Origin: a virus
Lineage: Duplodnaviria; Heunggongvirae; Uroviricota; Caudoviricetes
DNA length: 6,119 nucleotides
Strand: one strand, 5' to 3'
Virus record (IMG/VR): IMGVR_UViG_2690315994_000022
Part shown: piece by piece, positions 1 to 6,119 of the stretch
Position numbering within the stretch: position 1 is the first letter of the stretch
How the letters are laid out: each line of letters starts with the position of its first letter
The notes under the pieces: generated by a model
Database searches by the model: none
Seen by the model: only the letters and a program-made list of their open reading frames with translations
Told to the model about the DNA's origin: nothing
Translations under genes and position numbers: made by a program

Positions 1-432
1 TATATTTTCAGTGCCGATAAAAATGCGTTTTTCCCTGTGGAGCTTAAAATCGCTTATCAGGAATCCGGCGAATGGCCCGGTGATGGAATCGAAATTGACG
101 ACACTGTTGCCGCCGAATTTATGAAGGAAGCACCAGAAGGAAAATACAGAGGTGTCATCGACGGAATGCCTACATGGATTGATATTCCACCGCCAACTCA
201 TGAGGAACAAATTGCCGCAGCCGAACTGGAAAAGCAGCAATTGATTAATCAGGTCAACGAATACATAAACAGTAAGCAATGGCCTGGTAAAGCGGCGATT
301 GGTCGCCTGAAAGGTGAGGAACTGGCGCAATATAATTTGTGGCTGGATTATCTGGACGCACTGGAGCTGGTCGATACTTCCGGTGCGCCAGATATTGAAT
401 GGCCTACGCCTCCGGCAGTTCAGGCCAGATGA
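1..432 (+). CDS. tail fibre assembly protein (Tfa/U-type), 5'-truncated by the window edge; inverted partner copy (tfa')
   Basis: Frame 1 is open from base 1 to TGA at 430..432 (the supplied ORF starts at GTG 37 but the frame is open upstream). C-terminus LWLDYLDALELVDTSGAPDIEWPTPP matches the C-terminus of the minus-strand Tfa (AVLDYIDAVTATDTSTAPDVIWPELP), the conserved tail of phage tail-fibre assembly chaperones. Convergent with and overlapping the other tfa by 29 bp. Confidence 0.8.
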   Translation, partial: YIFSADKNAFFPVELKIAYQESGEWPGDGIEIDDTVAAEFMKEAPEGKYRGVIDGMPTWIDIPPPTHEEQIAAAELEKQQLINQVNEYINSKQWPGKAAIGRLKGEELAQYNLWLDYLDALELVDTSGAPDIEWPTPPAVQAR

Positions 433-997
433 CGTCCGGCGCTGTGCTGGTATCTGTTGCCGTCACCGCGTCAATATAATCCAGCACAGCGTTAAGTCGG
501 GTGTTTTCTGGCTGCGTCAGCTTCCGCCCGGCCTGTAATTTCAGTTGAATCAGACTGATGGAAGCCATTGCAGCATCAATCAGCGACTGGCGCTGTGCTT
601 CTGCCGCTTCTACTGCGGCGCTATGCGGTGCCTCGGTATCCGTCACCCATTTCTCACCATCCCATTTATCGTATGGCGTTAACGGTGAAAGCGTGACATA
701 ACCGTCTTTGATGGCACCGATATAATCCACTGTAACAGCTGCGCCATTTTCAGTTGAGTAAACGGTCTCATTGCGATGGTCTTCTTCATGGCTCCATCCC
801 TTACCCGTAAATACAGCCACTTTTCCCGGAATGTTTTCGCTCGGGTCAATACCAGTGGAACAGGCGGGCATACTTACGCCAGTATTAATATATTCATCAG
901 ACCAGCCGGTATATTCATACGTTACTGCATTATAATAAAAACAACGCATATCGCCCGGCACTGTAGCCAGCCCATTTTCATCAAAAACAGGTTTCAT
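404..997 (-). CDS. tail fibre assembly protein (Tfa)
   Basis: 197-aa ORF with ATG at 997..995 sharing one base with the tail-fibre stop (TAATG overlap). Same conserved C-terminal motif as tfa'. Sits directly downstream of the tail-fibre gene, as in Mu S-U, P2 H-G and e14 stf-tfa. Confidence 0.85.
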   Translation of the reverse strand: MKPVFDENGLATVPGDMRCFYYNAVTYEYTGWSDEYINTGVSMPACSTGIDPSENIPGKVAVFTGKGWSHEEDHRNETVYSTENGAAVTVDYIGAIKDGYVTLSPLTPYDKWDGEKWVTDTEAPHSAAVEAAEAQRQSLIDAAMASISLIQLKLQAGRKLTQPENTRLNAVLDYIDAVTATDTSTAPDVIWPELPEA

Positions 998-2100
998 TAT
1001 TTAGCCCTCACCAGAAAGTTAAATGCAATATTTCGTGGACGGGTTTCTGTACCTACATTTCCACTAATTTCACCATAACGTTTAACACTACGAGAGCTAA
1101 GAGCTCGTAGTGAGGAAGGCACCTTAAGACCGGGTTCGTCCGTTTTAACTATTCCCCCGTCACCATATGTAGCCAGTATTCCTGGGTTTACTCCTTCCCG
1201 TGCACTTCCTGCGGCAAGCCCGTCCCCCGTCCACAATTCCATATTGTGTGCATGATCCATAATTGTGTGTGATTGCCCTGAAAGTAGGGTACGTCCGACA
1301 TCAATCCCGCGCCCATCATCCCAGATACGAATGAAATCACCGCGTGCGTCAGGTAATGCCAGCGCCGGAAACACTTTCGCCAGCACAGGGTAATCAGTGG
1401 CAGAGAATTTCGCGCCGTTGAACTTCAAAAACACCATACCGGACCAGCTATCGATTACGGTATCTGGCATTGCAGCGGACGGCCAGAAGAACGGAACGCC
1501 AATAGCTGGAGCTCCTTCTCCCAAACCAAGGTTTTCGAGAGCCGTTTTCACCGTGCCATCCGATTTGATATCACCAAACGGATTCTTGCGGCTCAGGTAT
1601 TCAACAGCAAACCCCGATCCCAGCAATTCAACAAANNNNNNNNNNNNNNNNNNNNNNNNNNNNNNNNNNNNNNNNNNNNNNNNNNNNNNNNNNNNNNNNN
1701 NNNNNNNNNNNNNNNNNNNNNNNNNNNNNNNNNNNNNNNNNNNNNNNNNNNNNNNNAAACCAAGGTTTTCGAGAGCCGTTTTCACCGTGCCATCCGATTT
1801 GATATCACCAAACGGATTCTTGCGGCTCAGGTATTCAACAGCAAACCCCGATCCCAGCAATTCAACAAAACCGGGCAGATCACCATTATCAAGCACATCC
1901 CGTTGCGTTTTATCACTTACAAACTGGGCCAGAGCTGCAGCAATAAAGCTGGCCTGCCGAATAACCTTATTGACTTGCGCACTGGAGGCTTTCCCTGCTG
2001 TAAATCCGGATAAAAGCGCGGGCAACGCTTCCCATTCCTCCTGCGATATAACATTGGCATTTCGATCCGTTGCAAACGCTTTAAAGTCATTTTTCGTCAT
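997..2100 (-). CDS. tail fibre protein: constant N-terminal part plus exchangeable tail-collar-type C-terminal part; length inflated by a scaffold gap and a 234-bp duplication
   Basis: Start preferred at ATG 2100..2098 (MTKNDF...), forming an ATGA overlap with the upstream stop and preceded by GGGGAG about 10 nt away; the supplied ORF start at 2118 has its AGGAG too close. The C-terminal part (...[41 protein letters not shown]...) resembles the phage tail-collar motif. A crossover site lies in frame at 1516..1541. The ORF contains 121 N and a duplicated 78-codon block; the real product is probably about 289 aa. Confidence 0.75.
1516..1541. other. 26-bp gix/hix/cix/pix-type recombination crossover site (site 1) inside the tail-fibre ORF
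   Basis: TTCTCCCAAACC-AA-GGTTTTCGAGAG: two imperfect inverted 12-bp half-sites around a 2-bp core, with the AAACC-NN-GGTTT centre typical of Hin/Gin/Cin/Pin sites. Lies at the junction between the N-terminal and collar-type parts of the tail fibre, and a Pin invertase is encoded in the window. Confidence 0.65.
1523..1635. repeat. 113-bp exact direct repeat, copy A (left of the N gap)
   Basis: Compared base by base with 1757..1869: identical. Starts at the AAACC of crossover site 1 and ends at the first N. Confidence 0.95.
1636..1756. other. run of 121 N: scaffold/assembly gap, not biological sequence
   Basis: Uninterrupted n characters; flanked by identical 113-bp sequence on both sides. 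Confidence 0.98.
1757..1869. repeat. 113-bp exact direct repeat, copy B (right of the N gap)
   Basis: Identical to 1523..1635. The post-gap sequence begins inside the crossover site, at its AAACC. Confidence 0.95.
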
Positions 2101-2780
2101 CAGAGTAATACTCCCCATGCTCCTACATCAAAACCACTGATGAATTCGTTATCCATATCAAAACCAAAAAATTTTGAGCCTTCCGATGGGGTTTCCACCG
2201 AAGGTGTTTCAATGCCACCCGCCCATACCCCGGCGGCTTTTACTGTGAGATACCCCTGTTTAATTGCCGCAATTAACTCACGCGATACATCTGAAATATC
2301 AGTATCAGGAAAGACCCAGACCGATATCGTCATGTCCTGGTTATCGACTATCTGCATTCGCAGCCCGGATCCTGCTGTTGCCGCGTCAAGAATTGCCAGA
2401 AGCGAATCATTCCGTCCGTCCCAGTTATTAATCGCAATCTTCGCTTTAAGAATGACACGATAAGTTTCATCGCTGAGATACATGTATCCTGAATCAGGAT
2501 CGTATGGTCCCTGCCATACCCCCTGATCATATCCAAGCCCGTCGGTATCCCAGCTGAAATAGACACCTGAGATAGGCTGGCTGACAACACGGCTACGTCC
2601 GATCCACAATCCAAGAATGTCAAGTTGCACACCAACCGCAGAGTCAATATCAAATGCAGTAATCAGCCCTCTGGTGGCAGCCGCAACATCAATAAGTGGC
2701 CGGGTCATCAGATCAACATGCGCAAGAAATTTAGGTTTGGTGGCGTGGTAGTTCGTGATTAGTTCGGTGTATTTGCTCAT
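2100..2780 (-). CDS. phage tail/baseplate protein, Mu gp48 / YmfQ-like
   Basis: 226-aa ORF between the baseplate-J-like gene and the tail-fibre gene, the position occupied by Mu gp48, e14 YmfQ and P2 gpI. ATGA overlaps at both ends (2780..2777 and 2102..2098). Family assignment is by position and general resemblance, not a search. Confidence 0.6.
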   Translation of the reverse strand: MSKYTELITNYHATKPKFLAHVDLMTRPLIDVAAATRGLITAFDIDSAVGVQLDILGLWIGRSRVVSQPISGVYFSWDTDGLGYDQGVWQGPYDPDSGYMYLSDETYRVILKAKIAINNWDGRNDSLLAILDAATAGSGLRMQIVDNQDMTISVWVFPDTDISDVSRELIAAIKQGYLTVKAAGVWAGGIETPSVETPSEGSKFFGFDMDNEFISGFDVGAWGVLL

Positions 2781-3976
2781 GACTCCACCGTTATAACGAT
2801 ATTTTCCGGGGTACAGGACACAGATTCGTTGTATCTGATATCAATGTTTGATGACGACAAAGCCCCCGGGGATTTCCCAATCGTCAGTTCCTGAATATCG
2901 TAATAGCGTGCATTCCCGCCACTCACCACGCCAAGATTCGCCGGTGAGTAAATGCGACTTAAAAGGACCGAATCACCAATCATCAGACTATTGATATAGT
3001 CGGAAATAGCCTGCTGGATCTGCTGCCCTATCTGTGAGGTATAACCCGTAAAAACTTGTAATTTGATCCGGGCATAAACAGGCACATCACTGGAACGCGA
3101 GAATTTGATTACATGGGGATTGCCGTATTTATCCGGAACCGTAACGGATGTTGTACCGTGAGTGGCTGTCCCCTGGCCTTTATTTCCTCTGATAGCCTGA
3201 GCAATATCCGTCACATCACCGCCATCCACAATTACAGCAACAGAGTGTGGCGGTAACCCGTTACCGTCCTCCGAACCAGTATCGTTTTCATAGAGTTTGT
3301 GGCGGGTTACACCGGTAACATTAGAAACAGCACCATCCAGTGCTTCAAATGGGGTTATTGATGGCAACGCAACACTTTGCGACTGGCGGATACGTAACTC
3401 CGCATCAGTTTCTGCTGGAGTGCCTACAGTAGCTGCAGCAGGATTGGTTACCGAAACCCAGCCACGGGTTGGCGTATTAATTTCAGTGATAGTTCCAGCC
3501 AGCGCCGCCACTGCACCACTGACGGAACATGTTGCGGTCACCATCACTGTACCATCCACGCCGACCACCACTGAAGCAGGCAAACGCCATATCACATTAT
3601 TACTGTCTTTCACGCTGCCATTAATGATGGTTGTTCCGGCAGTTCCTGTAAGAAGCAAATCAACCGTAGAATTCGTCGCGCCTTTACGTGAAATACCATT
3701 TATTTTCACGTTACTGGTCAGTGCAGCCCCATAGCCGGTTGCCGGTGAAAAACAGTTGTAGACAGTTATCGCCATATTATTGGCATCATGAATCGCCAGC
3801 GCCATCAGAGCCACCATCTGGCCGTCTTTGCTGTCCGGTTCGAGGTAGGCATCACTGCCATAAATCTGCTGAAAATAGCTAATCAGGGTGCTGAGTATCG
3901 TCTGATAATCAGGCGCACTGATCCCCTCCGCGGTTACCTTTGCAGATAAACCGAGAGAATCAAGGTTCAGAGCCAT
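2777..3976 (-). CDS. baseplate J-like protein (Mu gp47 / P2 gpJ family)
   Basis: 399-aa ORF; size, composition and position immediately upstream of the gp48-like and tail-fibre genes fit the baseplate J family. GGAGG lies just upstream of ATG 3976. The stop overlaps the next gene's start (ATGA). Confidence 0.8.
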   Translation of the reverse strand: MALNLDSLGLSAKVTAEGISAPDYQTILSTLISYFQQIYGSDAYLEPDSKDGQMVALMALAIHDANNMAITVYNCFSPATGYGAALTSNVKINGISRKGATNSTVDLLLTGTAGTTIINGSVKDSNNVIWRLPASVVVGVDGTVMVTATCSVSGAVAALAGTITEINTPTRGWVSVTNPAAATVGTPAETDAELRIRQSQSVALPSITPFEALDGAVSNVTGVTRHKLYENDTGSEDGNGLPPHSVAVIVDGGDVTDIAQAIRGNKGQGTATHGTTSVTVPDKYGNPHVIKFSRSSDVPVYARIKLQVFTGYTSQIGQQIQQAISDYINSLMIGDSVLLSRIYSPANLGVVSGGNARYYDIQELTIGKSPGALSSSNIDIRYNESVSCTPENIVITVES

Positions 3977-4141
3977 TACGCCTCCGATGTAACAGTCGTT
4001 ATTCCATAAAGAGTGTCGATTTCAGCGGAAAACATGACACGTCGGGTCGTGGTATCCACCGTCGTATTGAAAGAGAGGATTGATTTAACGCCCNAAACCA
4101 ACGTTTATGAAAATGCAGAAATAACGAGCAAATGGCATCAT
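3976..4141 (-). pseudogene. short ORF or 3' gene remnant upstream of J that reads through crossover site 2; frame depends on the ambiguous base at 4094
   Basis: With the n at 4094 omitted, the minus strand reads MMPFARYFCIFINVGLGVKSILSFNTTVDTTTRRVMFSAEIDTLYGITTVTSEA and stops at TAA 3978..3976, sharing one base with the J start (TAATG). With n kept as a real base the frame stops at 4087..4085. No convincing RBS at its 5' end. Confidence 0.3.
4088..4113. other. second gix/pix-type crossover site (site 2), 55 bp upstream of pin; contains an ambiguous base
   Basis: ACGCCCnAAACC-AA-CGTTTATGAAAA has the same AAACC-AA-(C/G)GTTT centre as site 1. If the n is dropped, the left arm AACGCCCAAACC matches site 1's TTCTCCCAAACC at 9 of 12 positions. 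Its position just upstream of the invertase gene is the canonical one for the invertase-proximal site in Gin/Cin/Pin systems. Confidence 0.55.
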
Positions 4142-4154
4142 TCCTGCTTTTGTC

Positions 4155-4160
4155 AGGGAG
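4155..4160 (+). promoter_or_regulatory. Shine-Dalgarno sequence for pin
   Basis: AGGGAG, 7 nt upstream of ATG 4168. Confidence 0.5.
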
Positions 4161-4167
4161 ATCTACC

Positions 4168-4722
4168 ATGCTTATTGGCTATGTACGTGTGTCAACAAAT
4201 GACCAGAACACAGATCTACAACGTAATGCGCTGAACTGTGCAGGATGCGAGCTGATTTTTGAAGACAAGATAAGCGGTACAAAGTCCGAAAGGCCGGGAC
4301 TGAAAAAACTGCTCAGGACATTATCGGCAGGTGATACGCTGGTGGTCTGGAAACTGGACCGACTGGGGCGCAGTATGCGGCATCTTGTCGTGCTGGTGGA
4401 GGAGTTGCGCGAACGAGGCATCAACTTTCGTAGTCTGACGGATTCAATTGATACCAGTACCCCAATGGGGCGCTTTTTCTTTCATGTGATGGGTGCCCTG
4501 GCTGAAATGGAACGTGAACTGATTGTTGAACGAACAAAAGCAGGACTGGAAGCTGCTCGCGCACAGGGACGAATTGGGGGACGTCGTCCCAAACTTACAC
4601 CAGAACAATGGGCGCAGGCCGGGCGATTAATTGCATCAGGCGTTCCTCGCCAGAAGGTGGCGATCATCTATGATGTTGGCGTATCGACTTTGTATAAGAA
4701 GTTTCCGGTCGGAGATAAATGA
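4168..4722 (+). CDS. pin: serine DNA invertase of the Pin/Gin/Hin/Cin (Din) family
   Basis: 184-aa product starting MLIGYVRVSTNDQNTDLQRNAL, with the catalytic-serine motif YVRVSTNDQ, the conserved WKLDRLGRS and GALAEMERELI blocks, and a C-terminal helix-turn-helix (VAIIYDVGVSTLYKK). Close to Gin/PinE as remembered. Start chosen at ATG 4168 rather than the supplied ORF's 4132 because of the RBS and family N-terminus. Confidence 0.95.
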   Translation: MLIGYVRVSTNDQNTDLQRNALNCAGCELIFEDKISGTKSERPGLKKLLRTLSAGDTLVVWKLDRLGRSMRHLVVLVEELRERGINFRSLTDSIDTSTPMGRFFFHVMGALAEMERELIVERTKAGLEAARAQGRIGGRRPKLTPEQWAQAGRLIASGVPRQKVAIIYDVGVSTLYKKFPVGDK

Positions 4723-5027
4723 AACCGTAGCACGTCGTATGCAAGAACGTGCCACGGCTGGCTGATGGACGTTCGATAGCGCGAGTTTGAATGAAAATCA
4801 GCCGGAGATGATTTTACATAATTGCTACGGAATTATTCAATACAGGAATTGCTTGTGTATGCATGGATTGACCTGAAATATTCCCGAAAATTTCTCTAAA
4901 AAACTCGAAAAAAATGGTAACTAATTGAATGTATTAATATGTAATAGTACGTGTTAGAGATTAAAAGATGAGCATAAATTTATTTAACACATTAATTCTA
5001 AAAGATTTTGTTGTTTGTTGACGAAAA

Positions 5028-5052
5028 CAGGAATCGTGTTCGGTCTCTTTTT
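5028..5052 (+). ncRNA. sdsR: probable 3'-terminal fragment of sRNA SdsR (RyeB), i.e. candidate prophage attachment-site core
   Basis: CAGGAATCGTGTTCGGTCTCTTTTT matches, with one mismatch, what I recall as the SdsR terminator 3' half (..CAGGAAUCGUAUUCGGUCUCUUUUU). The upstream arm of the terminator stem is not complementary here, so only the 3' part is present. From memory, not searched. Confidence 0.35.
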
Positions 5053-5171
5053 ATCTGTTAAAAGCCAGAAGCATTTCCTTCGCTGACTTTATAGTCAACC
5101 ATAACACACACTCTACTGTCTGAGTCCAGCGTTTTTTAACATTCTTGTTAAGATTATGTGATCTTTAGCGC

Positions 5172-5177
5172 GGGAGG
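5172..5177 (+). promoter_or_regulatory. Shine-Dalgarno sequence for pphA
   Basis: GGGAGG, 9 nt upstream of ATG 5187. Confidence 0.5.
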
Positions 5178-5186
5178 AAAATATTG

Positions 5187-5843
5187 ATGAAACAGCCTGC
5201 GCCCGTTTATCAGAGAATTGCGGGTCATCAATGGCGACATATCTGGCTTTCTGGCGATATACACGGTTGTCTTGAGCAGTTGCGCCGCAAATTATGGCAT
5301 TGTCGTTTTGATCCGTGGCGAGATTTACTTATCTCAGTGGGAGACGTTATCGATCGTGGGCCGCAAAGTTTACGTTGTCTGCAGTTACTGGAACAACATT
5401 GGGTTCGTGCGGTAAGAGGCAATCATGAACAGATGGCGATGGATGCGCTGGCATCCCAGCAGATGTCTTTGTGGTTGATGAATGGCGGCGACTGGTTTAT
5501 TGCGCTGGCAGATAATCAACAGAAACAAGCGAAAACGGCGCTGGAAAAATGTCAGCATTTGCCCTTTATTCTTGAAGTACACAGCCGCACCGGCAAACAT
5601 GTTATTGCTCATGCCGATTATCCAGATGATGTTTATGAATGGCAAAAGGACGTTGATTTGCATCAGGTCTTGTGGAGCCGCTCGCGATTAAGTGAACGCC
5701 AAAAAGGGCAGGGAATTACAGGTGCTGATCATTTCTGGTTTGGTCATACACCGTTGCGCCATCGCGTGGATATTGGCAACCTGCATTATATTGATACCGG
5801 CGCTGTCTTTGGGGGCGAACTGACTTTCGTGCAATTGCAATAA
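5187..5843 (+). CDS. pphA: serine/threonine protein phosphatase 1 (PPP-family metallophosphatase)
   Basis: 218-aa product MKQPAPVYQRIAGHQWRHIWLSGDIHGC... with the metallophosphatase motifs GDIHG, GDVIDRG and GNHE; recognised as E. coli PphA/PrpA. Start at ATG 5187 (the supplied ORF begins at TTG 5184). Confidence 0.9.
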   Translation: MKQPAPVYQRIAGHQWRHIWLSGDIHGCLEQLRRKLWHCRFDPWRDLLISVGDVIDRGPQSLRCLQLLEQHWVRAVRGNHEQMAMDALASQQMSLWLMNGGDWFIALADNQQKQAKTALEKCQHLPFILEVHSRTGKHVIAHADYPDDVYEWQKDVDLHQVLWSRSRLSERQKGQGITGADHFWFGHTPLRHRVDIGNLHYIDTGAVFGGELTFVQLQ

Positions 5844-6035
5844 TTAAAAATCACCATACTCCTGTGCTGGTCGCCAGAAACCATCTATAAAATCCTCAAT
5901 CGGAAAACAACCGCCATGACGGATCCGTTGATCGCTCATAGAATAAAGACACTGCTGTTCCGTGTTGTAGACATCCACAACAATATCTTCACAACCGCCA
6001 TCCAGGTAGCAAACAAAAAGTACCAGCGCGAACAT
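5844..6035 (-). CDS. yebW: small conserved protein, YebW-like (63 aa); the ORF stays open to the window edge so the start is uncertain
   Basis: Minus-strand ORF ending at TAA 5846..5844, directly abutting the pphA stop. An internal ATG at 6035..6033 gives a 63-aa product (MFALVLFVCYLDGGCEDIVVDV...EYGDF), the size I recall for YebW beside pphA in E. coli K-12. Symbol is from memory. Confidence 0.45.
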   Translation of the reverse strand: MFALVLFVCYLDGGCEDIVVDVYNTEQQCLYSMSDQRIRHGGCFPIEDFIDGFWRPAQEYGDF

Positions 6036-6119
6036 TTCATCCCCGAAGTGTGGTGCCGTACCGTTAAGTTTAGGAGAGATTTTACAACGGGGGAATAACC
6101 AGGACAAATAACCCGCCAT

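Follow-up and report, generated by a model that had tools for sequence, protein, structure and literature searches.

The window, the whole stretch of 6,119 nt analysed here, corresponds to positions 2-6120 of CYBJ01000001.1, a scaffold of 331 kb in the draft assembly GCA_001284825.1, and lies at the very end of the scaffold. It carries a tail-fibre gene with two opposed chaperone genes, a block of baseplate genes, a DNA invertase gene and the chromosomal gene pphA, and the locus is a known Pin/Gin/Cin-type invertible tail-fibre switch next to pphA. Two gap marks, a run of 121 N (1636-1756) and a single N at 4094 that was absent from the original prediction, split the window into three contigs, namely contig A (1-1635), contig B (1757-4093) and contig C (4095-6119), the last of which runs on into ~325 kb of chromosome.

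The invertase gene pin (4168-4722, plus strand), annotated pinE, is intact and encodes a serine DNA invertase of 184 aa, composed of an N-terminal resolvase domain (Resolvase PF00239, 1.5e-51) and a C-terminal HTH domain (HTH_7 PF02796, 3.5e-14), with a catalytic Ser region that reads MLIGYVRVSTNDQ. The identical 184-aa Pin protein is encoded at the same locus in many genomes. To the right of pin follow the chromosomal pphA (5187-5843, plus strand), encoding Ser/Thr phosphatase 1 and marking the edge of the prophage, and then yebW. The first 483 nt from AAACC into pin (4095-4577) are 100% identical to the prophage at the yfhH locus of DEC5B, while the pphA-locus copy of DEC5E departs from the pin region of the window at offset 67; after 483 nt the pattern reverses, indicating a mosaic pin, the 184-aa product of which is nevertheless common at the pphA locus.

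The baseplate genes are all located on the minus strand and comprise a wedge gene (DUF2612/Phage_Wedge1, 2100-2780), the baseplate J gene (2777-3976) and the 3' fragment of a gpW/gp25-like sheath-initiator gene (3976-4093), within which contig B ends. The canonical order of the module, taken from nine long contigs in which the identical Pin is encoded beside this baseplate type, is sheath initiator, J, wedge, fibre, an invertible segment of ~1.9 kb and pin, with the genes ahead of the segment all reading toward pin and with pphA after pin in eight of the nine.

Contig B (1757-4093) is 98.9% identical to the phages vB_EcoM-606R2 and 611R5. It carries alleles of the DEC5B type as far as 3065 and of the DEC5E type from 3083, and base 2398 is private to it. 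That this switch reflects two prophage copies collapsed into a chimera was considered and rejected, as the SNPs on the two sides of the switch are 18 nt apart and would be phased within one k-mer or read; the switch is a natural mosaic or uninformative. DEC5E itself possesses two prophages of the same type, one at pphA and the other at yfhH/tadA, and in the latter (L004) pinE is annotated as frameshifted and the DUF2612 gene contains an internal stop. In an index of 153 billion genes, the alleles of baseplate J (399 aa) and of the chaperone Tfa (197 aa) were found in this record only.

The tail-fibre gene reads on the minus strand and is built from a 113-codon constant head, a crossover site and then an exchangeable C-terminus. 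The constant N-terminal part occupies 1757-2100, that is, 344 nt from AAACC to the ATG of MTKNDF..., and the variable C-terminal part, referred to as cassette A, occupies 997-1527 and ends at the inner half-site ...TTCTCCC-AAACC. Matches to contig A stop at 1532-1540 in most of thousands of genomes, which identifies the site as the cassette boundary. Two opposed chaperone genes accompany the cassettes: tfa (404-997, minus strand; PF02413 Caudo_TAP, E = 4.7e-27) belongs to the cassette now joined to the fibre gene, and tfa' (1-432, plus strand; also Caudo_TAP) is the alternative chaperone gene, the first 9 nt of which are missing, while the second fibre C-terminus is off the scaffold.

The start of the scaffold (record position 2) lies 9 nt into tfa', at the boundary of the partner fibre cassette and its chaperone gene. 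In the relatives, ...ATGCAGAA precedes the first bases of the record, ATATATT, the window itself opening with TATATT. The scaffold lacks the partner cassette of ~360 nt and, at the pin-proximal site, the inner half.

The pair of cassettes with its chaperones was found behind three unrelated tail modules, with 97.7-99.5% identity to window 1-1522: the DUF2612/Baseplate_J prophage, P2-like modules (HH107, SF-173, GmF052 and FAM21845) and a Mu-like module (AMSCJX04, at 97.7%). Each of the three module types has its own invertase and its own outer half-sites, and the comparison of these sequences points to cassette exchange between phage types.

Crossover site 1 (1516-1541, plus strand) reads TTCTCCCAAACC AA GGTTTTCGAGAG, with its core at 1528-1529, and across 10 related loci its outer half adjoins different inner halves. 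The pin-proximal site (4095-4113, plus strand) reads AAACC AA CGTTTATGAAAA and is genuine only from AAACC, its inner half being absent. Both sites have AA on the plus strand of the window, which is a direct orientation, with one of them cut at a contig end; this results from the way in which the contigs were put together, and complete relatives have the two sites in inverted orientation around the segment of ~1.9 kb.

The inner half-site of the window cassette reads ...CCTTCTCC-C-AAACC, in which the C is base 1522. For the partner cassette, six complete genomes among the best cassette matches to window 1-1522 were checked, and five of the six (DEC5B, HH107, SF-173, GmF052 and FAM21845, at 99.3-99.5% identity; the sixth at 97.7%) have ...CGCTTCTCC-T-AAACC. 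Apart from this T-type partner, a single sampled inner half-site carried anything other than C, namely the A in L005.

Both orientations of such segments are seen in relatives. At the pphA locus, L011 and L012 (~6124-7928) hold the same invertible segment in opposite orientations, with the inner halves ...AACCTTCTCCC and ...CAATTCCCCC exchanged between the fibre side and the pin side. Likewise, the same cassette pair occurs in one state in DEC5B and HH107 and in the other in SF-173, FAM21845 and AMSCJX04. For the present strain, the coexistence of both orientations is what the contig ends would suggest.

The closest described system is the Pin invertase with the invertible P segment of the E. 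coli K-12 element e14 (Plasterk and van de Putte 1985, as cited in PMC4272514). As in e14, a serine invertase annotated pinE is paired with 12-nt half-sites around a 2-nt core, and the site links a constant fibre head to either of two C-terminal cassettes that oppose each other and have a chaperone each. The crossover site sequences themselves presumably resemble those of e14 as well. In contrast to the lambdoid e14, the host prophage here carries Baseplate_J, DUF2612 and sheath-initiator genes and resides beside pphA, and the window holds one complete site, with the pin-proximal one cut at AAACC by a contig end. The Gin/G segment of Mu and the Cin/C segment of P1, also members of the Din family, share the mechanism and the switching of tail-fibre specificity and differ in their tail modules and outer half-sites. 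In the Din family, the 5' part of the invertase gene contains an enhancer bound by Fis.

The most conspicuous feature of the fibre gene as deposited is an exact duplication. Copy 1 (1523-1635) constitutes the last 113 nt of contig A and copy 2 (1757-1869) the first 113 nt of contig B, and the two are identical at 113/113 positions on either side of the 121 N, in agreement with the original prediction. Copy 1 stops at the N run and copy 2 starts at it, so the full extent of the identity is unreadable. All other repeats in the window are imperfect and at most 23 nt long, the 113-nt block being the sole long repeat, and a chance origin of an exact repeat of this length is impossible. It was likewise correctly predicted that the sequence after the gap opens at the AAACC of site 1 (TTCTCCCAAACC-AA-GGTTTTCGAGAG), five bases to the left of the core AA. 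The copies are spaced by 113 + 121 = 234 nt, equal to 78 codons, and hence the minus-strand ORF at 997-2118 stays open across the Ns.

Complete genomes place the two contigs in a continuous arrangement. In DEC5E, window position 1635 maps to 3047839 and window position 1757 to 3047727, corresponding to an overlap of contigs A and B of exactly 113 nt, and the same exact overlap was found in 09A19CPO009. Of 5,426 complete E. coli genomes, 155 gave a single ungapped alignment, at 100% coverage, to a 600-nt junction query from which the N block and one copy had been deleted. In all 10 related loci, AAACC and the start codon are 344 nt apart; in the window as written the distance is 578 nt counted from copy 1 and 344 nt counted from copy 2. 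When the fibre ORF is collapsed in the same way, it encodes 289 aa from MTKNDF and aligns to two annotated 289-aa DEC5E proteins with no gaps (283/289 and 286/289 identities), and a Pfam search of the collapsed 289-aa protein returned no domain. The true fibre gene is therefore the interval from 2100 to 997 minus 234 nt, encoding 289 aa, so that the earlier proposals of a negative gap, of a gene lacking both the N block and one copy, and of a 289-aa product are all borne out.

These data also bear on a genuine duplication, which would be either a 78-codon in-frame tandem repeat or two 113-nt copies around 121 nt of unassembled unique sequence, and which predicts a second AAACCAAGG between cassette A (left of 1523) and the sequence past 1870. 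The reading frame kept by the 234-nt spacing and the positive distance estimate of the scaffolder (+121) speak for it, although a frame is kept by chance in one case out of three. The identity, however, ends exactly at the contig ends, the boundary of the repeat would have to coincide by chance with the very base that distinguishes the inner half-sites, and the related loci and the 155 complete genomes hold the single-copy form. A 48-nt junction representing the perfect tandem model had no match in the 5,426 complete E. coli genomes. A real duplication is accordingly barely credible.

The 113-nt duplication is thus an assembly artefact and no biological feature. Since the finished genomes are single-copy and colinear, the 344-nt distance is constant and the tandem junction is absent, it can be stated with high confidence that the duplication represents an unmerged contig overlap that was written as a gap.

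The next question is why the contigs broke at this place. Contigs B (1757) and C (4095), the two that flank the invertible segment, both open exactly at AAACC, the first base run common to both inner half-sites, which supports the earlier view that the break is located at a crossover site with differing left flanks. From these contig ends, the sequenced DNA would have held at least two different sequences directly to the left of AAACC. In the preferred explanation, the source of this heterogeneity would be both orientations of the Pin-invertible segment. The inner halves differ, cassette A contributing ...CTCC-C-AAACC and the usual partner ...CTCC-T-AAACC, and if both isomers were present, each of the outer flanks, the constant part of the fibre gene as well as the pin side, would be unambiguous only from AAACC on. 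Four junctions would be possible, with an inner C or T joined to an outer GGTTTTCGAG or CGTTTATGAA, and an isomer mix is the simplest source of all four types.

The length of the overlap is one that we take to fit an assembly graph of k = 113 (SPAdes convention) or k = 114 (k-1 convention); a literature search for papers citing the accession, made to learn the assembler, found none. By our own reasoning, in a graph of k = 113 the path carrying base 1522 would stop at 1522 + 113 = 1635, and contig A does end at 1635. The N run of 121 equals 113 + 8, and 8 is the spacing of bases 1522 and 1530, which distinguish the four possible junctions; this length may be a software signature or a coincidence.

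Coexisting orientations are documented in clonal cultures of E. coli, where read pairs revealed a ratio of ~1:1 at the e14 segment and both orientations also at Mu and P2-like segments (Goldberg et al. 2014, PMC4272514). The present case resembles these phase-variable inversions in that contigs end at inverted-repeat sites, but it differs in the type of evidence, which consists here of contig-end positions instead of read pairs, and the pattern can also be produced by a second copy of the prophage. The isomer reading is favored because pin is intact, L011 and L012 show the opposite orientations, and clonal E. coli cultures are usually mixed at loci of this kind. Judged on the contig ends, this reading has about an even chance of being right.

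Several observations count against isomers. Contig A passes the core unbroken, which a 1:1 mix would not allow in a plain de Bruijn graph, and the isomer reading would therefore need a rare minor isomer or a path-based assembler. Inversion leaves the end of contig B at 4093 and the stop of contig A 9 nt into tfa' unexplained. The partner cassette is off the scaffold, and its T is presumed from the relatives. Furthermore, the written gap of +121 and the true one of -113 are 234 nt apart. The whole chain, running from the overlap artefact through heterogeneity of the left flank to coexisting isomers, is consequently held with confidence evenly divided between acceptance and doubt.

The same gap artefact could have arisen from a fork introduced by a second prophage of the same type, which would have the constant part of the fibre gene, the baseplate genes and the pin-proximal sequence in common with the first, and a different cassette adjoining them; there would then be no mix of isomers, and the assembly would not inform on invertase activity. 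DEC5E, which is among the closest relatives, contains a pair of such prophages at the pphA and yfhH/tadA loci, modules of this kind are present in more than one copy in many genomes, and the 483 nt that are 100% identical to the DEC5B yfhH-locus prophage make a second identical copy feasible. The outer ends of the contigs agree with such a copy: contig A stops at the Hv'/tfa' cassette boundary, a repeat-type break, and lacks a fork at the core, as expected for a single-copy cassette A, and contig B stops right before 4094, where two lineages have C and a third has T. As only ~4% of positions vary among the 10 loci, the end of contig B resembles a break at a difference between copies.

On the other side, a second prophage would need a non-C inner half beside its fibre gene, or the same cassette pair in the opposite orientation, and non-C inner halves other than the T-type partner are rare in the sample. 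Contig B runs unbroken over 2,337 nt, yet the two DEC5E prophages differ at ~28 positions there; its alleles switch between SNPs 18 nt apart, which does not correspond to a collapsed consensus at k near 113; and contig C is unbroken from AAACC through pin into the chromosome. Fork formation by a second prophage is thus possible but doubtful.

A further possibility concerns the software. Gap fillers leave duplicated edges when the gap estimate is too large, and the overlap may have come from gap filling or from extension of contig A into contig B, with the leftward extension of contigs B and C halted where a base first became ambiguous. Post-processing accounts better than raw graph output for the single N at 4094 and for the odd gap length of 121. 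Extension, however, still requires an ambiguous base to the left of AAACC on both flank contigs, that is, two sequence populations, and would therefore change the software story and leave the biology the same; on balance it appears unlikely.

Returning to the mix of isomers, the original prediction went on to conclude that the invertase is active. Mixed isomers, and with them an active invertase, fit the contig ends and the intact pin, and activity is plausible on this ground; a second related prophage of the kind found in DEC5E could give the same forks, so that the forks do not demonstrate it.

The second gap mark, the single N at 4094 that joins contigs B and C, poses a separate problem. 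The homology of contig B to every relative ends at 4093. In the relatives, the sheath-initiator gene goes on past this point as ...AACGCCC followed by CGCGTTTCGAGG, whereas in the window N-AAACCAACGTTTATG and then pin follow, and the junction as written (4088-4113), ...AACGCCC(N)AAACCAACG, brings the sheath-initiator fragment directly up to AAACC at the pin-proximal site. The block of contigs A and B is thereby inverted relative to pin and pphA when set beside the canonical layout. Position 4094 itself corresponds to a C/T difference between prophage lineages: DEC5B and the pphA-locus prophage of DEC5E have C, and the yfhH-locus prophage of DEC5E has T (L001 11337-11338, L004 8523-8524), which suggests that contig B broke off where two copies differ.

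The arrangement was searched for in several collections. Contigs B and C lie on the same strand within 2.7 kb in none of the 5,426 complete E. coli genomes, and the 4094 junction, either exact or with 0-14 nt of slack, had no match in the JGI metagenome contigs and the GTDB species genomes. None of ten loci with an identical Pin has the arrangement of the window, nine of them being canonical with this baseplate type and the tenth a Mu-like prophage. The junction lies 5-6 nt to the left of the crossover core, an offset that precludes a Pin product. The join at 4094 is probably a mis-scaffold, a reading adopted because both contig ends at this position sit where forks are expected.

Two other origins of the junction were considered and rejected. 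Recombination by Pin with a pseudo-site in the sheath-initiator gene, GATTTAACGCCC-CG-CGTTTCGAGGAT, would involve a left half that agrees with the consensus at 3 of 12 positions and a core of CG, not AA; a crossover at the core of this pseudo-site would yield ...CGCCC, the core and CGTTTATG and would lack the AAACC seen in the window. Placing a mosaic boundary at 4093, with different prophage types on its two sides, is at odds with DEC5E and DEC5B, which stay ~97% identical for a further ~900 nt, with a single C/T there.

A real join is highly improbable; it would mean that in this strain a 4.2-kb block, running from the cassettes and the constant part of the fibre gene through wedge and baseplate J to the 3' end of the sheath-initiator gene, has been inverted relative to pin. 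One breakpoint would then be located 5-6 nt from the crossover core and the other within the sheath-initiator gene, and the join would represent an aberrant rearrangement of a non-canonical type at a Pin site, with the tail module of the prophage disabled as a result.

As deposited, the record implies a fibre of 367 aa with 40 unknown residues and a baseplate block placed head-to-head with pin, both of which are almost certainly wrong. The main value of the analysis lies in quality control, since draft-based catalogues of fibre variants, invertible loci and prophage synteny would be misled here. Taken alone, contig ends located at exactly the first shared base of the half-sites do not tell live inversion apart from prophage duplication, but they can serve to mark candidate invertible loci in draft genomes.

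Follow-up and report, generated by a model that had tools for sequence, protein, structure and literature searches.

The unusual gene order around the DNA invertase gene pin in the 6,119-nt stretch of DNA analysed here (the window) is, with a probability of about 90%, an assembly misjoin at an ordinary invertible tail-fibre cassette of the e14/Mu/P1 type, and the locus belongs to a myovirus-like E. coli prophage integrated beside pphA. This reading rests on the contig structure of the scaffold, the absence of the anomalous junction elsewhere, the natural adjacency of the outer two of three assembled pieces (A and C), and the canonical order of the locus in relatives. The original prediction had described a non-canonical topology, with both crossover sites carrying the AA core on one strand and bracketing the constant fibre part, the DUF2612/wedge gene (2100-2780) and the Baseplate_J gene (2777-3976). 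All of this is present in the deposited record; as a description of the genome it fails, since closed relatives are canonical.

The window comprises the terminal 6.1 kb (positions 2-6120) of the 331-kb scaffold CYBJ01000001.1, part of draft assembly GCA_001284825.1. Three pieces make it up, namely A (1-1635), B (1757-4093) and C (from 4095), the last running on into 325 kb of chromosome. Its only N runs are the 121 N between A and B and the single N (4094) between B and C, and each lies exactly at an anomalous join. A repeat search revealed an exact 113-nt duplication flanking the longer run (1523-1635 = 1757-1869, 100% identity). This duplication is an unmerged contig overlap, and the 121-N gap should not exist, because its flanking sequences overlap. 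Collapsing the gap and the duplicate yields an intact fibre gene of 295 aa, collinear with the closed genome DEC5E; the scaffold therefore demonstrably holds graph-neighbour contigs that were left unmerged. Contigs B and C start at one and the same position of the crossover site (AAACC AA ...). Examination of the record end placed the end of the scaffold 1 base left of the window, inside tfa'.

Table 1 Features of the window.
Feature	Position	Strand	Evidence or remark
tfa', tail-fibre assembly gene belonging to the other half of the cassette, 5'-truncated	1..432	+	Caudo_TAP E=6e-34
tfa, 197 aa, partner of the variable part now expressed	404..997	-	Caudo_TAP E=5e-27
Sv, variable C-terminal part of the fibre, ends in left half-site TTCTCCC	997..1522	-	invertible-segment member
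Complete 26-bp Pin crossover site, TTCTCCCAAACC-AA-GGTTTTCGAGAG	1516..1541	+	Sv/Sc boundary; also in closed genomes
End of contig A	1523..1635		113 nt = contig B start (1757-1869)
121-N scaffold gap	1636..1756		flanks overlap
Sc, constant N-terminal part of the fibre	1757..2118	-	contig B begins at AAACC within the site
DUF2612 / wedge-1 baseplate gene (Mu gp48-position)	2100..2780	-	PF11041 E=4e-47
Baseplate J / gp47-family gene	2777..3976	-	PF04865 E=1e-15
W, sheath-initiator (gp25-like, 117 aa), last 38 codons	3976..4093	-	contig B end; Pfam Sheath_initiator
B/C join, single N	4094..4094		in intact prophages, first variable W-gene base (C, C or T)
Pin-proximal partial site, right 19 nt, AAACC-AA-CGTTTATGAAAA	4095..4113	+	contig C start
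pin, Gin/Hin-family serine DNA invertase, 184 aa	4168..4722	+	Resolvase PF00239 E=1.5e-51; HTH_7 PF02796 E=3.5e-14
Terminal prophage DNA	4723..5021		K-12 chromosome homology begins at 5022, inside the sdsR/ryeA locus
pphA, chromosomal protein phosphatase flanking the prophage	5187..5843	+	Metallophos; annotation
yebW (DUF1482), chromosomal	5844..6119	-	PF07358 E=3e-35

The gene content (Table 1) is that of a fibre switch embedded in a tail module. Pin is a small serine recombinase with a resolvase catalytic domain and a C-terminal HTH, closely related to Gin, Hin, Cin and Pin; it matches Gin structures 3uj3 (E=4e-94, residues 1-181) and 4m6f (E about 1e-93), and its gene carries the PGAP annotation pinE. 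Sc, Sv, tfa and tfa' are all found in the window, in keeping with a segment that carries two alternative fibre C-termini, with their tfa genes facing opposite ways, and leaves the constant N-terminal part outside; tfa' lacks its 5' end, as the scaffold stops 1 nt left of the window. The tfa region is collinear with DEC5E and with E. coli O55:H7 DEC5B, and Sv is 99.4% identical to the invertible segment of DEC5B, in which it abuts pin. DEC5E, DEC5B and CAU16175 each have a 354-nt gene upstream of J, and the W remnant is identical to its 3' end. In all three, W extends beyond the break point of the window. A lookup of the exact J protein, aimed at an independent assembly of this isolate, found the protein on the source scaffold only. 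An Rfam scan of the window returned no family at threshold, the 31-nt sdsR 3' remnant being too short to score, and a promoter and terminator scan of 3900-5250 gave counts no better than chance.

The pattern AAACCAASGTTTWYGARA matched the window three times, against 0.00 matches expected by chance, with the third match (1757-1774) belonging to the 113-nt assembly duplicate. The complete site falls within the minus-strand tail-fibre gene and the partial one lies 55 nt upstream of pin; the AA core is on the plus strand at both, which puts them in direct orientation. Two inverted 26-bp sites with the same core were thus not found in the deposited window, which has one full and one partial site. 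In the partial site, the left 7 nt, TTCTCC(C/T/A), are replaced by ACGCCC and the ambiguous base, that is, by the 3' end of the truncated sheath-initiator (W-like) gene. Serine invertases such as Gin, Hin and Cin cleave at the core dinucleotide. The break seen here falls where the C run meets AAACC, 6 nt before the AA core. The two left half-sites of DEC5B differ in the base that precedes AAACC, which is C next to Sv and T next to Sv'; in other genomes the left half-site ends in A, or reads TTCCCCC. Since the half-sites differ at this base, an assembly graph containing both states would branch exactly there. With respect to the W side of the join, position 4094 is the first W base to vary across three closed prophages, following a stretch of 144 invariant ones, and the W alleles of two O55:H7 prophages differ first at 4096, not 4094. 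That contigs break at the base distinguishing the half-sites hints at a switch flipping in the sequenced culture, or at two related prophages.

Closed genomes display the locus in the order W - J - wedge - Sc - site - [Sv tfa / tfa' Sv'] - site (inverted) - pin - pphA. This canonical order was seen in DEC5A, DEC5B, DEC5E and the prophage record ON470579, as well as in 10/10 long contigs encoding an identical 184-aa Pin. Two inverted sites 1.8-1.9 kb apart were present in DEC5E, in DEC5B and in seven of the ten identical-Pin contigs; in the other three, the strict pattern matched the pin-side site only. The chromosomal flank of DEC5E is 99.6% identical to that of the window, and its block C lies 464 nt left of the block A match, on the opposite strand. 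The full set of Sc, Sv, tfa, tfa' and Sv' is present in DEC5E, DEC5B (cassette region NZ_CP038389.1 positions 1390252-1392600) and DEC5A, and Sv' is missing from the window only because the scaffold ends. From the inverted tfa' at the left edge, the original prediction had placed the remainder of the cassette and a third site left of the window. For the genome this expectation holds, with Sv', then a site, then pin following in closed relatives; the site, however, is the pin-proximal one and not a third.

DEC5E has the cassette in one state and DEC5B in the other. Moreover, loci L016 and L017 carry the same cassette in opposite orientations with the left half-sites TTCCCCC and TTCTCCC swapped, which implies that the switch inverts naturally, by crossover at the core. 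Inversion may likewise occur within the source isolate itself. A second prophage was sought at yfhH in DEC5A, the closest closed relative, and the locus was empty. CAU16175 bears a rearranged cassette remnant, with pin truncated and IS421 and IS3 insertions.

We then asked where the adjacencies of the window recur. The deposited junction reads W' 3' end - one base - AAACCAACG (window 4050-4140), W' being the truncated W. A 211-nt probe across it, at ≥80% cover, was found at 0 places in 5,426 complete E. coli genomes, none of which covered the whole window either. The exact junction pattern (fixed N; 0-3 nt gap) had no match in GTDB species representative genomes or in JGI metagenome contigs, and no phage record searched held the junction. 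The original prediction had proposed searching other genomes for a pin/J adjacency, and the junction that creates it occurred nowhere among the E. coli complete genomes, the GTDB representatives and the JGI contigs. In contrast, a synthetic 600-nt join of A (1223-1522) and C (4095-4394) matched E. coli O55:H7 DEC5B at 600/600 positions, and at least 80% of this query was covered in 228 complete genomes. The join thus bears the marks of a misjoin: gap characters at the join itself and a neighbouring join with an unmerged contig overlap, together with a junction absent from independent assemblies and an alternative adjacency of the pieces that is present. Of the explanations offered by the original prediction, a scaffolding error accordingly prevails, with both joins N-marked, the W'/pin junction unique and the pin contig the natural flipped-state neighbour of the Sv end of A.

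How an ordinary switch could have given rise to this layout can be outlined as follows. Two inverted 26-bp sites undergo strand exchange by Pin at their AA core, so that ~1.9 kb flips and Sc becomes fused to either Sv or Sv', with the matching tfa downstream. The left half-sites travel with the segment and the right half-sites remain with Sc and pin. The Sv end has two legitimate right-hand neighbours, Sc (contig B) or pin (contig C), depending on the state. Both neighbours begin ...AAACC AA..., and the draft assembly broke at these ambiguous points, as would happen with both orientations present in the sequenced DNA or with two related prophages; we infer one of these two, mixed orientation or a second prophage copy, as the reason for the breaks. 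Contig B may likewise end at 4093 through a second, related prophage whose base at 4094 differs, like that of CAU16175; the two O55:H7 alleles, with their first difference at 4096, speak against this. The scaffolder would have placed both neighbours in series, A - N(121) - B - N - C, producing direct 'sites', setting pin beside a truncated W and J, and leaving out Sv'. How it reached this decision we infer from the resulting layout. Scaffolders normally rely on read-pair links between adjacent contigs. As a counterpoint, B spans 2.3 kb, and if A-to-C links were all that put C after B, either the library must have had long inserts or the algorithm must have been permissive.

The best-surviving alternative takes the junction as real and private to the isolate: illegitimate recombination without Pin, at CCC microhomology, would have inverted the ~4-kb block that extends from the pin-proximal site to a point in W. 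Such an event would freeze the switch, put the sites in direct orientation and cut W in two, thereby predicting exactly the order and orientation of every gene in the window. The 3 nt of CCC shared at the join are in keeping with it, as is the existence of genuine rearranged cassette remnants such as that of CAU16175, and the missing junction elsewhere would still be compatible with an event private to this strain. We nevertheless regard this scenario as very improbable. An N marks the join, and the one beside it on this scaffold has proved to be an overlap left unmerged. Both break points, moreover, match positions of known allelic ambiguity and the start phase of contig B, a coincidence for which a random illegitimate event has no reason. 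The scaffold stops in tfa', leaving the other end of the inversion unsupported. Finally, the reciprocal junction predicted from DEC5E (...GCCGCTTCTCC(C/T) joined to CGCGTTTCGAGG...) was in none of the 5,426 complete E. coli genomes, and the junction itself was absent from all collections searched. On the former ground a real large inversion was rejected. The fixed aberrant rearrangement put forward in the original prediction founders on the same absence of a reciprocal junction from complete genomes, and on a break 6 nt away from the crossover dinucleotide. That the W'/pin junction exists in the isolate or a sizeable subpopulation, through a break in the pin-proximal left half-site joined to W with the 4-kb baseplate block inverted, is highly improbable in our estimate. 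If true, it would represent an illegitimate rearrangement associated with an invertase site that left the sites as direct repeats and the switch locked.

A multi-site system, in which Pin also uses a quasi-site in W and a larger block of baseplate genes flips, is scarcely credible: Cin and Gin are known to recombine at quasi-sites, and intact W does read GCGTTTCGAGGA directly right of the break, agreeing with 8/12 right half-site positions and sharing TTTCGAG, but the core of this quasi-site is CC, not AA, its left half matches at 5/12 positions (by inspection), and a crossover at the core would yield ...GATTTAACGCC-AA-CGTTTATG, whereas the window has 7 extra bases, C-N-AAACC, from the left half of the partner. 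A Pin crossover at the W quasi-site was accordingly rejected, given a break 6 nt off the AA core, the CC core, the poor left half and the 7 leftover bases. Multiple-inversion systems such as p15B Min and shufflon-like ones have crossover sites that number more than two and face both ways, permitting several alternative inversions; closed relatives have at most two, always inverted and 1.8-1.9 kb apart, and the baseplate block was flipped in no genome searched. With intact W lacking a usable site and closed relatives showing just two inverted ones, the multi-site baseplate flip raised by the original prediction can be set aside.

Read as a misjoined ordinary switch, the locus closely resembles e14 Pin and its P-segment in E. 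coli K-12 (pinE, stfP-tfaP / tfaE-stfE). The two are alike in the Gin-family invertase pinE, the 26-bp site type, a constant fibre part joined to one of two variable parts, convergent tfa genes, and upstream DUF2612 and J-type baseplate genes. They differ in that e14 resides in icd, whereas this prophage occupies the pphA/sdsR-ryeA locus and has a full myovirus tail module; the apparent direct-repeat topology of the window is a product of assembly and no biological difference. The architecture and mechanism of Mu Gin with its G segment and of P1 Cin with its C segment are likewise expected here, with the invertase just outside the segment beside one site, inverted sites, and a swap of the fibre C-terminus together with its chaperone. 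In contrast to those systems, the baseplate and tail genes here belong to other families, with DUF2612 in place of Phage_Mu_Gp48 and Sheath_initiator in place of GP46. Gin and Hin depend on a Fis-dependent recombinational enhancer in cis, located within the invertase gene towards its 5' end. By homology, a putative Fis enhancer is expected in this prophage. As for the assembly, the window shares with short-read drafts that break or misjoin at phase-variable segments its contig ends within inverted-repeat sites, the presence of both neighbours, the N-filled gaps and the duplicated contig overlap. Usual drafts leave the graph broken, whereas here both neighbours were serialised into a plausible but false gene order.

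Each end of an invertible segment has two valid neighbours in the assembly graph, and a scaffolder that serialises both can mimic a new recombination topology. N-marked joins that coincide with recombinase sites should thus be treated as suspect in genome scans. For the organism itself, the window almost certainly holds no new biology: it is a textbook tail-fibre host-range switch of the Pin/Gin type in a common E. coli prophage.

Pfam domains and matches to Gin structures bore out the gene identities of the original prediction. The stretch corresponds to positions 2–6120 of CYBJ01000001.1 (assembly GCA_001284825.1, 331,180 bp), the single public contig encoding its exact J protein; the scaffold has just one further base on the left and continues rightwards as ordinary chromosome (pphA, yebW, yebV, rsmF, yebT, proQ, prc). 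Since the only non-ACGT characters in its first 14 kb are a 121-N run (window 1636–1756) and a single N (4094), the region consists of three blocks, A, B and C. An exact 113-nt duplication (1523–1635 = 1757–1869) flanks the N run, an overlap of contigs A and B that was left unmerged; once it is collapsed, the fibre gene is intact (295 aa) and collinear with its counterpart in E. coli O55:H7 DEC5E.

Genes and assembly blocks of the window
Feature	Position	Strand	Evidence
tfa'	1–432	+	Caudo_TAP
tfa	404–997	−	Caudo_TAP
DUF2612 / wedge	2100–2780	−	Pfam
Baseplate_J	2777–3976	−	Pfam
pin, Gin-like invertase	4168–4722	+	Resolvase + HTH_7; Gin structures, E about 1e-93
pphA	5187–5843	+	Pfam
Block A	1–1635
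Block B	1757–4093
Block C	4095 onwards

The two fibre-assembly genes are convergent, their 3' ends overlapping by 29 nt (window 404–432), as in all closed relatives; a 6-nt indel relative to DEC5B lies at position 401. Starting pin at an in-frame ATG located 12 codons before its annotated start (window 4132–4167) would give a 196-aa ORF, which is probably not used because Gin homology begins at the 4168 ATG. The prophage is inserted in the sdsR/ryeA small-RNA locus, which lies upstream of pphA: K-12 chromosomal homology starts within this locus at window 5022 (window 4723–5052, junction at about 5022). Positions 5022–5052 represent the last 31 nt of sdsR, a remnant undetected by Rfam at the gathering threshold. 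Published work describes sdsR/ryeA as an insertion hot spot (Balbontin et al. 2008, PMC2395037, as cited in PMC3333887).

The crossover sites had been described accurately for the record as deposited. A full 26-bp site, TTCTCCCAAACC-AA-GGTTTTCGAGAG, lies at 1516–1541 within the minus-strand tail-fibre gene, and AAACC-AA-CGTTTATGAAAA occurs in the same orientation at 4095–4113, shortly upstream of pin. A degenerate 18-nt site pattern matched three times in the window as opposed to never in 200 shuffles, the third match (1757) being part of the duplicate 1757–1869. The pin-side site comprises only the right 19 nt; the completing 7 nt would be TTCTCC(C/T/A). In their place stands ...ACGCCC plus the N, which is 3'-terminal sequence of the gene upstream of J: positions 3976–4093 encode the final 38 codons of a 117-aa sheath initiator (W, gp25-like), whose gene is whole in every closed relative.

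The chromosomal flank is 99.6–99.7% identical to the O55:H7 strains DEC5A and DEC5E, both of which show the order spike – W – J – wedge – fibre (constant part Sc, variable part Sv) – tfa – tfa' (opposite strand) – alternative variable part Sv' (opposite strand) – site – pin – pphA – yebW. Block C of the window maps in DEC5E to the opposite strand, 464 nt left of the match to block A. The same order recurs in the DEC5B prophage at yfhH, in the prophage record ON470579 and in 10/10 long contigs whose 184-aa Pin is identical (8/10 at pphA), and the two sites of these loci are inverted repeats, 1.8–1.9 kb apart. ON470579.1, the 'complete phage genome' vB_EcoM-606R2, opens on three host genes, tadA, yfhB and yfhH (positions 1–2254), and thus represents a predicted prophage region, not a packaged genome. 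The closed genome of E. coli CAU16175 (NZ_CP047378.1, 5800–11900) carries a genuinely rearranged cassette copy at yfhH, with a split fibre gene, a 5' recombinase fragment beside the variable part followed by IS421, and an IS3 element within the DUF2612 gene.

The adjacency of pin to J, which the original prediction proposed to seek in other genomes, was absent from every collection searched. Each of the 5,426 complete E. coli genomes matched the window in part, and none covered 80% or more of it at a single place; all tail-module matches ended at 4093, and all pin–pphA matches began at 4091/4092. A 211-nt probe centred on the B/C junction found no place with at least 80% coverage. Exact-pattern scans allowing 0–3 bases at the N returned no junction from GTDB species representatives or JGI metagenome contigs, nor was it present in phage records.

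If the invertible segment has two legitimate neighbours, the Sv end of A should abut C, in its scaffold orientation, in the flipped state. A 600-nt synthetic query joining window 1223–1522 to 4095–4394 was identical to DEC5B over 600/600 positions and covered to at least 80% in 228 complete genomes. These sequence comparisons suggest, with a probability of roughly 0.9, that the deposited order A–B–C is a misassembly in which the Sv end was followed in succession by each of its two possible neighbours on the right, Sc from one state and pin from the other; the scaffold stops short of Sv', which would account for its absence.

The contig break points suggest how such an order could arise. Contigs B and C begin at one and the same site position, AAACC. 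The DEC5B invertible segment shares 99.4% identity with contig A, and its left half-sites differ at the base just before AAACC (TTCTCCC on the Sv side, TTCTCCT on the Sv' side), and other genomes have TTCTCCA or TTCCCCC. Reads carrying Sv–Sc and Sv'–Sc, along with both pin junctions, would render a leftward walk from Sc or pin ambiguous at that base; such a mixture may reflect a culture with both orientations, or two related prophages. At the right end of contig B, positions 3950–4093 are invariant across DEC5E, DEC5B and CAU16175, the first variable bases being 4094 (C/C/T, respectively) and 4096 (C/A/C), and the presence of two related prophages in the isolate would cause the graph to branch here. 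What tempers the misassembly reading is that the scaffolder would have had to place C behind a contig as long as 2.3 kb.

Alternatively, Pin itself might have created the junction. Gin/Hin-family invertases cleave at the central dinucleotide. Two assemblies carrying one cassette in opposite orientations (L016 and L017; sites at 4106–4131 and 5921–5946 in each) have TTCCCCC and TTCTCCC exchanged between fibre-side and pin-side sites, a natural demonstration that the AA core is where crossover occurs and that the left half-sites move along with the segment. In intact prophages, W reads ...ACGCC-CC-GCGTTTCGAGGA, and the last element (9733–9744 of the intact prophage locus L001), directly right of where contig B ends, matches the right half-site at 8/12 positions and shares the heptamer TTTCGAG. 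This resemblance is probably due to chance, given a CC core and a left half with 5/12 matches. We rejected a Pin product on these two grounds and because the window break lies 6 nt left of the AA core; a core exchange with W would not leave the C-N-AAACC present. The reciprocal junction that a real pin-site/W inversion requires was built and searched for, and found in none of the complete genomes.

The locus belongs with the e14, Mu G and P1 C-type cassettes. Inverted sites are the sole defining feature to fail, solely in the apparently misassembled record, and all closed relatives have them. The originally proposed 'non-canonical topology' is therefore not a real feature. Across window 4095–4766, pin is identical to that of the DEC5B yfhH locus up to 4577 and carries 13 differences from 4578 onwards; in DEC5E and DEC5A, the pins at pphA show other patterns. 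The gene is mosaic between prophages, which suggests recombination among prophage invertase genes. Pin falls within the Gin/Hin/Cin/Pin family and would act on two inverted 26-bp sites to flip the ~1.9 kb between them, fusing the constant fibre N-terminus to Sv or Sv' with the matching tfa chaperone gene downstream: a standard host-range switch.

Follow-up and report, generated by a model that had tools for sequence, protein, structure and literature searches.

A tail-fibre crossover site matching that of the e14 Pin invertase in a myovirus-like prophage beside pphA

Known inversion systems and the site in the window

The DNA invertases Gin, Cin, Hin and Pin operate in a common way: their dimers bind both crossover sites, a Fis-bound enhancer is engaged, each site is cleaved at a 2-bp core, and the ends are exchanged by subunit rotation. 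The Hin/hix flagellar switch of Salmonella belongs to the same serine-invertase family and has the same 26-bp site design, but it flips a promoter, unlike the swap of 3′ coding sequence considered here. In the G segment of Mu (Gin) and the C segment of P1 (Cin), which belong to the same mechanism class, the site lies in frame at the junction of Sc and Sv, and the invertase gene adjoins the segment and contains an internal enhancer. The closest described system is the P segment of the K-12 prophage e14 (stfP-tfaP-tfaE-stfE-pinE), whose inversion by PinE has been documented repeatedly (PMC4272514; PMC12529663). Its repeats have been reported as CCTTCTCCCAAACCAA, and a 2025 paper found that StfE2, the product of a chimeric e14 ORF formed upon inversion, blocks adsorption of phage T2 (PMC12529663).

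We analyzed a stretch of 6,119 nucleotides (the window) from the viral record IMGVR_UViG_2690315994_000022 and laid out its features from an ORF listing, Pfam matches and comparison with complete E. coli genomes (Table 1). This layout marks the element as a myovirus-like prophage, seen at its tail end, that has integrated beside pphA. A sequence-only reading of the window had placed a 26-bp crossover site at positions 1516-1541, at the constant/variable junction of the minus-strand tail-fibre ORF, in an architecture that would let an invertase exchange receptor-binding domains. The 26-mer, TTCTCCCAAACCAAGGTTTTCGAGAG, lies exactly there. Its two 12-nt halves are symmetric at 9/12 positions around a central AA, and a match with three or fewer mismatches arose in none of 200 shuffles.

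Table 1 Features of the window.
Feature	Position	Strand	Remarks
tfa2′, chaperone gene that goes with the other cassette (silent at present)	1-432	+	5′ end cut by the window edge; Caudo_TAP, E = 6.2e-34; 98% to DEC5B Tfa2, 56% to e14 TfaP
tfa1, tail-fibre assembly chaperone gene paired with V1	404-997	-	Caudo_TAP, E = 4.7e-27; 61% to e14 TfaE
Tail-fibre gene	997-2118	-	
Variable C-terminal cassette V1	997-1515	-	172 codons; now fused to the constant part; 99.4% to the silent DEC5B cassette, 42% to e14 StfE
Crossover site A (pix-type)	1516-1541	-	In frame, tail-fibre codons 115-123 (ALENLGLGE); e14 stfP counterpart at L002 2779-2804
Site A, variable-side half			TTCTCCCAAACC
Site A, core	1528-1529		AA
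Site A, constant-side half			GGTTTTCGAGAG
Constant N-terminal part of the tail-fibre gene	1542-2118	-	114 codons after repair; counterparts in DEC5E, DEC5B and L006-L018 match at 99-100%
Assembly artefact	1636-1869	.	N run at 1636-1756, then the repeat (1757-1869) of the 113 nt by which two contigs overlap; site position 8 is the first base of the second contig
DUF2612 wedge protein gene	2100-2780	-	
Baseplate J protein gene	2777-3976	-	
Fragment (~118 nt) of the next baseplate gene (W, sheath initiator)	3976 to about 4093	-	
Right 19 nt of the pin-proximal crossover site	4095-4113	+	AAACCAACGTTTATGAAAA; left 7 nt replaced by 'n' (4094) and the baseplate-gene fragment
pin, serine DNA invertase gene	4168-4722	+	184 aa; N-terminus MLIGYVRVSTNDQ with conserved serine; Resolvase and HTH_7
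Segment homologous to the P1 cin recombinational enhancer	4186-4257	+	Nucleotides 19-90 of the gene; 70/72 to e14 pinE, 55/72 to the annotated P1 enhancer
Host phosphatase gene pphA	5184-5843	+	

We then scanned reference loci with annotated inversion systems, taking the pix reference sequences from the K-12 genome itself and from PMC12529663. The site proved identical at 26/26 positions to the site inside stfP of e14, and the published e14 repeats were recovered at window positions 1514-1529. Agreement was 20/26 with each of P1 cixL and cixR and 18/26 with Mu gix. Against what we take to be the sequence of hixL, it was 20/26. The aligned invertase sites share the core AAACCnnGGTTT, and the reading frame through them is also common, giving ALENLGLGE here, IQNLGLQE in Mu S and IQYLGLRE in P1 S. 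The alignment proposed by the sequence-only reading thus identifies 1516-1541 as the known crossover site of the E. coli e14-type Pin DNA invertase, a real but ordinary one.

The likeness to e14 extends well beyond this site. Both crossover sites agree at 26/26 positions between e14 and the prophage family of the window, the pin-proximal one as judged from relatives; Pin is 97% identical to PinE, and the elements follow the same order, namely constant part, site, V cassette, two convergent tfa genes, second V cassette, site and pin. The two tfa genes of the window overlap at their 3′ ends by 29 nt (404-432), exactly like e14 tfaP and tfaE (L002 3518-3546). The systems differ in their fibres, in that the constant N-terminus of e14 is unrelated to that of the window save for aa 98-125 and V1 shares only 42% identity with StfE; between the chaperones, identity is 56-61%. 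They also differ in their surroundings: e14 is a lambdoid remnant at icd, whereas the backbone here is myovirus-like, with a full baseplate module (DUF2612 wedge, baseplate J and sheath initiator), and lies beside pphA. The Mu and P1 systems have the same architecture as that of the window, and Pin is 79% identical to Gin and 84% to Cin, but their segments measure ~3.1 kb (Mu) and ~4.3 kb (P1) as against ~1.8-1.9 kb in relatives of the window, and their fibres are dissimilar. By these comparisons, we identify the system as the known Hin/Gin/Cin/Pin host-range switch, of the e14 P-segment/Pin type and already described as such, on a different prophage backbone.

The invertase gene itself is intact, and its product carries a Resolvase domain (PF00239, E = 1.5e-51) followed by a C-terminal HTH_7 domain (PF02796, E = 3.5e-14). 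The segment near its 5′ end that is homologous to the P1 cin enhancer may act as an enhancer by analogy, with the proviso that it is coding sequence, in which conservation alone is no proof of function. A promoter and terminator scan around pin returned nothing above shuffle expectation. Just downstream of the tfa overlap, we noted an imperfect inverted repeat (440-462 / 469-491).

Constant and variable parts of the tail-fibre gene

The tail-fibre ORF is broken by a run of 121 Ns at 1636-1756, on both sides of which stands an exact 113-nt duplication (1523-1635 = 1757-1869). In strain DEC5E, the same sequence is continuous and free of the duplication, and its matches to the two sides of the gap (H19 and H28) overlap by exactly 113 nt. 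On this ground, we identify the gap and the duplication as two overlapping contig ends that were left unmerged, with no real duplication in the fibre gene; a partial second copy of the site at 1757-1775 is likewise part of the duplicated contig end. Gap and duplicate together come to 234 nt, which is divisible by three, so that the ORF remains open across the artefact but is inflated to 373 aa.

Once repaired, the window is collinear with the DEC5E locus (L001) across the former gap. The repaired gene encodes 295 aa, with 114 codons before the site and 172 after it, and the start annotated in relatives lies six codons further in than that of the ORF. The figure of about 186 N-terminal codons given by the sequence-only reading, nominally with the duplication removed, was therefore a miscount, while its estimate of about 173 codons for the C-terminal part was nearly exact. 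That reading had also called the C-terminal part collar-type. For the window protein itself, the Collar match is weak (PF07484, E = 0.0037, 17.6 bits, under the 24-bit cut-off), and the label draws its support from homologous cassettes, whose precomputed Pfam matches include Collar.

In both nucleotide and protein comparisons, the site is where the likeness to other fibres breaks off or sets in. Megablast matches to the variable side stop at query positions 1532-1540 in most genomes. The DEC5B fibre, which has the same constant part and another cassette, is 99% identical over aa 7-125, where the match stops; the silent DEC5B cassette adjoining pin is 99.4% identical over aa 118-295. From e14, StfP matches the window fibre only at aa 98-125 (96%), StfE matches over aa 118-294 (42%), and the sole DNA common to the window and e14 stfP is an 83-nt patch around the site (96%). 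Mu S and P1 S, which had also been suggested for this alignment, showed no BLASTP similarity to the window fibre at E ≤ 1e-3. The expected break at the site was thus borne out by the DEC5B fibre and cassette, StfP and StfE.

Both possible fusions exist as open reading frames. The constant part continues into V1 in the window and in DEC5E (289 aa), and into a second cassette, V2, in DEC5B (231 aa) and in L006, a relative at the pphA locus. The V2 cassette of the window and its half-site lie beyond the left window edge; judging from the DEC5B locus (L003), they should stand ~360-380 nt outside it.

Inversion isomers and the proposed switch

To survey the orientation of the segment, we searched 5426 complete E. 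coli genomes with two probes, one of 426 nt that runs from V1 through the site into the constant part and one that runs from V1 through the site into pin, and required full coverage of the probe. V1 was joined to the constant part in 156/5426 genomes and to pin in 249/5426. Opposite states occurred between two assemblies of EDL933, between the related isolates TT12A and TT12B, and, at the same chromosomal locus as the window, between two prophages beside pphA (L006 and L007). Inversion isomers, whose absence from the reads was to count against the sequence-only reading, are present in related genomes.

Comparison of a pair of loci beside pphA whose Pin is identical to that of the window (L015 and L016) located the end-points of inversion. 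Their flanks are 99.9% collinear, and the internal 1827 nt are inverted at 99.8% identity. The variable-side half-sites, which differ between the two ends of the segment (TTCCCCC and TTCTCCC), trade partners, while the fixed halves stay put, GGTTTTCGAGAG with the constant part and CGTTTATGAAAA with pin. The exchange is therefore confined to the interval from site position 4 to site position 15, as cleavage at the central AA would allow. Two further pairs beside pphA, L010/L011 and L012/L014, behaved alike. Every related complete locus examined contained two complete inverted sites, spaced 1815-1902 bp apart, and the pin-proximal site TTCTCCCAAACCAACGTTTATGAAAA is intact in e14, L001, L003 and L006-L018.

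Strain AR-0428 has the V1-constant junction on the chromosome (NZ_CP044145.1) and the V1-pin junction on a separate 46.9-kb record (NZ_CP044147.1; matches H132 and H165). The prophage may have been excised or duplicated there and be present in the other orientation as well, or inversion may have split the assembly.

Position 1516-1541 is very probably one of two crossover sites of an e14-type (Pin) inversion switch on the myovirus-like prophage beside pphA. The identity of the site, the in-frame mosaic joint, the intact pin gene, the open fusion ORFs in both states and the isomers of relatives, with their end-points inside the site, all support this assignment directly, and they bear out the swap architecture that the sequence-only reading had proposed. 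In the mechanism that we propose, Pin dimers would bind site A and its partner beside pin, which in intact relatives lies ~1.8-1.9 kb away in inverted orientation. With the enhancer within the 5′ part of pin and with host Fis, an invertasome would assemble, in which Pin would cut both sites at the central AA and exchange the ends. Subunit rotation would then invert the segment, composed of two convergent cassettes, V1-tfa1 and V2-tfa2. The site lies in frame, and its peptide is identical in the two states; the 114 constant N-terminal codons could therefore run on into V1, as in the window, or into V2, and the receptor-binding end would change together with its matching chaperone. Dependence on Fis and the enhancer, cleavage at the core and the consequence for host range are carried over from the biology of Mu, P1 and e14.

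The switch might instead be selected chiefly for defense of the host, with the ORF beside pin yielding a chimeric, adsorption-blocking product on inversion. The start of this ORF, MMPFARYFCIFINVGLGE, is found on the minus strand at 4114-4140 of the window and is kept in relatives, where the ORF (L003 5503-6072; L001 7093-7467) is a RefSeq CDS that crosses the pin-proximal site and continues into the 'silent' cassette, like stfE in e14; it is an annotated CDS in DEC5B, DEC5E and L006. Inversion of the e14 P segment is reported to yield the T2-blocking StfE2 (PMC12529663). Unlike e14, however, the prophage here keeps a complete tail and baseplate module, which leaves the classical host-range role fully available, and in the window as assembled the pin-proximal ORF stops right after the junction. 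We therefore regard defense as the chief selective force as improbable, and a role of this kind would in any case be compatible with the Pin inversion switch rather than opposed to it.

The junction at 4094 and the distribution of the cassette

The inversion switch requires a second, inverted site, and the window as assembled contains no intact one. The only other site-like sequence, at 4088-4113, lacks the left 7 nt, and the part that remains lies in direct orientation to site A. The 'n' at 4094 links the W fragment to this remnant, so that pin stands across the baseplate genes from its usual place. Taking DEC5E as the reference, the window is made up of L001 7606-11337 and, after it, L001 7142-5115 reverse-complemented. 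The join between W and pin occurred in 0/5426 complete E. coli genomes and in 0/10 loci with an identical Pin protein, and exact-pattern scans of the genome_contigs and metagenome_contigs collections found none.

The first base of each contig that carries a fixed arm (1757 and 4095) is exactly site position 8. The preceding position, 7, differs between the two cassettes of the closest relatives (L003 and L006), with C beside V1 and T beside V2. A de Bruijn graph would branch exactly there if the reads came from both isomers or from a pair of related prophage copies, and the 113-nt overlap is in line with a shared k-mer node. The join between W and pin is probably a scaffolding artefact at such branch points. 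We infer that the gap, the duplication and this join are all assembly consequences of an invertible or repeated segment, and that the real partner of site A would be the inverted pin-proximal site. The three features would accordingly stand as a warning against reading the effects of assembly as biology.

Two other origins of the join were considered and rejected. W in relatives (…CGCCCCGCGTTTCGAGG) contains no AAACC half-site at that point, so the join is not a Pin crossover; with the join 5-6 nt off the core, a crossover at a quasi-site finds no support either. A natural mosaic boundary in W as the cause of the contig end at 4093 was discarded because similarity among the compared prophage types continues far beyond it.

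A combined account would accept the junction of W and pin as real, a rearrangement having moved pin and its half-site past the baseplate genes and left the sites in direct orientation, and would separately have the pin-adjacent ORF make the switch an anti-phage device of the StfE2 type, beyond host range; we give it little credence. Improbable, too, is that the site is a dead relic, in which a real rearrangement joined the W fragment to a cut pin-proximal site and, with both sites direct, locked the fibre in the V1 state. This is the literal arrangement of the window, and a CC(C) microhomology between the W sequence and the site at 4091-4093 is in keeping with it. Yet the join is absent from the complete genomes, the loci with identical Pin and the two contig collections searched, the 'n' sits exactly at the junction, and the position 7 difference between the V1 and V2 sides of the closest relatives is what a graph branch would give. 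Moreover, the join falls at site position 7/8 and not at the core, which argues against a Pin crossover, and the other contig boundary, at 1757, falls at the same site position. Finally, that the 26-mer is a chance or purely coding palindrome, kept only for the fibre motif ENLGLGE and devoid of a recombination role, is scarcely credible: an xNLGLxE motif is indeed kept at the protein level across several fibre families, but the nucleotides are identical to e14 throughout while the flanking fibre sequences are unrelated, one side of the pin-proximal partner site is non-coding, and the natural isomer pairs, with inversion end-points inside the site, already contradict it.

For the Pin inversion switch, the practical meaning is modest. 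The tail-fibre gene can be marked as phase-variable, which has little import beyond annotation, and a phase-variable fibre would explain the breaks in draft assemblies and the 'hypothetical' labels that automated annotation gives to fibre pieces. The presence of both states in hundreds of E. coli genomes shows that the cassette is portable, and the pix/Pin module was found on at least three backbones, namely e14, the pphA prophage and the yfhH/tadA prophage.

Cassettes with near-identical sites were observed on several prophage backbones or loci, including that of DEC5B at yfhH/tadA (L003), L013, which has a Mu-like gp45-gp48 baseplate, and the Sp1 region of Sakai (H106). Some genomes hold two copies of the cassette, in which the Pin of one prophage may act on the segment of another.

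The closest 'phage' records to the baseplate module (98.9%) are vB_EcoM-606R2 (L019, ON470579.1) and others. The vB_EcoM-606R2 record includes the host genes tadA, yfhB and yfhH and a truncated invertase CDS. We rejected records of this type as proof of an active phage, since with host genes inside they look like predicted prophage regions and not packaged genomes.

Between pin and pphA lies an AT-rich, gene-free stretch of 460 nt (4723-5183); an Rfam scan of the window, this stretch included, returned no matches. The stretch is present in all genomes that carry this prophage, and the boundary between prophage and host should lie inside it.

Follow-up and report, generated by a model that had tools for sequence, protein, structure and literature searches.

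A baseplate gene fragment abutting the pin-proximal crossover site of a contractile-tail prophage, probably joined there by sequence assembly

INTRODUCTION

Invertible tail fiber switches such as e14 P-pin, Mu G-gin, and P1 C-cin combine a DNA invertase with 26-bp crossover sites of the 12-2-12 type. Invertases of the Gin/Hin family disfavor sites arranged as direct repeats. Iida and Hiestand-Nauer (1986, 1987) reportedly found that Cin-type invertases also use quasi-sites (cixQ) at low frequency. In the 12-2-12 anatomy, strands are exchanged at the central dinucleotide (PMC4134206), and one account describes invertases of this family as acting on inverted sites in an enhancer-dependent complex (PMC3798978). 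Such regions have left traces in sequence assemblies as well, since artifactual duplications and extra contigs were reported at the invertible tail fiber segments of Escherichia coli EC958 (PMC4134206).

Here, we analyzed a 6,119-nucleotide stretch of IMG/VR record IMGVR_UViG_2690315994_000022 (the window). Like the Pin, Gin, and Cin systems, the window combines a pin-type invertase with a complete fiber-internal crossover site, alternative fiber ends, and tail fiber assembly genes, and its pin-proximal site keeps the core and the outer half. In contrast to those systems, this pin-proximal site, as written in the record, is missing 7 nt on the outer side of its inner half, abuts a baseplate gene rather than a variable fiber end, and directly repeats the fiber-internal site. 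A first-pass annotation had proposed that a short open reading frame (ORF) reading through the pin-proximal site was either an exchangeable or vestigial C-terminal module or the 3' end of a gene broken by recombination at the site. We find that most of this ORF is the end of a sheath-initiator baseplate gene and that its connection to the invertase side is probably an artifact of assembly.

RESULTS

Layout of the window and gene order in relatives

The pphA/yebW end of the window has 99.7 to 99.9% identity to E. coli from the O55:H7/O157:H7 lineage, and the remainder is the tail end of a contractile-tail prophage (Table 1). The tail fiber gene is colinear with the fiber genes of strain DEC5E and others, except for 234 extra positions. 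The serine invertase gene (Resolvase plus HTH_7) begins 55 nt to the right of the pin-proximal site (site 2); it is pinE by annotation in relatives, and exactly this protein occurs in many genomes. A scan of positions 3900 to 4300 for promoters and terminators returned nothing on either strand.

Table 1. Features of the window, in order of position
Feature	Coordinates	Strand	Details
Alternative tail fiber assembly gene	1..432	+	Leaves the window at the left end; Caudo_TAP, E 6.2e-34
Tail fiber assembly gene	404..997	-	Caudo_TAP, E 4.7e-27
Tail fiber gene	997..2100	-	Constant part, site 1, variable part, with the N run inside; from the ORF list
Site 1	1517..1542	+	Complete 26-bp crossover site inside the tail fiber gene; TTCTCCCAAACC AA GGTTTTCGAGAG
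121-N run	1636..1756	.	Exact 113-nt direct duplication on both sides (1523-1635 = 1757-1869)
Baseplate wedge gene (DUF2612/Phage_Wedge1)	2100..2780	-	PF11041, E 4.4e-47
Baseplate J gene	2777..3976	-	PF04865, E 1.1e-15; baseplate J/gp47 by annotation in relatives
Baseplate gene 3' fragment	3976..4093	-	Gly80-Ala117 plus TAA of the 117-aa sheath-initiator gene
Single n	4094	.	Sole link between the baseplate gene fragment and the pin-side sequence
Partial crossover site	4095..4113	+	AAACC (last 5 nt of the inner half), core AA at 4100-4101, CGTTTATGAAAA
pin leader region	4114..4167	+	97-98.5% colinear with pinE upstream regions of complete genomes
pin-type serine DNA invertase gene	4168..4722	+	184 aa; Resolvase, E 1.5e-51; HTH_7, E 3.5e-14
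Chromosomal pphA	5184-5843	+	Right end of the window; yebW also there, on the minus strand

In intact relatives, the genes run in the order spike, 117-aa sheath initiator, J, wedge, fiber, and assembly gene, followed by a reversed assembly gene, a reversed variable fiber part, a crossover site, pin, and pphA. This order was seen in every intact relative fetched (one 14EC029 prophage and the pphA-adjacent prophages of O55:H7 strains DEC5A and DEC5E) and in 9 of 10 loci with exactly the same Pin protein. The tenth such locus (L007) belongs to a Mu-like prophage elsewhere in the chromosome, where the fiber-pin layout is alike. DEC5E, the closest complete relative, has the J/baseplate block in two copies. 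Another lead, the Shigella pinD/defective Mu prophage reportedly described by Tominaga in 1997, was set aside: the window prophage is not Mu-like (J/gp47, DUF2612 wedge, PF10934), and the Shigella flexneri representative has an ordinary pin-proximal site.

The fragment upstream of J belongs to a gp25-like sheath initiator

Translated, the 38 codons from 4092 to 3979 match residues 80 to 117 of a gp25-like "sheath initiator" baseplate protein of 117 aa with 100% identity, and the nucleotides up to 4093 are identical to positions 6277 to 6394 of one relative (L001) and to more than 20 complete genomes. The identity of the 117-aa protein was settled by PHROGs, where the full-length sequence matches PHROG 120 (baseplate wedge subunit; E 7.5e-37). 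It also has a precomputed match to PF10934 ("Sheath_initiator"), in contrast to local scans of the full-length protein, which gave no match in Pfam (to E 10) or NCBIfam (to E 1); the RefSeq name in several genomes is "contractile injection system sheath initiator." The place of the fragment is immediately upstream of baseplate J, where its stop overlaps the J start as in three relatives (L001, L002, and L014). Compared to the intact gp25-like gene (PF10934; PHROG 120) in the pphA-adjacent prophages of E. coli O55:H7 and many other strains, the window has the identical 3' end and J overlap but only residues 80 to 117: homology ends at 4093, leaving an incomplete coding sequence, and the 5' two-thirds of the gene (residues 1 to 79) does not adjoin it. 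By its sequence, the fragment is a stump of the sheath-initiator baseplate gene, whether the join beside it is real or an artifact.

The short ORF exists as a single frame only when the n is removed

Deleting the n at 4094 yields, on the minus strand, an ORF of 54 codons (MMPFARYFCIFINVGLGVKSILSFNTTVDTTTRRVMFSAEIDTLYGITTVTSEA) with the translation MMPFARYFCIFINVGLGVKS...TSEA*. The core of site 2 then forms bases 2 and 3 of a GTT (Val) codon. Site 1, read on the same strand, is translated A-L-E-N-L-G-L-G-E within the tail fiber ORF, with the core TT as bases 2 and 3 of CTT (Leu). Both codon readings given in the first-pass annotation, and the shared phase that follows from them, are thus confirmed by the sequence. 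The course of the ORF from site 2 to a TAA sharing one A with the J ATG (GCGTAATGGCT; TAATG at 3976-3980) also agrees with the sequence, but only with the n removed. Whichever of the four bases is put at 4094, a TAA shuts the baseplate gene frame 4 codons upstream of Gly80. When the n is kept, there is instead a 41-codon ORF starting at TTG, whose length is unchanged with A, C, or G at this position; a T creates TAG at its third codon.

The first 16 codons of the n-deleted ORF (its N-terminal part) are the antisense of the pin leader, and no protein covers them among the six matches to the 54-aa translation in a collection of 5.8 billion sequences. All of these matches are baseplate proteins or their fragments. 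The search therefore answered the question raised in the first-pass annotation, whether the translation resembles phage tail fiber C termini or gp25/W-like baseplate proteins, in favor of gp25-like proteins; there was no fiber among the matches, and in none did the 38-aa sequence form the C terminus of a full-length tail fiber. Exact look-up gave no record for the 41-aa ORF or for the N-containing fiber ORFs.

A shared codon phase, as with site 1, had been described as a requirement for sites that swap protein C termini. One match in three is expected by chance, and the GGT TTG GG part simply keeps the phase in which an inner half-site is normally read. The overlap with J through TAATG likewise comes from the intact baseplate gene-J junction. 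We conclude that the 54-codon ORF arises only by deleting a placeholder n and is neither a gene nor an exchangeable module.

Site 2 as written lacks the outer part of its inner half-site

Crossover sites were scored with a half-site matrix built from ten distinct half-sites, in every register around the break and over 177,734 positions. Site 1 is identical to the fiber-internal site of relatives and scores 34 bits. The usual pin-proximal site in relatives reads ...TTCTCCCAAACC AA CGTTTATGAAAA, whereas site 2 (4088-4113) reads ACGCCCnAAACC AA CGTTTATGAAAA and matches it fully only from 4095 rightwards (AAACC AA CGTTTATGAAAA). From 4095 to 4113, the window is identical to the pin-proximal sites of 13 loci (L002-L012, L014, and L015) and of 36 metagenome contigs. 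The outer 7 nt of the left half of site 2 are baseplate gene sequence plus the n, leaving 8 of 12 positions matching without the n. In the window, sites 1 and 2 form direct repeats, each having its inner half on the left; the two sites of relatives are inverted.

The junction falls on a polymorphic base and has the same offset as the contig boundary at site 1

Complete genomes are colinear with the window up to 4093 and none beyond, while the match to the pin side begins at 4091 and carries a one-base gap at the n. As written, the join has GATTGATTTAACGCCC to the left and AAACCAACGTTTATG to the right of 4094, and the pin-side sequence is AAACCAACG; the intact baseplate gene at the break reads ...GATTTAACGCCC[C/T]GCGTTTCGAGGATG. 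The switch between parental sequences therefore lies between 4091 and 4095, which is 6 to 9 nt to the left of the central dinucleotide at 4100-4101. In the intact gene, C and T both occur at the position of the n (68 C and 29 T in 97 IMG/VR contigs), a common polymorphism that specifies Arg or Gln at residue 79. The n also sits between two homopolymer runs (CCC and AAA). The earlier remark that everything hinges on whether the n is a real base was apt, and this base coincides with natural variation in the baseplate gene.

To the right of the n, the first letters of pin-side sequence are AAACC, an offset shared with the sequence that follows the 121-N run at site 1. In relatives, the base preceding AAACC varies (C, A, or T). 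The 113-nt duplication around the N run begins at the AAACC of site 1. Relatives are without this duplication: DEC5E, with a single copy there, has 3,732 bases against 3,963 window positions.

The join is confined to this record among the collections scanned

None of 5,426 complete E. coli genomes contains the join, although 307 of them carry the block; any join that put the baseplate fragment beside pin would have shown in this comparison as a location with query coverage of 80% or more, and there was none. Likewise, the join occurs in none of 36 metagenome contigs whose 76-nt pin leader is identical, all of which have an ordinary variable fiber part to the left of the site. At the same site, one metagenome contig (L025) is a palindromic chimera. 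Junction-pattern scans of genome, metagenome, and viral collections recovered the join in none, with the intact gene found in 97 viral contigs as the positive control for the IMG/VR scan. No protein spanning the join was present in the 5.8-billion-sequence search. In IMG/VR, the canonical product of recombination at a quasi-site was absent, as was the reciprocal junction predicted from an inversion, for which IMG/VR was the one collection scanned.

DISCUSSION

The connection between the baseplate gene fragment and pin is probably a scaffold artifact that arose when an invertible tail fiber region was assembled. The intact sheath-initiator gene normally has its place just upstream of J, to which it is translationally coupled; according to this explanation, the assembler would have abutted the fragment and the outer part of the pin-proximal site through one n, so that the connection would not be sequenced DNA. 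An invertible fiber region together with two J/baseplate copies, as found in close relatives, makes an assembly graph branch at crossover sites and at polymorphic bases. All three internal boundaries of the window (1757, 4093, and 4095) lie where such branches would arise, because the position of the n is polymorphic and the base before AAACC is variable; similarly, the two J/baseplate copies of DEC5E make a collapsed or branching contig plausible. The 121-N run, with its flanking 113-nt duplication, is an assembly gap at which the contig ends are duplicated. Together with the single n, this 113-nt overlap hints at a de Bruijn graph assembler with paired-read scaffolding.

There is precedent for this kind of error. 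As with the EC958 artifacts (PMC4134206), in which alternative junctions confuse assemblers, the contig breaks and the duplication in the window fall exactly at crossover sites, and the palindromic metagenome contig presents the same assembly problem. The window differs from EC958 in that, beyond a duplication, a whole 2.3-kb contig seems to have been placed between the invertible segment and pin.

Several observations run against an assembly join. Scaffolders usually place two ends at a distance of about 0 in a given orientation only with the support of read pairs, and the ends joined here are about 5 kb apart and oppositely oriented in the standard arrangement. The window is an exact, self-consistent outcome of a single inversion between the pin-proximal site and the interior of the baseplate gene. 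Finally, a weak half-site look-alike (CGTTTCGAGGA) lies just past the break, within the top 0.13% of positions, a coincidence of approximately 1%.

These observations keep alive, as the main though less likely alternative, a real inversion of about 5 kb private to this prophage, with one end point inside the baseplate gene and the other at the pin-proximal crossover site. The block from the 3' part of the baseplate gene to the alternative fiber end would have been flipped, either with the assistance of Pin at a secondary site or illegitimately at CCC/GGG microhomology, splitting the baseplate gene and leaving its last 38 codons beside pin; the ORF would then be a dead gene stump still carrying the coupled J start. 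Relative to DEC5A and DEC5E, every gene in the window is ordered and oriented as one inversion would have it, the scaffold agrees internally with that layout, and both inversion junctions would be in frame once the n is dropped. The intact gene at the break (candidate secondary site, TGATTTAACGCCCCGCGTTTCGAGGA) also resembles a half-site weakly (TGATTTAACGCC CC GCGTTTCGAGGA; -0.1 bits, top 0.13%), a likeness spotted after the fact.

However, the junction does not have the form expected of an invertase product. Recombination between a genuine site and a poorly matching one, as with Cin at cixQ, would give rearrangements broadly like that of the window, but cixQ products are joined at the central dinucleotide, whereas the window junction is 6 to 9 nt off. 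The canonical product here would be GATTTAACGCC(C)-core-CGTTTATGAAAA; the window has 7 more bases (AAACCAA) from the genuine inner half-site. The quasi-site score of -0.1 bits compares with 26 to 34 bits for real sites, and equally good sites occur every ~770 bp. Beyond the absence of this join and of the canonical one from the genomes and contigs of the collections scanned, the reciprocal junction that an inversion predicts (...CATCCTCGAAACGCG(G)GGGAGAAGG..., in which the 5' part of the baseplate gene is joined to the inner half-site) was missing from IMG/VR. The sole linking base is an n on a polymorphic position, and the junction offset equals that of the contig boundary at site 1. Pin-mediated recombination with a secondary site of the baseplate gene was consequently rejected as the main account, its best register scoring -0.1 bits and the junction being out of register with the core. 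A broader proposal, that the join is genuine and arose by recombination between the pin-proximal site and a weak secondary site of the baseplate gene, either through the invertase or from a break made at the invertase site, is doubtful. The first-pass suggestion of a gene broken by recombination at the site thus holds in part: the ORF does end in a broken gene, but the break lies off the crossover dinucleotide, and the single-n link to the other side most likely stems from assembly and not from recombination.

A third explanation, that the n is an ordinary miscall (for example, a CCC/AAA homopolymer ambiguity) and that the 41-codon TTG ORF is expressed and keeps J coupled, is very improbable. 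The n does lie between two homopolymer runs, and the 41-codon ORF is present with the n in place; however, this explanation requires the same unique, noncanonical junction as the inversion, and the ORF is neither on record nor accompanied by a promoter-like site on either strand of 3900 to 4300. Least credible of all is the exchangeable or vestigial C-terminal module that Pin could fuse to the tail fiber, proposed from a phase equal to that of site 1 once the n is dropped: the tail is a baseplate protein C terminus and not that of a fiber, J rather than a tail fiber assembly gene comes next, the stump shares its strand with the fiber constant part and lies upstream of it, the frame is shut by any real base at 4094, the phase match is a one-in-three chance, and sites 1 and 2 are direct repeats, so that inversion could never put the stump behind the fiber constant part and recombination would excise J, the wedge gene, and the fiber constant part as a circle, with no C-terminus swap.

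Nothing described here is new biology: the locus comprises a fragment of a well-known baseplate gene placed beside a well-known kind of fiber inversion switch. With the join probably produced by assembly, the value of the case lies in its warning that invertible tail fiber regions break short-read assemblies exactly at crossover sites and that frames built over placeholder bases at such sites can mimic designed in-phase modules. If the join were genuine, about 5 kb of tail genes would be inverted and an essential baseplate gene split, with its 5' part fused in frame to the variable fiber end at a left junction outside the window. The locus would then be a natural case of an invertase harming its own prophage off target through a noncanonical junction. 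For work on serine recombinase fidelity and prophage decay, a rearrangement of this kind, made off target by a Pin-type invertase in a natural isolate, would hold modest interest.

Baseplate gene at the break

In the intact baseplate gene of the relative L001, the 26 bp lying just past the point that corresponds to window position 4093, where homology to the baseplate gene ends, read TGATTTAACGCC CC GCGTTTCGAGGA. The right half is similar to a crossover half-site (CGTTT..CGAG), and the codon phase is the same in both settings, as judged from the Leu-Glu of ILETRG in the baseplate gene and of ALENLG, the residues that the fibre reads through site 1, its complete crossover site. The likeness is weak (top 0.13% of positions), and this weak look-alike is located exactly at the break.

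The n at window 4094 falls on a position at which the baseplate gene is commonly polymorphic (C/T), as seen at L033 and L044 and in IMG/VR loci. Among 97 IMG/VR contigs (L052 onward), 68 carry C versus 29 with T, giving either Arg79 or Gln79 in the baseplate protein.

The full-length baseplate protein had no match in our local Pfam-A scan (up to E 10) or NCBIfam scan (up to E 1), whereas precomputed annotation assigns it to PF10934; the discrepancy may reflect a difference in library version. RefSeq calls its orthologues "sheath initiator."

Coordinates of features in the window and in relative L001
Feature	Sequence	Position	Strand
Full-length baseplate protein gene	L001	6277-6630	minus
Stretch whose right half is the half-site look-alike	L001	6382-6407	
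121-N run	window	1636-1756	
N run with flanking duplication	window	1523-1869	
pin-pphA spacer	window	4723-5183	

Crossover sites, fibre gene and spacer

Inner half-sites differ between relatives (L003, L009, L010, L020, L024, and L047), with the variants TTCTCCAAAACC, TTCCCCCAAACC, TTCTCCTAAACC, and TTCTCTCAAACC, unlike the pin-side half of the sites, which is almost invariant among the relatives compared.

The 121-N run in the tail-fibre gene is flanked on both sides by an exact 113-nt direct duplication that begins at the AAACC of site 1; relatives have a single copy of this stretch. The tail-fibre ORF happens to remain in frame despite the 234 extra positions.

An AT-rich spacer of 460 nt separates pin, the invertase gene, from pphA. 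The query 4723-6119, which includes this spacer, was covered to at least 80% in only 224 of 5,426 genomes; in O157-like strains, a lambdoid prophage with nleC occupies the place of the spacer region.

A chimeric contig and a fused protein

The metagenome contig L025 (3,527 bases) contains two copies of the pin leader and site, inverted relative to each other and each attached to a different variable fibre part. The contig is a palindromic chimera that arose in assembling the invertible region.

In the 87-aa protein P0004, whose source name, "replication protein P," is wrong, C-terminal residues of the sheath initiator are fused directly to the C terminus of a DUF2612 wedge protein. This fusion implies that a deletion in some E. 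coli prophage would have removed J along with the greater part of the wedge gene.

What the first reader, a model, noticed from the sequence alone, without database searches (positions are those of the whole stretch)
4088..4113. Invertase-proximal crossover site carries the only isolated ambiguous base in the window
The single n sits immediately 5' of AAACC, which is the same point at which the post-gap contig at site 1 begins. This fits read-population heterogeneity at the arm position where alternative junctions first diverge, rather than random sequencing noise. A -35-like TTGATT (4080..4085) lies just left of the site, so a pin promoter overlapping the site is possible but weak (no good -10).
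Basis: partly seen in the sequence, partly recalled or inferred. Interest (0 to 1): 0.55.

Follow-up and report, generated by a model that had tools for sequence, protein, structure and literature searches.

The report
Scaffold join at Pin recombination site
The lone N is an assembly join placed at a well-known Pin invertase recombination site of an E. coli prophage, at the base where the two alternative tail-fibre arms differ (C or T); it reflects ordinary, known biology and an assembly artefact, not a new feature.

Summary
Base 4094 is the only isolated N. It lies directly 5' of AAACC, in the same register as the post-gap contig start at 1757.

The N also marks a chimeric join:
- Left of it (up to 4093) is the interior of a baseplate "sheath-initiator" gene.
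- Right of it (from 4095) is the true pin-proximal crossover site (AAACC-AA-CGTTTATGAAAA), followed by pinE and pphA.
- None of 5,426 complete E. coli genomes has these two flanks adjacent.
- In every finished locus inspected the order is sheath initiator > baseplate J > wedge > Sc |L| Sv U U' Sv' |R| pin, with L and R inverted. In the window L and R are direct.

Contig A (1-1635) has two possible successors: the Sc contig B (as in strain DEC5E) or the pin contig C (as in strain DEC5B). The scaffold lays both in a line.

In all four complete genomes carrying the window's exact Sv arm, the partner Sv' arm differs at the base 5' of AAACC (C versus T). The ideas of a mixed base inside an intact 26-bp site and of a TTGATT promoter are not.

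This is known Pin/P-segment biology and of low interest.

The parts
4094..4094 (.). Single N: a join or placeholder between contig B (ends 4093) and contig C (starts 4095). It is also the position of the C/T difference between the Sv and Sv' arms.
   Evidence: only isolated N. (similarity to finished genomes breaks exactly here). (arm C versus T).
4095..4113 (+). Genuine part of the pin-proximal crossover site R: last 5 nt of the inner half-site (AAACC, 4095-4099), core dinucleotide AA (4100-4101), outer half-site CGTTTATGAAAA (4102-4113).
   Evidence: Identical in 17 of the 19 finished or long loci listed; L004 and L018 have other outer half-sites. The core and half-site layout is known from the Gin/Hin/Cin/Pin family (own knowledge).
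4088..4093 (+). ACGCCC. This is not site sequence; it is the last bases of the foreign flank. The canonical site has TTCTCC here.
3976..4093 (-). 3' 118 nt of a 354-nt sheath-initiator (PF10934, gp46/W-like) gene, cut off at the N. In finished genomes it continues ...AACGCCC[C/T]G[C/A]GTTTCGAGG.
1516..1541 (+). Complete crossover site L inside the tail-fibre gene: TTCTCCCAAACC-AA-GGTTTTCGAGAG. It contains the published e14 P-segment repeat CCTTCTCCCAAACCAA (1514-1529). In the window it is in direct, not inverted, orientation relative to R.
   Evidence: PMC12529663.
1636..1756 (.). 121-N scaffold gap. It is spurious, because the flanking 113 nt (1523-1635 and 1757-1869) are the same sequence.
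4168..4722 (+). pinE-type serine DNA invertase, 184 aa.
   Evidence: Resolvase + HTH_7 domains. Matches the Gin structure 3UJ3 at E = 3.8e-94 over residues 1-181. Annotated pinE in finished genomes.
997..2118 (-). Tail-fibre gene: constant part Sc (right of site L) fused to variable part Sv (left of L). It is artificially lengthened by the gap and the duplication.
1..997 (.). Two convergent tail-fibre assembly (chaperone) genes of the invertible cassette: U' (about 1-432, +) and U (404-997, -).
2100..3976 (-). Wedge-1/DUF2612 gene (2100-2780) and baseplate J gene (2777-3976), both part of contig B.
5187..5843 (+). pphA (Ser/Thr phosphatase), the chromosomal gene flanking the prophage end.

Best explanation
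The window is a scaffold of three short-read contigs: A = 1-1635, B = 1757-4093, C = 4095-6119. It covers a Pin-invertible tail-fibre cassette of an E. coli prophage inserted next to pphA.

The real locus reads: sheath initiator > baseplate J > wedge > Sc |L| Sv > U > < U' < Sv' |R| pin > pphA. Pin is a Gin-like serine invertase. It cuts both 26-bp sites at the central AA and flips the segment, so the constant tail-fibre part Sc is fused to either Sv or Sv'.

The two inner arms are identical from the core outwards only for AAACC. They then differ (C in the Sv arm, T in the Sv' arm). An assembly graph built from DNA containing both junction types therefore branches at that base. This explains why B and C both start at AAACC. 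It also explains why A, which ends in the Sv arm, has two successors: B (Sc side, orientation 1) and C (pin side, orientation 2).

The scaffolder laid both successors in a line, A-B-C. It separated B from C with a one-base placeholder, the N at 4094. The base at 4094 is thus not a sequenced position of a real continuous molecule, and the DNA left of it is not part of the site.

Shown: the foreign flank, the canonical order, the C/T arm difference in relatives, and the existence of both real junctions. Inferred: that the source culture held both orientations, and how the scaffolder behaved.
For: - The junction is unique. No place in 5,426 complete genomes covers 80% or more of 3700-5250, and matches on the pin side begin at 4091/4092. 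The stretch 3300-4093 matches at 100% up to 4093 and then continues into the sheath-initiator gene. The junction pattern has 0 hits in GTDB species representatives and in metagenome contigs.
- All 10 loci encoding the identical Pin protein, and all annotated finished loci fetched, have the canonical order with L and R inverted. In the window L and R are direct.
- blastn of A, B and C on finished loci gives rc(C)-Sv'-A-B in DEC5E, with a 113-nt A/B overlap, and rc(B)-Sv'-A-C in DEC5B. A>B and A>C are therefore both real adjacencies, in exactly the orientations used in the window.
- A junction built from window 1422-1521 + C + window 4095-4194 matches DEC5B at 100% over 201 nt. The T-arm version matches at 99.5%.
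- The arm difference C versus T directly 5' of AAACC is seen in 4 of 4 genomes with the window's exact Sv arm.
- L contains the published e14 inversion repeat CCTTCTCCCAAACCAA. Pin is Gin-like.
Against: - No reads are available, so the mixture of orientations is not shown. The Sv' arm of this strain lies outside the window, so its T is inferred from relatives.
- I could not identify the assembler. I also cannot explain why the A-B gap was written as 121 N when the contigs overlap by 113 nt.
- Why contig B ends at 4093 is unproven. The next base is polymorphic in this phage family (T in 2 and C in 11 of 13 finished loci), which suggests a graph branch there.
- Wild-type K-12 shows only a small inverted fraction of the e14 P segment (PMC12529663). 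A substantial mixture in the source culture is therefore not guaranteed.
Confidence: 0.65

Rival explanations
1. The N is still an assembly join with a foreign flank, but the contig ends at AAACC come from paralogous repeats rather than from inversion in the culture. Under this reading, a second Pin-type prophage in the same genome (for example e14 or a yfhH-adjacent one) shares the Sc-side and pin-side sequence but has different arms.
For: The 3700-5250 query (pin side plus pphA) has a median of 2 and up to 7 places per genome. The first 100 nt of contig C are identical in the separate yfhH-adjacent prophage of DEC5B. The 121 nt around the Sc side of L are 100% identical in another strain's prophage (L008). 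The base before AAACC varies among cassettes: C, T or A.
Against: This does not explain why C was placed downstream of A and B in exactly the orientation of the real A>C adjacency seen in DEC5B. Under this model that placement would be a chance misjoin, roughly 1 in 4.
Confidence: 0.25
2. The N is a true ambiguous base call (for example Y reduced to N) inside a really continuous molecule. In this strain a rearrangement has placed the baseplate module, inverted, directly against pin.
For: The geometry equals an inversion of the block from the middle of the sheath-initiator gene to R. Both flanks share CC(C) next to the N, and both contexts are C/T polymorphic.
Against: This junction is in 0 of 5,426 complete genomes, and the shorter junction pattern has 0 hits in the two large collections. 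The break is 5-6 nt from the AA core, where serine invertases cut (own knowledge). It coincides with the start register of another contig (1757), which is an assembly signature. L and R would then be direct repeats, a configuration this invertase family does not normally use (own knowledge).
Confidence: 0.05
3. Pin-mediated inversion at a secondary (quasi) site inside the sheath-initiator gene. This would be analogous to the quasi-cix sites of P1 Cin.
For: In finished genomes the sequence just beyond 4093 (GCGTTTCGAGGA) matches the L outer half-site GGTTTTCGAGAG at 8 of 12 positions, and the putative core would fall at 4093-4094 (my own comparison of the sequences printed).
Against: The other half matches the TTCTCCCAAACC half-site at only 5 of 12 positions, and the core would be CC or CT, not AA. 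The product retains AAACC of R's inner half, so exchange would not have occurred at R's core. AAACCAACGTTT is not a Pin half-site (sequences; the comparison is my own).
Confidence: 0.02

Closest known systems
e14 P segment / PinE of E. coli K-12
   Same: Same gene name in PGAP annotation (pinE). Same inversion repeat, CCTTCTCCCAAACCAA, at site L. Same cassette logic: a constant tail-fibre part fused to alternative C-termini, plus two chaperone genes.
   Different: The prophage backbone is different (sheath-initiator / baseplate J / wedge-1 type, inserted next to pphA) and so are the variable cassettes. In the window the locus is mis-scaffolded, so the sites appear direct.
Phage Mu G segment / Gin and phage P1 C segment / Cin
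   Same: Pin matches the Gin structure 3UJ3 at E = 3.8e-94 over residues 1-181. The sites are 26 bp with a 2-bp core, and the invertase gene lies just outside one site (layout from own knowledge; sequences).
   Different: The outer half-sites and the cassettes differ. Fis enhancer presence was not established here.
Contig breaks and misjoins at invertible DNA in short-read assemblies
   Same: Contig ends lie at the first variable base next to the inverted repeats. There is a duplicated 113-nt contig overlap, N placeholders, and two alternative successors of one contig.
   Different: The software is unknown. A one-N placeholder for an abutting or negative gap is my recollection of the behaviour of scaffolders such as ABySS and SSPACE. 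It was not verified in the papers read.

Membership tests
Gin/Hin/Cin/Pin DNA-invertase system | Small serine recombinase with an N-terminal resolvase domain carrying the catalytic Ser in the VRVST motif, and a C-terminal HTH | tested here: met
   184 aa, starting MLIGYVRVSTNDQ.... PF00239 + PF02796. Gin 3UJ3 at E = 3.8e-94 over residues 1-181.
Gin/Hin/Cin/Pin DNA-invertase system | 26-bp crossover site: two 12-bp imperfectly symmetric half-sites around a 2-bp core | tested here: met
   Site L at 1516-1541, TTCTCCCAAACC-AA-GGTTTTCGAGAG, contains the published e14 repeat.
Gin/Hin/Cin/Pin DNA-invertase system | A complete second site next to the invertase gene | tested here: inconclusive
   Only 19 of 26 nt (4095-4113) are genuine in the window. 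Positions 4088-4093 are foreign and 4094 is N. Finished relatives have the complete site TTCTCC[C/T/A]AAACC-AA-CGTTTATGAAAA.
Gin/Hin/Cin/Pin DNA-invertase system | The two sites are in inverted orientation and bracket the invertible segment | tested here: not met
   In the window as assembled, L and R are both on the + strand, so they are direct. They are inverted in every finished locus where both sites were located. I attribute the failure to the scaffold, not to the biology.
Gin/Hin/Cin/Pin DNA-invertase system | The segment carries alternative tail-fibre C-termini with their assembly chaperones | tested here: met
   Sv, U and U' are in the window. Sv' lies beyond the left edge and is present in relatives.
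Gin/Hin/Cin/Pin DNA-invertase system | Fis-bound recombinational enhancer in the 5' part of the invertase gene | tested here: inconclusive
   A crude Fis-core scan finds candidates at 4261 and 4311, which are 50 bp apart rather than 48. The motif is too degenerate to decide.
Scaffold-join placeholder (assembly artefact) | The two flanks are not adjacent in finished genomes of close relatives | tested here: met
   0 of 5,426 complete genomes; canonical order in all loci; 0 hits in two further collections.
Scaffold-join placeholder (assembly artefact) | Each flank ends at a position where alternative sequences exist (a graph branch) | tested here: met
   The base before AAACC is C, T or A among arms. 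The base after AACGCCC is C or T among phages.
Scaffold-join placeholder (assembly artefact) | No reads span the join | not testable with these tools
   Reads of the source assembly are not available.

The most novel reading that the evidence does not exclude
The join is real. In this strain a roughly 4.3-kb block (3' part of the sheath-initiator gene, baseplate J, wedge, tail fibre and the cassette) has been inverted against pin by an aberrant exchange 5-6 bp away from the normal core. This would possibly be an off-register Pin event at a CC dinucleotide shared by a quasi-site and the real site.
Probability: 0.04. Interest if true: 0.4.

Novelty: already known. Interest (0 to 1): 0.1.

Why it matters
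The result matters mainly as a caution. The window's gene order (baseplate genes abutting pin, two sites in direct orientation, an apparent 26-bp site at 4088-4113, a 121-N gap) should not be read as biology. The correct local structure is the ordinary Pin-invertible tail-fibre cassette. It is mildly useful that the contig ends and the scaffold order give indirect evidence that both orientations of the cassette were present in the sequenced DNA. It is also mildly useful that the two arms of this cassette differ at one base (C/T) next to AAACC, because that base can serve as a read-level marker of orientation.

Tried and rejected
- **Real Pin product at a quasi-site.** Rejected: the junction is not at the AA core, and the candidate quasi-site is poor (8 of 12 plus 5 of 12 matches, core CC or CT).
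- **Promoter overlapping the site.** The sigma-70 scan finds none in window 3950-4300 or in the canonical DEC5B locus. TTGATT lies in the foreign flank.
- **Junction searches.** The pattern GATTTAACGCCC(N0-1)AAACCAACGTTTATG gave 0 hits in GTDB representatives and in metagenome contigs.
- **Documentation of single-N placeholders.** Two paper look-ups gave no usable statement, so that point rests on my own recollection.
- **Fis-site scan.** Inconclusive.
- **Contig B as a collapsed two-prophage repeat ending at a T/C site.** Plausible but not demonstrable. The DEC5E and DEC5B copies differ elsewhere as well.
- **Finding the source assembly through the exact Pin protein.** The protein occurs in 572 collection blocks, and only long canonical contigs were shown.

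Full report
**What is in the window**

The window holds the distal part of an E. coli prophage tail module next to the chromosomal gene pphA. The features are:

| Window coordinates | Strand | Feature |
|---|---|---|
| about 1-432 | + | U' tail-fibre chaperone |
| 404-997 | - | U tail-fibre chaperone |
| 997-2118 | - | tail-fibre gene, interrupted by a 121-N gap at 1636-1756 |
| 2100-2780 | - | wedge-1/DUF2612 gene |
| 2777-3976 | - | baseplate J gene |
| 3976-4093 | - | last 118 nt of a 354-nt sheath-initiator (PF10934) gene |
| 4094 | . | the N |
| 4168-4722 | + | pinE-type invertase |
| 5187-5843 | + | pphA |

The invertase has Resolvase and HTH_7 domains. It matches the Gin structure 3UJ3 at E = 3.8e-94 over residues 1-181.

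**Check of the observation**

- Only two ambiguous runs exist, and 4094 is the only single N.
- The N is followed by AAACC-AA-CGTTTATGAAAA.
- The contig after the 121-N gap starts at 1757 with AAACC-AA-GGTTTTCGAGAG, in the same register.
- TTGATT is at 4080-4085.
- In addition, 1523-1635 equals 1757-1869 (113 nt). In finished genomes the two contigs overlap by exactly those 113 nt. The 121-N gap is therefore spurious, and the tail-fibre ORF is artificially lengthened.

**The N sits on a chimeric join**

- A query spanning the N (3700-5250) is not covered to 80% by any place in 5,426 complete E. coli genomes. All pin-side matches begin at 4091/4092.
- The left side (3300-4093) matches finished genomes at up to 100% identity, right up to 4093. 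There it continues as ...AACGCCC[C/T]G[C/A]GTTTCGAGG, the interior of the sheath-initiator gene.
- The right side continues leftwards in finished genomes as ...TTCTCC[C/T/A], the arm of a variable tail-fibre segment.
- The junction pattern has no hit in the GTDB representatives or in the metagenome contigs.

**Canonical structure**

All ten loci that encode the identical Pin protein, and all annotated finished loci fetched, have the classical Gin/Cin/Pin-type layout: baseplate genes > Sc |L| Sv > U > < U' < Sv' |R| recombinase. Those with the window's backbone read sheath initiator > baseplate J > wedge > Sc |L| ... |R| pin. The two sites are inverted in each.
- Site L in the window (1516-1541) contains the repeat CCTTCTCCCAAACCAA, at which the e14 P segment is reported to invert (PMC12529663).
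- In the window, however, L and R lie on the same strand, so they are direct. This is not the configuration used by this invertase family (own knowledge).

**How the scaffold arose**

I treated the window as three contigs: A = 1-1635, B = 1757-4093, C = 4095-6119. I aligned them to finished loci.
- DEC5E reads rc(C)-Sv'-A-B.
- DEC5B carries the same cassette flipped and reads rc(B)-Sv'-A-C.
- The Sv end of A therefore has two real successors, B in one orientation of the cassette and C in the other. The window lists them one after the other, each in the correct orientation relative to A.
- A junction built from the window's own Sv arm + C + the window's pin side matches DEC5B at 100% over 201 nt and occurs in 249 genomes. 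The T-arm junction occurs in 162 genomes.

**Why the break is at this base**

Four complete genomes carry the window's exact Sv arm (GGAGCTCCTTCTCC-C-AAACC): SF-173, DEC5B, EcE.CRE.COL and FAM21845. In all four the partner Sv' arm is CGCCGCTTCTCC-T-AAACC.
- Reading outwards from the core, the two arms are identical for AAACC and first differ at the base that corresponds to 4094 next to pin and to 1522/1756 next to Sc.
- If both junction types are in the reads, a de Bruijn-type graph branches exactly there. This accounts for B and C both starting at AAACC, and for A ending one shared 113-nt word later. This step is inference.
- With a single orientation and a single prophage, the L and R junctions share at most 7-nt exact words either side of the variable base. 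That is too short to break contigs.
- The right end of B is likewise followed, in relatives, by a polymorphic base: T in 2 and C in 11 of 13 loci.

- The idea that the N marks the arm position where alternative junctions first diverge is borne out by the arm comparison.
- The N is a join or placeholder, not a mixed call inside intact DNA.
- Positions 4088-4093 are not site sequence.
- The proposed -35 (TTGATT) belongs to the foreign gene fragment.
- No sigma-70-like promoter is detected at the site, in the window or in the canonical DEC5B locus.

**Rivals**

- **A second Pin-type prophage in the genome.** This could create the same graph branches without any inversion in the culture. Such paralogs are common (median 2 places per genome) and can be identical over the relevant 100-120 nt. 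It does not explain the placement of C in exactly the orientation of the real A>C adjacency. I give it about 0.25.
- **A real rearrangement, including a Pin event at a quasi-site.** This is unlikely. The exchange point is 5-6 nt from the AA core, the candidate quasi-site is poor, the junction is unique among thousands of genomes, and it coincides with an assembly register.

**Mechanism of the real element (established knowledge; not tested here)**

Pin dimers bind the two inverted 26-bp sites. With a Fis-bound enhancer they form an invertasome, cut at the central AA, rotate and religate. This flips the roughly 1.9-kb cassette and swaps the C-terminal receptor-binding part of the tail fibre together with its chaperone. 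A crude search for the enhancer was inconclusive.

**Verdict**

This is known biology (a Pin/P-segment-type invertible tail-fibre cassette) seen through an assembly artefact. Interest is low.

Noticed in passing
window 1523-1635, 1636-1756, 1757-1869: The 121-N gap is flanked by an exact 113-nt duplicate. The two contigs overlap, so the gap is spurious and the tail-fibre ORF 997-2118 is artificially lengthened. The 113-nt overlap may equal the assembler's k-mer size.
   Followed up: yes
window 1516-1541 versus 4088-4113: The two crossover sites are in direct orientation in the window. They are inverted in every finished locus where both sites were located.
   Followed up: yes
L004 (SF-173), L018 (FAM21845), L017 (EcE.CRE.COL), L005 (DEC5B): The same invertible cassette (99.3-99.5% identical to window 1-1534) sits in three different prophage backbones: P2-like (gpW/J/I), Mu-like (GP46/YmfQ) and the sheath-initiator/wedge-1 type. 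The outer half-sites differ: GGTATGTGAGAA, GGTAATCAAGAA and GGTTTTCGAGAG on the fibre side; CGTTTAAGAAAA, CGTTTTCGTTTT and CGTTTATGAAAA on the recombinase side. This points to modular exchange of the cassette.
   Followed up: partly
L012 versus L013, L007 versus L008: Pairs of genomes carry the same arms swapped between the Sc side and the pin side. These are natural examples of the cassette fixed in opposite orientations.
   Followed up: partly
window 4093, and the continuation in L001-L015: Just beyond the end of contig B, finished genomes read [C/T]G[C/A]GTTTCGAGGA. In most of them this matches the L outer half-site GGTTTTCGAGAG at 8 of 12 positions. It is probably coincidence and does not fit a Pin quasi-site.
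   Followed up: partly
window 4723-5186: A roughly 460-nt AT-rich non-coding spacer lies between pin and pphA. It is conserved in relatives and presumably contains the prophage end or attachment site. It was not analysed.
   Followed up: no
window 5844-6119 (-): The yebW-like ORF reads as 91 aa to the window edge. Gene calls in relatives give either 63 or 91 aa, so the start codon is ambiguous.
   Followed up: no

What the first reader, a model, noticed from the sequence alone, without database searches (positions are those of the whole stretch)
4168..4722. Pin-family invertase associated with the tail-fibre module
The catalytic and DNA-binding motifs are intact and there is no frameshift, so the enzyme is probably functional, consistent with the assembly signatures of ongoing inversion. 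In this family a Fis-dependent recombinational enhancer lies inside the 5' part of the invertase coding sequence, but Fis sites are too degenerate to place by eye.
Basis: partly seen in the sequence, partly recalled or inferred. Interest (0 to 1): 0.5.

Follow-up and report, generated by a model that had tools for sequence, protein, structure and literature searches.

The report
PinE-type tail-fibre DNA invertase gene
This is an intact copy of the well-known Pin/Gin/Cin/Hin type of DNA invertase that flips a prophage tail-fibre cassette, with its Fis-dependent enhancer inside the first 90 bases of the gene; it is ordinary and already annotated as pinE in many E. coli genomes.

Summary
Bases 4168-4722 (+) are an uninterrupted 184-codon ORF for a small serine recombinase. 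It is 97% identical to E. coli K-12 PinE, 78% to Mu Gin and 82-83% to P1/P7 Cin. The catalytic, Fis-contact and DNA-binding residues are intact.

I placed the enhancer at 4190-4204 and 4238-4252, with centres 48 bp apart, inside the span that corresponds to the enhancer annotated in phage P7. Across 74 related invertase genes, synonymous codon variation collapses at exactly these two cores.

The gene's link to the tail-fibre genes in this window is not reliable. A single 'n' at 4094 joins two blocks in an order found in none of 5,426 complete E. coli genomes. Both internal contig starts (1757 and 4095) fall at the same position of a crossover site. This fits mixed inversion isomers, but repeated prophage copies would give the same breaks.

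Two assemblies that encode the identical protein at the same locus differ by a precise 1,827-bp inversion between the sites, so the system flips in nature.

Nothing here is new in kind. The one side lead is a conserved TGGCA...GC motif 35 nt upstream of the start codon. The same 18-mer in K-12 is a weak published sigma-54 ChIP-seq peak.

The parts
4168..4722 (+). pin coding sequence: 184 aa plus stop. Serine-recombinase catalytic domain (residues 3-135) and C-terminal helix-turn-helix (138-180).
4190..4204 (.). Proximal Fis core of the recombinational enhancer (TGTCAACAAATGACC; pin nt 23-37). Its centre at 4197 lies about 96 bp from the crossover centre at 4100/4101.
   Evidence: The same 15-mer position matches the classic Fis consensus in pinE, gin and cin. 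It lies inside the span that corresponds to the enhancer annotated in the P7 record, cin nt 19-86. Synonymous diversity at codons 9-12 is 0.04-0.11, against medians of 0.70 and 0.44.
4238..4252 (.). Distal Fis core of the enhancer (GTGCAGGATGCGAGC; pin nt 71-85). Its centre at 4245 is 48 bp from the proximal centre.
   Evidence: Synonymous diversity at codons 25-27 is 0.12-0.22.
4095..4113 (+). Pin-proximal crossover site, truncated (AAACC AA CGTTTATGAAAA). The outer 7 bp of the left half-site (TTCTCCC) are missing. They are replaced by 'n' at 4094 and unrelated sequence from the sheath-initiator gene.
   Evidence: The full site TTCTCCCAAACCAACGTTTATGAAAA is present in complete genomes.
1516..1541 (+). 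Complete 26-bp crossover site inside the tail-fibre gene (TTCTCCCAAACC AA GGTTTTCGAGAG). It marks the boundary between the constant N-terminal part (higher coordinates) and the variable C-terminal part.
   Evidence: It contains the e14 P-segment repeat CCTTCTCCCAAACCAA reported in PMC12529663.
1636..1756 (.). 121-N scaffold gap, flanked by an exact 113-bp direct duplication (1523-1635 = 1757-1869). The left edge of the duplication is the AAACC of the crossover site.
4094..4094 (.). Single 'n' that joins block 1757-4093 to block 4095-6119. Block 1757-4093 carries tail-fibre constant part, DUF2612 wedge, baseplate J and the 3' end of the sheath-initiator gene, all on the - strand. Block 4095-6119 carries pin, pphA and yebW.
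   Evidence: Homology to every complete genome and long contig splits exactly here, and the two blocks map in opposite relative orientation.
4132..4149 (+). Conserved promoter-like element ATGGCATCATTCCTGCTT. TGGCA is at -35 from the start codon. It can be read as a sigma-54-type -24/-12 site or as an extended -10.
   Evidence: The identical 18-mer upstream of K-12 pinE is a low-stringency sigma-54 ChIP-seq peak (PMC4591121 S2 Table).
4156..4160 (+). Shine-Dalgarno-like GGGAG, 8 nt before the ATG at 4168.
   Evidence: Positions -12 to -8 are purine-rich across homologues.

Best explanation
Bases 4168-4722 encode a functional PinE-type, Fis/enhancer-dependent DNA invertase. It belongs to a contractile-tailed prophage inserted in the sdsR/ryeA locus next to pphA.

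Mechanism (inferred from the Hin and Gin systems):
1. Pin dimers bind two 26-bp crossover sites. One lies about 60 bp upstream of pin. The other lies inside the tail-fibre gene.
2. Two Fis dimers bind the enhancer cores at 4190-4204 and 4238-4252, inside pin itself.
3. Looping on supercoiled DNA assembles an invertasome.
4. Ser9 of each subunit cuts at the central AA.
5. One subunit pair rotates 180 degrees, and religation inverts the roughly 1.8-kb cassette. This swaps the C-terminal tail-fibre segment and its assembly chaperone fused to the constant N-terminal part.

Shown here: the intact gene and residues, the sites, the position of the enhancer and the selection acting on it, and natural inversion isomers in strains that carry the identical protein.

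Inferred: Fis dependence, activity in this particular strain, and the biological output (host-range switching or, as recently claimed for e14, phage defence).
For: - Domains and residues.
- Identity: 97% to PinE, 78% to Gin, 82-83% to Cin.
- Invertase-specific Fis and enhancer contact residues are kept. Pin K46, K47 and R50 correspond to Hin K47, R48 and K51. Pin Q150, R153 and L154 correspond to Hin Q151, R154 and L155. The equivalence goes through the ungapped alignment to Gin plus PMC3798978.
- Positions where Fis-independent mutants map are wild type: H106 and M114.
- The two Fis-consensus cores are 48 bp apart, at the same codons in pin, gin and cin, and inside the span corresponding to the enhancer annotated in P7.
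- The seven most synonymously constrained codons of 115 tested are codons 9-12 and 25-27, which are exactly those cores.
- The crossover centre is about 96 bp from the proximal Fis centre. The hin spacing is about 100 bp.
- The exact protein occurs in 572 blocks of public assemblies. All ten long contigs shown have the order baseplate J - wedge - tail fibre - tfa - inverted tfa' and fibre end - pin. Eight of these ten lie at pphA. The other two (L092, L093) lie at other chromosomal sites.
- L095 and L096 have flanks that are at least 99.9% identical and differ by a precise 1,827-bp inversion bounded by the sites.
Against: - No inversion isomers can be read from the window itself.
- Only one complete crossover site is present. 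The pin-proximal site is cut at a scaffold join.
- As assembled, the two sites are in direct rather than inverted orientation.
- Fis binding was not measured. The Fis consensus alone has no statistical power.
- No clear sigma-70 promoter was found upstream of the gene.
Confidence: 0.9

Rival explanations
1. The gene is intact, but the assembly breaks at 1636-1756 and 4094 come from repeats, not ongoing inversion. The source genome would carry two or more prophages that share the same invertible cassette or the same J-I-fibre block. Contigs would then end at the boundaries of shared sequence, which happen to be the crossover sites.
For: - The cassette in window 1-1534 is 99.3-99.5% identical to cassettes in unrelated prophages at other loci. 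Examples are DEC5B next to yfhH and a P2-like prophage in SF-173.
- Genomes with a match hold a median of 2 and up to 9 places.
- Block 1757-4093 also ends at 4093, inside a gene with no crossover site. That is best explained by a repeat boundary.
Against: - Both site-associated contig starts lie at exactly the same position of the site, 5 bp 5' of the central AA.
- 24 of 80 invertase loci from other species also have a contig end within about 205 bp upstream of the gene.
- About 14 of those contig ends lie inside or within a few bases of the site, and four start at exactly AAACC.
- This pattern is expected if mixed isomers are common in sequenced cultures.
Confidence: 0.4
2. The order drawn in the window is real. 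A rearrangement has placed the 3' end of the sheath-initiator gene, baseplate J, the wedge gene and the tail-fibre constant part directly upstream of pin. The two crossover sites are then direct repeats, and the system is broken or would delete rather than invert.
For: The window as given has both sites on the + strand. An inversion between the pin-proximal site and a point in the sheath-initiator gene would produce exactly this order (my reasoning).
Against: - No place in any of 5,426 complete E. coli genomes covers 80% or more of a 621-bp query across the junction. The listed matches stop at the 'n'.
- In each of the nine long contigs encoding the identical protein that carry this block, it maps in the opposite relative orientation to the pin block.
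- The break lies 5-6 bp from the central AA where serine recombinases cut. The reference gene at that point (GCCCCGCGTTTCG) has no crossover-site half.
- The junction base is an 'n'.
Confidence: 0.04
3. The invertase is a silent relic. It would be intact by recent descent but not expressed, or not active, in its host. Inversions seen between strains would be old events or would be catalysed in trans by other Pin-type enzymes.
For: - No strong sigma-70 promoter match lies upstream.
- PinQ and PinR are reported to dominate over PinE in flipping the e14 segment, so trans action is real (PMC12529663).
Against: - The L095/L096 pair differs by the inversion while the flanks are 99.9-99.98% identical, so the flip is recent.
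- Synonymous constraint on the enhancer and the conserved upstream element argue for continued selection on function across the family.
- A pinE deletion locks the e14 segment.
Confidence: 0.06

Closest known systems
PinE of the E. coli K-12 cryptic prophage e14 (P-segment invertase)
   Same: - 97% amino-acid identity over all 184 residues.
- Identical crossover-site core (CCTTCTCCCAAACCAA) and an identical upstream 18-mer ATGGCATCATTCCTGCTT.
- Only 5 differences across the first 180 nt of the gene that I aligned, 2 of them inside the enhancer span.
- Same layout: the gene is transcribed away from the invertible tail-fibre/tfa cassette.
   Different: - It sits in a different, apparently complete-tailed prophage (DUF3383/DUF3277 tail, Wedge1, baseplate J) inserted at sdsR/pphA rather than at icd.
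- The neighbour downstream is pphA, not mcrA.
- The variable cassettes differ.
Gin of phage Mu (G-segment invertase; structures 3uj3 and 4m6f)
   Same: - 78% identity with no gaps over residues 1-181.
- Same gene-to-site arrangement: the site is about 60-67 bp upstream of the start codon.
- Fis cores at the same codons.
- TGGCA-N8-GC also at -35.
   Different: Gin has a 9-residue longer C-terminus. The crossover site half-sequences differ (TAAACCGAGGTTTTGGATAA).
Cin of phages P1 and P7 (C-segment invertase)
   Same: 82-83% identity. The enhancer annotated at cin nt 19-86 in the P7 record covers the same two cores.
   Different: cin is transcribed towards its invertible segment, and cixL overlaps the 3' end of cin. 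The upstream region is unrelated and lacks the TGGCA element.
Hin of Salmonella (flagellar phase variation)
   Same: Same enzyme family and mechanism. There are two Fis sites 47-48 bp apart, about 100 bp from the nearer crossover site. The Fis-contact residues are conserved (PMC3798978).
   Different: hin lies inside its invertible segment and controls a promoter, not a tail-fibre gene. I did not retrieve a verified hin sequence, so the hin comparison rests on the paper and on my memory of the sequence.
PinQ/PinR of the Qin and Rac cryptic prophages
   Same: They are orphan Pin-type invertases that act in trans on the e14 segment. This shows that such enzymes and sites are interchangeable, and that inversion can create adsorption-blocking chimeric fibre proteins (PMC12529663).
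   Different: Their sequences were not compared here. The window's gene has its own adjacent cassette in all full-length relatives.

Membership tests
Fis/enhancer-dependent DNA invertases (Hin/Gin/Cin/Pin subfamily of small serine recombinases) | About 185-190 aa, with an N-terminal serine-recombinase catalytic domain that carries the nucleophilic Ser and the Arg/Asp catalytic set, and a C-terminal helix-turn-helix | tested here: met
   Pfam Resolvase plus HTH_7. Y5, R7, S9, R42, D64, R65 and R68 align to the gamma-delta catalytic residues.
Fis/enhancer-dependent DNA invertases (Hin/Gin/Cin/Pin subfamily of small serine recombinases) | Close sequence relationship to the founding members, far above that to resolvases | tested here: met
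   PinE 97%, Cin 82-83%, Gin 78%. Gin scores E 4e-94 against gamma-delta resolvase at 2e-31.
Fis/enhancer-dependent DNA invertases (Hin/Gin/Cin/Pin subfamily of small serine recombinases) | Invertase-specific residues that contact Fis and the enhancer (Hin K47/R48/K51 and Q151/R154/L155) | tested here: met
   Pin has K46, K47 and R50 (all basic), and Q150, R153 and L154 (invariant in Pin, Gin and Cin). The residue roles come from PMC3798978. Hin itself was not aligned.
Fis/enhancer-dependent DNA invertases (Hin/Gin/Cin/Pin subfamily of small serine recombinases) | Recombinational enhancer with two Fis sites about 48 bp apart, located in cis (in the 5' part of the gene for this family) | tested here: met
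   Cores at 4190-4204 and 4238-4252, 48 bp apart. They are positionally conserved in gin and cin and lie inside the span corresponding to the enhancer annotated in P7. Synonymous-site constraint is confined to these cores. Fis binding itself was not measured.
Fis/enhancer-dependent DNA invertases (Hin/Gin/Cin/Pin subfamily of small serine recombinases) | Two 26-bp crossover sites in inverted orientation flanking the invertible segment, each made of two imperfectly symmetric 12-bp half-sites around a central dinucleotide | tested here: inconclusive
   One complete site (1516-1541) and one truncated site (4095-4113) are present. In the window they are in direct orientation, because of the join at 4094. 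In the two relatives examined in detail (DEC5A and the L095/L096 pair) the sites are complete and inverted. All ten long contigs that encode the identical protein have the canonical gene order.
Fis/enhancer-dependent DNA invertases (Hin/Gin/Cin/Pin subfamily of small serine recombinases) | Catalyses inversion of the flanked segment | not testable with these tools
   The only support is indirect. L095 and L096 differ by a precise 1,827-bp inversion with breakpoints in the sites. Contig ends cluster at the site in many draft genomes.
Fis/enhancer-dependent DNA invertases (Hin/Gin/Cin/Pin subfamily of small serine recombinases) | Dependence on host Fis and on negative supercoiling | not testable with these tools
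   Positions where Fis-independent mutants map (H106, M114) are wild type. That predicts dependence but does not show it.
Sigma-54-dependent promoters (considered for the element at 4132-4149) | GG at -24 and GC at -12 with fixed spacing (TGGCAC-N5-TTGCW), bound by sigma-54 holoenzyme | tested here: inconclusive
   TGGCAT-N5-CTGCT fits the spacing. It scores 11.4 bits, about the 25th percentile of 98 ChIP-derived motifs. The identical K-12 18-mer is a low-stringency ChIP-seq peak with FAT 3. Against this, only 24 of 38 homologues keep GC at the -12 position, and the implied start site would fall on or after the Shine-Dalgarno sequence.
Sigma-54-dependent promoters (considered for the element at 4132-4149) | Requirement for an enhancer-binding activator ATPase, and loss of transcription in an rpoN mutant | not testable with these tools
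   No activator site or transcript data are available.

The most novel reading that the evidence does not exclude
Expression of Pin/Gin-type invertases may be set by a conserved sigma-54-type element placed exactly 35 nt upstream of the start codon (TGGCA-N8-GC; window 4132-4149). It could work as an activator-dependent promoter. Alternatively, stably bound but inactive sigma-54 holoenzyme could hold invertase synthesis down. Either way, the rate of tail-fibre (or phage-defence) switching would be coupled to a cellular signal rather than being purely stochastic.
Probability: 0.2. Interest if true: 0.55.

Novelty: already known. Interest (0 to 1): 0.15.

Why it matters
The gene itself is a textbook element and changes nothing. 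Four practical points follow from this work.

1. This scaffold should not be trusted across 1636-1756 or 4094. Invertible segments systematically break short-read assemblies at their crossover sites.
2. The synonymous-constraint footprint places the two Fis cores to within a few bases without any experiment. The method could be reused for other coding-embedded cis elements.
3. Pin-type inversions in prophages have recently been claimed to create adsorption-blocking chimeric fibre proteins (PMC12529663). Intact pin loci such as this one are therefore candidates for switchable phage defence as well as host-range switching.
4. The conserved upstream TGGCA element is an inexpensive experimental lead on how these invertases are regulated.

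Tried and rejected
1. **Fis motif scanning as evidence.** The classic consensus KNNYRNNWNNYRNNM gives 54 hits against 52.9 expected in the window. The two-site pattern with 48-bp spacing gives 2 hits against 0.47 expected, and one of them is in pphA. A rule-based score built from PMC4784862 did not single out the true cores either. I rejected this as stand-alone evidence.

2. **A Shine-Dalgarno-sequestering hairpin between the TGGCA element and the start codon.** RNAalifold found no consensus structure. My hand-drawn 4-bp helix is paired in 57% of cells, no better than shuffles or slid controls. Rejected.

3. **The junction at 4094 as a Pin-mediated event at a quasi-site.** The break is 5-6 bp from the central dinucleotide, and the reference sheath-initiator gene has no half-site there. 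Pin exchange can only swap left halves, so it cannot join two 'right-half' arms. Rejected.

4. **Rfam at gathering thresholds.** No hits. Only sub-threshold SdsR/RyeA hits appear at the prophage edge.

5. **Sigma-70 promoter scan.** Nothing lies between the crossover site and the start codon.

6. **Johnson's review of DNA invertases.** Two attempts to retrieve it failed. The published Fis footprints for hin, gin and cin are therefore cited only through PMC3798978, the P7 record and my memory.

7. **Rules that NCBI uses to name this protein.** NCBIfam has no invertase-specific model that passes its cut-off.

Full report
**1. What is there**

The window holds one long open frame on the + strand at 4132-4722. 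The in-frame ATG at 4168 is preceded by GGGAG at 4156-4160 and gives 184 codons plus a stop. These are exactly the finding's coordinates, and the 555-bp gene is what RefSeq annotates as pinE in complete E. coli genomes. Pfam finds a resolvase catalytic domain (E 1.5e-51) and the resolvase helix-turn-helix (E 3.5e-14).

The closest solved structure is Mu Gin, at E 4e-94 with no gaps over residues 1-181. Gamma-delta resolvase follows at 2e-31. The resolvase alignment puts Y5, R7, S9, R42, D64, R65 and R68 opposite the known catalytic set. Identity is 97% to K-12 PinE, 99% to the gene at the same locus in strain DEC5A, 78% to Gin and 82-83% to P1/P7 Cin.

**2. Family-specific features**

McLean et al. 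(PMC3798978) show that Hin K47/R48/K51 and Q151/R154/L155 contact the enhancer DNA and Fis, and are conserved only among invertases. Hin numbering is one ahead of Gin and Pin. The window's protein has K46, K47 and R50 (all basic) and Q150, R153 and L154, which are invariant across Pin, Gin and Cin. H106 and M114 are the positions where Fis-independent mutants map; the crystallised Gin carries M114V. Both are wild type here.

**3. The enhancer**

The P7 GenBank record annotates a putative enhancer at cin nt 19-86. The first 100 nt of pin, pinE, gin and cin align without gaps. In all of them the classic degenerate Fis consensus matches at nt 23-37 and nt 71-85, with centres 48 bp apart. In the window these are 4190-4204 (TGTCAACAAATGACC) and 4238-4252 (GTGCAGGATGCGAGC).

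The consensus itself carries no weight. It hits 54 times in the window against 52.9 expected, and the two-site pattern hits twice against 0.47 expected. I therefore tested for selection on the DNA. I took 74 distinct invertase genes (80 loci from one genome per species, plus phage and K-12 copies) and measured, codon by codon, how often two sequences that share the amino acid use different codons.

| Codon set | Synonymous diversity |
|---|---|
| Median, four- and six-fold codons | 0.70 |
| Median, two-fold codons | 0.44 |
| Codons 9-12 | 0.04-0.11 |
| Codons 25-27 | 0.12-0.22 |

Codons 9-12 and 25-27 are the seven lowest of the 115 codons tested. They coincide with the two cores. Codons 13-24 between them are ordinary, which agrees with the modest sequence requirement between the Fis sites of hin.

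The crossover centre (4100/4101) lies about 96 bp from the proximal Fis centre (4197). In hin the distance is about 100 bp.

**4. Crossover sites and the state of the assembly**

A complete 26-bp site, TTCTCCCAAACC AA GGTTTTCGAGAG, lies at 1516-1541 inside the tail-fibre gene. It contains the e14 repeat CCTTCTCCCAAACCAA reported by Kirigo et al. (PMC12529663). The pin-proximal site is present only from AAACC onward (4095-4113), preceded by a single 'n'.

A 121-N gap (1636-1756) is flanked by an exact 113-bp duplication, and the second copy also begins at AAACC. So two internal block starts fall at the same position of two crossover sites, 5 bp 5' of the central AA.

Homology to complete genomes splits exactly at 4093/4095. 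No place in any of 5,426 complete genomes covers 80% or more of a 621-bp query across the junction. In each of the nine long contigs encoding the identical protein that carry block 1757-4093, that block maps in the opposite relative orientation to block 4095-6119. The true order is sheath initiator - baseplate J - wedge - fibre constant part - site - [fibre end, tfa, inverted tfa', inverted fibre end'] - site - pin - pphA.

The junction as drawn cannot be a Pin product. The break is not at the central dinucleotide, the interrupted gene has no half-site there, and Pin exchange only swaps left halves. I conclude that it is a scaffold error.

Contig ends at this site are common. In 24 of the 80 loci from other species, a contig ends within about 205 bp upstream of the invertase gene. 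About 14 of those ends lie in or next to the site, and four start at exactly AAACC. This fits mixed isomers in sequenced cultures. The same cassette also occurs at 99.3-99.5% identity in unrelated prophages, so repeats could break this assembly at the same points. Block 1757-4093 also ends at 4093 inside a gene, which looks like a repeat boundary. The window alone cannot decide between these explanations.

**5. Evidence that the system flips**

The exact 184-aa protein is on record in 572 blocks of public assemblies. Two of the long contigs, L095 and L096, are 99.94% and 99.98% identical and collinear on the two flanks. They differ by a 1,827-bp segment that is an exact reverse complement (99.8%). 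The breakpoints are inside the two sites, and the variable half-sites are exchanged as expected. Among the ten places shown, both fibre types are found fused to the constant part.

**6. Expression signals (side observation)**

No sigma-70 consensus match lies between the site and the start codon. The pattern in 24 distinct upstream sequences from more than ten genera is as follows.

| Position relative to the start codon | Base(s) | Conservation |
|---|---|---|
| -35 to -31 | TGGCA | invariant |
| -27 | T | invariant |
| -21 | C | 96% |
| -19 to -17 | TTT | invariant |

The intervening bases vary. The Mu gin upstream region carries the same TGGCA at -35 and GC at -22/-21.

The window's 18-mer ATGGCATCATTCCTGCTT (4132-4149) is identical to the motif listed for K-12 pinE in the low-stringency sigma-54 ChIP-seq table of Bonocora et al. 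[quoted passage not shown] A matrix built from 98 other motifs of that table scores it 11.4 bits, about the 25th percentile, and second best in the window.

Two things argue against a sigma-54 promoter. Only 24 of 38 homologues keep GC at the -12 position. The implied start site would also fall on the Shine-Dalgarno sequence. An extended -10 reading (TGn-CATnAT) explains T-35, G-34, A-31, T-30 and T-27, but not the invariant G-33 and C-32. This remains unresolved. A hairpin that would sequester the Shine-Dalgarno sequence has no covariation support.

**7. Context**

Homology to K-12 begins at window 5022, inside the last 30 nt or so of sdsR. The prophage is therefore inserted in the sdsR/ryeA locus upstream of pphA. 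Forty-one of 5,426 complete genomes have pin and pphA contiguous in this way.

**8. Verdict**

This is an intact, almost certainly functional PinE-type Fis-dependent invertase. It is already annotated in many genomes and works as the textbook Hin/Gin model describes. The enhancer is at 4190-4252. The adjacency to the tail-fibre genes as drawn is a scaffold error. The assembly breaks are compatible with ongoing inversion but do not prove it. Novelty: already known. Interest: low.

Noticed in passing
window 4132-4149: A conserved TGGCA-N8-GC-TTT element sits exactly 35 nt upstream of the invertase start codon in 24 distinct sequences from more than ten genera. The Mu gin upstream region also has TGGCA at -35 and GC at -22/-21. 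The identical 18-mer in K-12 is a low-stringency sigma-54 ChIP-seq peak and an EcoCyc-predicted promoter. Whether it is a sigma-54 site or an extended -10 is unresolved.
   Followed up: partly
window 1636-1756 with 1523-1635 = 1757-1869, and 4094: There are two scaffold joins: 121 Ns between exact 113-bp overlapping ends, and a single n. Both following blocks begin at the AAACC of a crossover site. Block 1757-4093 is placed in an order and orientation found in no complete genome.
   Followed up: yes
window 3976-4093 (- strand): Only the last 39 codons of the sheath-initiator (PF10934) gene upstream of baseplate J are present. The block ends mid-gene at 4093 with no crossover site there, which suggests a repeat boundary in the source genome.
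   Followed up: partly
window 5022-5052: The prophage/chromosome boundary lies here. Only the terminal 30 nt or so of the small RNA gene sdsR (overlapping ryeA) remain next to pphA, so the prophage is integrated in the sdsR/ryeA locus. Rfam gives only sub-threshold SdsR and RyeA hits.
   Followed up: partly
window 4177-4179 and 4273-4275 (pin codons 4 and 36): These two codons have lower-than-usual synonymous diversity (0.22 and 0.24) and lie outside the two Fis cores. This could be a third constrained element or chance.
   Followed up: no
loci L015-L079 (genome contigs): In 24 of 80 invertase loci from other species, a contig ends within about 205 bp upstream of the invertase gene, often inside the crossover site. 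This is a general assembly signature of invertible segments.
   Followed up: partly
L095:3113-4939 versus L096:3113-4939: Two public assemblies have the identical Pin protein at the pphA locus and flanks that are at least 99.9% identical. They differ only by a precise inversion of the 1,827-bp cassette.
   Followed up: yes
window 4723-5021: An AT-rich stretch of about 300 bp without an ORF lies between the pin stop codon and the prophage end. It contains several weak promoter-like matches on the - strand. There is also a sub-threshold partial hit to the Shigella sRNA CssrB at 4723-4756.
   Followed up: no
window 3469-3486 (+ strand, antisense to baseplate J): TTGGCGTATTAATTTCAG is the highest-scoring match to the sigma-54 matrix in the window (13.3 bits). 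It is probably chance.
   Followed up: no

What the first reader, a model, noticed from the sequence alone, without database searches (positions are those of the whole stretch)
4723..5186. Prophage/chromosome junction in an AT-rich spacer with a possible SdsR 3'-end fragment
Phage-type genes end at pin and core chromosomal genes start at pphA. The 464-bp spacer is AT-rich, and 5028..5052 resembles the 3' half of the SdsR (RyeB) terminator without its 5' stem arm, as expected for the short target-gene duplication left at one prophage end. The ryeA/ryeB locus next to pphA is, as I recall, a described insertion hot spot in enterobacteria. This would place the att core at about 5028..5052.
Basis: partly seen in the sequence, partly recalled or inferred. 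Interest (0 to 1): 0.55.

Follow-up and report, generated by a model that had tools for sequence, protein, structure and literature searches.

The report
Prophage end inside the sdsR terminator

Summary
Confirmed. Window 4723-5186 is the pin-pphA spacer (GC 0.36). All 5426 complete E. coli genomes match it from 5022 rightwards; only 228 carry the left 300 bp. In K-12, 5027-5052 is the last 26 nt of sdsR (31 of 32 identical from 5022). The 5' stem arm is replaced and the hairpin no longer folds (-5.7 vs -15.8 kcal/mol).

A four-way comparison fits the textbook POP' x BOB' pattern. It used attB of K-12, attP of phage record PP818812.1, attL of strain RM8082 and attR of this window. Phage and host polymorphisms on either side confine strand exchange to 11 bp, ACAGGAATCGT (5027-5037), which is the terminator loop.

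In RM8082, whose spacer is 100% identical, the other end of the ~42 kb prophage has xis, an integrase with a lambda-type arm-binding domain, and an intact sdsR. The window itself does not reach that end.

The spacer also holds the phage P arm with candidate arm-type sites (4872-4913). The host part holds the ryeA start site (5090) and promoter, now cut off from the rest of ryeA. pphA is cut off from the sdsR promoter that normally drives it.

This insertion hot spot was described in Salmonella (Balbontin 2008). Interest is low.

The parts
4168..4722 (+). pin-type serine invertase, the last phage gene before the junction
   Evidence: Pfam Resolvase 1.5e-51 plus HTH_7. Annotated pinE in the same position in complete genome NZ_CP172331.1.
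4723..4817 (.). Phage sequence conserved among lambdoid phages, with an imperfect hairpin at about 4725-4757. Possibly a terminator for leftward (int-direction) transcripts. Function not established.
   Evidence: 77-83% identity to HK97, phi80, HK022-like and Stx phages. In HK97 it abuts the annotated sib site. Folds at -15.5 kcal/mol, z -1.5. Sub-threshold Rfam CssrB 3'-end hit.
4818..5026 (.). P arm of the phage attachment site (the phage-derived half of attR)
   Evidence: Collinear with the attP P arm of PP818812.1. 4860-4935 is nearly invariant across 35 distinct variants of this arm.
4872..4913 (+). Candidate arm-type integrase binding sites: CCTGAAATAT 4872-4881, CCCGAAAATT 4883-4892, CTCGAAAAAA 4904-4913. 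They lie 160 to 119 bp left of the loop centre.
   Evidence: The motif CYCGAAAWWT clusters here. It recurs in the P' arm of attP as tandem copies at +56 and +66, with a degenerate third copy about 10 bp further on, seen only by eye in the attP sequence. The positions are close to the two lambda arm sites I located. The RM8082 integrase has the lambda Arm DNA-binding domain. Other integrase lineages at this site carry their own triple repeat. Binding is inferred, not shown.
5027..5037 (.). Crossover segment ACAGGAATCGT: the sdsR terminator loop AGGAATC plus two closing pairs. Strand exchange must lie inside it.
   Evidence: In the window, position 5026 is phage-type (A) and 5038 is host-type (G). 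The reciprocal pattern is seen at attL in RM8082 and in 10 attL/attR pairs from IMG/VR contigs, 9 of them informative at position 5038. It is identical in attP, attB, attL and attR.
5022..5052 (+). Orphan 3' fragment of sdsR/ryeB: the distal terminator arm and U-tract, with a non-functional hairpin
   Evidence: 30 of 31 nt identical to K-12 sdsR nt 70-100. No stable hairpin. No Rfam SdsR hit.
5038..5090 (-). Host-derived 5' leader of RyeA/SraC, separated by the prophage from the rest of ryeA
   Evidence: Start site placed at 5090 from primer BHIA+10R (CGCTGACTTTATAGTCAACC = window 5081-5100) in PMC6610125. This is consistent with the published RyeA length of 261-270 nt up to the yebY terminator T-run. 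Rfam RyeA partial hit 5056-4936.
5091..5170 (-). Region that contains the sigma-70 ryeA promoter (-80 to -1 of the published promoter fragment)
   Evidence: Assigned by position from PMC6610125. Identical to K-12. The simple consensus scan did not pick out hexamers here.
5187..5843 (+). pphA, the first host gene. It is now separated from the sdsR promoter by the whole prophage.
   Evidence: Pfam Metallophos. RefSeq annotation of the identical region. Dependence of pphA on the sdsR promoter comes from PMC6610125.

Best explanation
The spacer is the attR (P-O-B') junction of a temperate phage with a lambda/HK022-family tyrosine integrase. The phage inserted by site-specific recombination into the Rho-independent terminator of the host small-RNA gene sdsR (ryeB).

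Shown here: the phage attP carries an imperfect copy of the terminator (32 of 37 nt). Exchange occurred inside the 11-bp ACAGGAATCGT that contains the 7-nt terminator loop (window 5027-5037). The window therefore reads phage P arm (4723-5026), then crossover segment, then host DNA (from 5038). In related complete genomes, the reciprocal junction about 42 kb away keeps a full sdsR whose distal stem arm and U-tract are supplied by the phage, followed by int and xis.

Inferred, not shown: the loop AGGAATC is the overlap region, and the two stem arms serve as inverted core-type sites. The CYCGAAAWWT repeats at 4872-4913, and three more in the P' arm, would be the arm-type sites bound by the integrase N-terminal domain, as in lambda.

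Inferred consequences in the lysogen:
- The ryeA promoter and first ~55-64 nt of RyeA (5090 leftwards) now fire into the phage arm instead of across sdsR.
- The ryeA body sits downstream of int at the other end.
- pphA has lost the sdsR promoter that normally transcribes it by read-through.
- SdsR acquires a phage-type 3' end (stem G to A; tail CUCUUUUU to CUUUUUUU).
For: Host homology starts at 5022 in all 5426 complete E. coli genomes, and only 228 carry the whole spacer.

attB is uninterrupted in 5191 of 5426 genomes. The attL-type sequence is present in 228 genomes, the same number as the attR type.

The K-12 sdsR and ryeA coordinates come from Rfam and the alignment.

RM8082 has a 100% identical spacer. 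Its ~42 kb prophage ends in xis, int and intact sdsR next to yebY.

The four-way attP/attB/attL/attR alignment uses the attP of phage record PP818812.1, whose integrase is 98.9% identical to that of RM8082.

Ten attL/attR pairs from the same IMG/VR contigs or genomes show the same segregation of flanking polymorphisms; nine of them are informative at position 5038.

The integrase has Phage_integrase, Phage_int_M and lambda Arm-DNA-bind_1 domains and is 41% identical to HK022 Int.

Arm-motif clusters lie at lambda-like distances, and the P arm is strongly conserved at 4860-4935.

Of 117 attL junctions in IMG/VR, 114 have an Int homologue (40-100% identity) about 90 nt beyond the terminator. The examples I inspected each carry their own triple tandem repeat.

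Literature: the last 23 bp of ryeB are the att site of phage phiW104 in Salmonella, and lysogeny lowers ryeA and raises ryeB (PMC7380047). pphA is transcribed by read-through from the sdsR promoter (PMC6610125).
Against: The window ends within the tail genes, so the integrase end and the completeness of this particular prophage are not seen.

The window is a scaffold with an N gap and a single n at 4094. The tail-gene block to the left of that n is inverted relative to complete genomes. Contiguity of pin, spacer and pphA is nevertheless verified in complete genomes.

The arm-type and IHF-type sites rest on motif resemblance only. The arm motif was defined after looking at the sequence, and IHF-like matches are no more frequent than chance.

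The regulatory consequences are extrapolated from K-12 and Salmonella experiments, not measured in an E. coli lysogen.

The primary paper (PMC2395037) could not be read.
Confidence: 0.93

Rival explanations
1. The junction is real, but the element in this genome is a decayed remnant or island fragment (tail genes plus pin only) rather than a complete, excisable prophage.
For: The window shows only late genes and pin. Remnants and altered copies do occur at this site. RM8082 has frameshifted tail genes and a truncated pin. IMG/VR contig L083 has lost the P' arm repeats. L022 carries a short remnant in tandem with a second prophage.
Against: The same number of complete genomes (228) carries the attR type and the attL type. 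Every paired contig examined had both ends. The genes in the window are intact apart from the assembly gaps.
Confidence: 0.2
2. Strand exchange takes place further right, in the distal stem arm or U-tract, as the published '23 bp' Salmonella core might suggest.
For: attP and attB share homology across the whole terminator (32 of 37). In hosts whose sdsR has the A/U-rich variant, the identical block would be longer (Rfam consensus; host flank of L010).
Against: In E. coli lysogens the base just right of 5037 is host-type G at attR and phage-type A at attL, in RM8082 and in 9 informative pairs. This is impossible if exchange lay to the right of 5038.
Confidence: 0.04
3. The resemblance to sdsR is chance, or the spacer is simply a variable intergenic region or an assembly artefact with no site-specific recombination involved.
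For: The window is a gapped scaffold. Rfam does not call SdsR in it.
Against: There is 160 nt of perfect identity to K-12 beginning inside the terminator. An independent phage genome supplies the exact attP. Reciprocal junctions are found in hundreds of genomes. The pin-spacer-pphA order is present in closed genomes.
Confidence: 0.01

Closest known systems
Prophage phiW104 and other islands inserted in the ryeB (sdsR) terminator of Salmonella enterica (Balbontin et al. 2008, J Bacteriol 190:4075)
   Same: Same host target: the last ~23 bp of ryeB/sdsR, which is internal to ryeA. Same outcome: sdsR is kept at one end, and the 5' part and promoter of ryeA are split off. The site is described there as a hot spot (summaries in PMC7380047, and PMC3603311).
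   Different: The host here is E. coli, whose attB differs from the phage copy at 5 of 37 positions. That difference is what allows the crossover to be narrowed to 11 bp. I could not read the primary paper. I have no phiW104 sequence, so relatedness of the phages and integrases is untested.
Bacteriophage lambda / HK022 integration system (heterobivalent tyrosine integrase, attP with arm-type and core-type sites, Xis, IHF)
   Same: The integrase is 39-41% identical to HK022 and 434 Int and has the lambda arm-binding domain. xis lies next to int. The repeats sit about 150 and 128 bp left of the core and at about +56, +66 and +78 on the right. In lambda I located P2 at -111 and P'1 at +54. A perfect IHF consensus, AATCAATTAGTTG, lies between the core and the P' repeats in attP (sequence shown).
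   Different: The target is an sRNA terminator hairpin rather than the gal-bio attB. The arm motif sequence is different, and all copies lie on one strand here. No biochemistry has been done.
Phage integration into the 3' ends of tRNA, tmRNA and sRNA genes with reconstitution of the gene by attP (Williams 2002; Bobay et al. 2013, PMC3603311)
   Same: The crossover lies in the loop of a symmetric stem-loop. The phage carries a replacement 3' end, so the RNA gene survives at attL, and a short partial duplicate is left at attR, as in this window.
   Different: The duplicate here is imperfect. The locus is bidirectional, so the antisense gene ryeA and the downstream gene pphA are not reconstituted.

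Membership tests
attR junction of a lambda-type (tyrosine integrase) prophage | DNA left of a short common segment matches one arm of a phage attP; DNA right of it matches the uninterrupted host attB | tested here: met
   Four-way alignment with the attP of PP818812.1 and the attB of K-12. The host homology boundary at 5022-5027 is seen in 5426 genomes.
attR junction of a lambda-type (tyrosine integrase) prophage | A reciprocal attL junction with the other attP arm, adjacent to int/xis, at the far end of the same element | tested here: met
   Met in related complete genomes and contigs: RM8082, Shigella flexneri and E. coli ECMA0423, and 10 paired IMG/VR junctions. It cannot be seen in the 6.1 kb window itself.
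attR junction of a lambda-type (tyrosine integrase) prophage | Integrase of the tyrosine recombinase family with an N-terminal arm-binding domain | tested here: met
   The RM8082 integrase hits Phage_integrase (1.4e-16), Phage_int_M and Arm-DNA-bind_1 (29.7 bits against a cut-off of 22). It is 41% identical to HK022 Int.
attR junction of a lambda-type (tyrosine integrase) prophage | Repeated arm-type binding sites in both attP arms | tested here: inconclusive
   The motif CYCGAAAWWT clusters at 4872-4913 and in the P' arm. The region is highly conserved, and other lineages carry analogous triple repeats. However, the motif was defined post hoc and binding is untested.
attR junction of a lambda-type (tyrosine integrase) prophage | Integrase-catalysed integration and excision at this site | not testable with these tools
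   Needs induction with junction PCR, or in vitro recombination.
SdsR/RyeB sRNA gene (Rfam RF00111) | Full-length match at or above the gathering score, with an intact terminator hairpin | tested here: not met
   No RF00111 hit in the window at E<=1. Only the last 26-31 nt are present. The hairpin is lost. The window holds a fragment of the gene, not the gene.
SraC/RyeA sRNA gene (Rfam RF00101) | Match at or above the gathering score of 37 bits over the whole model | tested here: not met
   25.4 bits, E=0.12. Only about the first 35 model positions align convincingly. The promoter and 5' leader are present, the body is absent.
ryeB-terminator insertion hot spot (Balbontin 2008) | Foreign DNA joined to the chromosome within the last ~23 bp of ryeB, splitting ryeA | tested here: met
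   The crossover at 5027-5037 overlaps the 5' end of the last 23 bp of sdsR (5030-5052). The definition is taken from the secondary source PMC7380047, because the primary paper is not held.
ryeB-terminator insertion hot spot (Balbontin 2008) | The site is used repeatedly by different elements | tested here: met
In E. coli, 235 of 5426 complete genomes have an interrupted attB, and 228 carry this phage's arms.

The most novel reading that the evidence does not exclude
Integration acts as a reversible regulatory switch on the SdsR/RyeA/pphA circuit in E. coli. Four changes would follow. First, the sigma-70 ryeA promoter left at attR (start site at 5090) produces a chimeric RNA that runs through the phage P arm, ends near the conserved hairpin at about 4725-4757, and no longer counteracts SdsR. 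Second, SdsR gains a phage-supplied terminator with a Watson-Crick pair and a 7-U tail. Third, pphA loses its sdsR-promoter read-through transcription. Fourth, all of this is restored on excision. The ryeA-down/ryeB-up part is already reported for Salmonella phiW104. The pphA uncoupling and the altered SdsR 3' end would be new.
Probability: 0.35. Interest if true: 0.45.

Novelty: already known. Interest (0 to 1): 0.2.

Why it matters
This is mainly a clean confirmation. It shows that a bare-sequence reading correctly located a prophage boundary, and it sharpens the crossover to 11 bp. Practically, it gives an exact right-hand boundary (5026/5027 to 5037/5038) for annotating this prophage family, which sits in about 4% of complete E. 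coli genomes. It also flags that lysogens have a split ryeA, a slightly altered SdsR 3' end and a pphA gene detached from its promoter. That could matter for anyone comparing SdsR-, RyeA- or PphA-dependent phenotypes between strains. It does not open a new question.

Tried and rejected
(1) An 11-nt direct repeat, AATACAGGAAT at 4839-4849, copies the host-type left side of the core. I considered it a second core or the relic of an earlier insertion. It is not conserved in the attP of PP818812.1 (AACTCATAGAT) and is variable among 35 P-arm variants. I treat it as chance.

(2) I compared 4723-4817 with the lambda and HK97 sib/tI region. It is a conserved lambdoid element that abuts the annotated sib of HK97 but does not align with the lambda sib hairpin itself. 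Its function stays open.

(3) The IHF consensus WATCAANNNNTTR gave two one-mismatch hits in the P arm (4918-4930 and 4985-4997, minus strand). The window-wide count equals the chance expectation (8 against 7.25).

(4) The consensus promoter and terminator scan of 4600-5250 did not find the published ryeA promoter or any terminator. I placed the ryeA start site from a published primer instead.

(5) An exact-pattern scan of one genome per species for the attR 26-mer found nothing. The integrase scan of the same collection found only a Shigella flexneri genome and an E. coli genome. The wider host range therefore rests on IMG/VR flanks only.

(6) The primary hot-spot paper PMC2395037 is not held, and no Salmonella chromosome sequence was available for a direct alignment.

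(7) My k-mer clustering of the P' arms was too permissive and merged 105 of 117 sequences. I used integrase identity classes instead.

(8) No complete E. coli genome contains window 1760-5186 as one collinear piece. This led to the scaffold observation below, not to a biological rearrangement.

Full report
**What the window holds**

Most of the window is phage DNA on the left and host DNA on the right.
- 37-432 (+): partial second tail-fibre assembly gene.
- 404-997 (-): tail-fibre assembly gene.
- 997-2118 (-): tail fibre.
- 2100-2780 (-): DUF2612.
- 2777-3976 (-): baseplate J.
- 4168-4722 (+): pin-type serine invertase (Resolvase + HTH_7).
- 4723-5186: the 464-bp spacer under study.
- 5187-5843 (+): pphA (Metallophos).
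- 5844-6035 (-): yebW (DUF1482).

The spacer has GC 0.36, dropping to 0.22-0.30 around 4850-5050, against 0.475 for the whole window.

**Checking the observation**

I searched the spacer against 5426 complete E. coli genomes. Every genome matched, but in almost all the match begins at query position 300, which is window 5022. Only 228 genomes carry the left 300 bp.

In K-12, Rfam places sdsR/ryeB at L001 1432-1531 (114 bits) and the antisense ryeA/sraC model at 1391-1535 (175 bits) in the yebY-pphA intergenic region. Alignment gives perfect identity of the window to K-12 from 5027 through pphA, and 30 of 31 identical from 5022, with A instead of T at 5026. So 5027-5052 is the last 26 nt of sdsR.

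The window itself gives no SdsR hit. It gives only a sub-threshold antisense RyeA 5' fragment at 5056-4936 (25.4 bits, E 0.12).

The 5' arm of the terminator is replaced. The RNA folds at -5.7 kcal/mol, no better than shuffles. The intact terminators of K-12 and of a lysogen's attL fold at -15.8 kcal/mol (z -3.5 and -3.9).

**The other end of the prophage**

Strain RM8082 has a spacer 100% identical to the window. Its chromosome shows a prophage of about 42 kb running leftwards from pphA. In order it holds:
- tail, head and terminase genes;
- lysis genes;
- a Rac-like early region (recE, recT, ralR, kilR, ydaT);
- excisionase;
- a tyrosine integrase;
- then an intact sdsR (118 bits) and ryeA body (179 bits) beside yebY.

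The same int-sdsR adjacency is seen in a Shigella flexneri chromosome and another E. coli chromosome.

The attL-type sequence occurs in 228 complete genomes, the same number as the attR-type spacer. attB is uninterrupted in 5191 of 5426 genomes. About 4% of complete E. coli genomes are therefore occupied at this site, nearly all by this phage family.

**The four att sites**

A phage record, PP818812.1, is labelled Actinobacillus phage vB_Apl-pPE4. Between its last tail gene and its integrase it carries a region that matches window 4730-5053 at 85.8% and then continues into the RM8082 attL arm. Its integrase is 98.9% identical to that of RM8082. This gives attP directly:

| Site | Source | Sequence |
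|---|---|---|
| attP | PP818812.1 | TTGACGAAA-ACAGGAATCGT-ATTCGGTCTTTTTTTAATTGTATTT |
| attB | K-12 | GGACCGAAT-ACAGGAATCGT-GTTCGGTCTCTTTTTATCTGTTAAA |
| attL | RM8082 | GGACCGAAT-ACAGGAATCGT-ATTCGGTCTTTTTTTAATTGTATTT |
| attR | window | TTGACGAAA-ACAGGAATCGT-GTTCGGTCTCTTTTTATCTGTTAAA |

This is the classical POP' x BOB' to BOP' + POB' pattern. attP and E. coli attB are 32 of 37 identical over 5022-5058. The mismatches on both sides segregate cleanly, so exchange must lie in the 11-bp ACAGGAATCGT (5027-5037).

The same segregation is seen in 10 attL/attR pairs taken from the same IMG/VR contig or genome; nine of them, with an E. coli-type flank, are informative at position 5038. The segment is the 7-nt terminator loop AGGAATC plus two closing base pairs.

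By analogy with lambda-family integrases, I infer that the loop is the 7-bp overlap and that the stem arms are the inverted core-type sites. This has not been shown.

The real crossover is at its left edge.

**Anatomy of the phage half of the spacer**

The integrase has the catalytic, central and lambda arm-binding domains and is 39-41% identical to HK022 and 434 Int.

The motif CYCGAAAWWT occurs at 4872-4881, 4883-4892 and 4904-4913, which is -160 to -119 from the loop centre. In attP it occurs as tandem copies at +56 and +66, with a degenerate third copy at about +78 that I read by eye. In lambda I located P2 at -111 and P'1 at +54 with the published consensus.

Across 35 distinct variants of this P arm, 4860-4935 is almost invariant. 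In IMG/VR, 114 of 117 attL junctions at this terminator have an Int homologue (40-100% identity) about 90 nt beyond it. The divergent examples I inspected each carry their own triple tandem repeat there, for example GTCCGAAAA x3 and CACGAAA x3. This is what arm-type sites co-evolving with their integrase should look like.

A perfect IHF consensus lies between the core and the P' repeats in attP (sequence). IHF-like matches in the window's P arm are not above chance.

The leftmost 95 nt (4723-4817), with a hairpin at about 4725-4757, is shared at 77-83% identity with HK97, phi80 and many Stx phages. In HK97 it abuts the annotated sib site. Its role is open; it may be a terminator for leftward transcripts.

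**The host half of the spacer and likely consequences**

Choi et al. (PMC6610125) report three relevant results:
- SdsR is made from a sigma-S promoter.
- RyeA (about 261-270 nt) is made from a convergent sigma-70 promoter located beyond the sdsR terminator.
- pphA mRNA arises mainly by read-through from the sdsR promoter.

Their primer BHIA+10R equals window 5081-5100, which puts RyeA +1 at 5090. This fits the distance of 264-270 nt to the T-run of the yebY terminator in K-12.

The window therefore keeps the ryeA promoter and the first ~55-64 nt of RyeA, which now read into phage DNA. The body of ryeA lies about 42 kb away, downstream of int. pphA is separated from the sdsR promoter by the whole prophage.

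At attL, SdsR ends in phage-derived sequence, with G to A in the stem and CUCUUUUU to CUUUUUUU in the tail.

For Salmonella phiW104, lysogeny is reported to lower ryeA and raise ryeB transcription (PMC7380047). For E. coli these effects are inference.

**Comparison with what is known**

The use of the last ~23 bp of ryeB as an attachment site, and the locus as an insertion hot spot, were published for Salmonella by Balbontin et al. 2008. I know this through PMC7380047 and PMC3603311, because the primary paper is not held. The site also appears as a named target ('RyeB') in an island catalogue for Citrobacter (PMC10111431).

The mechanism is the lambda paradigm combined with the familiar habit of integrating into the 3' stem-loop of an RNA gene. 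I therefore rate the finding as already known. What this analysis adds is the 11-bp crossover window in E. coli, the attP from a sequenced phage, the candidate arm sites, and occupancy figures.

**Caveats**

The window is a scaffold. It has a 121-N gap (1636-1756) flanked by 113-nt duplicates that start at a Pin crossover sequence, and a single n at 4094. The tail-gene block to the left of that n is inverted relative to complete genomes. This does not affect the pin-spacer-pphA segment, which is collinear with closed genomes.

The integrase end of this particular prophage is not in the window.

**Verdict**

Confidence in the attR reading is 0.93. Interest is 0.2.

Noticed in passing
window 1523-1869 and 4094: The window is a gapped scaffold. 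A 121-N run (1636-1756) is flanked by identical 113-nt copies (1523-1635 = 1757-1869) that begin at a Pin crossover-type sequence, CCCAAACCAAGG. A single n at 4094 joins the middle of a baseplate-module gene to the pin-proximal crossover site (TTCTCCCAAACCAACGTTTATGAAAA in closed genomes). As a result, block 1-4093 is inverted relative to pin when compared with complete genomes. This is most likely an assembly or scaffolding effect at the invertible tail-fibre segment. A real inversion is not excluded.
   Followed up: partly
window 4700-4817: The sequence just after pin, with a hairpin at about 4725-4757, is conserved (77-83%) in HK97, phi80, HK022-like and many Stx phages. It lies next to the annotated sib site of HK97. 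It also gives a sub-threshold hit to the 3' end of Rfam CssrB, a 'chromosome-encoded Shigella sRNA' (31.7 bits against a gathering score of 76). A full-length CssrB copy lies at the same locus in IMG/VR contig L022 (1894-2076). CssrB may therefore be a transcript of a phage remnant at this att site.
   Followed up: partly
window 4839-4849: AATACAGGAAT repeats exactly the host-type sequence spanning the left edge of the core (K-12 CCGAATACAGGAATCG), 185 bp upstream in the phage arm. It is not conserved in the attP of PP818812.1 and is variable among P-arm variants, so it is probably chance.
   Followed up: yes
L004 (PP818812.1 39978-47508): The record named 'Actinobacillus phage vB_Apl-pPE4' has an integrase 98.9% identical to that of an E. 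coli prophage, and an attP built on the enterobacterial sdsR terminator. The stated host (Actinobacillus pleuropneumoniae) looks doubtful.
   Followed up: partly
L003 22388-22487 (attL of RM8082), compared with L001 1432-1531: In lysogens the SdsR 3' end is phage-derived. The stem U-G wobble becomes U-A and the tail changes from CUCUUUUU to CUUUUUUU. The sRNA sequence itself therefore differs by two nucleotides from that of non-lysogens. The phage version is closer to the Rfam consensus than K-12 is.
   Followed up: partly
L083 (IMGVR_UViG_2728369554_000022), attL: In this attL the P' arm is deleted between two GGTCTTTTTT repeats, which removes the three candidate arm-type sites. The prophage may be unable to excise.
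   Followed up: no
L022 (IMGVR_UViG_2690316286_000019) 504-2365; also L027 and L031: These contigs show P-O-P' type junctions inside chromosomal context. In L022, sdsR lies at 504-600, followed by a ~1.7 kb remnant and then P arm, core, P' arm and int. This indicates tandem or successive insertions at the same site, as expected for a hot spot.
   Followed up: partly
window 6119 (right end): Most IMG/VR contigs that carry this attR end exactly 1100 nt to the right of the start of GACGAAAAC..., as the window does (5020 to 6119). The window's right end is therefore probably a shared contig or prophage-prediction boundary, not a biological feature.
   Followed up: no
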